Shown here in pieces: positions 1-64,000 of a stretch of 64,000 bases of DNA. The first letter of the stretch is position 1; each line of letters begins with the position of its first letter. The translations under genes were made by a program, and so were the position numbers. The stretch is from the NCBI GenBank assembly GCA_028826165.1, contig JAPDFW010000066.1, forward strand, positions 448,275 to 512,274, in the 5' to 3' direction. The notes under the pieces are model-generated. The model did no database searches and was not told the origin of the DNA. It worked only from the letters and a program-made list of their open reading frames with translations. Source of the DNA: Anaeramoeba ignava BMAN (lineage: Eukaryota > Protista > Anaeramoebae).

Positions 1-338
1 ATTTTAATATTTATATTAATATTTATTCAATATTTTAATATTTTCAATATTTATTAATATTTATTTAATATTTAATAATATTTATTAATTTTAATATTTA
101 TAATATTTATTAATATTTTAATATTTTCAATATTTATTAATATTTATAATATTTTCAATATTTATTAATATTTTAATATTTAAATATTTTCAATATTTAT
201 TAATATTTTAATATTTAAATATTTTCAATATTTATTAATATTTTAATATTTAAATATTTTCAATATTTATTAATATTTTAATATTTAAATATTTTTAATA
301 TTTATCAATATTTATTAATATTTTTAATATTTTCAAAG

Positions 339-3300
339 TTGGCAATATTCTTCAGCGTCAACATTAAAAACCACTTCCGAATTAGGAAGATCAGGAAGAA
401 GTTATGAAGGAGGAGGATATGCAGTTGATTTTCCGAAAGGAACAAACAACACAGCCGCGATTGACTATCTTCAGAATAACGATTTCCTTGACAAATCAAG
501 TCGAGCTTTATTTGTTCACATTCATCTTTACAATATAAACTCAAATCAATTTATGGCTTTGGTTCCCTTATTCGAGATTACTGCAGGTGGTTTAGTCATT
601 CCAAGTGTTTCAATTCGTGCTTTCCGTCTTGATTTATATCCTTTTTATTATCATTTTTATTATCATTTTTATTATCATTTTTATTATCATTTTTATTATC
701 ATTTTTATTTATTTAAAAAAATTATTTACAATTTTTAATTGATTTTCTTTGACTCAAACTTACATATTTGACTGCAATTGATTATTATAGGGGAGTTCTT
801 GAAGTTATTATAGTTCTTTTTGTTATTTATTATACTATTTCAACAGTTAGAGATGTAAATTAAATTAAATTATTTTTTTTAAAATTAAATTAAATTAAAT
901 TATATTTATTTAAAAAAAAATTTTCCTCAATTTTTTTAATTTTTAGGTTGTCAAAACTTATTTTAACAGAGGAAATCCTCTTTTATATTTCTTTAATATT
1001 TGGAATCTCGTTGATTTTGTGAATTTAGTTGTAATTTTACTTCAAAATGATTTGAATTAAATTTAAAATTAAATTTAAAAAAAAATATTTTCATTTTCAA
1101 AAAAAAAAAAAAGTTATTTTGGGCGTTAATTATCATGCATATTTCCTATCTTGTTGAAGTTAACAAAACAAATGCAGATTTGGATAGCAACGATTTTGTT
1201 CCACTTTCAATTTTGGCGAAGAAATATATGATGTTTATGTCGGTGATTTCCTTTAATGTTTTTTTGACTTGGTTCAAAATTTTTAAATTCCTTCGATTAA
1301 ACAAAAGAATGCTACTACTTTGGGACACACTTTCAGATGTAAATGAATGTGGTTGATTTCTTTTTAGTTTTCATTGCATTGATTTCCTATTTGGATTTTT
1401 TTTGTTTTTTGTTAGGCTGCTCCTGATATTACAATTTTTCTTACTTTCTTTCTTATTGTTTTTATTGCTTTTGCAACAATGGGTTTTGTTTTATTTGGGC
1501 CTGTTATTGATACATTTAGAGATTTTTCACAATCTATTATTACTTGTTTTCAGATGGCACTTGGTGATTTAAGTTTAGATGATCTTCGATTAGGAAATCG
1601 ATTTTTAGGACCTATTGTATTTATTAATTATTTTTAATTCAAAATAATTTACAAAATAATTTTAATTCAAAATAATTTACAAAATAATTTAATTCAAAAT
1701 AAATTTAATTCAAAATAATTTTAATTCAAAATAAATTTAATTCAAAATAAATTTAATTCAAAATAATTTAATTCAAAATAATTTAATTCAAAATAATTTA
1801 TTTCAAAATAATTTATTTAAAAATAATTTAATTCAAAATAATTTATTTCAAAATAATTTATTTCAAAATAATTTATTTCAAAATAATTTATTTCAAAATA
1901 ATTTACAAAATAATTTAATTCAAAATAAATTTAATTCAAAATAAATTTAATTATAAATAATTTTAATTCAAAATAATTTACAAAATAAATTATTTCAAAA
2001 TAATTTTAATTCAAAATAAATTTATTTCAAAATAATTTATTTCAAAATAATTTTAATTCAAAATAAATTTATTTCAAAAATAAATTTAATTCAAAATAAT
2101 TTTATTTCAAAATAATTTTAATTCAAAATAAATTTAATTCAAAATAATTTAATTCAAAATAATTTTAATTCAATATAATTTACAAAATAATTTTCAAAAT
2201 AAATTCAATTCAAAATAATTTACAAAATAATTTTATTTCAAAATATTTCAAAAATAATTAAAATTAAAATTAAATTTAAATCAAAATTAAATCAAAATTT
2301 AATTCAAAATTTTTATTAATTTCAAAATAATTTTTTAATTCAAAATAAATTTAATTCAAAAATAATTTAATTCAAAATATTTTAATTCAAAAATAATTTT
2401 AATTCAAAATAAATTTAATTCAAAATAAATTTAATTTGAAGAAAAAGTTGATACAAAATAATTTAATTCAAAATAAATTTAATTCAAAATAATTTAATTC
2501 AAAATAAATTTAATACAAAATAATTTAATTATAAATATTTTAATTCAAAATAATTTATTTTTCTTTTTAATTTAAAAATAAATTTAAATTCTGAATTTAA
2601 AAATATGTTTTTTTAAAATTATTAATCGTAAAATGAATGTTAAAAAAAAAAAAAAGCTATTAAAAATCTTTTAAAAGAAATTTTCGAAACAAATTTAAAT
2701 TAAATTCAAAAATAAATTTAAAAATAAATTTAATTTTGAAATTTAAAAATGAATTTTAAAAAATTCAAAAACTTAAAGGTTTTTAAAAATAATGTTTAAA
2801 AATGTTGTCCTTCGAAAAAAAAATAAATTTTAAAAGTTCAATTTGAAAAAAAATTTAAATGAATTTAAAGCATTAAAAAAAATGAATTTAAAAATGAATT
2901 TAAAAATAAAAATTTAAAAATGAATTTAAAAACAAATTTAAAAATGAATTTAAAAATGAATTTAAAAATAAATTTAAAAATAAATTTAAAAATGAATTTA
3001 AAAATAAATTTAAAAATAAATTTAAAAATAAATTTAAAAATAAATTTAAAATAAATTTAAAAATAAATTTAAAAATAAATTTAAAAATAAATTTAAAAAT
3101 GAATTTAAAAATAAATTTAAAAATAAATTTAAAAATAAATTTAAAAATGAATTTAAAAATAAATTTAAAAATGAATTTAAAAATGAATTTAAAAATGAAT
3201 TTAAAAATGAATTTAAAAATGAATTTAAAAATGAATTTATAAATGAATTTATAAATAAATTTATAAATGAATTTATAAATGAATTTAAAAACAAATTTAA

Positions 3301-4014
3301 AAATGAATTTAAAAATGAATTTAAAAATAAATTTAAAAATGAATTTAAAAATAAAAAAATTTAAAAATAAATTTAAAAATGAATTCGCTAAAATTTTGCA
3401 TATTAAATCAAAAACACAAAAAAAGAAAAAAGAAGAGAGTTTAGAAGATGTTTCAGAAGTAATTATTCTTAATTTTAATTTCAATTTCAATTTCAATTTC
3501 AATTTTAATTTCAATTTTAATTTAATTTCAATTTTAATTTCAATTTTAATTTTGATTTTAATTTTAATTTCAATTTTAATTTCAATTTTAATTTTAATTT
3601 CAATTTCAATTTTAATTTTGATTTTAATTTTGATTTTAATTTCAATTTTAATTTTGATTTTAATTTTAATTTCAATTTTAATTTTGATTTTAATTTTGAT
3701 TTTAATTTCAATTTTAATTTTAATTTTAATTTCAATTTTAATTTTGATTTTAAATTTTAATTTTAATTTTAATTTTAATTTCAATTTTAATTTCAATTTT
3801 AATTTCAATTTTAATTTTAATTTCAATTTCAATTTCAATTTCAAAACAGGTATTGAAATCTGAATATGAATCACTACAACAATCTTTAGGAAAATTGGAA
3901 GAAAGGGTTAATCAATTAACAAGTGATAACAATAATGATAACAATAACAATAATAATGATAACAATAACAATAACAATAACAATAATGATAACAATAATG
4001 ATAACAATAATTGA
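339..4014 (+). CDS. Polycystin-2 (PKD2/TRPP)-like cation channel; 5' end outside window, multi-exon
   Basis: Exons ~339-635, 764-854, 948-1030, 1114-1338, 1416-1616, ~3380-3458 and 3850-4014 give the TOP-domain motifs YEGGGY..DFLDKSSRALFVHIHLYN..FEITAGGLVIP, S4 WFKIFKFLRLNKRM, pore FQMALGDL..NRFLGPI and a C-terminal coiled coil. No S6 exon could be found. Confidence 0.85.
636..763 (+). other. U12-type (minor spliceosome) AT-AC intron
   Basis: 5' end ATATCCTTT; branch-like TTTTCTTTGAC at 743-753; ends in TTAC. Removal joins RLDL-YLTAIDYYRGVLEVIIVLFVIYY in frame, as expected for PKD2 S2. Confidence 0.85.
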
Positions 4015-4287
4015 AAGTGAATTCTTTTTGGATTTTATTTTGAATTTTGGATTTTGGATTTTGGATTTTGGATTTCTTTTTATTCTTTTTTTTGGAATTT
4101 ATTTTTTAATTTCTTTTTTTTTTTGAAATTTCTTTTTCAAGTTTCTTTCCATTGGTTTTAATAAAAAAACAGAAAAATGATTTTCATTTTTTTCCTTTTT
4201 TTTCTTTTTTGTTCTTCTTTTCCTTTTTTTCTTTTTTTCCTTTTTTTGTTCTTCTTTTCTTTAAAATTAATTTAAAATTAATTTAAA

Positions 4288-5371
4288 ATGTCTAATCAAG
4301 ACGATGAAATTGAAAAAGCATTACAATTAACATTACAATTAGGAGCACAATTTGGATGGGGAGGAGGTACAGCAGTTAAAACCGAAACAAAACCAAAAAC
4401 AACAGGAAGAACAACAAGAAAATCACCACAAAAAATAGAAAGAACAAATTATCAACGAACAAGTTATCAATCAAGAGAATCACCAAAACAAGAACCACAA
4501 AGAACACAAATTCACAATGTCAGTCCACAAAAAACAAGTTATCAATCAAAACCAACACAAAAAAAACAACAACAACTTATCAAACAAGAACAAATTGGAA
4601 AGAACCTGAACCAAAAAGAAGTTCTCCAAAAGTTGAACCAAAAACAACAACAACTTATCAAACAAGAACAAATTGGAAAGAACCTGAACCAAAAAGAGTT
4701 CTCCAAAAGTTGAACCAAAAACAACTTCAACTTATCAAACAAGAACAAATTGGAAAGAACCTGAACCAAAAAGAGTTTCTCCAAAAGTTGAACAACCCAA
4801 AACAACAACAACTTGGAATAAACCGAATTATTATAAAAATGATTATTATCAAAATGATTCTTATAAAAATGATTCTTATAAAAATGATTATTATAAAAAT
4901 GATTCTTATAAAAATGATTCTTATAAAAATGATTCTTATAAAAATGATTCATATCAAAATGATTCTTATCAAAATGATTCTTATAAAAATGATTCTTATA
5001 AAAATGATTCTTATAAAAATGATTCTTATAAAAATGATTCTTATAAAAATGATTCTTATCAAAATGATTCTTATCAAAATGATTCTTATAAAAATGATTC
5101 TTATAAAAATGATTCTTATAAAAATGATTCTTATAAAAATGATTCTTATAAAAATGATTCTTATAAAAATGATTATTATCAAAATGATTCTTATCAAAAT
5201 GATTCTTATAAAAATATTCAATCCCAAATAAATGGAATTGATAATCAGATCGAAGAAATTTTTCAAGAAATTGAATATATTCGAATGGAAAAAGATCAAC
5301 AAATTAATAAATTAGAAAAGGAAATAGAAATTTTACAAAAACAAAAGGATGCTCTTCTGGATTTAATTTAA
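4288..5371 (+). CDS. Short paralog of the repeat/coiled-coil protein, with a (YKNDS)n expansion; frameshifted (pseudogene or sequence error)
   Basis: The 5' end is nearly identical to the gene at 5483. Indels lie in A-runs. It ends in coiled coil ...LEKEIEILQKQKDALLDLI* and lacks the polyPro/WH2 tail. Confidence 0.55.
4830..5215 (+). repeat. 15-bp coding minisatellite (TATAAAAATGATTCT)n, ~25 copies
   Basis: Tandem array read directly from the sequence. Confidence 0.95.
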
Positions 5372-5482
5372 TTATTAATTAATAATAATAAATTTCAAAT
5401 AATAAATTTCAATTTGAAAAATTTTTTTGCTTTTTTTTTCATTTTTTTTTTTTTCATTTTTTTTCTTTAAAATTAATTTAAA

Positions 5483-7299
5483 ATGTCTAATCAAGACGAT
5501 GAAATTGAAAAAGCATTACAATTAACATTACAATTAGGAGCACAATTTGGATGGGGAGGAGGTACAGCCAGTTAAAACCGAAGCAAAACCAAAAACAACA
5601 GGAAGAACAACAAGAAAATCACCACAAAACACAGAAAGAACAAATTATCAACGAACAAGTTATCAATCAAGAGAATCACCAAAACAAGAACCACAAAGAG
5701 CACAAATTCGCAATGTCAGTCCACAAAAAACAAGTTATCAATCAAAACCAACACAAAAAACAACAACAACAACTTATCAAACAAGAGTATCCCCCAAAAA
5801 GGAAACACAAAAAGCAGAAATTCGTAACGTTAGTTCACAACAAAGAACTTCGCCACAAAGAAGTTCTCCAAAAAATGAACCAAAAACAACTTCAACTTAT
5901 CAATCAAGAACAAATTGGAAAGAACCTGAACCAAAAAGAGTTTCTCCAAAAGTTGAACCAAAAACAACTTCAACTTTTCAATCAAGAACAAATTGGAAAG
6001 AACCTGAACCAAAAACAGTTTCTCCAAAAAATGAACCAAAAACAACAACAACTTATCAATCAAGAACAAATTGGAAAGAACCTGAACCAAAAAGAGTTTC
6101 TCCAAAAAATGAACCAAAAACAACTTCAACTTTTCAATCAAGAACAAATTGGAAAGAACCTGAACCAAAAAGAGTTTCTCCAAAAGTTGAACAACCCAAA
6201 ACAACAACAACTTGGAATAAACCTAAAACAGAAGAACCTAAAATCGAAAAACCAAAAACAACTTGGAATCAACCTAAAACTGAAGAACCTAAAATCGAAA
6301 AACCTAAAACAACTTGGAATCAACCTAAAGTTGAAGAACCTAAAATTGAAAAACCAAAAACAACTTGGAATCAACCTAAAACTGAAGAACCTAAAATTGA
6401 AAAACCTAAAACAACTTGGAATCAACCTAAAACTGAAGAACCTAAAATTGAAAAACCAAAAACAACTTGGAATCAACCTAAAACAACTTGGAATCAACCT
6501 AAAGTTGAAGAACCTAAAATCGAAGAACCTAAAATTGAACAAAATGATTCTTTCCAAAATCAACAAGAAAATTCAGATTCAAATATTCAATCGCAAATCA
6601 ACCAAATTGAGACTCAAATTGACAAAATTGAAAAAGAAATTGAAAAGCTTCAAACAGAAGAAGACAAGAAAATCGAGCGATTAGAAAAAGAGCTTGAAAT
6701 GCTACAAAAAGAAAACGAAGATCTTCTCAATCAATCAAAAACAACAGATTCAAATCAACTCGATTATCTCGAAAAAGAACTGGAAGAATTAATGACAGAA
6801 AACAAAAGCCTAAAAAGTCGATCACAAGAAGAAGTTGAGGAAAGAATAGTTGATGAACAGAAAATTCGGGAATTGAACAAAAAACTGGAAGAGTTGATGA
6901 TGCAATACGATTCAATTGAAGAGCAAGAGGTCAACGAACAACCAAAACAAGGAGGACCACCACCACCCATTAACAGAGGACCACCACCACCAACAGGCGG
7001 ACCACCACCTCCTATTCCTACAAGAGGGACCTCCACCGCCAACAGGAGGAACTCCACCACCAACGGATTCTTCTCCTCCTAATTCAATGAATTCTGCTCT
7101 TTTATCTTCCATTAATAACTTCTCGAAAAATAAACTCAAGAAAGCCAAAACTAATGACAGAAGCTCTCCTATTATCTCAGGAAAATCTGATAGTGGTAAT
7201 TCTGGTGGTGGAACTACAAGATCAACTCCTTCAAATCCTCTTTTGGCTGAAATGCAAAAAAAACGTGGTGGTTTGAAATCAAGAGGAAAACGTTTTTAA
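5483..7299 (+). CDS. UIM-like/Trp-repeat/coiled-coil/polyproline/WH2 (WIP-verprolin-type) actin regulator
   Basis: ATG at 5483; two 1-nt frameshifts (~5569, ~7028) join the ORFs. C-terminus has GPPPP repeats, ALLSSINNFSKNKLKKAKTNDRSSPII (WIP-type WH2) and a second WH2-like NPLLAEMQKKRGGLKS. Confidence 0.7.
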
Positions 7300-7719
7300 T
7301 TTTCTTTTAATTTTTTTACCAATTCAAAATTTTTTTTTCCCTAATTCCACTTTTTTTTTTCTTTTCAAAATTTCAATTCAATTCCAAAAAACAAAATTAA
7401 AAACAAAATCAAAACAAAATCAAAACAAAAATTTCTTTTCTTTTTTTTTTAAATTTAATTTGCTTTCACTTTTATTTCTTATACTTTTTTTTTTGTTCTT
7501 TTTTGGTTTTTTTTTTATTGGAAAAAGTAAATTAATTCTCAAAAAAAATAAAAACCAAAAAAGAAACAAACAATCAAAAAAAAAAAAATCCAAAAGAGAA
7601 ATTGAAAAAAAAAAACAAAAAGAATTTAGCAAAAAAAAATTGTTTTTTTTCTGAAGCAATAACAGTATTTGCTTAACAAAAAGAAAAAGAAAAGAAAGAG
7701 AGAAAAACAAATATTGAAA

Positions 7720-10700
7720 TTAAACTTGATTGTTAGAAGTAACAACAGTATTTTGAATTGAATCCTAAAATAAAAGAATTTAAATTAATTTTAAATAATT
7801 TTAAATAATTTTAAATAATTTTAATTTTAAATAATTTTAAATATAAATTTACAAAAACGTTTTTAATATTATCTGTATCAGTCGCACAAGTAAAATGAGT
7901 AATAATTTGTCTTTGTGCTTTCTTTGATTTAATAGTTCCAGTTTCAAGAAATTTGTTTTTAATAAATTCTGTAGCATTATTATAATTCAAACCTCCATCA
8001 TATTCAGGCCAACAAACAGTTAAATCAACTTTGGAAATTTTTTCTTCAAAAAGATCTCTTTTATTAAATAAAAGAATACAATTCTTTTTCTTAAATGATG
8101 GATGATTCACTGTTTTATCAAATAATGCTAGTGATTCTCTCATTCTATTAATTGATTCATCTTCATATAGTTTTTGATCGTATTCGCTCAGTGCAACTAC
8201 ATAAATCAAAACTGTTACATCATCAAATTGATGGATCCATTTTCTTCTTTCTGATCTTTGTCCTCCAACATCCACAACTCTTTTAAATTATTTTAATTTT
8301 AATTTTAATTTTAATTTTAATTTTAATATTTAATTCTAATTTTAATTTTAATTTTTAATTTTAATTTTTAATTTTTAATTTTAATTTTAATTTTAATTTT
8401 AATTTTTATTTTAAATTTGATTTTAATTTTAATTTCAATTTTAATTTTAATTTTAATTTTAATTTTAATTTTAATTTTTAATTTTAATTTTTAATTTTAA
8501 TTTTAATTTTAATTTTAATTTTAATTTTAATTTTAATTTTAATTTTAATTTTAATTTTAATTTTTAATTTTTAATTTTAATTTTAATTTTAATTTTAATT
8601 TTAATTTTAATTTTATTTTTAATTTTAATTTTTAATTTTAATTTTAATTTTAATTTTTAATTTTAATTTTAATTTTAATTTTAATTTTAATTTTAATTTT
8701 TAATTTTAATTTTCGATTTTAATTTTAATTTTAATTTTGATTTTAATTTTGATTTTAGTTTTAATTTTAATTTTAAATTTAATTTTAAATTTGATTTTAA
8801 TTTTAATTTTAATTTTATAAATGAATTTTAATTTTAAATTTAATATTAATATTGATTTTAATTTTAATTTTAATTTTAATTTTAATTTTAATTTTAATTT
8901 TAATTTAAATTTTGATTTTAATTTTAATTTTAATTTTAATTTTAAATTTAATTTTAATTTTTAATTTTAATTTTAATTTTAATTTTAATTTTAATTTTAA
9001 TTTAATTTTTAAATTTAATTTTAATTTTTAAATTTTAATTATAATTTTAATTTTAATTTTAATATTAAATATTAAATTACCTCCAAGGTAAATCTTTTAA
9101 TGTAAAAGTTAAAACTTTAACTCCTGTTGTTGGAATTCTACTTCTAAGAACATCTTGTTCAGATGGACTATAACTTGGTTCAATAATTCTATCAATATTA
9201 TCCAAAAAACTATATCAAAAAAAGAAAAAGAAAAAAATTTAAATTGATTTTTTTTTTTAAATAATTTTTAGAAATAATTACTATGAAGCTGAGTCTGGAA
9301 GTTGAAATTCAGATCTTCTATCATAAGCAATTCTTAAAGCAGGATCTTTCCATAATCTTTTAATACTTTGAACAACATTTGGGGGTACCATAGTTTTACT
9401 TAAACCTGCAGATTCAAGAAAATCATCTGCAAGATCCTATTTTAAGTTATAATTTTAATTTTGAATTTAATTTTAATTTTAATTTTAATTTTAATTTTAA
9501 TTTTAATTTTAATTTTTAAATTTTAATTTTAATTTTAATTTTAATTTTAATTTTAATTTTAATTTTAATTTTAATTTTAATTTTAATTTTAATTTTAATT
9601 TTAATTTTAATTTTAATTTTAATTTTTAATTTTAATTTTAATTTTAATTTTAATTTTAAAATTTAATTTTAATTTTAATTTTTAATTTTAATTTTTAATT
9701 TTAATTTTAATTTTAATTTTTAATTTTTATTTTAATTTAAATTTTAAATTTTTAATTTTAATTTTAATTTTAATTTTAAATTTTAATTTTAATTTTAATT
9801 TTAATTTTAATTTTAAATTTTTAATTTTAATTTTAATTTTAATTTTAATTTTAATTTTAATTTTAATTTTAATTTTAAATTTTAATTTTAATTTTGATTT
9901 TAATTTTAATTTTAATTTTAATTTTAATTTTAATTTTAATTTTAATTTTAATTTTGATTTTAATTTTAATTTTAAATTTAATTTTAATTATAATTTTTAA
10001 ATGAATTTTAATTTTAATTTTATAAATGAATTTTAATTTTAATTTAAATTTTAAATTGAATTATTTTTTTTTCGCAAAATTGATAAAAAAAACCTCATTT
10101 TCTTTTAGAAGAGGAATATTCAATTCTCTAGCAGCATTAATCAACATTTTAGTGTGTGCAATTAAATTAAATCGAATAACATTAAGATAAGCTTTCTTAT
10201 CTTCATCAGTAAAACCTTCTTTAAAAAGAATTTGAATTTGTTTAACAAAAGTACTTTTTCCAGAATCACCAGTTCCTTTTAAAATTATCAATTAAATTAT
10301 AAATAAAAATTGTAAATAAAATTATAAATCAAATTATAAATTAAATTATAAATAAAATTGTAAATTAAATTATAAATTAAATAATAAATAAAATTATAAA
10401 TAAAATTATAAACAAAATTATAAATAATATTATAAATAAAATTATAAATAATATTATAAACAAAATTATAAATTAAATTATAAATAAAATTATAAATAAA
10501 ATTATAAATTAAATTATAAATCAAATTATAAATAAAATTATAAATAAAATTATAAATAAAAATAAAAGTGTAAAATTATAAATAAAAATTATAAATAAAA
10601 TTGTAAATTAAATTATAAATCAAATTGTAAATCAAATTATAAATTAAAATTATAAATAAAATTATAAATTAAATTATAAATAAAATTATAAATAAAATTA

Positions 10701-11305
10701 TAAATAAAATTATAAATTAAATTATCTATTTTTTGTTTCTTTTTCATTTGTAATTTTCCACATTTTTATCTTAATAAATTCGTTAAAATTAATCATAAAT
10801 AAAATAATTATATTATTTAATGGTAATTCGTCAATAATTTTAATTCAAAAATTATTATCAAATTCAATAAATTTTTGAATAGTTTTTTTTTTTTTGATTA
10901 TATTATTTTTAAATAATTATTTTATTTGATTTAAGTAAATAAATTAAATGCCAAATGTTTTTTATTAATATTTATAAGTAATATTTATTTTTTAGCAATT
11001 TTTATAATTATTTTTTTATTATTGCAAAGTCATCAAACCAAAAAAAATATTTTTAAAAAAAAAAACACAACAAAAAAAATCAAAAATCATATTTTTTTTT
11101 TTAAATGGTAATTTTTTTTTTTTGATCTGAAAGTTTTTTTAATTAATTTTTAATTAAATAAATTGAATAAATAAATACCAGTGATCAACAACTTAATTTC
11201 TTTTGCTGCGATCTCTTTCTCTTTTTGTAGTCTTTCTTCGATCTCTTTGTTTTTCTTTTCTTCTTGTTTTCGTAATCTTTTTGCTCTTGATAATTTAGAA
11301 CCCAT
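7720..11305 (-). CDS. Heterotrimeric G-protein alpha subunit (6 exons)
   Basis: Exons 11305-11179, 10275-10094, 9436-9282, 9209-9081, 8279-7853, 7764-7720, all GT-AG. MGSKLS myristoylation motif, GTGDSGKST, RIPTTG, DVGGQRSERRKW, NKRD, TCATD. Confidence 0.95.
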
Positions 11306-11475
11306 AAAAAAAATGGCAAAAGAAAAAATAACAACAATAAAAACAAAAAAAAAATGAATTAAAAAAAAATTAAAAAAAAAATTTAAAATTAAAAAAAAAA
11401 GAGGAAAAAAAATAAAATTAAAAAAATATTTTTTCTCCTTTTTTTTTTCATTTTTTTTCTTTTTTAAATTATTCT
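11306..11475. promoter_or_regulatory. Compact bidirectional promoter region (G-alpha / XRCC1)
   Basis: 170 bp between divergent ATGs; an A-rich half then a T-rich half, with TCA-T-tract motifs on each strand. Confidence 0.55.
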
Positions 11476-14400
11476 ATGAATTCAATTCAATTATCAATTA
11501 TTGAATGTTCTTCTCAAAGTCATTCAAATCCTGCAATAAATATATTAAATGATGATCCAAATAAAGTTTGGTTAGCAGAAAAAAATCAACAAAAAGCTGA
11601 TTTACTTATTCAATTAAACAAAGAAATAATAATTAATAAAATTATTTTATTAAATGCAGGTTCTCATTGTGTTGAAGTAATTTATAATATTAATATTAAT
11701 TTTTATTTAAATTTTAATTTTAATTTATTTTAATTTTAATATTTGATTTTAATTTTAATTTTAATTTTAATTTTAATTTTAATTTTTAATATTAATATTA
11801 ATTTTAATTTTAATAAATAATTTTAATTTTAATTTTAATTTTAATTTTAATTTTAATTTTAATTTTAATTTTAATTTTAATTTTATAAATGAATTTTAAT
11901 TTTAATTTTATAAATGAATTTTAATTTTAATTTTAATTTTAATTTTAATTTTAATTTTAATTTTATAAATGAATTTTAATTTTTGATTTTTCAAAGATTT
12001 TAGTTGGAAAATCAAAAGAAAAAAGCATTTTTAAAGTAATAATACCAAATACACAATTGATGTCACCAAACGAAATCAAAAACAACACAAATTCAAATCG
12101 AAAATTTGAATTTCCAAGTGATAAATTTCCAAGATTAGTTAAAAATGAAAAATGGGATCAAATTATGATAAAAATATCACATATTGGAATAGGACCAAAT
12201 GATACAATTGGATTATCATATTTAGAAATCAAAGGAGGAGAATTAGCTAATACAACATCTCAACAATCTAGAGAAAGGAAAATACCAACATCTTTATTAT
12301 CTTTATTTTCAAAATCAACTAATACAAATCAAGTGGATTTATCTGTTAAAAATTTACAAAAAGATGATAATTTAAAGAAAGATGATGATTTAAAAAAACC
12401 ACAAAATTTAAAAAAAAGAAAGAAAAAAATTGAGAAAGATAATGAATCAGATAATAAACAAATTAAAAAAGAAAAGAAAAAGCAATCAAAAAAATCAAAA
12501 GATACAAAAAAATCAAAAGATACAAAAAATAAAAAAGATACAAAAGATACAAAAGATACAAAAAATAGAAAAGATATAAAAGATAAAAAAGATAAAAAAG
12601 ATACAAAAGATAAAAAAGATAAAAAAGATAAAAAAGATAAAAAAGATAAAAAAGATAAAAAGATACAAAAGATACAAAAGATACAAAAGATATACAAAAG
12701 ATAAAAAGATACAAAAGATACAAAAGATACAAATATTTCAAAACCTGCTTTTGTATTTCTTTATTCATTTTTAAAAATTACTGAATTTGATTTTTATTCT
12801 ATTTTTCTCATATTTTCTTTGGACATATTTATTTATAATTTAAAAGGATGGTGTTCTATTTACATTATCAGGATTTCAAGGAGATGAAAGAAAAGAATTA
12901 AGAGAAAAAGGAATTAAATTAGGTGCTAAATATGATAAAAGTATTACTCCAAAATGTACTCATTGTGTTGCTGCATTTTTAAATGTTTTTAAAGTTAAAG
13001 AAGCTCAAAGTAATTTTTATTTTAAATTTTTTAAAAAATTTTAATTAAAAATTATTATTATTATTATTATTATTTTTTTAAAATTATTATTTTTACAACA
13101 TTAAATTATTACCTTCAAAATCAGAAGATTATTATTATGATTACAGATGATGAAAAAAGTGATAACAAATATGATTTAAATGTAAAACATCTGAAAAATA
13201 GACTATTCATTTACAAATTATTTACAAACTTATTTACAAACTAAATATAAAATTAAATATAAAATTATTTATAAACTATTTATTAAATTATTTATTTTAC
13301 AAACTTATTTACAAACTAAATATAAAATTATTTATAAAATTATTTACATATTTAAATATAAAATTATTTATAAAATTATTTTATAAAATTAAATATAAAA
13401 TTATTTATAAAATTATTTTATAAAATTATTTATAAAATTAATTATAAAATTATTTATTATTATAAAATTAATTATAAAATTAAATATAAAATTAAATTAT
13501 ATTATTATTTTAAAATGGTCAATTTGTTGTTAAAAAGAAAATTATAGATTCAGAAAAAGAGAATAAAAATTATTTGAAAAATTATTCTTTTACAACAAAA
13601 ATTATTTCAAAATCAGAAAAATTAATGATGAAAAATTAATTATAAATTTTAAATAAAAAATTGAAAATATAAAATTCATTTACAAATTATTTACAAAATT
13701 ATTTATAAAATTAAATATAAAATTAAATAAAATTTATACTTAATTATAAAATTAATTATAAAATTATTTATAAAATTATTTATAAAATTATTTACAAAAT
13801 TATTTATAAAATTATTTATAAAATTAATTATAAAATTAATATAAAATTAAATATAAAATTATTTATAAAATTATTTATAAAATTATTTATAAAATTAAAT
13901 ATAAAATTATTTATAAAATTATTTATAAAATTAATTATAAAATTAATTATAAAATTAAATATAAAATTATTTATAAAATTATTTATAAAAATTATTTAAA
14001 ATAAAATTAAAATTTTTATAAAAATTATTTATAAAATTATTTATAAAAATTTATAAAATTATTTATAAAATTATTTTATAAAATTATTTATAAAATTATT
14101 TATAAAATTAATTATATAAAATTATTTATAAAAATTATTTTAAAATTATTTATAAAATTATTTATAAAATTAAATATAAAAATTAATAAAATTAATTATA
14201 AAATTATTTATAAAATTATTTATAAAATTATTTATAAAAATTATATATAAAATTAAATATAAAATTATTTATAAAATTAAATATAAAATTAAATATAAAA
14301 ATAAATATAAAATTATTTATAAAATTAAAATGTAAAAATTTATAAAATTATTTATAAAATTATTTATAAAATTTATTTATAAAATTATTTATAAAATTAT

Positions 14401-15383
14401 TTATAAAATTATTTATAAAATTAATTATAAAATTAAATTAATTATAAAATTAAATATAAAATTAAATATAAAATTATTTTATAAAATTAAATATAAAATT
14501 AAATATAAAATTAAATATAAAATTAATTGTAAAATTAAATGTAAAAATTATTTATAAAATTATTTATAAAATTATTTTATAAAATTATTTATAAAATTAT
14601 TTATAAAATTATTTATAAAATTATTTATAAAATTATTTATTAAATTAATTATAAAATTAAATATAAAATTAATTATAAAATTATTTGTAAAATTAAATGT
14701 AAAATTATTTATAAAATTATTTATAAAATTATTTATAAAATTAAATATAAAATTATTTATAAAATTATTTATAAAATTATTTATAAAATTAATTATAAAA
14801 TTAAATATAAATTTATTTATAAAATTAAATATAAAATTATTTATAAAATTATTTATAAAATTATTTATAGAATTATTTATAAAATTATTTATAAAATTAA
14901 ATATAAAATTATTTATAAAATTATTTACATATTTATAAATAGGATCCTTTTATAAATGATTCTGATGATGATAACCAAAATGTATCCAATTCCACTTCCG
15001 ATTCAGAATATGTTCCAAGTAATTCAGAAAGTGAAAAAGAAGTTAAACAAGAAAAAAAACAAAGAATTGATATTAATTCAATTTCATCAAATTTTCAAAT
15101 TGAAGAATTTTTACCAAATTTTTTCAATCAATTAAAATTTTTAATTGATGAAAAATTTTTATCAAATTCTAAAAAAAGAAAATCAATAATTAGACTTATT
15201 ATTGCTTATGGAGGAATTGTTCAAAATTTTAAAGATTCTTCAATTAATTTTATTGTTGTTAATCAAAATTTTGCAAAAAGTTTCACAGAAAAATCAAATG
15301 CAAAATTTATTTCTTTAAAATGGATTGAATTATGTGATGAAAAACAAGAAAGATTAGATCCAAAACCTTATATAATTAAATAA
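11476..15383 (+). CDS. XRCC1: DNA repair scaffold XRCC1 (N-terminal domain + two BRCT domains)
   Basis: N-domain CSSQ..PAINIL..W..NAGSHCVEILVG..LMSPNEIK..WDQIMI..IGLSY; BRCT1 GVLFTLSGFQGDERKELREKGIKLGAKY..CTH (12847-13009); BRCT2 LPNFF..IIAYGG..KWIELCDEKQ (14943-15383). The middle part is garbled and there is a frameshift in the KD repeat. Confidence 0.85.
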
Positions 15384-15561
15384 AAGAAAACCTTTATTTT
15401 TTTTAATTAAAAATTTTTTTTTTTATTTTTTCGTAATTTTGAGTTAAAATTAGTAATTATTTTAAAAACAAAAAAAAACAAAAAAAAATTTTTTTTCTTT
15501 TTTTTTTAATTTTATTTTTCATTTTTTTTTTCATTTTCTTGTTCAATTTAAATTTTTTAGA

Positions 15562-17292
15562 ATGAAGTTTGTTTTATTTTTTAAAATATAAAATACATAA
15601 AAATTAAAAATTATAAATTATAAATTTTTAAAACATTTAGACTTGAAATTTGTTCATTCAGTGGCACAAAAATTGTTCCAGGAAGAGGAATGCGTTTTGT
15701 TAGAAGTGATGGAAAAGTATTTTATTATTTTTAAACAATTAAAAAAAATTTTTTTAATTATTTTATTTTTAATTTTTTAATTTTTAAAAAAAAAAAAGTC
15801 TTTTATTTTCTTCAGTAAAAAATGTTATTCTTTATTTGATAACAAGAAAAATCCAAGAAAAATTGCATGGACACAATTTTATAGAAGAATCCATAAAAAA
15901 GTAATTTATAAAATTATTTATAAAATTATTTATAAAATTACAATTTTTATTTATAAAATTAAATTTAAATTTAAAATTATTAATAAAATTAAATATTAAA
16001 TTATTTATTAAATTAAATATAAAATTCATTTATAAAATTAAATATAAAATTAAATATAAAATTATTTATAAAATTAAAATTAAAAATCAGAAAAATTAAA
16101 ATTCAATTATAAAATTAATATAAAATTATTTATAAAATAAAAATTAAAATTATTTATAAAATTATTTATAAAATTATTTATAAAATTATTTTATAAAATT
16201 ATTTATAAAATTATATATAAAAATTAAATATAAAATTAAATAAAAATAAAAATTAAAAAAATTATAAAAATATATAAAATTAATTATAAAATTATTTATA
16301 AAATTATTTATATAATTAAAATTAAAATTTAAATTTAATATTATTTATAAAATTATTTTATAAAATTATTTTTTATAAAATTATTTTATAAAATTATTTA
16401 TAAAATTATTTATAAAATTATTTTATAAAATTATTTATAAATTATTTATAAAATTATTTATAAAATTATTTATAAAATTATTTATAAAATTATTTATAAA
16501 ATTATTTATAAAATTATTTATAAAAATTTATAAAATTATTTTATAAAAATTTATAAAATTATTTTATAAAATTATTTAGAAAAATTATTTATAAAATTAT
16601 TTATAAAATTATTTATAAAATTATTTATAAAAATTTATAAAAATTTATAAAATTATTTATAAAATTATTTATAAAATTATTTATAAACTTATTTATAAAA
16701 TTATTTTATAAAAATTTATAAAATTTATAAAATTATTTATAAAATTATTTATAAAATTATTTATAAAATTATTTATAAAATTATTTATAAAATTATTTAT
16801 AAAATTATTTATAGAATTATTTATAAATTATTTATAAAATTAATTATAAAATTATTTATAAAATTATTTATAAAATTATTTATAAAATTATTTATAAAAT
16901 TATCTATAAAATTATTTATAAAATTAAAATTAAAATTATTTATAAAATTAATATTAAAAAATGTTTAGAATGAAGATGCTTTTATTAAAAAAAAAAAAAC
17001 AAGAAGAGTTCAGAAATATCAAAGAGGAATTGAAGGAGCATCAATAGAACAAATTAAAGCAAGAAGACAACAAAAACCAGAAGTTAGACAACAATTAAGA
17101 GAAGAAGCAATTAAAGAATTAAAAGCAAGAAAACAACAAAAAGAAGAACAAAGAAAGAAATTATCTCAACAGAAAAAAAAGGTTTCAAAAGACACTAAAG
17201 TTGCTCAAAAAATTTCTAATCGTGAAAAAAAGAAAATGCAAAAAAGTCAAAATCGTGGAAAAGTTTCTCAACAATCTGGCAAAAGATACTAA
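15562..17292 (+). CDS. RPL24: 60S ribosomal protein L24 (eL24), 4 exons
   Basis: Exons 15562-15566, 15641-15716, 15799-15900, 16969-17292: [54 protein letters not shown]. Confidence 0.93.
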
Positions 17293-17565
17293 TTTCTATT
17301 TTTTTTCCGTTTTTTTTTCTTTCATTTTTTTTTTACATTCCAATTCCCCTTTCAATTTTTTCGTTTCTCATCATAATTTCTCATTTTTCTTTTTAAAATC
17401 AACTAGAAAATAAAGTCTCAAAAATCAATAAAATTAAATTTGAATTTTGATTTCATTTTAAAGAAATTCACCAAGTCAACAAAAATAACGGTTTTTGGAG
17501 ATCTTTTTCTTGGAAACTTTTCATTTTATTAAAAATATCCACTTTTTTCATTTTTTTTTTCTTTA

Positions 17566-20116
17566 ATGAGTTTTGAATGCCCAATTTGTTTTGAGCGTTA
17601 TTCTTCACAAAGAAAACCTTATACGATTTGTCAAGAAGGTCATTGTGTTTGTGAATTATGTTTACAACAACTTGTTGAATGCCCATTCTGCAGAGTTTCA
17701 TTGGATTATTATCCACAAACTTTCAATCGAACACTTTTACAAGAAATGGAAGAACAAGAAAGGAAAAAATTGGAAAAAAAGAAAAAGAAAATGCAACAAA
17801 TTCAACAAGAAAAAATTGAACAACAAAAAGTGGTGAATTGGGAAGGTGAATTGTTATTTTTCTCATTTTCTCATTTTGATCTTATTTTTTCTCTAAATTT
17901 TTAGTAATTCCTCTGATATCAATATCAAAAAAATAAATTCCAATGCAAAGAAAAGTTTCTTTGAAGCAATGATCAAAGCAATGAATAATTTCCAAATTAA
18001 ATTCTTTTTAAAAACAAATTCTTTTAATTTTAATGTAATTTTAAATTCAAAATTAATTTAAAAATTAGAAAATCAAAAAGAAATTCAAGAAAAGAAAGGA
18101 ATTGCATGAATAATTTCCCAAAATGAAAAATATCAACAATGAATAATTTCCCAAATAATGAAAATATTCAATATCAAGGATGTGAAGTTTCAATCTTATA
18201 TAATTTCCCAAATAATGAAAATCATTCATTTAATAATCAAGGTAAATTTCCTTTTTTTAAAACAAATTCTTTAATTTTAATGTAATTTTAAATTCAAAAT
18301 TAATTTAAAAATTAGAAAATCAAAAAGAAATTCAAGAAAAGAAAGGAATTGAAGCAATAATCAAAGCAATGAATAATTTCCCAAATAGTGAAAATATTCA
18401 ATATCAAGGATGTGAAGTTTTAAAAAATATTTCACTTAATAATCAAGGTAAATTTTTCATTTCTTTTAAAACAATTATCTAGTTCAAATTAATCTTAATT
18501 CTTTTTCAAATTGAATATTCATACTTTTTTTCTTCCTTAATTCGAAATAGAAATGCAGATCCATTTTCAATTCCCCATTTTGAACACCCAAAATTCCACA
18601 AACCAATTCGGGAAGAAGATAAACTGGTCACCGATCAGTAACAAGAACAAGGAAAAAGATTTACAAGATTATCACCAGAGGAAAAAGCAGAAAAAAAAGG
18701 AAAAGAAAAGGAAGGCAACAGAAATTGTGATGAAAGATAAATACAAAAAAACCAAAAGAAAAAAGGAAATAATTCCAACGTTAGATTTGAATCTTATATC
18801 CATAATTATTCAAGCAATGAATAATTTCCCAAATAGTGAAAATATTCAATATCAAGGATGTGAAGTTTTAAAAAATCTTTCATTTAATAATCAAGGTAAA
18901 TTTCTTTTTTTTTTTTTTTAAAACAAGAATTATTTTCATTCTAATTAACCAAAATTTCAATTCCCAAACCCTTAAATTAAAGCAAAAAAGAAAAACAACA
19001 ACGAATCTCACAATCAATTCCAAAATCCTATTGTTCTTAAATCTCAAAATCAATATCGAATTCAAAGTGGATATTCTTATAAAAATCAACCTCAAAGACG
19101 ATCTGGAAATCAGTTTCAGAGTCAAGTCCAAAATCAAACAAAGATTCGAGTGTTGAAAGGAATTGAAGCAATAATCAAAGCAATGAATAATTTCCCAAAT
19201 AGTGAAAAAATTCAATATCAAGGATGTGGAGCTTTAAAAAATCTTTCATTTAATAATCAAGGTAATTTTTCATTTCTTTTAAAACAAGAATTATTTTCTT
19301 TCAAATTAATTCTAATCCTTTCCAAAACCAAATTTAAAAATTAGAAAATCAAACAAGGATTCGAGAATTGAAAGGAATTGAAGCAATAATCAAAGCAATG
19401 AATAATTTCCCAAATAATGAAAAAATTCAATATCAAGGATGTGGAGCTTTAAAAAATCTTTCATTTAATAATCAAGGTAATTTTTCATTTCTTTTAAAAC
19501 AAGAATTATTTTCTTTCAAATTAATTCTAATCCTTTCCAAAACCAAATTTAAAAATTAGAAAATCAAACAAAGATTCGAGAATTGAAAGGAATTGAAGCA
19601 ATAATCAAAGCAATGAATAATTTCCCAAATAGTGAAAAAATTCAATATCAAGGATGTGGAGTTTTAAAAAAACTTTCACTTAATAATCAAGGTAATTTTT
19701 CATTTCTTTTAAAACAAGAATTATTTTAATTTCAAATTAATTCTAATCCTTTCCAAAACCAAATTTAAAAATTAGAAAATCAAACAAAGATTCGAGTGTT
19801 GAAAGGAATTGAAGCAATAATCAAAGCAATGAATAATTTCCCAAATAATGAAAAAATTCAATATAAAGGATGTGGAGCTTTAAAAAATCTTTCACTTAAT
19901 AATCAAGGTAAATTTTCATTTCTTTTAAAACAAGAATTATTTTAATTTCAAATTAATTCTAATCCTTTCCAAAACCAAATTTAAAAATTAGAAAATCTTG
20001 ATGAAATCCAAAGTTTACAAGGAATTCAATTAATAATTAATTTGATGAATAATTTCCCAAATAACTCATCTCTTCAAGAAATAGCTTGCGAAACTTTATC
20101 TCAATTAATGAATTAA
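17566..20116 (+). CDS. RING (C3HC4) + armadillo-repeat protein, copy 1 (partly disrupted)
   Basis: CPIC..C.EGH..C..C....CPFC, followed by repeated exons encoding GIEAIIKAMNNFPNSENIQYQGCxxLKNLS. 17905-18240 is scrambled. Confidence 0.75.
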
Positions 20117-20296
20117 ATTGGAAAAGAAAACTCAATAATTACTCTTTTCTCTTTTTCAAAATTCCATTTTATTTTTCTTTCCTTTAATCATTAAATAAGA
20201 AACAAAATCAATAAAATTAAATTTTGATTTTTGATTTTATTTAAAAGAAAATAATCTTTTTTAAAAAAATGGAAAATAAATGTTTTCTTTTGTTTT

Positions 20297-20521
20297 TTAA
20301 TCATTTAAATCATCTAATTCTTTTTCTTCTCTAAAACGAGGATTTTTTTGAGTTTTTTGATTATTTTCTCGAATTCTTTTAATTTCTTCAAAATTTTGAT
20401 TTCTGTGAAAATTCTTTCTATTAATTCTTGTTTCTTTTGATCTTTCAGTCATTGTTTGACTTTTTTTTAATCCATAACCACCTCTTCCTGGATCATAATC
20501 ATCTCTATATTCATCTCTAAC
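20297..20521 (-). pseudogene. Orphan duplicate of NCBP2 last exon
   Basis: Essentially identical to 24786-25010 ([17 protein letters not shown]..), with part of the upstream intron but no exons 1-2. Confidence 0.9.
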
Positions 20522-21005
20522 CTAAAAATATTTTTGAATTTTTCAATTTGAATTTGATTTTGATTTTCATTTTGATTTGATTTTGATTTTAATTTTGATT
20601 TTGATTTTGAATTTGAATTTTGATTTTGATTTGAATTTTATTTTGATTTTGATTTTGATTTTGATTTTGATTTTGATTTTGAATTTTGATTTTGATTTTG
20701 ATTTTAAATTTAATTTTGATTTTGATTTTTATTTTCATTTTCATTTTGATTTTGATTTTGATTTTGAATTTAATTTTGAATTTGAATTTTGAATTTTGAT
20801 TTTGATTTTAAATTTGAATTTGAATTTGAATTTGAATTTGAAATTGATATTGATTTTAATTTTGATTTTGAATTTGATTTTGAATTTTATTTAAATCAGA
20901 CAATCATCAAAATGAGTCATTTTTGTTTTTAAAATTGTCCACTTTTTGTTTTTATTTAAAAACCAATTTTCAAAAAGTCGACTTTTTTCATTTTTTTTTT
21001 CATAA

Positions 21006-24000
21006 ATGAGTTTTGAATGCCCAATTTGTTTTGAGCGTTATTCTTCAAAAAGAAAACCCTATACAATTTGTCAAGAAGGTCATTGTATTTGTGGATTATG
21101 TTTACAACAACTTGCTGAATGCCCATTCTGCAGAGTTTCATTGGATTATTATCCACAAACTTTCAATCGAACACTTTTACAAGAAATGGAAGAACAAGAA
21201 AGGAAAAAATTGGAAAAAAAGAAAAAGAAAATGCAACAAATTCAACAAGAAAAAATTGAACAACAAAAAGAGGTGAAATTAGAAGGTGAATTGTTATTTT
21301 TCTCATTTTCTCATTTTGATCTTATTTTTTCTCTAAATTTCTTTCTTATCTATTTTAAATTTTTTAGTAATTCCTCCTGATCAATATCAAAAAGAAAAGT
21401 TGAAAGGAATTGAAGCAATGATCAAAGTAATGAATAATTTCCCAAATAATGAAAATATTCAATATCAAGGATGTCAAAGTTTAACTGCTTTTGCTCTGAA
21501 AAATCAAGGTAAATTTCCTTTTTTTAAAGCAAATTCTTTAATTTTAATGTAATTTTAAATTCAAAATTAATTGAAAAATTAGAAAATCAAAAAGAAATTC
21601 AAGAAAAGAAAGGAACTGAAGCAATAATCAAAGCAATGAATAATTTCCCAAATAGTGAAAACATTCAAAATCAAGGATGTGAAGCTTTAAAAAATATTTC
21701 ACTTAATAATCAAGGTAAATTTTTCATTTCTTTTAAAACAATTATTTAGTTCAAATTAATTTTAATCTTTTTCAATTTAATTTTTAATCCAAAACAAATT
21801 TTAAATTTAATTCCAAAACTAATTTAAAAATTAGAAAATCAAAAAGAAATTCGAGAAAAGAAAGGAATTGAAGCAATAATCAAAGCAATGAGTAATTTCC
21901 CAAATAGTGAAAACATTCAATATAAAGGATGTGAAATTTTAAAAAATCTTTCACTTAATAATCAAGGTAAATTTTTCATTTCTTTTTAAAACAATTATTT
22001 AGTTCAAATTAATTTTAATCTTTTTCAATTTAATTTTTAATTCCAAAACAAATTTTAAATTTAATTCCAAAACTAATTTAAAAATTAGAAAATCAAAAAG
22101 AAATTCAAGAAAAGAAAGGAACTGAAGCAATAATCAAAGCAATGAATAATTTCCCAAATAGTGAAAATATTCAATATAAAGGATGTGAAATTTTAAAAAA
22201 TATTTCACTTAATAATCAAGGTAATTTTTCATTTCTTTTAAAACAATTATTTAGTTCAAATTAATTTTAATCTTTTTCAATTTAATTTTTAATCCAAATA
22301 AAATTTTAAATTTAATTCCAAAACCAAATTTAAAAATTAGAAAATCAAAAAGAAATTCAAGAAAAGAAAGGAACTGAAGCAATAATCAAAGCAATGAATA
22401 ATTTCCCAAATAGTGAAAATATTCAATATCAAGGATGTGAAGTTTTAAAAAATCTTTCACTTAATAATCAAGGTAATTTTTCATTTCTTTTAAAACAATT
22501 ATTTAGTTCGAATTCATCTTAATTCTTTTTCAAATTGAATATTCATACTTTTTTTTCTTCCTTAATTCGAAATAGAAATGCAGATCCATTTTCAATTCCC
22601 CATTTTGAACACCCAAAATTCCACAAACCAATTCGGGAAGAAGATAAACTGGTCACCGATCAGTAACAAGAACAAGGAAAAAGATTTAAAAGGTTATTAC
22701 CAGAGGAAAAAGCAGAAAAAAAAGGAAAAGAAAAGGAGGCAAAATCAAAATAGAATCAATCACCAAAAGAAAAGCAATTCTATTTTCGGTTTCTTCAAAG
22801 AAGACTACAAAGAAAAAGATAAAAGTAAAAAAGATAAAAAAGAAAAAGATAAAAAAAGTAAAAAAGATAAAAAAGATAAATACAGAGAAAAGGATAAATA
22901 CAAAGAAGAAAATGAAAACCAAAAAATTCCAACATTAGATTTGAATCTTATATCCATAATTATTAAAGCAATGAATAATTTCCCAAATAGTGAAAATATT
23001 CAATATCAAGGATGTGAAGTTTTAAAAAATCTTTCACTTAATAATCAAGGTAAATTTTTCATTTCTTTAAAACAAAAATTTAGTTCAAATTAATTTTAAT
23101 CTTTTTCAATTTAATTTTTAATTCCAAAACAAATTTTAAATTTAATTCCAAAATTAATTTAAAAATTAGAAAATCAAAAAGAAATTCAAGAAAAGAAAGG
23201 AATTGAAGCAATAATCAAAGCAATGAATAATTTCCCAAATAGTGAAAATATTCAATATAAAGGATGTGAAATTTTAAAAACTCTTTCACTTAATAATCAA
23301 TGTAAATTTCTTTTTTTTTAAAACAAGAATTATTTATTTCCATTCGAATTAATTCTAATTTTTTCCAAATCAACTTCAATCCAATGCTTCAGATATCCAA
23401 ATTCATTTCATATTTGAAATTGATGAGAAAAGCAAAACTCATAAGAACTCCATTCCTCAATCCAATAGGAATCAAAATCCAATTTATAATCGAAATCAAA
23501 ATCCAATTTATAATCGAAATCAAAATCCAATTTATAATCGAAATCAAAATCCAATTTATAATCAAAATCAATATCAAATTCGAAACCGAAATCAAAATCC
23601 AATTTATAATCAAAATAAATATCAAAATCAATATCAAAATCAATATCAAAATCAATATCAAAATCAATATCAAAATCAATATCAAAATCAAATTCAAATT
23701 GAATTTGAAAGTGAATCTGAAAGTGAATCTGAAAGTGAATATGAAAATGAAAACCAAAAAATTCCAAAATTACATTTGAATGTGATATCCATAATTATCA
23801 AAGCAATGAATAATTTCCCAAATAATGAAAATATTCAATATCAAGGATGTGAAGTTTTAAAAAATCTTTCATTTAATAATCAAGGTAATTTTTCTTTTTT
23901 TTTAAAACAAGAATTATTTATTTCCATTCGAATTAATCCTAATCTTTTTCAAATTAATTTTTAATCCAAATCAAATTTTAAATTTAATTCCAAAATTAAT

Positions 24001-24611
24001 TTAAAAATTAAAAAATCAAAAAGAAATTCGAGAAAAGAAAGGAATTGAAGCAATAATCAAAGCAATGAATAATTTCCCAAATAATGAAAATATTCAATAT
24101 CAAGGATGTGAAGTTTTAAAAAATCTTTCATTTAATAATCAAAGTAAATTTTCTTTTTTTTTAAAACAAGAATTATTTATTTCCATTCGAATTAATCCTA
24201 ATCTTTTTCAAATTAATTTTTAATCCAAATCAAATTTTAAATTTAATTCCAAAATTAATTTAAAAATTAAAAAATCAAAAAGAAATTCGAGAAAAGAAAG
24301 GAATTGAAGCAATAATCAAAGCAATGAATAATTTCCCAAATAGTGAAAATATTCAATATAAAGGATGTGAAGCTTTAAAAAATCTTTCATTTAATAATCA
24401 AGGTAAATTTTCATTTCTTTTAAAACAAGAATTATTTTAATTTCAAATTAATTCTAATCCTTTCCAAAACCAAATTTAAAAATTAGAAAATCTTGATGAA
24501 ATCCAAAGTTTACAAGGAATTCAATTAATAATTAATTTGATGAATAATTTCCCAAATAACTCATCTCTTCAAGAAATAGCTTGCGAAACTTTATCTCAAT
24601 TAATGAATTAA
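21006..24611 (+). CDS. RING (C3HC4) + armadillo-repeat protein, copy 2 (~11 ARM exons)
   Basis: Same RING exon. ARM exons begin at ~21368, 21583, 21835, 22089, 22341, 22576, 23170, 23394, 24012, 24271 and 24487. Confidence 0.8.
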
Positions 24612-24785
24612 ATTGGAAAAGAAAGCTCAATAATTACTCTTTTCTCTTTTTCAAAATTTTATTTTTCTTTCCTTTAATCATTAAATAAGAAACAAAATCA
24701 ATAAAATTAAATTTGATTTTTGATTTTATTTAAAAGAAAATAATCTTTTTTAAAAAAATGGAAAATAAATGTTTTCTTTTGTTTT

Positions 24786-26622
24786 TTAATCATTTAAATC
24801 ATCTAATTCTTTTTCTTCTCTAAAACGAGGATTTTTTTGAGTTTTTTGATTATTTTCTCGAATTCTTTTAATTTCTTCAAAATTTTGATTTCTGTGAAAA
24901 TTCTTTCTATTAATTCTTGTTTCTTTTGATCTTTCAGTCATTGTTTGACTTTTTTTTAATCCATAACCACCTCTTCCTGGATCATAATCATCTCTATATT
25001 CATCTCTAACCTAAAAATATTTTTGAATTTTTGGATTTTGATTTATAATTTGATTTTAATTTTAAAATTTTGATTTTGATTTTGAATTTGATTTTTGATT
25101 TTGAATTTGATTTTAATTTTGATTTTGATTTTGATTTTGATTTTGATTTTGATTTTGATTTTGATTTTAGTTTTGATTTTAAATTTGAATTTGAATTTGA
25201 TTTTGAATTTTGATTTTGATTTTTAATTTTGATTTTGAATTTGAATTTGAATTTGATTTTGAATTTGAATTTGATTTTGATTTTGATTTATTTTGATTTT
25301 GATTTTGATTTTGATTTTGATTTTGATTTTGATTTTGATTTTGATTTTGATTTTGAATTTAAAATTTTAATTTTAATTTATAATTTGATTTTGAATTTGA
25401 TTTTAAATTTGGATTTGAATTTTGATTTGAATTTTGATTTTGAATTTAAATGAATGATGAATAAAAATAAAAGAATTAAGTACTTGACCACCACTTCTTC
25501 CTCTTCCATATTGTCTTCCTTCAATAAAACCAGTATCAAGATCAGTTCTAATAACTCTTTCATCCAAACGACTTCCATTAATATATCTCAAACATTTCAA
25601 AGCATCTTGTTTTTCAAAATATTCAACAAAACAAAAACCACAAGGAGTTTTAGTTTTTTTATTTAATCCCATAACAACCTTTTTGATTTCTCCACATCGA
25701 GAAAATAAAGCATATATTTGCTCTTCTGATGTATAAAAAGAAAGATTTCCAACATATATTGTTGTTGATCGTTTTAATTTTTTGTCTCTTTCCCCATCTG
25801 TTCCCTTTTGATTTTAATTTTGATTTGAATTTGAATTTTAATTTAATTTTGAATTTGATTTTGATTTTTAATTTGATTTTGATTTTGAATTTGAATTTGA
25901 ATTTGATTTTGAATTTTGATTTTGATTTTGAATTTGAATTTGAATTTGAATTTTTGATTTTGATTTTGATTTTAATTTGAATTTAATTTTAATTTTGATT
26001 TTGAATTTAATTTTGATTTTGATTTTGAATTTAAATTTGAATTTTGAATTTGAATTTGATTTTGATTTTGAATTTGAATTTTGAATTTGAATTTGAATTT
26101 GAATTTGAATTTGAATTTGATTTTGAATTTGATTTTGAATTTGAATTTAATTTTAAATTTTAATTCTGATTTTGATTTTTAATTTGATTTTGAATTTGAA
26201 TTTGAATTTAAATTTAATTTTGGATTTGAATTTAATTTTGAATTTGAATTTTGAATTTTTAATTTTGAATTTGATTTTGATTTTGATTTTGATTTTGATT
26301 TTGAATTTGAATTTGAATTTAATTTTGATTTTGAATTTGATTTTGATTTTGAATTTAAATTTGAATTTGATTTTGATTTTTATTTTGAATTTCATTTTGA
26401 TTTTGATTTTGAATTTGATTTTGATTTTGAATTTGAATTTAAATTTTAATTTTAATTTTAATTTTGATTTTGAATTTGAATTTGATTTTGAATTTGATTT
26501 TGAATTTGAATTTTAAATTTGATTTTGAAATTTAATTTGAATTTGAAATTGAAATTGAATACAGGAAATCTTGAATCTTTATAATGAGACTTTCCTTCAT
26601 CTTGTAAAAATAAATGAGACAT
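24786..26622 (-). CDS. NCBP2: Nuclear cap-binding protein subunit 2 (CBP20)
   Basis: Exons 26622-26563, 25804-25484, 25010-24786: [48 protein letters not shown]. Confidence 0.96.
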
Positions 26623-26744
26623 TTTTAAATTTTATTAAATAATAAATTTATTTTAAAAAAAAAGGAAAAAAATGAAAAAAAAAATTTAAAAAAAAAATCA
26701 TTTTTTTCAATTTTATTTTGTTTAAAAAAATTAATTTGTTAAAA

Positions 26745-28300
26745 ATGCATTCACCAGCACAAAATTTAATGACAAGAATACAAAAAGCATCAAACGATCA
26801 CGAAATATTAATACAATGGCTTAAAAAAAGGGTTAAACTTGAAAGAACTATTGTTAAAAATATAAGTAGTCTTGCGAAAAAACAAAAGTAAAAATTTTTT
26901 CAATTTAATTTTTTCAATTAATTTTTTCAATCTAATTTTTTAATTTAAAATTTAGTAAAAAAACTCAAAATGCTTTTGATGATAATTATGATCTTTTTTT
27001 TGAAAAATTAACTCAATTAACTTCAATTCATTCAGAAACTGAAACAACTTTACTTTCAATGATTGAACAATTAGAACATTTTCAAGATTATTTTAAAAAT
27101 GAAATTTCGAAGGTTTTTTTTTTTTATAAAATAAATTTGGATTGAAAAAAAAAAATTTTAATTAAAAAAGCAAATTATTTTGAGAAATTTTTTTTTCAAA
27201 ATGGATTTAAATTAAATTAATTTGTATTTGATTTGATTTAAAATATAGATTAATACTGAATATGTTCGTCAACAAAAAGGTTATGATAAACTTAGAGAAA
27301 GAGCATTTACTAATAATATAAAATTTCTTGAAAAAAAATTTGAATCTGAAAAATTTTATACAATTTGGAAAAGAAGAGAATCATTTGTTCATCCAAAAGA
27401 AGAACAACAAAAAGTAAAGAAAATAAAATTAAAATTCATTTATAAAATTAAAATAATTGTGTTAAAAAAAAAAAAAAGGCTTTCCAAAAATATGAATCTA
27501 TAAGAGATGATTCATTTAATACTTATCAGAAATATCGAGCAGTTTATGATAATTTTGAACAACAATATCAAGCATTTAATAACCAATGCCAAAAAACATA
27601 TTTATCACTAAAACAAATTGAAATACAAAGAAATTCATTAATTCAACAAATTTTTTTTCTTTATGCAAGTTCTTCTAAATTAATATTTCATATTGATATT
27701 AATCAATCATTTCCAACAACTCCTGAACCTAATTTTGATTTCCAAACAAAAATTGAAACTTTATTACAAGATGAAACAACTCAACCTCCACCTATTTTAG
27801 GAATTTCCAAAGAGATTGAGTTAAAAAATGATTCTAAAATTGAATTTAAATCAGAATCAGAATCTGAAATTGAATTAAAAGTTGAATCAAAAAAAAATCC
27901 AAAACAAAAAAATAATCATAAAACAAAATAATCATAAACAAAATAGAACAAGTGTAAGTTATTTTTTATATCCTGTCTTGTTTTTTCAAAATTTCTTTAT
28001 TAAAATTTAAAAATGTCTTGTTAAAATTTAAAAATTTAGTTGAGAAGAAATTTTGGAATTGAAAAAATTAAATTTCATTTAATCAAAAAAACTAAACCAA
28101 GAAGAAAACCTCCACCAATTCCAAAAAAAAAACAATTTGCTCTTGCTTTATATGATTATGAACCTGATGATTTAACTCATTTACCTTTTAATACTGGAGA
28201 TTTAATTCAAATTGTTTCTCCAACTTCAGATCCAAATTGGGTTATTGGATTATTGAATAGAAAAAAAGGATTAGTTCCAACAAATTATATTAAATATTAA
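26745..28300 (+). CDS. F-BAR-like coiled-coil + SH3 protein (multi-exon)
   Basis: N-terminal helical region WLKKRVKLERTIVKNISSL; C-terminal SH3 ALALYDYEPDD..LPFNTGDLI..DPNWVIG..KGLVPTNYI preceded by PPPIPKK. SH3 is clear, F-BAR is inferred. Confidence 0.7.
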
Positions 28301-28449
28301 AATAAAAATTTTTTAAATTGTTTTTTTTTAACGAATAAATTTAAAATTTAAATTTTAAATTTAATTTTTAATTTTAACGGTTTTTTAAATTAAATTGTTT
28401 CATTTTATTTTTTTCATTTTTTTTTTTTAAAATAATTTAAATAATAAAA

Positions 28450-31400
28450 ATGGAAATTGAAGAAAGAAATCAAGTTTATAAAAGACAATTTATTGAATTT
28501 TTAAGAATTGAAGTAAAAATCAAATTAAATTAAAAAATCAAATTAAAAATCAAATTAAAAATTTAAATTAATTTAGAATAATGATAAAAGAATTGATCAA
28601 ATGATTGATCAAAAAATGCAAAGAACAATTATTAATGCAAATGATTTAAGAAATTTTGATCCAAAATTATGTTCCGAGTTTGTTTTATTTTTTTATAAAT
28701 TCAAAATTTTTAAAATTCATTTTAAATTCCTTTTAGATTTATAAATCATCCAGCTGATTATTTACAAGCTTTTAATGATGCATTAACTGAAATTGTTAAT
28801 GATAAATTTCCCAATTATGCAAACACTTTTGATTATGAAAATTTTTTTATTGGAATAGAAGGAAATCTTGGAGAAATACATCACACAAGTCCGCGCCAAC
28901 TCAAATCATCGCTTCTCGGGAAACTTGTTTGTATAAATGGAATAGTGAATAAATGTAATTTTGAAAGAAAAAAAACAAAATCGAAATTGTTCGACTTTTA
29001 TTTAAGTTAAATGGAATTTTTTTGTTTACAAGGTTCTATTGTGAGACCGAAGGTTGTTCAAAGCGTTCACTATTGTAAAGTGACTACCAAGACGATGGCG
29101 AGAGTGTACCGCGATGAGACCTCAATCGATGGACTTCCCACTGGGTTTATGTATCCGACTACTGATGATGAGGGAAATGCGCTTGTGACAGAATATGGGC
29201 TCAGCAAATATAAAGATTACCAACGGTTGACAATTCAAGAAACCCCAGAAACTTTGCCTACAGGTCAGCTACCGAGATCTATTGAGATTATTTTGGAAAA
29301 CGATCTTGTTGATTCTGTCAAACCTGGTGATCGAGCCAAAATTTATGGTATTTTTCGTGCACTTGCTGGAAAGGCGACAGGTCTTGTTTCGGATGTTTTT
29401 CCGACAGTTGTGCTCGCTAATAATGTGAGTAAGGATGACAAAGGCACGCTTCCTAAGCAGCTGACTGACCAAGATGTTTCTTCTATCAGAGAATTTTCAA
29501 AAAGAAAAGACTTGTTTGAAGTCTTAACAAATTCCATTGCTCCGTCAATTTATGGCCATGAAATGCTAAAGAAGAGTCTTCTTCTTATGCTTCTTGGAGG
29601 GGTTGAGCGAGTCTTGGCTAATAAAGCGCACTTGAGAGGGGATATAAACATATTGATGATTGGAGACCCTTCAACAGCAAAATGTTTTTTGAAAAACACT
29701 CCAATTGTTCGTTTTGACGGCACGATTTGCAGTGTTCAAGATGTCTCTGCAGGCGATGTTTTGATGGGCGATGATCTGCAAAAACGCGTTGTGCAAGTCA
29801 CTACTTCTGGTCACTCAATGATGTACCGTGTTGTCCCTAAATTGGGCGATTCTTTTATTGTTAATGGAGATCATTTGTTATCAATTAAAGTGGAAAAAAG
29901 TGGAACAAAAAATAACGGACTAAATGGAGATTTTTATTCAAAAAATTCTTTTTTTCAAACTGAGATTTCTGTTGATTCTTTTCTTAGGCTTCCTCGATAT
30001 TTGCAACAAAAATGCAGATTGTTTCGGAAATCAGTTGAATATCCTGAAAAAATTGTTGATTTTGATCCTTTTTTGATTGGATTTTGGATTGGAAATTGCA
30101 GTTTGGATTCCTTTGTGTCTTTCAAGGATTTTTGTTCAAAATTTGTTGGGAAATCAGTTGGTTGTTTATCAGAAGAAAAGCTTTTGGATCTTGATTTGGA
30201 AATGGAAGAAAAAAGACATATTCCTGAAAAATATTTAATCAATAATAGCAAAATTAGGGAACGTTTACTTCTTGGGCTTTTTTCTTCAAGAATTGGATCA
30301 ATTCAAGAAGAAGATTCAATTGGATTGTTTTCTTTTGTTATTCCGAATTTGGAAAGAAATCAAAAATTAGTTTCAGATATTTTGTATCTTTCCCGTTCAC
30401 TTGGATTTTGTTGTGAAAAAGTTGATTTCAAAGAAAGAATAGAAGTTATTGTTTATGGATCAAAACAAGAAGAAAGCAAAAAAATGATTGAAAAGGGAGA
30501 ATTTATTAACTTAGCAAAAGCAAATGAAGATTTTTTGATGACAAGTTTTGAGGTTGAAAAATATGGATATGATGATTATTATGGGTTTTCAGTTGATGGG
30601 AATCATAGATTTTTATTGGGTGATTTTACAGTTGCTCATAATTCTCAGTTGTGTCGGTTTATTTTGAATATTGCGCCTTTAGCGATTAGCACTACAGGAA
30701 GAGGGTCTACTGGAGTTGGTAACTTTTCATATAAATTTATATTTAAAATTTTGATTTATATTTGATTTATATTTGATTTGATTTAAATTTGATTTAAATT
30801 TTGATTTAATATTTTATTTAAATTTTGATTTAATATTTGATTTAATATTTGATTTTAATATTTGATTTTAATATTTGATTTAAATTTTGATTTAATATTT
30901 GATTTATATTTGATTTTATTTTTATATTTAATTTAATATTTGATTTAATATTTAATTTTATATTTGATTTATATTAATTTAATATTTGATTTATATTTGA
31001 TTTATATTTGATTTAATATTGATTTATATTTGATTTAATATTTGATTTAAAATTTGATTTATATTTAAAATTTTATTTTATATTTGATTTATATTTGATT
31101 TATTTTGATTTAAATTTATTTTAATATTTGATTTAATATTTGATTTAAAATTTGATTTATATTTGATTTATATTTGATTTATATTTAATTTAAAATTGAT
31201 TTAAAATTTGATTTAAATTTTGATTTAATATTATATTTAATATTTTATATTTGATTTGATGTAAAGGTTTAACGGCGGCAGTTACAACCGATCCAGAAAC
31301 CCGAGAAAAAAGATTAGAAGCAGGAGCAATGGTATTAGCAGATCGAGGAATTGTTATAATTGATGAATTTGACAAAATGTCATTTTTGGATCGAATCGCA

Positions 31401-32609
31401 ATTCACGAAGCAATGGAACAACAAACAGTAACAATTTCAAAAGCAGGAATACACACAAGTCTTAACGCAAGATGCTCTGTAATTGCAGCAGCAAATCCAA
31501 TTTATGGACAGTATGATCGAACTAAAAAACCATCAGAAAATATTGCACTTCCTGATTCGTTACTTTCCCGTTTTGATCTCCTTTTTATTGTTCTTGATAA
31601 TATTGATCCTGAATCAGATCGCCTCATTTCTAATCATGTCCTTAAAATGCATATGTGGCAAAATGATGTCGCAAATGACCCTAATTTTTCAAATACTCAA
31701 GATGAAAAAGATGATCAAGATTTTGACATTTTTTTAAATAGAAATCCTTTTGAAGAAATGACTAAAAAATGGCAGAAAAAAAAAAGCCAGAAAAATAAAA
31801 GGTATCAAACAAGGAAAAGTTCGCAAAGAAACAGCAAATCGGAAAGCAAAAGCCAAAATGATGATGATGAGAATTTTGAACAAAAAAAAATTCTTAATAT
31901 TGATTTTTTGAAAAAATACATTTACTTTGCTAAACAAAAGATTGTTCCAAAAATGACCAATGAAGCATCCGAATTTATTGCATCATTTTGGGTTGGCTTA
32001 AGAAGTAAGGAAGGAATAAAAACACAGCCCATTACAGCAAGAACTTTGGAAACACTTATTCGTTTATCAACTGCTCATGCAAAAGCAAGACTCAGTGATA
32101 TCGTGACTGAAGAAGATGCAAAAGGAGCAAGTGATATTATTAATTTTGCATTGTTTCATGAAGCTGAACCAAAGAAGGCTGAAGTTAAAAGAAAGAAACG
32201 ACGAGAACCTGTTCAAATTGAAAATGAAAATGAAAATGAAATCAAAATCAAAATTGAAAATGAAAATGAAAATGAAAATGAAAATGAAAATGAAAATCAA
32301 AATCAAAATGAAATTCAAATCGAAAATGAAAATAATTCAAATGCGATTGAAATGGATCAAGAAATTGATTCGCAAACAAAACCTAATTTATCTAAAACAA
32401 AAGATCGTTTAGTTGAATTTAGAAAATTAATTGCAAATGTTTTCAAGAAAAAACGAACAAATGAAATGCAAATTGAAATTTTAATTCAAGAAATTAATGA
32501 AACAAAACCAAATCCATTATATGATTTTGAAGAAATTGAACCATATTTACATCAACTTCAAGAAGAGAATAGGTTAATGTTTAGTGAAGGAGTTGTGTTT
32601 TTAATTTAA
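28450..32609 (+). CDS. MCM3: DNA replication licensing factor MCM3 (5 exons, intein-containing)
   Basis: Exons 28450-28512, 28577-28677, 28737-28954, 29033-30718, 31267-32609. [80 protein letters not shown]. Confidence 0.96.
29683..30642 (+). mobile_element. Intein (320 aa) with degenerate LAGLIDADG homing endonuclease in MCM3
   Basis: In-frame insert between GDPSTAK and SQL. Starts CFLKNTP; block [11 protein letters not shown]; ends [22 protein letters not shown] followed by Ser. Confidence 0.96.
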
Positions 32610-32790
32610 AAAGAAAAAAAAATAATTTTTTTTTTGTTCCACTTTTTTTTTTAATTGGAAAAAAAAATTAAAAAAGAAAAAAGAAAAAAGAACAATTTTG
32701 AATTGAAATTTTAAATTGAAATTTTAAATTGAAATTTTAAATTGAAATTTTGAATTGAAATTGTTTAATTTTTAAATTGAAATTTTGAAC

Positions 32791-35700
32791 TTAATTTTCA
32801 ATTGAAAAAATATTGAAAGATTTAATAAGATATTTTGTTTCACTTGAAAGATCCAAAAATTCTTCAAGAGTTAAATAACCTTTCTTTGAAGAATCAAAAT
32901 GTTCGAACATTTTCTCAATTTGAACTAACAAATCTTTGTTTTCCATATTAAAATATTCAGCAAAAATTTTCCAAATTGATTGAGGAGTAACTTTTCCATC
33001 TCCTTCAGAATCAAAAATTGAGAAACCAAAAGCCATTTTATCAACAAAAGATCCATGAAATAAACAATAAAGACCAATGAATAATTCTCTGAAGTTTAAT
33101 TGACCGTTTTTTGATTTATTGAAACCCAAAAAGAGGATTTGAATTTGTTTTCTGTTTGTAATTCCAATTTTACCAAAAAAATCAACTAAGTTTTCATAAG
33201 TCATATATTTTTTTGGATAATCATCACAAAATCTTTGGAACATTAAATTCAGTTCAATTTCTCTAAAAGAACAAAGTCTTTTTAAAATCTTGATGTCTTG
33301 TTTATCTAGTTTTTCAAATTGCATTTCCATTCCATCTGCAACTGTAATTGATCCATGAAGTGTTTTAATCCATTCTAAATAATCTGTGTGACTTTCTGCA
33401 AAGAAAAGCATGTGTTTTCCCTCTGTTGATCCTATTTCGAAACTTAGTGGTTTTTTCGTTATTGAGTTTGCTGGTTTTAGTTGTGCTCCTTTGAGTGGGA
33501 TTGAGTGTTGTGCTTTTTGGGAGAGATCTTTTTATATTTAAATTTATATAAATTTTTAAAATTTATAAATGAATTTTTAAATAAATTTTTAAATAAATTT
33601 TAATTTTAATTTTAATTTTAATTTTTAAATAAATTTTAATTTTGATATTAATTTTCATTTTAATTTAAATTTAAATTTTAATTTTATAAATGAATTTTAA
33701 TTTTAATTTTAATTTTAATTTTTAAATAAATTTTAATTTTGATAATTTTCATTAATTTAAATTTTAATTTTTAATTTTTTAATTTTAATTTTAATTTTAA
33801 TTATAATTATAATTTTAATTTTAATTTTAAATTTAATTTTAATTTTTAAATTTTAATTATAATTATAAATTATAATTTTATTATTAATTTTAATTTTAAA
33901 TTTAAAATTTTAATTTTAATTTTAATTTTAATTTCATAAATGAATTTTAATTTTAAATTTAAATTTTAATTTTATAATTGAATTTTAATTTTAATTTTAA
34001 TTTTAATTTTAAATTTAATTTTAATTTTAATTTTAATTTTAATTTTAATTTTATTTTAATTTTGATTTTATTATTAATTTTAATTTTAATTTTAATTTTA
34101 ATTTTAATTTTAATTTTAATTTCATAAATGAATTTTAATTTTAATTATAATTATGATTTTAATTTTATAAATGAATTTTAATTATTTTTATACCAGGAAT
34201 AGCATCAGGATTTTCAGGATTCATTTTATAATAATCCAAATGATCAGAACGAATAATAAAAAACTTTTTCTTCCATTGTTTTTTTGAATCTGAAGGAAGA
34301 CAAGATAAAAATCCTTGTTTGTTTAAATTGCTTGAAAGACGCAAAAAATAATAGAAACTTTGAATAGCACTTTTCATATTATTAACCCAAGAAATTTGCT
34401 CTTCTTTTGTATCACATTCAATTAAATATTCAGAATCAGTTGATTGTTTTAAAATGATAGTAAAAGGCTGAGCAGCAAGATCAAGATCTGCTATTATTAT
34501 TGATTTTGATATTAAAATAAACCCTTTTGGTTCTGTTATTGATTTTGCTGCTCGTGAGTAAAATAAATATATTCCATTCAATAGAAACCAATATCTTTTT
34601 CTTTTCATTTTGTTCGATGATATCCATAAATATCCATCAAAAAATATATTTGTAAATGATTGTAGATGTCTTGTTTGTTTCTTTTGAGTTGGTTGGACTT
34701 GTTCTAATTTTAATATTAAATTCAAAAAGAATTTTGATTTAAATTTTATAAATGAATTTTTTATAAATGAATTTTAATTTTAATTTTAATTTTAATTTTA
34801 ATTTTAATTTTAATTTTAATTTTATAAATGAATTTTAATTTTAATTTTAATTTTAATTTTAATTTTAATTTTAATTTTAATTTTAATTTTAATTTTCAAT
34901 TTAATTTTAATTTTATTTTTAATTTTAATTTTAATTTTAATTTTAATTTTAATTTTTATAAATGAATTTTAATTTTAATTTTTAATTTTAATTTTAATTT
35001 TAATTTTTTAATTTTAAATTTTAAATTTTATTTTTTAAATAAATGAATTTTAATTTTAATTTTAATTTTAATTTTAATTTTAATTTTAATTTTGATTTAA
35101 AATTTTATAAATGAATTTTAATTTAAATTTTAATTTTAATTTTATAAATGAATTTTAAATTTTAATTTTAATTTTATAAATGAATTTTATAAATGAATTT
35201 AAATTTTAATTTTAATTTTTATAAAATTTAAATTTTTTAAATTTTAATTTTAATTTTAATTTTATAAATGAATTTTAAATTTAATTTTATAAATGAATTT
35301 TAATTTTAATTTTAAATTTAATTTTATAAATGAATTTTAAATTTAATTTTAATTTTAATTTTATAAATGAATTTTAATTTTATATAATTTTATATAATTT
35401 TATATAATTTTAAATTATATATGTATATGTACCAATTTGAGAATCATTTGCAGAGACAATATCTTGATTTTGTTGGTTATTCTCAAGATCAATATCGTTT
35501 GATTGCTCTAGAGGAGAACGAAGAGGAGATTCATCTTGACCCTTTTCAATTTCATGGATATTCAAATTTCTTCTTCCTTGAACAGGAGAAGGAGAAGAAT
35601 CAGCATAAAAAGAAGCCATAAGTTTTCTATTGAGCCTGTTCTTATGTTCCTTTGTACATTTCTGTGCGTAAAAATCGATATTTTGGAACCAAGAGTTAAG

Positions 35701-36378
35701 CAACTGATTAAACATTTCTTTTTCCTTTTCAAATTTCTCAAGTTTAGTTTGCTGGCCTTTTTGGGATTCCTCTTTGGGAAGGATCGGAAGTAAAACAATA
35801 GAGTTTCTTGTGGGATGATTCAGACGAATAACGGGCGTGTCTTGGTTATTATTGAACTCAATCTTAGCTTGAAGATTATTAAGAAAAATAACGCCCAATG
35901 GAAATTCAATTTTCTGTTCATTTTGATAGTAAGTGATGATATTATCATATAAATGGAAATGGAAGTCTTTCCATCGCCTGAAGCGCTGGCCTTCTTTCTT
36001 AAGATTGCCTGTTAAATGTGGCTTTCGATCTTGATATTTGCGTTCGGGAGTTAAAAGTAAAATGGATTTTGTAATTGCGTCCATCCATTCTTCTCGCAGC
36101 TGCGGTGAGCTCGCCTGAATGAAGAAGTCCCGCGACTCCTCTTGCACTATTTGGAAACTATTCTTGTATGACGCCTTGAATACATACCCCCCGTCTAGTG
36201 AAATTGCTCCCAGTGGGTGGTTAGTGTTTTGGTTCTTATAATATACTAATGTGTGGTTGCTTTTTAATACAAACCACCGTTTTTTCCATGTTTTGTGCTT
36301 CCCCCCTTGCTTCGTTAGATTCCCGCTCTTGATGATTTCGTTGTCCGTTACGTTTTTCTCGTCTTTTTGATCGCTCAT
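32791..36378 (-). CDS. Four-PH-domain protein with C-terminal EF-hand (NCS/calcineurin-B-like) module, 3 exons
   Basis: Exons 36378-35433, 34703-34194, 33527-32791. PH motifs include KSGNLTKQGGKHKTWKKRWFVL..REEWMDAI; EF loops DSEGDGKVT and DSSKKGYLTLEEF. Confidence 0.85.
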
Positions 36379-36477
36379 TTTCTTTTTACCCTGTTTTTTT
36401 TATTGAAAATTGAAAAAAAAAATGATTTTTTGTTTTTTTCATTTTTTTTTCTTTTTTGTTTTTTATTTGCTATTTTA

Positions 36478-38590
36478 ATTTAGATTAATTTTAGATTAAT
36501 TTTAGATTAAATTTATATTAAATTTAGATTAATTTTAGATTAAATTTAGATTGATTTTAGATTAAATTTATATTAATTTTATATTAAATTTAGATTAAAT
36601 TTAGATTAAATTTAGATTAAATTTAGATTAAATTTAGATTAAATTTAGATTAAATTTATATTAAATTTATATTAATTTTATATTAAATTTAGATTAGAAT
36701 TTATATTAAATTTAGATTAAATTTAGACAAATTTAGATTAAATTTAGATTAAATTTAGATTAAATTTTAGATTAAATTTATATTAAATTTAGATTAATTT
36801 TTAGATTAAATTTTGGATTAATTTTATATTAAATTTTAGATTAAATTTTAGATTAAATTTAGATTAAATTTGAGATTAAAATTTAGATTAAATCAATTTA
36901 GATTAAATTTAGATTAAATTTTAGACAAATTTATTTTAATTTAGATTAATTTTTTGGATTAAATTTGGATTAAATTTAGATTAAATTTTAGATTAAATTT
37001 TAGATTTAGATTAAATTTGTGACAAATTTAGATTAAATTTGGATTTCAAATTTTAGATTACAAATTTATATTAAAATTTTTGGACAAAATTTATTATTAA
37101 ATTTTAGATTAAATTTAGATTAATTTTTTAAATTTTTAACAAATTTAGACAAATTTAGATTAAATTTTAGATTAAATTTAGATTAAATTTTAGATTTATA
37201 TTAATTTTAGATTAAATTTAGATTAAATTTTAGATTAAATTTTGGATTAGAAATTTAGATTAAATTTATACAAATTTAGATTAAATTTATATTAAAATTT
37301 TAGATTAAATTTATATTAATTTTAGATTAATTTTAGATTAAATTTTATATTAAATTTTATTAAATTTAGATTTAAATTTAGATTAAATTTAGATTAAATT
37401 TAGATTAAATTTAGATTAAATTTAGATTTATATTAAATTTATATTAAATTTAGATTAAATTTTAGATTAAATTTAGATTAAATTTAGACAAATTTAGACT
37501 ATTAAATTTATATTAATTTTTATATTAAATTTTAGATTAAATTTATATTAAATTTTTTATTTTTATATTAAATTTAGATTAAATTTAGATTAAATTTAGA
37601 TTAAATTTATATTAAATTTTAGAATTAAATTTAGATTAAATTTAGATTAAATTTAGATTAAATTTAGAGAAAATTTTAGATTAATTTTAGATTAAATTTA
37701 GATTAATTTTTAGATTAAAATTTATATTAAATTTTAGATTAAATTTAGATTAAATTTAGATTAATTTTTAGATTAAATTTACAATTTTTGATAAATTTTG
37801 GATTAAAATTTAGATTAAATTTTAGATTAAATTTTAGACAAATTTTAGATTAATTAAATTTATAAATTTTTATATTAATTTTGAGACAATTTTTTAGATT
37901 AAATTTTTAGATTAAATTTAGTTAAATTTTAGATTAAAATTTAGATTAAATTTAGATTAAATTTAGATTAAATTTTAGATTAAATTTTAGATTAAATTTA
38001 GATTAAATTTAGATTAAAATTTATATTAAATTTGGGATTAAATTTGGATTAAATTTATATTAATTTTAGATTAAATTTGGATTAAATTTATATTAATTTT
38101 TGGATTTAAATTTGGATTAAAATTTATATTAATTTTAGATTAAATTTGGATTAAATTTTAGATTAAATTTAGATTAAATTTAGATTAAATTTAGATTAAA
38201 TTTAGATTAAATTTAGATTAAATTTTAGATTAATTTTAGATTAAATTTAGATTAAATTTTAGATTAATTTGGATTAAATTTAAATTTAGATTAATTTTTA
38301 TATTAATTTAATATAAATTTATATTAAATTTATATTAAATTTAGATTAAATTTATATTAATTTTAGATTAAATTTAGATTAAATTTATATTAAATTTAGA
38401 TTAAATTTAGATTAAATTTAGATTAAATTTAGATTAAATTTGGATTAAATTTATTTTAAATTTAGATTAAATTTGGATTAAATTTATTTTAATTTTAGAT
38501 TAAATTTGGATTAATTTTAGATTAAATTTAGATTAATTTTATATTAATTTTAGATTAAATTTGGATTAAATTTGGATTAATTTTGGATTG
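36478..38590. repeat. ~2.1-kb intergenic satellite of the 11-mer TTAGATTAAAT and variants
   Basis: Tandem array read directly from the sequence. Confidence 0.95.
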
Positions 38591-39212
38591 GATTTGTGAA
38601 AATATTCAACAATTTAATTTTATTTTTGATTTTGGATTGGATTTATGAAAATATTCAACAATTTAATTTAATTTTTGATTTTGGATCCTGTTGTCTTATT
38701 TTTTTCCTTTTTAAATTTTAAATTTAATTTTATTTTTGATTTTGGATCCTGTTGTCTGAATTTGTTATTTGAATTTAATATTTGAATTTTTCGTTTTTTT
38801 TTGTTTGGATAATTGAAAAAATTAAAATAAAAAAAAAGAAAAGGGGTCATAAAGAAAATTTGTTAATTCAAAAATAATAAAATCTTTTTTTTTTTTTTTT
38901 TGATCTGCGATCATCAAGAAAATATAATTTAATTTAAATTTCATTTGTAAATTCTTTGTTTAAATATAATTTTAAAATTATTTTAATTTATTTTTTATTT
39001 TAAATTTTGATTTTGTTTATTATGATTTTTTAAAAATTCCACAAAATAAAAAAATTTAAAAGATCAAAAAAAAATAAATATTTTATTTTTCATTTTTTCT
39101 TTTTCATTTTTTTTTTACATTTAATTTTGATTTAATTTTCTTTCTCTTTCATTCCGTTATTTAAAACAATTTTTTTTTTGTTTTTTTAATTAAATTTTTT
39201 ATAAATTTAAAA

Positions 39213-41163
39213 ATGCACACTTCATTTTATTGTGATTGTTTAAACATAAAATTAAGTGTTTTTGGAATAACTCAACCAAAAACACGTATTCAAAAAAGAT
39301 TAGAATTTCAATTAAAAGAAACTAACATTAAACAACCTTATTTTGCAAAATTACAAAACATTGAAATGGTAAAAGATTTTTTTTTGATCTTCGAATTTTT
39401 TTAATTAAATTTTAATTGGAAAAAAAAAATAAAAAAAAATAAAAATAGAAACATTCTTTATTAATGCAAAAAAGAATTGTTAATGAATGGACAGTTTTTA
39501 GATGTCAAAATTGTGATCGTGATATTTATGCAATAAGCAGTTCTAATACTTCTCAAGTTGTTATTGATTTTTTACAAGTAAATAATAAATAAAAAAATTT
39601 TTTTTTTTTAATTAAATTTTTTAATAATGCCCACATAAACAAAAAAAAATAATTAAAAAAAATTTTTTTTTTCTCATTTCTAAATAATTTAATTTTAATT
39701 TAAATTTAATTTATTTCCAAATAAGATTTAAATTCAATTTCTTGACAATTTTTTAATTTAATTTATTTCCAAATAAGATTTAATTTAATTTATTTCTAAA
39801 TAATTCAATTTATAAATGATTTAATTCATTTCCAAATAATTTAATTTTATTTATTGACAATTTTCCCATTCATTTCCAAATAATTTAATTTATTTCTAAA
39901 TAATGTAATTTTAATTTAAATTTAATTTTATTTCCAAATAAGATTTAAATTCAATTTATTTACAATTTTTTAATTTAATTCATTTCCAAATAAGATTTAA
40001 ATTTAATTTAATTTATTGACAATTTTTTAATTTAATTCATTTCTAAATAATTAATTTTAATTTAATTTAATTTTATTTATTGACAATTTTCCCATTCATT
40101 TCCAAATAATTTAATTTAATTTATTTATTGACAATTTTTAATTTAATTCATTTCTAAATAATTTAATTTAATTTTAATTTAATTTATTTTAAAATAAGAT
40201 TTAATTTTAATTTCTTTCTAAATTTTTAAATTTAATTTAATTTCTAAATAAGATTTAATTTTAATTTAATTTATTGACAATTTTTTAATTTAATTCATTT
40301 CTAAATAATTAATTTTAATTTAATTTAATTTTATTTATTGACAATTTTCCCATTCATTTCCAAATAATTTAATTTATAAATGATTTAATTCATTTCCAAA
40401 TAATTCAATTTAATTCATTTCTAAATAATTTATAAATAATTTTAATTATTTTATAAAATAGGCAAATAAAGATCCAGCTAAAATTTATTCAAGACATAAT
40501 TATTCTAAACTCTTCGAAATTCTTCTTCCTGAACCAACTCCTTATAATACAAAAACACCAAAAAATCCTCATTTATTCACAAACGAAAAACGATTGAACA
40601 AAAAATTTCAAAACAAATTACAACGATTAAAAACAAAAATCCATTTATCAATTCAGAAAAAACGGAACAAAAACAAAAACAAAAACTCACAAGAAATCCA
40701 AAAATACGCAAACAAACTCCAAAAAGAAATGAACATTTTTTGCAATCAAGTGATGAACAAACACAACAAAACAAACTTAAACAGAAGAAGTTTAGAAATG
40801 GAAACAAACAAAAAACAAATACAAATGGATAAATTAAACACTTTGGAACCTGAAGAAGATTTTTCAACAGTTTTCACCTTTGATTTCTCTCCAAAAAACT
40901 CAAAAGAACTTCGCCAAACAAAATCATCAGATTCAATCGAAGAACTCGAATTAATTGAAGAAAAATTAATTGAAAGTCCCCCAATTTTTAGTGTTAGCGC
41001 TCCAATTCCCATTGAATTTAATCCTCATCCAAAAATCACTAAGAAAATCTATTTCCCTTTTCAAACTGATTTTGTCACTCAAAATATTGAAGGTTCAGTT
41101 GGTGATTCTCCTACAAATTTACCCATTTGGTACAAACAAGCTGGTTTTAATCAAAAAGATTAA
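39213..41163 (+). CDS. Cys-motif/coiled-coil protein resembling invertebrate PRAS40/Lobe, 3 exons
   Basis: Exons 39213-39368, 39448-39577, 40462-41163 splice in frame: CDCLNIK..W..FRCQNC..NYSKLFEILL, coiled coil, VFTFD, SAPIPI. Gene model is solid, family call tentative. Confidence 0.55.
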
Positions 41164-41410
41164 AAAAAAAACAAACAACAAAATTCCATTTTAAAAAATT
41201 TTTTTTTAGAAATTTACTTTTACTTTTACTTTTAGTTTTTCTTTGTTTTAGTTTTGTTTTTTTCTTTTGTATAAATTTTTTTTTTTAAAAATAAAAAAAT
41301 AAATAAAATAATTCAATTTTGTGTTTTAATTTGATTTTGAAGAAAAAAAAAATTAAAAGAAAAAATATTTGATTTTGATTTTGATTTTGATTTTGGAAAA
41401 TAAACTTAAA

Positions 41411-44400
41411 TTAAAAATCGGATTTAATTGATTCATCTAAATCATCGGAATCATTTAGTAAATCGTCATCTGTATTATTTAATAATTCTTCAATTAATTC
41501 CTTTTCATCATTTCTTTTTCGTTTTCTTTTTTGTAACAAAACAATAACCACAATCAAAGAAATTATAAAAACAGGAACAATAACGCTGATTGTAATGATA
41601 ACTGTTTTTGAATTTGAAGTTGAAGGTTCGTTTTGAGTCCAAATCAAAGTTTCTGCAGGATTTCCACATTGATAATGCATATCACATGCTGAAACATTGA
41701 TATAATACTCTTCATTTGCAAGATTTGCTGTTATTTTTTCATTTGTTGATGTTAAATTAATTGAATTCAAATCTTGATTATTTTGTGATTGATAAGTGAA
41801 ATTATAAAAGGAAGGAGAAAGTGTTCCATTTGGTTTATCCCATGAACATATAATTTCATAAATATCTGCTACTGAACAACTTAAATTATTAACTGGCCCA
41901 AATATTAATGTATCAATTGTTGTATTTGAAATATCTCCACATATACCATTTATATCACAAGCTGAAACATTAATATAATATTCTTCATTTGAATGATTCG
42001 CTGTTATTGTTTCATTTGTTATTGCTAAATTAAACGAACCATTATCTTCTCCATTTTGTGATTGATAACTGAAATTATAAAAGGAAGGAATAAGTGTTCC
42101 ATTTGGTTCATCCCATGAGCAACTAATTGTAAATGAATCTGATATTGAACAACTTAAATTATTAACTTTTTCAAATATTAATGTATTAATTGTTATATTT
42201 GAAATATCTCCACATATACCATTTATATCACAAGCTGAAACATTAATATAATATTCTTCATTTGAATAATTTGCTGTTATTGTTTCATTTGTTATTGCTA
42301 AATTAAACGAACCATTATCTTCTCCATTTTGTGATTGATAACTGAAATTATAAAAGGAAGGAATAAGTGTTCCATTTGGTTTATCCCATAAACAAATAAT
42401 TGTAAATGAATCTGATATTGAACAACTTAAATTATTAACTTTTTCAAATATTAATGTATTAATTGTTATATTTGAAATATCTCCACATATACCATTTATA
42501 TCACAAGCTGAAACATAGATATAATATTCTTCATTTGAATAATTTGCTGTTATTGTTTCATTTGTTATTGCTAAATTAAATGAACCAATATCTTCTCCAT
42601 TTTGTGATTGATAAGTGAAATTATAAAATGAAGGAATAAGTGTTCCATTTGGTTCATCCCATGAGCAACTAATTGTAAATGAATCTGATATTGAACAACT
42701 TAAATTATTAACTTTTTCAAATATTGTTGTAGTAATCATCTTTGTTGAAACATCTCCACATATACCATTTATATCACAGGCTGAAACATAGATATAATAT
42801 TCTTCATTTGAATAATTTGCTGTTATTGTTTCATTTGTTATTGCTAAATTAAATGAACCAATATCTTCTCCATTTTGTGATTGATAACTGAAATTATAAA
42901 AGGAAGGAATAAGTGTTCCATTTGGTTTATCCCATAAACATATAATTGTAAATGAATCTGATATTGAACAATTTAAATGATTAACTTTTTCAAATATTGT
43001 TGTATTAATTGTTATATTTGAAACATTTCCACATATACCATTTATATCACAAGCTGAAACATAGATATAATATTCTTCATTTGAATAAATTGCTGTTGTA
43101 TTCCCATTTGGTAAAGTAAAATTAAATGAACCAATATCTTCTCCATTTTGTGATTGATAAGTGAAATTATAAAAGGAAGGAGAAAGTGTTCCATTTGGTT
43201 TATCCCATGAACAAATAATTGTAAATGAATCTGATATTGAACAATTTAAATGATTAACTTGTTCAAATATTGTTGTATTAACTACTACATTTGAAACATC
43301 CCCACATTTATTGTTTATATCACAAGCTGAAACATAGATATAATATTCTTCATTTGAATAATTTGCTGTTATTGTTTCATTTGTTATTGTTGATATTAAA
43401 TTAAACGAACCATTATCTTCTCCATTTTGTGATTGATAAGTGAAATTATAAAATGAAGGAATAAGTGTTCCATTTGGTTTATCCCATAAACATATAATTG
43501 TAAATGAATCTGATATTGAACAACTTAAATTAACTTGTCCAAATATTGATGTAGTAATTATTATGTTTGAAACATCTCCACATTTATTGTTTATATCACA
43601 AGCTGAAACATTAATTTGATATTCTTCATTTGAATAATTTGCTGTTATTGTTTCATTTGTTATTGTTGATATTAAATTAAACGAACCATTATCTTCTCCA
43701 TTTTGTGATTGATAACTGAAATTATAAAAGGAAGGAGAAAGTGTTCCATTTGGTTTATTCCATGAACAACTAATTGTAAATGAATCAGATATTGAGCAAC
43801 TTAAATTATTAACTTTTTCAAATATTGTTGTATTAATCATCTTTGTTGAAATATCCCCACATATACCATTTATATCACAGGCTGAAACATAGATATAATA
43901 TTCTTCATTTGAATAATTTGCTGTTATTGTTTCATTTGTTATTGTTGATGCTAAAATAAATACACCATTATCTTCTCCATTTTGTGATTGATAAGTAAAA
44001 TTATAAAAGGAAGGAGAAAGTGTTCCATCTGGTTCATCCCATGAACATATAATTGTAAATGAATCTGATATTGAACAATTTAAATTATTAACTGGTCCAA
44101 ATATCGATGTAGTAGCTGTCGTTGTTGAAATATCTCCACATATACCATTTATATCACATGCTGAAACATTAATTTGATATTCTTCATTTGAGTAATTTGC
44201 TGTTATTGTTTCACTTGTTGATGTTAAATTAAACGAACCATTATCTTCTCCATTTTGTGATTGATAAGTGAAATTATAAAAGGAAGGAATAAGTGTTCCA
44301 TTTGGTTTATCCCATGAACATATAATTGTAAATGAATCTGATATTGGACAATTTAAATGATTAACTTTTTCAAATATTGTTGTAGTAATTGTTGTATTTG

Positions 44401-47400
44401 AAATATTTCCACATATACCATTTATATCACAAGCTGAAACATAGATATAATATTCTTCATTTGAATAATTTGCTGTTGTATTCCCATTTGGTAAAGTAAA
44501 ATTAAGTGAACCATTATCTTCTCCATTTTGTGATTGATAAGTAAAATTATAAAATGAAGGAATAAGTGTTCCATTTGGTTTATCCCATAAACAAATAATT
44601 GTAAATGAATCTGATATTGAACAATTTAAATTATTAACTTTTTCAAATATTGTTGTAGTAATTGTTGTATTTGAAACATTTCCACATATACCATTTATAT
44701 CACAAGCTGAAACATAGATATAATATTCTTCATTTGAATAATTTGCTGTTGTATTCCCATTTGTTAAAGTAAAATTAAGTGAACCATTATCTTCTCCATT
44801 TTGTGATTGATAACTGAAATTATAAAATGAAGGAATAAGTGTTCCATTTGGTTCATCCCATGAACATATAATTGTAAATGAATCTGATATTGAACAATTT
44901 AAATTATTAACTTGTTCAAATATTGTTGTAGTAACTGTTGTATTTGAAACATTTCCACATATACCATTTATATCACAAGCTGAAACATAGATATAATATT
45001 CTTCATTTGAATAAATTGCTGTTGTATTCCCATTTGGTAAAGTAAAATTAAGTGAACCATTATCTTCTCCATTTTGTGATTGATAAGTAAAATTATAAAA
45101 TGAAGGAATAAGTGTTCCATTTGGTTTATCCCATGAACATATAATTGTAAATGAATCTGATATTGAACAATTTAAATTATTAACTTTTTCAAATATTGTT
45201 GTAGTAACTATCTTTGTTGAAATATCTCCACAATGGTTGTTTATATCACAAGCTGAAACATTAATTTGATATTCTTCATTTGAATAATTTGCTGTTATTG
45301 TTTCATTTGTTGATGTTAAATTAAAAGAACCATTATCTTCTCCATTTTGTGATTGATAACTGAAGCTATAAAATGAAGGAATAAGTGTTCCATCTGGTTT
45401 ATCCCATGAGCAACTAATTGTAAATGAATCAGATATTGAACAACTTAAATTAACTGGTCCAAATATTGATGTAGTAACTATCTTTGTTGAAATATCTCCA
45501 CATATACCATTTATATCACAGGCTGAAACATTAATTTGATATTCTTCATTTGAATAGTTTGCTGTTATTGTTTCATTTGTTGATGTTAAATTAAAAGAAC
45601 CATTATCTTCTCCATTTTGTGATTGATAACTGAAGCTATAAAATGAAGGAATAAGTGTTCCATTTGGTTTATCCCATGAACAACTAATTGTAAATGAATC
45701 AGATATTGAACAACTTAAATTAACTTGTTCAAATATTGTTGTAGTAACTGTTGTATTTGAAACATTTCCACATATACCATTTATATCACAAGCTGAAACA
45801 TAGATATAATATTCTTCATTTGAATAGTTTGCTGTTATTGTTTCATTTGTTGATGTTAAATTAAAAGAACCATTATCTTCTCCATTTTGTGATTGATAAC
45901 TGAAATTATAAAATGAAGGAATAAGTGTTCCATTTGGTTTATCCCATGAACAACTAATTGTAAATGAATCTGATATTGAACAATTTAAATTATTAACTTG
46001 TCCAAATATTGTTGTAGTAACTGTTGTATTTGAAACATTTCCACATATACCATTTATATCACAAGCTGAAACATAGATATAATATTCTTCATTTGAATAG
46101 TTTGCTGTTATTGTTTCATTTGTTATTGTTAAATTAAACGAACCAATATCTTCTCCATTTTGTGATTGATAAGTGAAATTATAAAATGAAGGAATAAGTG
46201 TTCCATTTGGTTCATCCCATAAACAAATAATTGTAAATGAATCTGATATTGAACAACTTAAATTAACTTCTCCAAATATTGTTGTAGTAACTGTTGTATT
46301 TGAAACATTTCCACATATACCATTTATATCACAAGCTGAAACATAGATATAATATTCTTGATCTGAATAATTTGCTGTTATTGTTTCATTTGTTATTGTT
46401 AAATTAAGTGAACCAATATCTTCTCCATTTTGTGATTGATAAGTGAAATTATAAAATGAAGGAATAAGTGTTCCATTTGGTTTATCCCATAAACAAATAA
46501 TTGTAAATGAATCAGATATTGAACAACTTAAATTAACTTCTCCAAATATTGTTGTATTAATTGTTGTATTTGAAACATTTCCACATATACCATTTATATC
46601 ACAAGCTGAAACATAGATATAATATTCTTGATCTGAATAATTTGCTGTTATAGTTTCATTTGTTATTGTTAAATTAAATGAACCAATATCTTCTCCATTT
46701 TGTGATTGATAAGTGAAATTATAAAATGAAGGAATAAGTGTTCCATTTGGTTCATTCCATGAACATATAATTGTAAATGAATCTGATATTGAACAATTTA
46801 AATTATTAACTTGTCCAAATATTGTTGTATTAACTATTTTATTTGAAATATCTCCACATATACCATTTATATCACAAGCTGAAACATATATATAATATTC
46901 TTGATCTGAATAATTTGCTGTTATTGTTTCATTTGTTATTGTTAAATTAAGTGAACCAATATCTTCTCCATTTTGTGATTGATAAGTAAAATTATAAGAT
47001 GAAGGAGAAAGTGTTCCATTTGGTTCATCCCATAAACAAATAATTGTAAATGAATCTGATATTGAACAACTTAAATTATTAACTTGTTCAAATATTAATG
47101 TATTAACTGTTGTATTTGAAATATCTCCACATATACCATTTATATCACAAGCTGAAACATAGATATAATATTCTTCATTTGAATAATTTGCTGTTATTGT
47201 TTCATTTGTTATTGTTAAATTAAGTGAACCAATATCTTCTCCATTTTGTGATTGATAAGTAAAATTATAAGATGAAGGAATAAGTGTTCCATTTGGTTCA
47301 TCCCATAAACAAATAATTGTAAATGAATCTGATATTGAACAATTTAAATTATTAACTTGTCCAAATATTAATGTATTAACTGTTGTATTTGAAACATCTC

Positions 47401-48799
47401 CACATATACCATTTATATCACAAGCTGAAACATAGATATAATATTCTTCATTTGAATAATTTGCTGTTATTGTTTCATTTGTTATTGTTAAATTAAGTGA
47501 ACCAATATCTTCTCCATTTTGTGATTGATAACTGAAATTATAAAATGAAGGAGAAAGTGTTCCATTTGGTTCATCCCATGAGCAAATAATTGTAAATGAA
47601 TCTGATATTGAACAACTTAAATTAACTTGTCCAAATATTGTTGTATTTGAAATTGTGGAAACTTCTCCTTTAGAATCTCCTTGGCATTCAGATGTTTGAC
47701 AAGCCCATATTGAAATTGAATAATTGCTCCCCGAATTTAAATTACTCAAGTTGTATGAAGTAGATGAATTGTTAATAGTAGCATCTCCCACTTCTTCTTC
47801 CATATTTAAAGAATAAGAAATAGCATAATGATCAAGTTTTGGAACACCTTCAATGATTGGAACATTTGGATAATTCCATGAAATATCAATAGATGTTGAT
47901 GATAATGTTATTGCTGATAAATTTTTTACTGAATCAATTCTAGTTGTTAAATTGACTTCATTTGTAGAATTCCCACATTGATCCTCTGCATCGCAAGCTA
48001 TTATTTGAATTGTGTAATTTTCATTCCCAGAAATATTTGGATAATTCGAAGAATCAAAAATTTGATAAAGAGTATTGTCTTGTACTTCCGGATTTTGAAT
48101 TATATTCCAATCTCCGTTATAATTGATCTTATATGTGATATTGTCTTGAGAAACGTTATACCAATAACATTCAAAAGAAGAAAACAAAGTTGTACAGTTG
48201 ATAATAGTAACATTATCTGGAGTTACTTGTTCATGAAAGTTGAGGTAATTTTGAAGATTTGAAAATGGGATTTTGGATTCTATCCAATTTTTTCCGTTGA
48301 ATTTAAACAAATAGACTGAATTTTGATTTGAATTTAGATTTGAATTTTGATTTGAATTTTGATTTGAATTTAGATTTGAATTTTGATTTGAATTTTGATT
48401 TGAATTTATCCCCTTTGTTTGAACTAGCAAAATATCATCTTCTAAAATTGAACAACTTGAGCCAAAATAACCATTTGCAATTCCATCACTTGCAATAAGT
48501 GTTGCTTCTTTATTCCAATTTGATCCTTCCTTTCGATAAACATAAACTTTTCCTTGGTTTTTATTGTTTCCAATTGAAGCTTCAGGAAATCCTATAAGAA
48601 TTAAATTTTTTGAAACACTAATTTCCTTGCCACATTTTTCTTGATAATTTTTTTGATTAAAATCTTTTGGAATGCATTCAATTTTGTGGAAATTTGTTTT
48701 TGCTTTCTGTTTTTCTGTGATTTGGTAAGTTTTGCTATTGAAAATTGTTATTGATAAAGAAAGGAAAATTAAAATAAAAAATAGTTTGTTTTGTTTCAT
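41411..48799 (-). CDS. 2462-aa type I membrane glycoprotein: signal peptide, FG-GAP-like repeat, ~24 fibronectin type III domains, TM, short acidic tail
   Basis: Intact intronless ORF with 22 near-identical ~90-aa repeats (ICxWDxPNG..Y..YxIxVSAC) plus 2 divergent ones. TM VIITISVIVPVFIISLIVVIVLL is followed by QKRKRKR. Confidence 0.9.
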   Translation of the reverse strand: MKQNKLFFILIFLSLSITIFNSKTYQITEKQKAKTNFHKIECIPKDFNQKNYQEKCGKEISVSKNLILIGFPEASIGNNKNQGKVYVYRKEGSNWNKEATLIASDGIANGYFGSSCSILEDDILLVQTKGINSNQNSNQNSNLNSNQNSNQNSNLNSNQNSVYLFKFNGKNWIESKIPFSNLQNYLNFHEQVTPDNVTIINCTTLFSSFECYWYNVSQDNITYKINYNGDWNIIQNPEVQDNTLYQIFDSSNYPNISGNENYTIQIIACDAEDQCGNSTNEVNLTTRIDSVKNLSAITLSSTSIDISWNYPNVPIIEGVPKLDHYAISYSLNMEEEVGDATINNSSTSYNLSNLNSGSNYSISIWACQTSECQGDSKGEVSTISNTTIFGQVNLSCSISDSFTIICSWDEPNGTLSPSFYNFSYQSQNGEDIGSLNLTITNETITANYSNEEYYIYVSACDINGICGDVSNTTVNTLIFGQVNNLNCSISDSFTIICLWDEPNGTLIPSSYNFTYQSQNGEDIGSLNLTITNETITANYSNEEYYIYVSACDINGICGDISNTTVNTLIFEQVNNLSCSISDSFTIICLWDEPNGTLSPSSYNFTYQSQNGEDIGSLNLTITNETITANYSDQEYYIYVSACDINGICGDISNKIVNTTIFGQVNNLNCSISDSFTIICSWNEPNGTLIPSFYNFTYQSQNGEDIGSFNLTITNETITANYSDQEYYIYVSACDINGICGNVSNTTINTTIFGEVNLSCSISDSFTIICLWDKPNGTLIPSFYNFTYQSQNGEDIGSLNLTITNETITANYSDQEYYIYVSACDINGICGNVSNTTVTTTIFGEVNLSCSISDSFTIICLWDEPNGTLIPSFYNFTYQSQNGEDIGSFNLTITNETITANYSNEEYYIYVSACDINGICGNVSNTTVTTTIFGQVNNLNCSISDSFTISCSWDKPNGTLIPSFYNFSYQSQNGEDNGSFNLTSTNETITANYSNEEYYIYVSACDINGICGNVSNTTVTTTIFEQVNLSCSISDSFTISCSWDKPNGTLIPSFYSFSYQSQNGEDNGSFNLTSTNETITANYSNEEYQINVSACDINGICGDISTKIVTTSIFGPVNLSCSISDSFTISCSWDKPDGTLIPSFYSFSYQSQNGEDNGSFNLTSTNETITANYSNEEYQINVSACDINNHCGDISTKIVTTTIFEKVNNLNCSISDSFTIICSWDKPNGTLIPSFYNFTYQSQNGEDNGSLNFTLPNGNTTAIYSNEEYYIYVSACDINGICGNVSNTTVTTTIFEQVNNLNCSISDSFTIICSWDEPNGTLIPSFYNFSYQSQNGEDNGSLNFTLTNGNTTANYSNEEYYIYVSACDINGICGNVSNTTITTTIFEKVNNLNCSISDSFTIICLWDKPNGTLIPSFYNFTYQSQNGEDNGSLNFTLPNGNTTANYSNEEYYIYVSACDINGICGNISNTTITTTIFEKVNHLNCPISDSFTIICSWDKPNGTLIPSFYNFTYQSQNGEDNGSFNLTSTSETITANYSNEEYQINVSACDINGICGDISTTTATTSIFGPVNNLNCSISDSFTIICSWDEPDGTLSPSFYNFTYQSQNGEDNGVFILASTITNETITANYSNEEYYIYVSACDINGICGDISTKMINTTIFEKVNNLSCSISDSFTISCSWNKPNGTLSPSFYNFSYQSQNGEDNGSFNLISTITNETITANYSNEEYQINVSACDINNKCGDVSNIIITTSIFGQVNLSCSISDSFTIICLWDKPNGTLIPSFYNFTYQSQNGEDNGSFNLISTITNETITANYSNEEYYIYVSACDINNKCGDVSNVVVNTTIFEQVNHLNCSISDSFTIICSWDKPNGTLSPSFYNFTYQSQNGEDIGSFNFTLPNGNTTAIYSNEEYYIYVSACDINGICGNVSNITINTTIFEKVNHLNCSISDSFTIICLWDKPNGTLIPSFYNFSYQSQNGEDIGSFNLAITNETITANYSNEEYYIYVSACDINGICGDVSTKMITTTIFEKVNNLSCSISDSFTISCSWDEPNGTLIPSFYNFTYQSQNGEDIGSFNLAITNETITANYSNEEYYIYVSACDINGICGDISNITINTLIFEKVNNLSCSISDSFTIICLWDKPNGTLIPSFYNFSYQSQNGEDNGSFNLAITNETITANYSNEEYYINVSACDINGICGDISNITINTLIFEKVNNLSCSISDSFTISCSWDEPNGTLIPSFYNFSYQSQNGEDNGSFNLAITNETITANHSNEEYYINVSACDINGICGDISNTTIDTLIFGPVNNLSCSVADIYEIICSWDKPNGTLSPSFYNFTYQSQNNQDLNSINLTSTNEKITANLANEEYYINVSACDMHYQCGNPAETLIWTQNEPSTSNSKTVIITISVIVPVFIISLIVVIVLLQKRKRKRNDEKELIEELLNNTDDDLLNDSDDLDESIKSDF

Positions 48800-49283
48800 T
48801 TTAAAAAATTAAGAAAAAAAATTTTTTTGTTAATTTCTTTGTTAAAAAAAAAGAAAAAAGAAAGAAAAAAAATGATTTTTAAATTAAAAAAAAAAGGAAA
48901 AAAAATTTTTTTTATTTAATTTTAATTTTAATCCAATTTTCTTTTTTCTTTTGCTTTTTAAAGTTAATTTTGATTTTAATTTTAATTTTGATTTTAATTT
49001 TAATTTTAATTTTAATTTTAATTTTAATTTTAATTTTAATTTTAATTTTAATTTTAATTTTAATTTTAATTTTAATTTTAATTTTAATTTTGATTTTTAA
49101 TTTTGATTTTAATTTTGATTTTAATTTTAATTTTAATTTTGATTTTGATTTTAATTTTGATTTTAATTTTAATTTTAATTTTTAATTTTAATTTTAATTT
49201 TGATTTTAATTTTAATTTTAATTTTGATTTTGATTTTGATTTTGAATTTTGATTTTGATTTTAATTTTAATTTTAATTTTAAT

Positions 49284-51098
49284 TTAAAAAATTAAACAAT
49301 TTTCTTTGTTTTTCTCTTTTTTTCTTTTTTGATTTTGATTATTAAATTTATTAATTAATAAATCAAATAAATTTGGATTTGTTTGATTTAATTGAAAATA
49401 ATCAATTCCTCTTTCTAACTCATCAATTATTTCTTGTGTAATTTCAATTCCATCTTTAATTTGATTTGAATAAATCCAATATTCAAATATTTGAAATGAT
49501 TTATTATTTAATTCACTATAATCTGTAACTTTATTAGATTTATCTTCTGTTACAGATAAAAACATTCCTAGATATAATTCACTTCTCATTATTAATATTA
49601 ATTTAGGAAATTTATATTGTTTTTCTTTTCTTTCAATAATAAAATCTTTTTCATTTTCATTTTCATTTAAATAAATTCTTTTCATTGTTTCTTCAATTTT
49701 TTCATTTGAATTTATAATTTCTTTAATTTCAAAATATAATATTGGATTTATTTTGGAATTATTTGAATAAATCATTTCAAATATTTGATTTGATTCTTTA
49801 ATTGATTTTTTTGAAATAATTTCTTTAAGTTTTTCAATTTCATTTTCATCTTTTAATCTATATTTCAATATTAATTTATGAGCTGAGATTATTTCTCCAT
49901 TTTCTGTTTTAAATGAAATATTACAAAATTCTTTTCTTCTAAATAATTTTATCAAATCTTCTTCAAGATTGGAAAAAGAAAAAGGAGAATAATAAATAAA
50001 TGAATTGTTAAATCCACAAGAAATATGATAATTAGAAATATTTTCATTAAATTTTAATTTAGGAAGTTCAATTTGAATTGGAATTAATTGATGTTGTTCA
50101 TTTTCATTTCCTAATTGGCCATAAAAGTTACCACCAAATCCAATTAATTTTGAATTGGAAGTTAAAATCAAAGTATGATTAAATCCACAAGAAAAATCAA
50201 GAATATTATCATTTTCAAATAAAGATGATTTGATTTCAGTAAATTCATAAATATTTCCATTTTTGCCAAGTCCATTGAATTCATAATAACCACATGAATA
50301 AAGTTTTCTTTTTTGATTTTGATTTTCATTTTCATATTCAATTAACATTATTGAATAAATACTTCCACATTGAATATCAATTATTTTGCCTTTTGGAATA
50401 TTTTGGATTTTGATTAATTTATCAATTTTCCACTCTTGTCTTAATTCACCTAATCCAAGTTGGCCAGAATAATTCCATCCGCATACAAATAATTCTTGAT
50501 TTGAATTTAAAAGAAAAGCATGATTTGAAGAATTTCCTGAAAATATTTTAGAAACATTTTTCATCATTAAAATTGGTTTTTCTGCTTTATTAAGTGTTTT
50601 AGAATTAAAACCAAGTTGACCATATTCATTTGAACCAATTCCATAAGCATTATGATTTGAAGTTAATAAGTAAATTGAATTCTTTCCAGAAACAATATCT
50701 TGAATTATTCTATCATTTGTATCTTCAATTGATGATGAAATATTGATAATTTTATTTTGATTTTTTGAATTAATATCTTTTCCTTTGGCAAATACATTTC
50801 CTTCTATTGTTAAAATAGCTTCATTGTGAAAACCAACAGTTACTTTTTGAATATTTTCAATTTGGATTTTTGAAGGATTTTGATTTGAATATTCTTCATT
50901 TAAATATTCTATTGCTTTTCCATTTTTAAAAAGGAAAATTGTTGAAAAAAAACTTGTTGAAATTTGTTTAATTTGTTTTTCATTTTCATTTTCATTTTCA
51001 TTTTCAAATTTAAATTGAATTGGTTTTGTTATTTTATTTGGTTCATTTTCGATAAATTTTGGATATTGATTCCAACCAAAAAATATAATTTCATTCAT
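49284..51098 (-). CDS. RCC1-repeat + BTB-like protein with polybasic-CaaX (CLIF) end
   Basis: GxNxxGQLG and SCGxxHT repeats; FCNISF..AHKLIL and DFII..KLILIMRSELY.GMF BTB-like motifs. Confidence 0.9.
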   Translation of the reverse strand: MNEIIFFGWNQYPKFIENEPNKITKPIQFKFENENENENEKQIKQISTSFFSTIFLFKNGKAIEYLNEEYSNQNPSKIQIENIQKVTVGFHNEAILTIEGNVFAKGKDINSKNQNKIINISSSIEDTNDRIIQDIVSGKNSIYLLTSNHNAYGIGSNEYGQLGFNSKTLNKAEKPILMMKNVSKIFSGNSSNHAFLLNSNQELFVCGWNYSGQLGLGELRQEWKIDKLIKIQNIPKGKIIDIQCGSIYSIMLIEYENENQNQKRKLYSCGYYEFNGLGKNGNIYEFTEIKSSLFENDNILDFSCGFNHTLILTSNSKLIGFGGNFYGQLGNENEQHQLIPIQIELPKLKFNENISNYHISCGFNNSFIYYSPFSFSNLEEDLIKLFRRKEFCNISFKTENGEIISAHKLILKYRLKDENEIEKLKEIISKKSIKESNQIFEMIYSNNSKINPILYFEIKEIINSNEKIEETMKRIYLNENENEKDFIIERKEKQYKFPKLILIMRSELYLGMFLSVTEDKSNKVTDYSELNNKSFQIFEYWIYSNQIKDGIEITQEIIDELERGIDYFQLNQTNPNLFDLLINKFNNQNQKRKKEKNKENCLIF

Positions 51099-51461
51099 TT
51101 TTGAAAAGAAAAGAAAAAAAATGAAAAAATAATTTTTGGAATTTTAATTTTGATTTTAATTTTAATTTTGATTTTAATTTTGATTTTAGTTTTAATTTTA
51201 ATTTTAATTTTAATTTTAATTTTAATTTTGATTTTAGTTTTGATTTTAATTTTAATTTTAATTTTAATTTTAATTTTAATTTTAATTTTAATTTTAATTT
51301 TAATTTTAATTTTAATTTTAATTTTGATTTTTAATTTTAATTTTAATTTTAATTTTAATTTTAATTTTGATTTTAATTTTAATTTTAATTTTAATTTTGA
51401 TTTTGATTTTAATTTTAATTTTGATTTTAATTTTAATTTTAATTTTAGTTTTGATTTTAAT

Positions 51462-53270
51462 TTAAAAAATTAAACAATTTTCTTTGTTTTTCTCTTTTTT
51501 TCTTTTTTGATTTTGATTATTAAATTTGTTAATTAATAAATCAAATAAATTTGGTTTTGTTTGATTTAATTGAAAATAATCAATTCCAATTTTAATTTCA
51601 TCAATTATTTCTTGTGTAATTTGAATTTCATCTTTAATTTGATTTGAATAAATCCAATATTCAAATATTTGGAATGATTTATTACTTAATTCACTATAAT
51701 CTGTAACTTTATTAGAAGTATCTTCTGTAACAGATAAAAACATTCCTCGATATAATTCACTTCTCATTATTAATATTAATTTTGGAAATTTATATTGTTT
51801 TTCTTTTCTTTCAATTATAAAATCTTTTTCATTTTCATTTTCATTTAAATAAATTCTTTTAATTGTTTCTTCAATTTTTTCATTTGAATTTATAATTTCT
51901 TTAATTTCAAAATATAATTTTGGATTTATTTTGGAATTATTTGAATAAATCATTTCAAATATTTGATTTGATTCTTTAATTGATTTTTTTGAAATAATTT
52001 CTTTAAGTTTTTCAATTTCATTTTGATTTTGATTTAATCTATATTTCAATATTAATTTATGAGCTTCAATTATTTCTCCATTTTCTGTTTTAAATGAAAT
52101 ATTACAAAATTCTTTTCTTCTAAATAATTTTATCAAATCTTCTTCAAGATTGGAAAAAGAAAGAGGAGAATAATAAAGAAATGATTTATAAACTCCACAA
52201 GAAAGATGATAATTAAAAATATTTTCATTAAATTTTAATTTAGGAAGTTCAATTTGAATTGGAAATGATTGATCTTTTGTATCTCCAGTTCCTAATTGAC
52301 CATAGAAATTATATCCAAATACTATCAATTTTGAATTAGATGTTAAAATCAAAGTATGTGAACCACCAACAGGAAAATCAATAATGTTATCATCATTCTC
52401 AAATAAAGATGATTTGATTTCAGTAAATTCATAAGTATCTCCATTTTTGCCAAGTCCATTATATCTATAATCTCCACATGAATAAAGTTTTCTTTTTGGA
52501 TTTTCATTTTCAATCAACATTATTGAATGACAATTTCCACATTGAATATCAATTATTTTGCCTTTTGGAATATTTTGGATTTTGGTTAATTTTTGGATTT
52601 TATCTTCTTTTATTGATTCTCCTAATCCAAGTTGACCAAATCTATTATCTCCGCATCCAAATAATTCTTGATTTGAATTTAAAAGAAAAGCATGATAAGA
52701 AGAATTTCCTAAAAATATTTTAGAAACATTTTTCATCATTAAAATTGGTTTTTCTGTTTTTTCAAGTATTTCAGAATTAAAACCAAGTTGACCGTAATAA
52801 TTTGAACCAATTCCATAAGCATTTTGATTTGAAGTTAATAAATAAATTGAACTGTATCCAGAAACAATATCTTGAATTATTCTATCATTTGTATCTTCAA
52901 TTAATGATGAAATATTGATAAATTCATTTGGATTATTTGGATTAATATCTTTTCCTTTGGCAAATACATTTCCTTCTATTGTTAAAATAGCTTCATTGTG
53001 AAAACCAACAGTTACTTTTTGAATATTTTCAATTTGGATTTTTGAAGGATTTTGATTTGAATATTCTTCATTTAAATATTCTATTGCTTTTCCATTTTTA
53101 AAAAGGAAAATTGTTGAAAAAAAACTTGTTGAAATTTGTTTAATTTGCTTTTCATTTTCATTTTCATTTTCATTTTCAAATTTAAATTGAATTGGTTTTT
53201 TGATTATTTTTGGTTTATTTTTGATAAGTTTTGGATATTGATTCCAACCAAAAAATATAATTTCATTCAT
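51462..53270 (-). CDS. RCC1-repeat + BTB-like protein with polybasic-CaaX (CLIF) end
   Basis: Tandem paralog with the same motifs. Confidence 0.9.
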   Translation of the reverse strand: MNEIIFFGWNQYPKLIKNKPKIIKKPIQFKFENENENENEKQIKQISTSFFSTIFLFKNGKAIEYLNEEYSNQNPSKIQIENIQKVTVGFHNEAILTIEGNVFAKGKDINPNNPNEFINISSLIEDTNDRIIQDIVSGYSSIYLLTSNQNAYGIGSNYYGQLGFNSEILEKTEKPILMMKNVSKIFLGNSSYHAFLLNSNQELFGCGDNRFGQLGLGESIKEDKIQKLTKIQNIPKGKIIDIQCGNCHSIMLIENENPKRKLYSCGDYRYNGLGKNGDTYEFTEIKSSLFENDDNIIDFPVGGSHTLILTSNSKLIVFGYNFYGQLGTGDTKDQSFPIQIELPKLKFNENIFNYHLSCGVYKSFLYYSPLSFSNLEEDLIKLFRRKEFCNISFKTENGEIIEAHKLILKYRLNQNQNEIEKLKEIISKKSIKESNQIFEMIYSNNSKINPKLYFEIKEIINSNEKIEETIKRIYLNENENEKDFIIERKEKQYKFPKLILIMRSELYRGMFLSVTEDTSNKVTDYSELSNKSFQIFEYWIYSNQIKDEIQITQEIIDEIKIGIDYFQLNQTKPNLFDLLINKFNNQNQKRKKEKNKENCLIF

Positions 53271-53350
53271 TTTTGAAAAGAAAAGAAAAAAAATGAAAAA
53301 ATAAATTTTGGAATTTTGATTTTGATTTTAATTTTGTTTTGATTTTAATT

Positions 53351-55132
53351 TTAATTTTGATTATTAAATTTGTTAATTAATAAATCAAATAAATTTGGAT
53401 TTGTTTGATTTAATTGAAAATAATCAATTCCAATTTTAATTTCATTAATGATTTCTTGTGTAATTTGAATTCCATCTTTAATTTGATTTGAATAAATCCA
53501 ATATTCAAATATTTCAAATGATTTATTATTTAATTCACTATAATCTGTAACTTTATTAGAAGTATCTTCAGTTACAGATAAAAACATTCCTAGATATAAT
53601 TCACTTCTCATTATTAATATTAATTTAGGAAATTTATATTGTTTTTCTTTTCTTTCAATTATAAAATCTTTTTCATTTTCATTTTCATTTAAATAAATTC
53701 TTTTCATTGTTTCTTCAATTTTTTCATTTGAATTTATAATTTCTTTAATTTCTGAATATAATTTTGGATTTATTTTGGGATTGTTTGAATAAATCATTTC
53801 AAATATTTGATTTGATTCTTTAATTGATTTTTTTGAAATAATTTCTTGAAGTTTTTCAATTTCATTTTCATCTTTTAATCTATATTTCAATATTAATTTA
53901 TGAGCTTTGATTATTTCTCCATTTTCTGTTTTAAATGAAATATCACAAAATTCTTTTCTTCTAAATAATTTTATCAAATCTTCTTCAAGATTGGAAAAAG
54001 GAGAAGGAGAATAATAAAGAAATGATTTATAAGATCCACAAGAAATATGATAATTGGAAATATCTTCATTAAATCTTATTTCAGGAAATTTAATTTGAAT
54101 TGGAAATGTTTGATCTCCTGTATATATACTTCCTGATTGACCATAAAAATTATTTCCAAATACTATCAATTTTGAATTAGAGGTTAAAATCAAAGTATGA
54201 TTATATCCAATAGAAAAATCAATAATATTATCATCATTTTTAACTAAAGATTTGATTTCAGTAAATTCATAAGTATCTAGATCTTTATCAAGTCCATTAA
54301 CTTCCCAACTTCCACATGAATAAAATTTTCTTTTTGGATTTTCATTTTGATTTTCAATCAACATTATTGAATGAGACTTTCCACATTTGATATCAATTAT
54401 TTTACCTTTTGGAATATTTTGGATTTTGGTTAATTTTTGGATTTTCTTCTCTTCTTTTCTTTTTGATTCATTTAATCCAAGTTGGCCAGAATAATTCCAT
54501 CCGCATCCAAATAATTCTTGTTTTGAATTTAAAAGAAAAGCATGATAAGAAGAATTTCCTGAAAATATTTTAGAAACATTTTTCATCATTAAAATTGGTT
54601 TTTGTGTTTCTATTAATTTTTTAGAACCAAGTTGGCTAAGATGATTTGCACCAATTCCATAAGCATTGTGTTTTAAAGTTAATAAGTAAATTGAATTAGC
54701 TCCAGAAACAACATCTTGAATTATTCTATCTTTTTTATTTTTGATTAATGATGAAATATTGATAAATTGTTTTGGATAATTTGGAATTTTTGGATTAATA
54801 TATTCTCCTTTTGCAAATACATTTCCTTCTATTGTTAAAATAGCTTCATTTTCAGAACCAACAGTTACTTTTTGAATATTTTCTTCAATTTGGATTTTTT
54901 GAATATTTTTTCTTGAATATTTTTCATTTAAATATTCTATTGCTTTTCCATTTTTAAAAAGGAAAATTGTTCCAAAATAACCTGTTGAAATTTGTTCAAT
55001 TTGTTTTTCATTTTCATTTTCATTTTCATTTTCAAATTCAAATTTGAATTGAATTGGTTTTCTTATTTTTTCTGGTTCATTTTCAATAAGAACTGGGTGT
55101 TTATTCCAACCAAAAAATAAAATATCATTCAT
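53351..55132 (-). CDS. RCC1-repeat + BTB-like protein lacking CaaX
   Basis: Tandem paralog; ends NNQN*. Confidence 0.9.
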   Translation of the reverse strand: MNDILFFGWNKHPVLIENEPEKIRKPIQFKFEFENENENENEKQIEQISTGYFGTIFLFKNGKAIEYLNEKYSRKNIQKIQIEENIQKVTVGSENEAILTIEGNVFAKGEYINPKIPNYPKQFINISSLIKNKKDRIIQDVVSGANSIYLLTLKHNAYGIGANHLSQLGSKKLIETQKPILMMKNVSKIFSGNSSYHAFLLNSKQELFGCGWNYSGQLGLNESKRKEEKKIQKLTKIQNIPKGKIIDIKCGKSHSIMLIENQNENPKRKFYSCGSWEVNGLDKDLDTYEFTEIKSLVKNDDNIIDFSIGYNHTLILTSNSKLIVFGNNFYGQSGSIYTGDQTFPIQIKFPEIRFNEDISNYHISCGSYKSFLYYSPSPFSNLEEDLIKLFRRKEFCDISFKTENGEIIKAHKLILKYRLKDENEIEKLQEIISKKSIKESNQIFEMIYSNNPKINPKLYSEIKEIINSNEKIEETMKRIYLNENENEKDFIIERKEKQYKFPKLILIMRSELYLGMFLSVTEDTSNKVTDYSELNNKSFEIFEYWIYSNQIKDGIQITQEIINEIKIGIDYFQLNQTNPNLFDLLINKFNNQN

Positions 55133-55337
55133 TTTTAAAAAGAAAAAAATGAAAAAAAAAATTTTTTTTGCTTTTTAATTTTAAAAAGGGAATTTGAATT
55201 GAATTTTGATCATTTTCTTAATTTATTTATTAATAAAGAATTTAAATTTAATTTTAATTAATTTCTATTAACAATTTTAATTTTTATTTATCATTTCACA
55301 ACAAAAAAAAATATTTGATCAAATTTTGTTTTTTTTT

Positions 55338-57030
55338 AAAATATTTAAATCTAAAACAATAAAATATAAATTGAATAATAAAATTAAATATTAAATTATA
55401 TTTTTAAATTAATTTATTGATTAAATATTAATTAATTATATTCTTATTTTTTATATTTATATGTTAAATAATGAAATAATAAAATATTTAAATCTAAAAC
55501 AATAAAATATAATTTTAATAATAAAATTAAATATTAAATTATATTTTTAAATTGATTTATAAATTAAATGTTAATTAATTATATTCTTATTTTTTTATAT
55601 TTATATGTTAAATAATAAAATAATAAAAATATTTAAATCTAAAAACAATAAAATATAATTTTAATAATAAAATTAAATATTAAATTATATTTTTAAATTG
55701 ATTTATAAATTAAATATTAATTAATTATATTCTTATTTTTATATTTATATGTTAAATAATAAAATAATAAAATATTTAAATCTAAAACATTAAAATATTA
55801 TTTTAATAATAAAATTAAATATTAAATTATATTTTTAAATTAATTTATAAATTAAATATTAATTAATTATATTCTTATTTTTATATTTTTATGTTAAATG
55901 TTGAAATAATAAAATATTTAAATCTAAAAACAATAAATTATAAATTTAATAATAAAATTAAATATTAAATTATATTTTTAAATTGATTTATAAATTAAAT
56001 GTTAATTAATTATATTCTTATTATTTATATTTATATTTTAAATAATGAAATAATAAAATAATTAAATCTAAAACATTAAATTATAATTTTAATAATAAAA
56101 TTAAATATTAAATTATATTTTTAAATTGATTTATAAATTAAATATTAATTAATTATATTCTTATTATTAATATTTATATGTTAAATAATGAAATAATAAA
56201 ATATTTAAATCTAAAACAATAAAATATAATTTTAATAATAAAAATAAATATTAAATTATATTTTTAAATTGATTTATAAATTAAATATTAATTAATTATA
56301 TTCTTATTTTTATATTTATATGTTAAATAATAAAATAATAAAATATTTAAATCTAAAACATTAAAATATTATTTTAATAATAAAATTAAATATTAAATTA
56401 TATTTTTAAATTAATTTATAAATTAAATATTAATTAATTATATTCTTATTTTTATATTTATATGTTAAATGTTTAAATAAGAAAATATTTAAATCTAAAA
56501 CAATAAATTATAAATTTAATAATAAAATTAAATATTAAATTATATTTTTAAATTGATTTATTGATTAAATATTAATTAATTATATTCTTATTTTTATATT
56601 TTTATTTTAAATAATGAAATAATAAAATAATTAAATCTAAAACATTAAATTATAATTTTAATAATAAAATTAAATATTAAATTATATTTTTAAATTAATT
56701 TATAAATTAAATATTAATTAATTATATTCTTATTTTTATATTTTTATGTTAAATGTTTAAATAATAAAATATTTAAATCTAAAACATTAAATTATAATTT
56801 TAATAATAAAATTAAATATTAAATTATATTTTTAAATTGATTTATTGATTAAATGTTAATTAATTATATTCTTATTTTTTATATTTTTATTTTAAATAAT
56901 GAAATAAGAAAATATTTAAAACTAAAACAATAAATTATAAATTGAATAATAAAATTAAATATTAAATTATATTTCTAAATTGATTTATAAATTAAATGTT
57001 AATTAATTATATTCTTATTTTTTATATTTT
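55338..57030. repeat. Tandem satellite, ~143-bp unit x ~12, almost pure A/T
   Basis: The marker AAATCTAAAAC recurs at ~55348, 55491, 55636, 55778, 55920, 56063, 56207, 56349, 56491, 56633 and 56775, with a variant at 56918. Confidence 0.92.
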
Positions 57031-57079
57031 TTAAATAAAATATTTTTTTTATTATTAATTAATTGAGAATGACAGTGTA

Positions 57080-57087
57080 TGACGTAA
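57080..57087 (+). promoter_or_regulatory. CRE/ATF-like site TGACGTAA upstream of the bZIP gene
   Basis: Rare CpG-containing motif in AT-only surroundings, ~270 bp upstream of the ATG. Confidence 0.4.
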
Positions 57088-57351
57088 TTCAATTTTATTA
57101 TAAAATAGAGAACTAAAAAAATTAAAAAAAAAAGAAATAAAAAAATTTTCATTTTTCATTTTAATATTTTTTTTTCTTTCAATTTGCAAAAAAAAATAAT
57201 AACTTTTTTTTTTAACAAAAAAAACAAAAACAAAAACAAAAACGAAAACGAAACAAATTTAAAATTTAATTTTAATTTGTTTTTTTTTTTTAAAACAAAA
57301 AAATTTGCATTTAATTAATTGAATATAAAACAAAAACAACAACAAAAAAAA

Positions 57352-58551
57352 ATGGTTGATCGATTTTCAATAAATAACTTTGGACACTTTGATTCAATAT
57401 TCAGTGATATTGACACTTCATTTGGAAACGAAATTGATTTTTTTGGAAATGAATATAAAGAAGAAAACATTTCTGAAGAATTCAATCTATTTTTCGTATC
57501 AAATTTTGGAGTTAATACACTTAATGAAGAGAATATTGAACAAAAAGATTCAAAGGAATTGTTTCCAAAAGAAAATGACAAGCAAGAAGTTTTAAAAGAA
57601 AATGACAAGCAAGAAGTTTTAAAAGAAAATGACAAGCAAAATTCTAATAATAAAAATAATAAAAATAATAAGAATAATAAAAATAATAAGAAAAATAACA
57701 AGTCTTCAAAAAACTGTCGAAAAACGAAAAAACGAAAACAAAAAAATTCAAATCAAAATTCAAGTCAAAATTCAAATGACAAAGATCCTGTCATTGAAAA
57801 ATATCGACGAAGACTTGAGCTGAATAGAGTTAACGCCAAAAAATCACGCGAAAGGAAAAAACTATACGTACAAAATCTGGAATCCACTGTTAGTTCTTTA
57901 AAAGATGAACGAAATGATTTGAAATCAAAATTGGAACAAATTAACGAAAAAAACGAAAAATTAAAAAACGAAGCAGATTCTTTGAGACAAAAACTGCAAA
58001 CGATGATCCAAACCGAGCAAAAACCAAACGATCCTTCATTCACGTTCTTTTCCATATTGTCTTATATTGGAGCACTTCCCAAATTTGATAAAAACAAAGC
58101 AAATCAAAACTTAAAAAGCGAAGAAGACAATTTACAAAAAAACAAGTCAAGCGAATCACAAGAACCAAAACAACGATACTCAGTACGATCTCAAGCAAGA
58201 TACAACAATCTCTCAAATACTCAAAATATCGGTGTTGCTTTGTTTGTATTTTTTATTGCTTTTGGCTTTTTTTTCAAAAGAGGATTTTTTTACTTCCGCC
58301 AAAAGACGACTGAACAAATTATGTTTTCTTTAATATTTTTTGAAGATAATTTTAGCCATTTTGTTTCTCAAGTTCATGACAAGTTTGTTTTAATGGACAA
58401 TCAAACTGAAAAGTTGTCTTTCTGCCCAAAAAATGAACTCATCATTCTTCCAATTATTGAACCTATTACAACAACTACAACAACTACTACAACAACAACT
58501 ACAACTGAAACAATTCCTTTGAATCACAAAATTTTAATCAACGCAAATTAA
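57352..58551 (+). CDS. Membrane-anchored bZIP transcription factor (ATF6/CREB3-like)
   Basis: RRRLELNRVNAKKSRERKKLYVQNLE + leucine zipper; hydrophobic segment IGVALFVFFIAFGFFF. First ATG at 57352. Confidence 0.85.
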   Translation: MVDRFSINNFGHFDSIFSDIDTSFGNEIDFFGNEYKEENISEEFNLFFVSNFGVNTLNEENIEQKDSKELFPKENDKQEVLKENDKQEVLKENDKQNSNNKNNKNNKNNKNNKKNNKSSKNCRKTKKRKQKNSNQNSSQNSNDKDPVIEKYRRRLELNRVNAKKSRERKKLYVQNLESTVSSLKDERNDLKSKLEQINEKNEKLKNEADSLRQKLQTMIQTEQKPNDPSFTFFSILSYIGALPKFDKNKANQNLKSEEDNLQKNKSSESQEPKQRYSVRSQARYNNLSNTQNIGVALFVFFIAFGFFFKRGFFYFRQKTTEQIMFSLIFFEDNFSHFVSQVHDKFVLMDNQTEKLSFCPKNELIILPIIEPITTTTTTTTTTTTTETIPLNHKILINAN

Positions 58552-58586
58552 GGAAATTTTTTCTTTTCTTCATTTTCAAAATTTAA

Positions 58587-61500
58587 AGCCTTCCCCGCAA
58601 GCAAAAATATTTTGTCATTTTTTCCCCTTTTGAAGTGACAGCTGTCACTTTGAAAAAAAAATAAAAAAAAATAAAAAATTTGATTTTTCCCCTTTTTATT
58701 AAAAAAAATAATTAAAGAATAGATTAAAAAAATATCAATTTTTTCTATTTGGAAAAAGAAAAAGAAATACTACTTTTTTTTTATTTGGGACAATCTCCAT
58801 AATTTCATAATCCAAAACTTTTCAAACAAATTTTTATCTTTTGGAAAATTTTGTTGAATATTTCTTCATTTTGGTTCTTTTTTCTATTCTGTTTCATACA
58901 ACTGAACTTGATTATTGAGAAAGAAATTGATGAGAAAAATTCAATTAATGATATGAATAAGAAATTTATGAGAATTCAAAAGATAATTGTTTTGATCAAT
59001 TTTTCAAATTTTTTCTTTTTTCATTTTGAAATATATTAATTTTAACTGAATCCAATACAAAATTCAATTATTTCCTTCAACAAAAATTCTTTATTTTTTC
59101 TTTGTAAAAGATTTTGAAAAATAAAAGATGTGAAAAATGATTTGAAAAAAAATCAATTTAACGTTTAAAAATTAGAGAGATTCATCAAAAAAGAAAAAAT
59201 GAATTGTGCCGATATTTTTTGGGGTGATTTTGTATTATATCTTGAATGAATTCTGGTGATTTGAATAATAATTGAATTCTGGTTGATTTACAAATACATT
59301 TTAGGATCATGAATCTAAATCTGACAGCAAGTGAATGGTTGATAATTTCCACTGCTTTTTCAATAGGAATTTTAATAGTGAAAATCAACCATAAAAAAAG
59401 TAGTACTGAATTCCCGCATTGGGCACCATCTTCTTGGATTTTTTTCTTGACTAGTTCTTCAATTTCATAATTTTCATTTATGCGCCATTTAATATACTGT
59501 TTTATATGATTTCCCATATCTTCTACTTCCTTTTTTGCATATTTTGGAATAGTGTTATATAAATAGATTTTATGAAATTGTTTATCAATCAAAAAACACA
59601 CATAATGATGATTAGTCAAATATATTATTGGTATAATATCTAAAGGTTCCTTTTCATCCCATTTCATCAATCTTTCGCATTCTTCAAAATTAAATAATAT
59701 TGTTCTTAATTGCTTCCAACCATCCACTCCTTTCTCAAATTCTATTAACGATTCAAACAATTCAATTTGGTTTCTGAGTTCTGGAGACATCAACCAATTA
59801 GAAAAAGACATCTATTTTGTTCATTCTCGGTCGATTTTCAACGAAATTGTTGAAATGGTCAATCAATTTGGGATAACTTTTTTTTGAAGCTTCTAAAAAT
59901 TTATCAAAATCTTCATAAATTTGATTTCTTCTGTTTTTGAATGCTTGAAAATCTTTGTATTCTTGATGTAATTTTTGGATCGTGGGTTCAAAATCTAATC
60001 TGGTAAATTCTACATCATTTTGATATTGAGGATATAAAAAATTTACTAATCCAATAGACAAATCTTGAGACTCCAGCATTTGCTCTAAGTCCCATCTTTT
60101 CCACCATGATCCTTGTATCCCACTTGGAAGATACAGATTAATGGGGTTATCAATTAAATCATTCAGAAATCTCTTTATTTCTTCTCTTTTGTTGTGTATA
60201 TAATCTTCCTCAAGGAGTTGAATTTCTCTGGGTTTGGGAAGTTGAATATTTTGGATAGCATTATGATTGTTTGTTTTTGTTTGAATGGGAACGTCATTTT
60301 TATTATCGATTTTACTTTTTCTTGATAACAATGAAGGATTTTGATTGGAAAAAATGTGCAAATCATGTATATTGGGACATGAGTTCTCTGTTTCCTTTTG
60401 AGTTTGTTTATGAGTTTCTTTTGGATTTAACATCTCCAAAGCATCTTTGAAATGGATTTGAAATGTAGGAAGCAAGGAATAGTTTTCAAAATCAAACAAA
60501 TTGGGTTGAATCTTACTTAATAAAAATGTTGAGATCAAGTTTTTGTTTTTAAACTTGCTTCTTTTTGGTGACTTTCTACTTCTTTTTTTTTCTTTTTGAG
60601 GAGGGACAATTTCTTCTGAGCTATTTCTTTTCTTTTTTTTGATTCTTGAGAGAGTTAAATTCTTCAAATAAGATGTACTTTTTTGAAATATACCTGGTAA
60701 AGAGAGATGAAGTAATTCTTTTTGCCATTCCATATCTTTTTCTTTTTTTTGATTTTCTTGTAATACATTTTTTTCATTGAATTCAATTTCGTTTTCTTGG
60801 TTTCCTAAATTTATTTCCTTTTCATTTTCTTTTTCCTATTTTGGTTCCAATCAATGATGGCAAGTTGATAAAGAAGATTATAATTTTTAAAATGACTTAT
60901 TTTTTCGCGATAACCGTTTAAAGTGCTGAAAAAGGATTCGTTGTAGCTTGTGGATAAAAAATATCTACAAAAAATTAATTTTTTAATAATGGTGAAATCA
61001 GAAAGTATCATTTTGAAGAATGCTTCCTCCTCTTTGTTTGTAATTTTTTTATCTTCAGGATGTTTATTTTCGTTTGAATTTTCATTTTTTGTGCATGGAC
61101 TATTTTTTGGGCAAAGGGAATGATCGCCTTTAGCGTGGAGAAAATATCTAAACCATTCAGATAATAAAGTCGTCATATCGCCTTGGCAAGATTTTGCACA
61201 TCTTAGAAAATGGAAAATTATAGATTCTTTCCATGACATCAAATGTTCTTTTTTTTTTCGCATTTTCTCGCTTTCTTCTTTTGAGCGTTTCTTTTTATTT
61301 GATCCACAGAATTTGTTAACAAGTTTGTTGTATCTTCTTCGAATTGATCTAGTTACGTGCCAGGGATCTAGTAAATGCATGATATTCGGGAAACACTGTT
61401 TAACTTTAGATGAGGTATTCTGGTCATGGACCGTGGCAAGGATATTGTATTTCTCCGAAAGCTTTTGTATTCCTTTGGGAATCAAAAATCCCTCTAAACT

Positions 61501-63646
61501 TTTGTGGATGGATGGTTGAAGTTGAGCTCATTCTTTGGTAATGTATAATTCTGTTAAATTTTGTGTTCGCTTCAATAAAAATTGCGCATGCATCTGCAGC
61601 TCGGTTATTCCGATGTGAATATGCTACATCATGAGAAAAAATCGAATCTATTTTTTTAGTGGAATCGATTTCTGGTTGAGATTCATTCTCTATCTGTTGA
61701 TTTGAATTATTCTTGTTCTGATCTTTTCTTTCGATTGAATTTTTTTTTTCATTACTTATGACTAATTGATATATTTTTTCTTTGAGGTCTAGAAGGAAGA
61801 TGAATTTGTCAATTCTTTATTAATAAATAATTTTCTTGAGGAGTTAGCAATTTTATCAATATCTTTATCAGATATAAAGTGATTTTTCATATGTTCCATG
61901 GTTTGTGTTGAAGAAGGATCAGTAGATTGTTCTACTTCCTCTGCAGATAAATCTAGAATTGATTCTGCCATACTATTAACTATTGGAGCTAATTTGATTT
62001 TAACTTCATCGCAATAATCTTGCAACCCATCTTGTGTCTTGATTTCAAATAAGTTGAGGAATCTATAAAATTTTGAAATACTGATTCCTACAATTTTTGT
62101 CCCAATATTAAATGCAGATCTCATTTTGCGATCGTTTTCATATAGTTTTCTGAATTTTTTAATTGATTTAGATTCAATTTTTGTTTTTTCCTTTCCTTTT
62201 CCCTTTTCATTTTGATTGTTTTCATTTTGATTGTTTTCATTTTCACCATCAAGTGAGGTTTGATTTTGAGAGAGATTTTTGAGTGAATCTCTTTTCATTT
62301 GTTCTTCCTCCTTCTTTTTCCTTTCTTTTCGGTTTAGTAATTTTCCAATAATATACACTATCTCTCAAATTCCCAATTTTAATCTGATTTTTTTCCACTT
62401 GTGTTTTTAAATCTTGATTTTCTTTTGTAAGTTGATACATCAAATGTGAGTGGATTGTGATTTGTTGATTCTTCAAATTTTCTTTTTCCTTTTGAACTTC
62501 ACACAGATTTTCTCTAAGTTCCATTTCAGTTCTAGCGATGCTGTCACATTTTTCATTGAGGATATTCACCCAAGAGAGAGTTGTTTTCAATTGTTTTTTG
62601 ACTTCTTTATAAATTGAGAATTGGTGATTGATTTTTTTGTTGTTGAACCAACTCTTTTAAATAATCTAATTCTTGTTTGAGGCAGCTATTTTCTTCTTTG
62701 ATATCCTTGTTTTCCTGAATAAATTTTTTCTGAAAAAAGATGGAATGAGAAAAAATTAAAAAGAAGCAAAATAACTAAAATATACCATTTTTAAATTATC
62801 TCTATAGCACCGATTACATATTTTATTACTTTTTCTTCTTGGAGTAGATTCTAATTTCAAAAATAATTCATTTTTGGATGGAACTTGGGCTTTAGGGATT
62901 TTTTTTTTCCCACAAATATAACAAGTTATTGCTTTCATGTAAAAAACGAATTAAAACAAAGATTTGAAAAAAAAATAAAAAGATAAAACAGAATAAGAAA
63001 ATAGAAAAAAAGAAAAAAATTTTAAAAAAATGTCAAAAGAAAAATGTTTTGTGATCTTGTTGTTTTTTTTTTATAAAATATTTTTTTTTATTTAAATAGT
63101 GTTTGTCAACAAATAAGAAAAAAAAGTAAGAGAAAAAAACAAATAAAAATAAAAATAAAAGAAGATTAATGGTTGAAATCGACAAAATAAATGATCAATG
63201 AGTTGATATAAAAATTTGAAAAAATGCCAATTTTTTGATCAACAAATAAGCATCTTATTTCTATAAAACACGAAAGTTTTTGAATTTATTTGAACCTAAA
63301 TAAGAATATAAAATAATCTATAAATTAAGCATGTTGAAAAAAATAGGACCAGATTCTGAAAGTTCTGCAACAATAGAAATTATTGATTTCAATAAAATTT
63401 TAATAATTTTTTTCATTCTTGAGCATGAAAATTAAATTTAAATCTAATCTTCTAATTATTTATATGCAGCAGCTTGAGTATATCATTTCCTAAAATGGAT
63501 ATTTTGAAAAAAAAATCACCTGATAAGCTTCGAAAGTTAGATATATTTGCTTTTATTAATCATTTTTCTCAATTTTTTGAGAATGATTACACTTAATTTT
63601 TTGTAAGTGTAAGTAAAAGAAAATATTTTTGCTTGCGGGGAAGGCT
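58587..63646 (-). mobile_element. Kolobok-superfamily DNA transposon, 5060 bp
   Basis: Perfect 27-bp TIRs AGCCTTCCCCGCAAGCAAAAATATTTT (58587-58613 / 63620-63646), TTAA on both flanks (58583-58586, 63647-63650), AG...CT (RR...YY) termini, internal DDE transposase. Confidence 0.9.
59185..62938 (-). CDS. Transposon polyprotein: C4 zinc finger - coiled coil - DDE transposase - Ulp1-like cysteine protease (one intron, six 1-nt frameshifts)
   Basis: CYIC..CNRC; intron 62785-62730; SHDVAYSH, TVHDQN, HLLDPWH, STSYNESFFS, LAIIDWNQN; protease HHYVCFLID..IYLYNT..IQEDGAQCG. Confidence 0.75.
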
Positions 63647-63746
63647 TTAAAGTTAATAAAAAGAAGACAACTAAAAATTTCTTTTTCCGTTTTTTTTTTT
63701 ATTAAAATTTCTTTTTGAAAAAAAAAAAAAAGAAATTGGAAAATCA

Positions 63747-64000
63747 CTATTTTTGTTTTTTGGAATGTGTTTTTTGATAAAGAATAACTAAATCATTTAT
63801 TGAACCATCAAAATGCATAACAATATGTTGAAGTTCTCTTTTAGAAAAAGAAGGTTCAACTAAAAAATAATAAAAAAATAAAATAATTTAAATAAATAAA
63901 TAAAAATTTTACAAATTAAATTTACCTTTTAAAATCTCTTTAAATAATTTCTCTTGAATCATTTCTTTAAAGGTGTCTTTGTTGATTTGTATTTCACACT
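63747..64000 (-). CDS. 3' end of an unidentified spliced gene
   Basis: Exons >64000-63926 and 63859-63747 are joined by a GT-AG intron, giving ..KEMIQEKLFKEILKVEPSFSKRELQHIVMHFDG..*. Confidence 0.55.

Follow-up and report, generated by a model that had tools for sequence, protein, structure and literature searches.

The 64,000-nucleotide window, which is the whole stretch of DNA that was analyzed here, comes from Anaeramoeba ignava BMAN and carries a complete Kolobok DNA transposon at positions 58587-63646, as illustrated by its terminal inverted repeats (TIRs), its target-site duplication (TSD), and the comparison of its copies. The interpretation that accounts best for the data, to which a probability of about 0.6 is given, is that of an autonomous mobile Kolobok element that encodes a 1,236-aa fusion of a transposase with a C-terminal clan CE protease. 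The protease would act as an attached isopeptidase, and its module would be shared with Harbinger/ISL2EU transposons.

The boundaries of the element are defined by the following features:

58583-58586, no strand: TTAA target-site duplication, read from the exact letters, while three other copies have paralogous empty sites with a single TTAA
58587-58613, plus strand: 27-bp TIR that starts with AG, at the downstream end of the gene (exact match)
63620-63646, minus strand: 27-bp TIR at the upstream end of the gene (exact match)
63647-63650, no strand: TTAA target-site duplication, read from the exact letters

An earlier note on this DNA had described the TTAA duplication and perfect 27-bp TIRs with AG...CT termini, and the letters agree exactly. 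A pattern search of the 42.8-Mb assembly with the TIR gives 10 occurrences, which pair up as the two termini of five full-length elements, each on a different contig; the reversed TIR, used as a control, has no occurrence in the genome. The five copies (5,056-5,106 bp) are 98-99% identical, lie in unrelated flanks, and are bordered by TTAA on both sides in every case. The search for empty sites that the note had suggested was carried out with joined flanks, and the paralogous sites of three copies (L002, L004, and L005), found in AT-rich repeats, carry one TTAA each, never two and never none. TTAA is therefore a true 4-bp duplication. The five-copy element is a young, recently mobile cut-and-paste transposon.

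The element contains one gene on the minus strand, which is organized as follows:

62786-62938, minus strand: exon 1, 51 codons (153 nt), with a putative CxxC...CxxC zinc finger that has no Pfam match
62730-62785, minus strand: predicted GT-AG intron of 56 nt, placed by the copy alignment and a public gene model
61646-62729, minus strand: start of exon 2, a coiled-coil-like, helical N-terminal region, with breaks at 62635, 62320, and 61797 in the window copy
60831-61645, minus strand: Kolobok DDE core, assigned by alignment, Atlas, profile, and published motifs
60176-60830, minus strand: C-terminal helix of the transposase and a poorly conserved basic/low-complexity linker with Lys/Arg runs and a possible NLS
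59185-60175, minus strand: clan CE (Ulp1/SENP-fold) cysteine protease domain of 329 aa with a long helical insert, assigned by fold model, profile, and alignment

The consensus that the note had recommended building from the copies yields a single gene, as the majority frame of the five aligned copies comprises 51 + 1,185 codons or 1,236 aa, in line with the frame of about 1230 aa that had been predicted. The single GT-AG intron of that prediction also holds (62785-62730), and the public gene model of copy L002 (P0001) splices it identically. The fusion of transposase and protease is real at the level of the reading frame, because natural open reading frames (ORFs) from two copies have 156 identical aa in common in the same frame and a sister family is unbroken, neither of which needs any mending. 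The 939-aa ORF of L003 spans the core into the start of the protease and the 469-aa ORF of L004 spans the linker to the stop, while in the sister family (contigs C68 and C69) a single uninterrupted frame of 1,534 codons encodes both domains. The downstream end of this family reads GAAGGCT followed by TTAA, and a pattern search gave no matching 5′ end. Between the two families the identity amounts to 49% in the core, 38% in the protease, and 27% in the linker (39% in a part of the exon-2 N-terminal region), a pattern that is consistent with selection on the protease. A second intron to restore the frame was considered and rejected.

The transposase core harbors the typical residues of a Kolobok DDE enzyme:

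61630-61628, minus strand: first D
61425-61423, minus strand: second D
61368-61357, minus strand: DxxH
61137-61093, minus strand: H-x4-H-x2-C-x5-C zinc finger
60939-60937, minus strand: E

In the numbering of P0001 these correspond to D421, D489, DPWH 508-511, and E651, which are kept in the sister family, and the H, H, and C of the zinc finger between DxxH and E are invariant (alignment A3). A zinc finger in this position is found in nearly all Kolobok transposases and is absent from MuDR, P, and hAT (PMC9587614). Compared by eye with the Kolobok alignment in Data S5 of PMC9587614, the core matches the Tritrichomonas (T. foetus) and Trichomonas (T. vaginalis) families motif by motif. The first Asp is followed by A-x-S-H-x-R-N as in trichomonad Kolobok (D-x-A-x-S-H-x-R-N), PQSLE appears as in Kolobok-3_TrFo (PQxLE more generally), and the second Asp stands in an HD pair, which Kolobok-2_TV also has. 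Both sides further share DPxH, H-x4-H-x2-C, and a NES motif that contains the Glu. The trichomonad elements (Kolobok-2, -3, and -6_TrFo; Kolobok-1 and -2_TV; PMC9587614) likewise combine a DxxH-type DDE core with a TTAA TSD and RR..YY ends. Pfam returned no significant match on any piece of the element, the Pfam and homology searches having been run on individual pieces of the gene. In the Atlas the core adjoins PF20700 clusters, one of which is mostly parabasalian, and a core profile reaches a PF20700 protein (E 2e-9).

The TTAA TSD, RR...YY termini with TIRs, a DDE core with C/DxxH, and the zinc finger thus occur together, and the assignment to Kolobok made in the earlier note is supported, with the motif match being one by eye. 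Two other superfamilies were ruled out: piggyBac shares the TTAA TSD but has 5′-YY termini and DDE_Tnp_1_7, as opposed to AG..CT ends and no such Pfam match here, and MuDR/Mutator has a variable TSD of 9-11 bp and a core without a zinc finger, as opposed to a fixed 4-bp TTAA and a zinc finger. The enzyme is also a candidate transposase for TTAA targeting that has no relationship to piggyBac. Word-seeded searches with the core and with the protease returned A. ignava proteins only. The core profile additionally found two proteins outside A. ignava and two metagenome loci, one of which (L064) is a Kolobok-like ORF without a protease. No relative with the same fusion was found outside A. ignava by word-seeded, profile, or metagenome searches, which is counted against the preferred interpretation.

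The protease domain contains four conserved catalytic positions:

59607-59605, minus strand: catalytic His
59556-59554, minus strand: Asn of the triad
59436-59434, minus strand: oxyanion Gln
59418-59416, minus strand: catalytic Cys

A clan CE domain had been proposed for 59185-59811; it is present there, but its start lies near 60175 instead of 59811. In copies L002 and L004 the frame of the whole 329-aa domain is open. The domain has no direct match to Pfam C48 (PF02902), and a genome-wide PF02902 scan found six other loci, none of them belonging to these elements, while its Atlas neighbors are C48 clusters. The last 329 aa alone give weak matches to SnCE1 and XopD, and a profile of five protease sequences reaches ChlaDUB1 (E 2e-5), with the protease residues aligning to the catalytic residues of ChlaDUB. 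The structural model has a mean pLDDT of 65, with 70-85 over most of the core (42 in a single-sequence model), and its top Foldseek matches are all clan CE. Against yeast Ulp1 a Z score of 13.5 was obtained (rmsd 3.5, 192 residues aligned), with SENPs, SnCE1, and NEDP1 tied with Ulp1; the first 29 rows of the structure ranking are clan-CE-fold enzymes, and unrelated folds reach Z scores of at most 5.4. The modeled clan CE fold of the C-terminal 329 aa is thereby supported, as had been claimed. Ulp1, SENP1/2/3/5/7, NEDP1, SnCE1, XopD, ChlaDUB1, and SseL/ElaD match at Z 10-13.5 and share the order His-Asx-Gln-Cys with an aromatic residue after the His, but at an identity of only 10-20%, and the ranking does not tell the substrate. 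The fold does not reveal the specificity, which in clan CE is switched by small variable regions (PMC4961225), and a SUMO-like Pfam scan did not tell SUMO and ubiquitin apart.

The same protease lineage is found on transposases of another kind. A search of 1.84 billion representative proteins with the protease returned P0003 and P0004 as the only convincing relatives (E 3e-9 and 8e-9); the six host PF02902 loci were not matched. Both are A. ignava proteins with 18-28% identity to the element's protease, which takes the C-terminal position in them, and in their N-terminal half they have, in place of the Kolobok core, a DDE_Tnp_4/HTH_Tnp_4 transposase that belongs to the PIF/Harbinger-ISL2EU type. 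A four-copy family on contigs C134, C137, and C126 also has the protease at the C-terminus, within the same range of identity, together with a common GC-rich terminus; the DDE_Tnp_4/HTH_Tnp_4 transposase was observed directly in P0003 and P0004. The ends of all of these elements are unrelated to those of the Kolobok element. By alignment, a single protease lineage of this genome is attached to transposases from two superfamilies that are unrelated to each other; the module may have moved between them, in either direction, or may have come twice from one source. With a single gene in 5 kb the element is compact; it is also very young and site-specific, and the role of the protease can be compared in two unrelated transposase backgrounds of the same genome, which also offers a case of module sharing between transposon superfamilies within one host. 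A more far-reaching version, which is possible but clearly more tentative, holds that a lineage-specific His-Asn-Cys deconjugase module is swapped between Kolobok and Harbinger-ISL2EU as a needed counter-defense against a host control of transposons that relies on ubiquitin-like tags, with the five-copy Kolobok still active. If this were true, the active five-copy element would allow a direct test.

Pairings of transposase and protease are known from other transposon groups. Ulp1 and OTU domains form the C-terminal part of Ginger1 transposases and are also found in Helitron elements and in Mutator, the last of which the earlier note had named for Ulp1-like proteases; a C19 domain is present in a transposase of T. 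vaginalis, and a reason for the presence of Ulp1/OTU domains on many unrelated transposons has been proposed (PMC2836005). Ginger1 and Mutator resemble the present element in joining a transposase to a C-terminal Ulp1-type protease and in the proposed ubiquitin/SUMO role. They differ in their transposase superfamily, and the present protease belongs to a His-Asn-Cys lineage that is divergent, contains a long helical insert, and is missed by Pfam C48. The accessories described for Kolobok are KolX, DEDDh, PD-D/ExK, His-Me nuclease, and RecQ (PMC9587614), as opposed to an in-frame clan CE protease here, which would be a sixth kind of accessory domain. That 2022 Kolobok survey does not mention a protease, and a literature search, with Repbase outside its scope, found no Ulp1-type fusion described in Kolobok, in agreement with the note. 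As Ulp1/OTU domains are well known in Ginger1, Mutator, and Helitron, the design is a known one that is apparently new in Kolobok.

The catalytic residues His190, Asn207, Gln247, and Cys253 are invariant across five families at 18-38% identity. These residues, the C4 zinc finger, and the DDE motifs had all been named beforehand and are all present. The Asn in place of the usual Asp, which had been remarked upon as well, is a recognized variant of the clan CE triad (PMC1847702). The residue after the catalytic His is Tyr or Phe, with the usual Trp being Tyr in the window element, and an aromatic gatekeeper at this position marks deubiquitinases and ubiquitin-like proteases that cleave after GG (PMC7391069). 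Removal of a SUMO/ubiquitin-like tag would fit this residue. An unlikely alternative is that the domain is passive cargo, or a module that binds SUMO/ubiquitin without catalysis or acts as an acetyltransferase, and that deconjugation by it plays no part in transposition. Some clan CE enzymes do acetylate (PMC4961225), Asn for Asp and Tyr for Trp deviate from the usual residues, and many Kolobok families, like L064, work without a protease (PMC9587614). On the other hand, the catalytic residues are all kept in five very divergent families from two superfamilies, and the triad accepts Asn.

In the preferred interpretation, one spliced mRNA, predicted from the copy comparison, would yield the 1,236-aa protein, whose N-terminal zinc finger and helical region may bind the element ends. 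The DDE core excises the element and inserts it at TTAA, as the TSDs and empty sites show, with the chemistry taken from family knowledge. The clan CE domain would stay attached as an active isopeptidase at the transpososome and remove a Gly-Gly-ended ubiquitin-like tag, most likely SUMO and possibly ubiquitin or NEDD8, from the transposase itself or from chromatin-silencing or DNA-repair factors. In this way the protease might help the element to escape silencing. Processing of the polyprotein, also raised in the note, is quite improbable: the protease would cut its own chain and free the transposase like viral clan CE proteases, whose fold resembles its own (Z 10.3-10.8 for ASFV pS273R, poxvirus I7, and adenovirus proteases), and the two domains are set apart by a long variable linker. 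But this linker is not conserved, cellular ULPs score above the viral proteases, and Gly-Gly is absent from the exon-2 frames of both Kolobok families and from P0004, as is Ala-Gly from the window family's frame. Self-cleavage is unlikely because neither Kolobok frame contains Gly-Gly, and removal of a ubiquitin-like tag would be the better reading.

The frame of the window copy is interrupted by six net breaks (62635, 62320, 61797, 61503, 60837, and 59806), the last of which is a one-base break inside the protease domain. Six single-base indels had been listed at about these positions; two of them are larger, with 5 and 2 bases missing, and the list lacked a 2-base and a 4-base loss at 60567/60545 that cancel each other and are common to the window copy and L005. 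Counted against the preferred interpretation are the break at 60837, which is common to two copies, and the lack of a fully open copy among the five in the assembly, together with the pLDDT of 65, the missing direct match to Pfam C48, and the Tyr in place of Trp after the His. That the window copy or all five young copies are truly broken and dead, or that the domains are separate genes, is very unlikely. In favor of it, every assembled copy has at least one frameshift and the public annotation splits the two domains. Against it, the breaks are mostly copy-specific (8, 1, 2, 8, and 56 frameshifts per copy), none of the 24 coding substitutions is a nonsense substitution, ORFs overlap, and the sister frame is unbroken. 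Separate genes are effectively excluded, while the window copy by itself might be dead. Because the breaks differ between copies and nonsense substitutions are missing, the frameshifts are probably long-read sequencing errors for the most part. Base runs of at least 4 adjoin 53 of the 75 frameshifts, which is a weak test in a very AT-rich genome. Sequencing error is a likely cause given that the A. ignava assembly was built from Nanopore R9 reads and polished with Pilon (10.1101/2023.03.03.530753).

The fusion of a Kolobok transposase to a clan-CE protease recurs in a second Kolobok family of the A. ignava assembly, in which the C68 copy carries the fusion frame without breaks. This frame is lengthened by long in-frame Asn/Glu/Lys microsatellite tracts, and a pattern search for the 5′ end of the family found none. 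Older or deleted Kolobok relatives are also present, one of which (protein P0012, on C1) represents a more distant family.

Sister family with the fusion: C68:366667-371191 (loci L038 and L052) and C69:258430-262953
Older or deleted relatives: C35:497100-497825; C35:505709-506053; C68:465746-469052; C1:87225-87590

The C-terminal His-Asn-Cys protease is shared with Harbinger/ISL2EU-type transposases, a type read directly from P0003 and P0004, at L043 (C74), L042 (C117), and L044-L047 (C137, C134, C126). The terminus of the four-copy family on C137, C134, and C126 is a GC-rich, near-palindromic sequence of 17 bp. A genome-wide Pfam scan of the host assembly yielded at least 127 matches to ubiquitin/SUMO-like domains, with C75, C65, and C147 contributing several polyubiquitin-like arrays.

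The same AT-rich tandem repeat flanks both Kolobok copy L004 and the C117 element L042, and copy L002 is likewise inserted in a local tandem repeat. Copy L003 (C89) is joined with the adjacent armadillo-repeat gene ("protein aardvark") in the public gene model P0007, a fusion that is probably an annotation artefact. The studied transposon lies 31 bp 3′ of the stop codon of a bZIP gene, which we read as ATF6/CREB3-like.

Other genes in the window:
57319-58551, plus strand: bZIP gene encoding a hydrophobic C-terminal stretch
29011-32609, plus strand: MCM3-like gene split by an intein, with a Hom_end Hint domain within the P-loop
49284-55132, minus strand: three RCC1-BTB genes in tandem, ∼600 aa
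41411-48799, minus strand: 2,462-aa ORF with fibronectin type III-like and FG-GAP repeats

Inteins are abundant in Anaeramoeba. The product of the 2,462-aa ORF is probably a surface protein.
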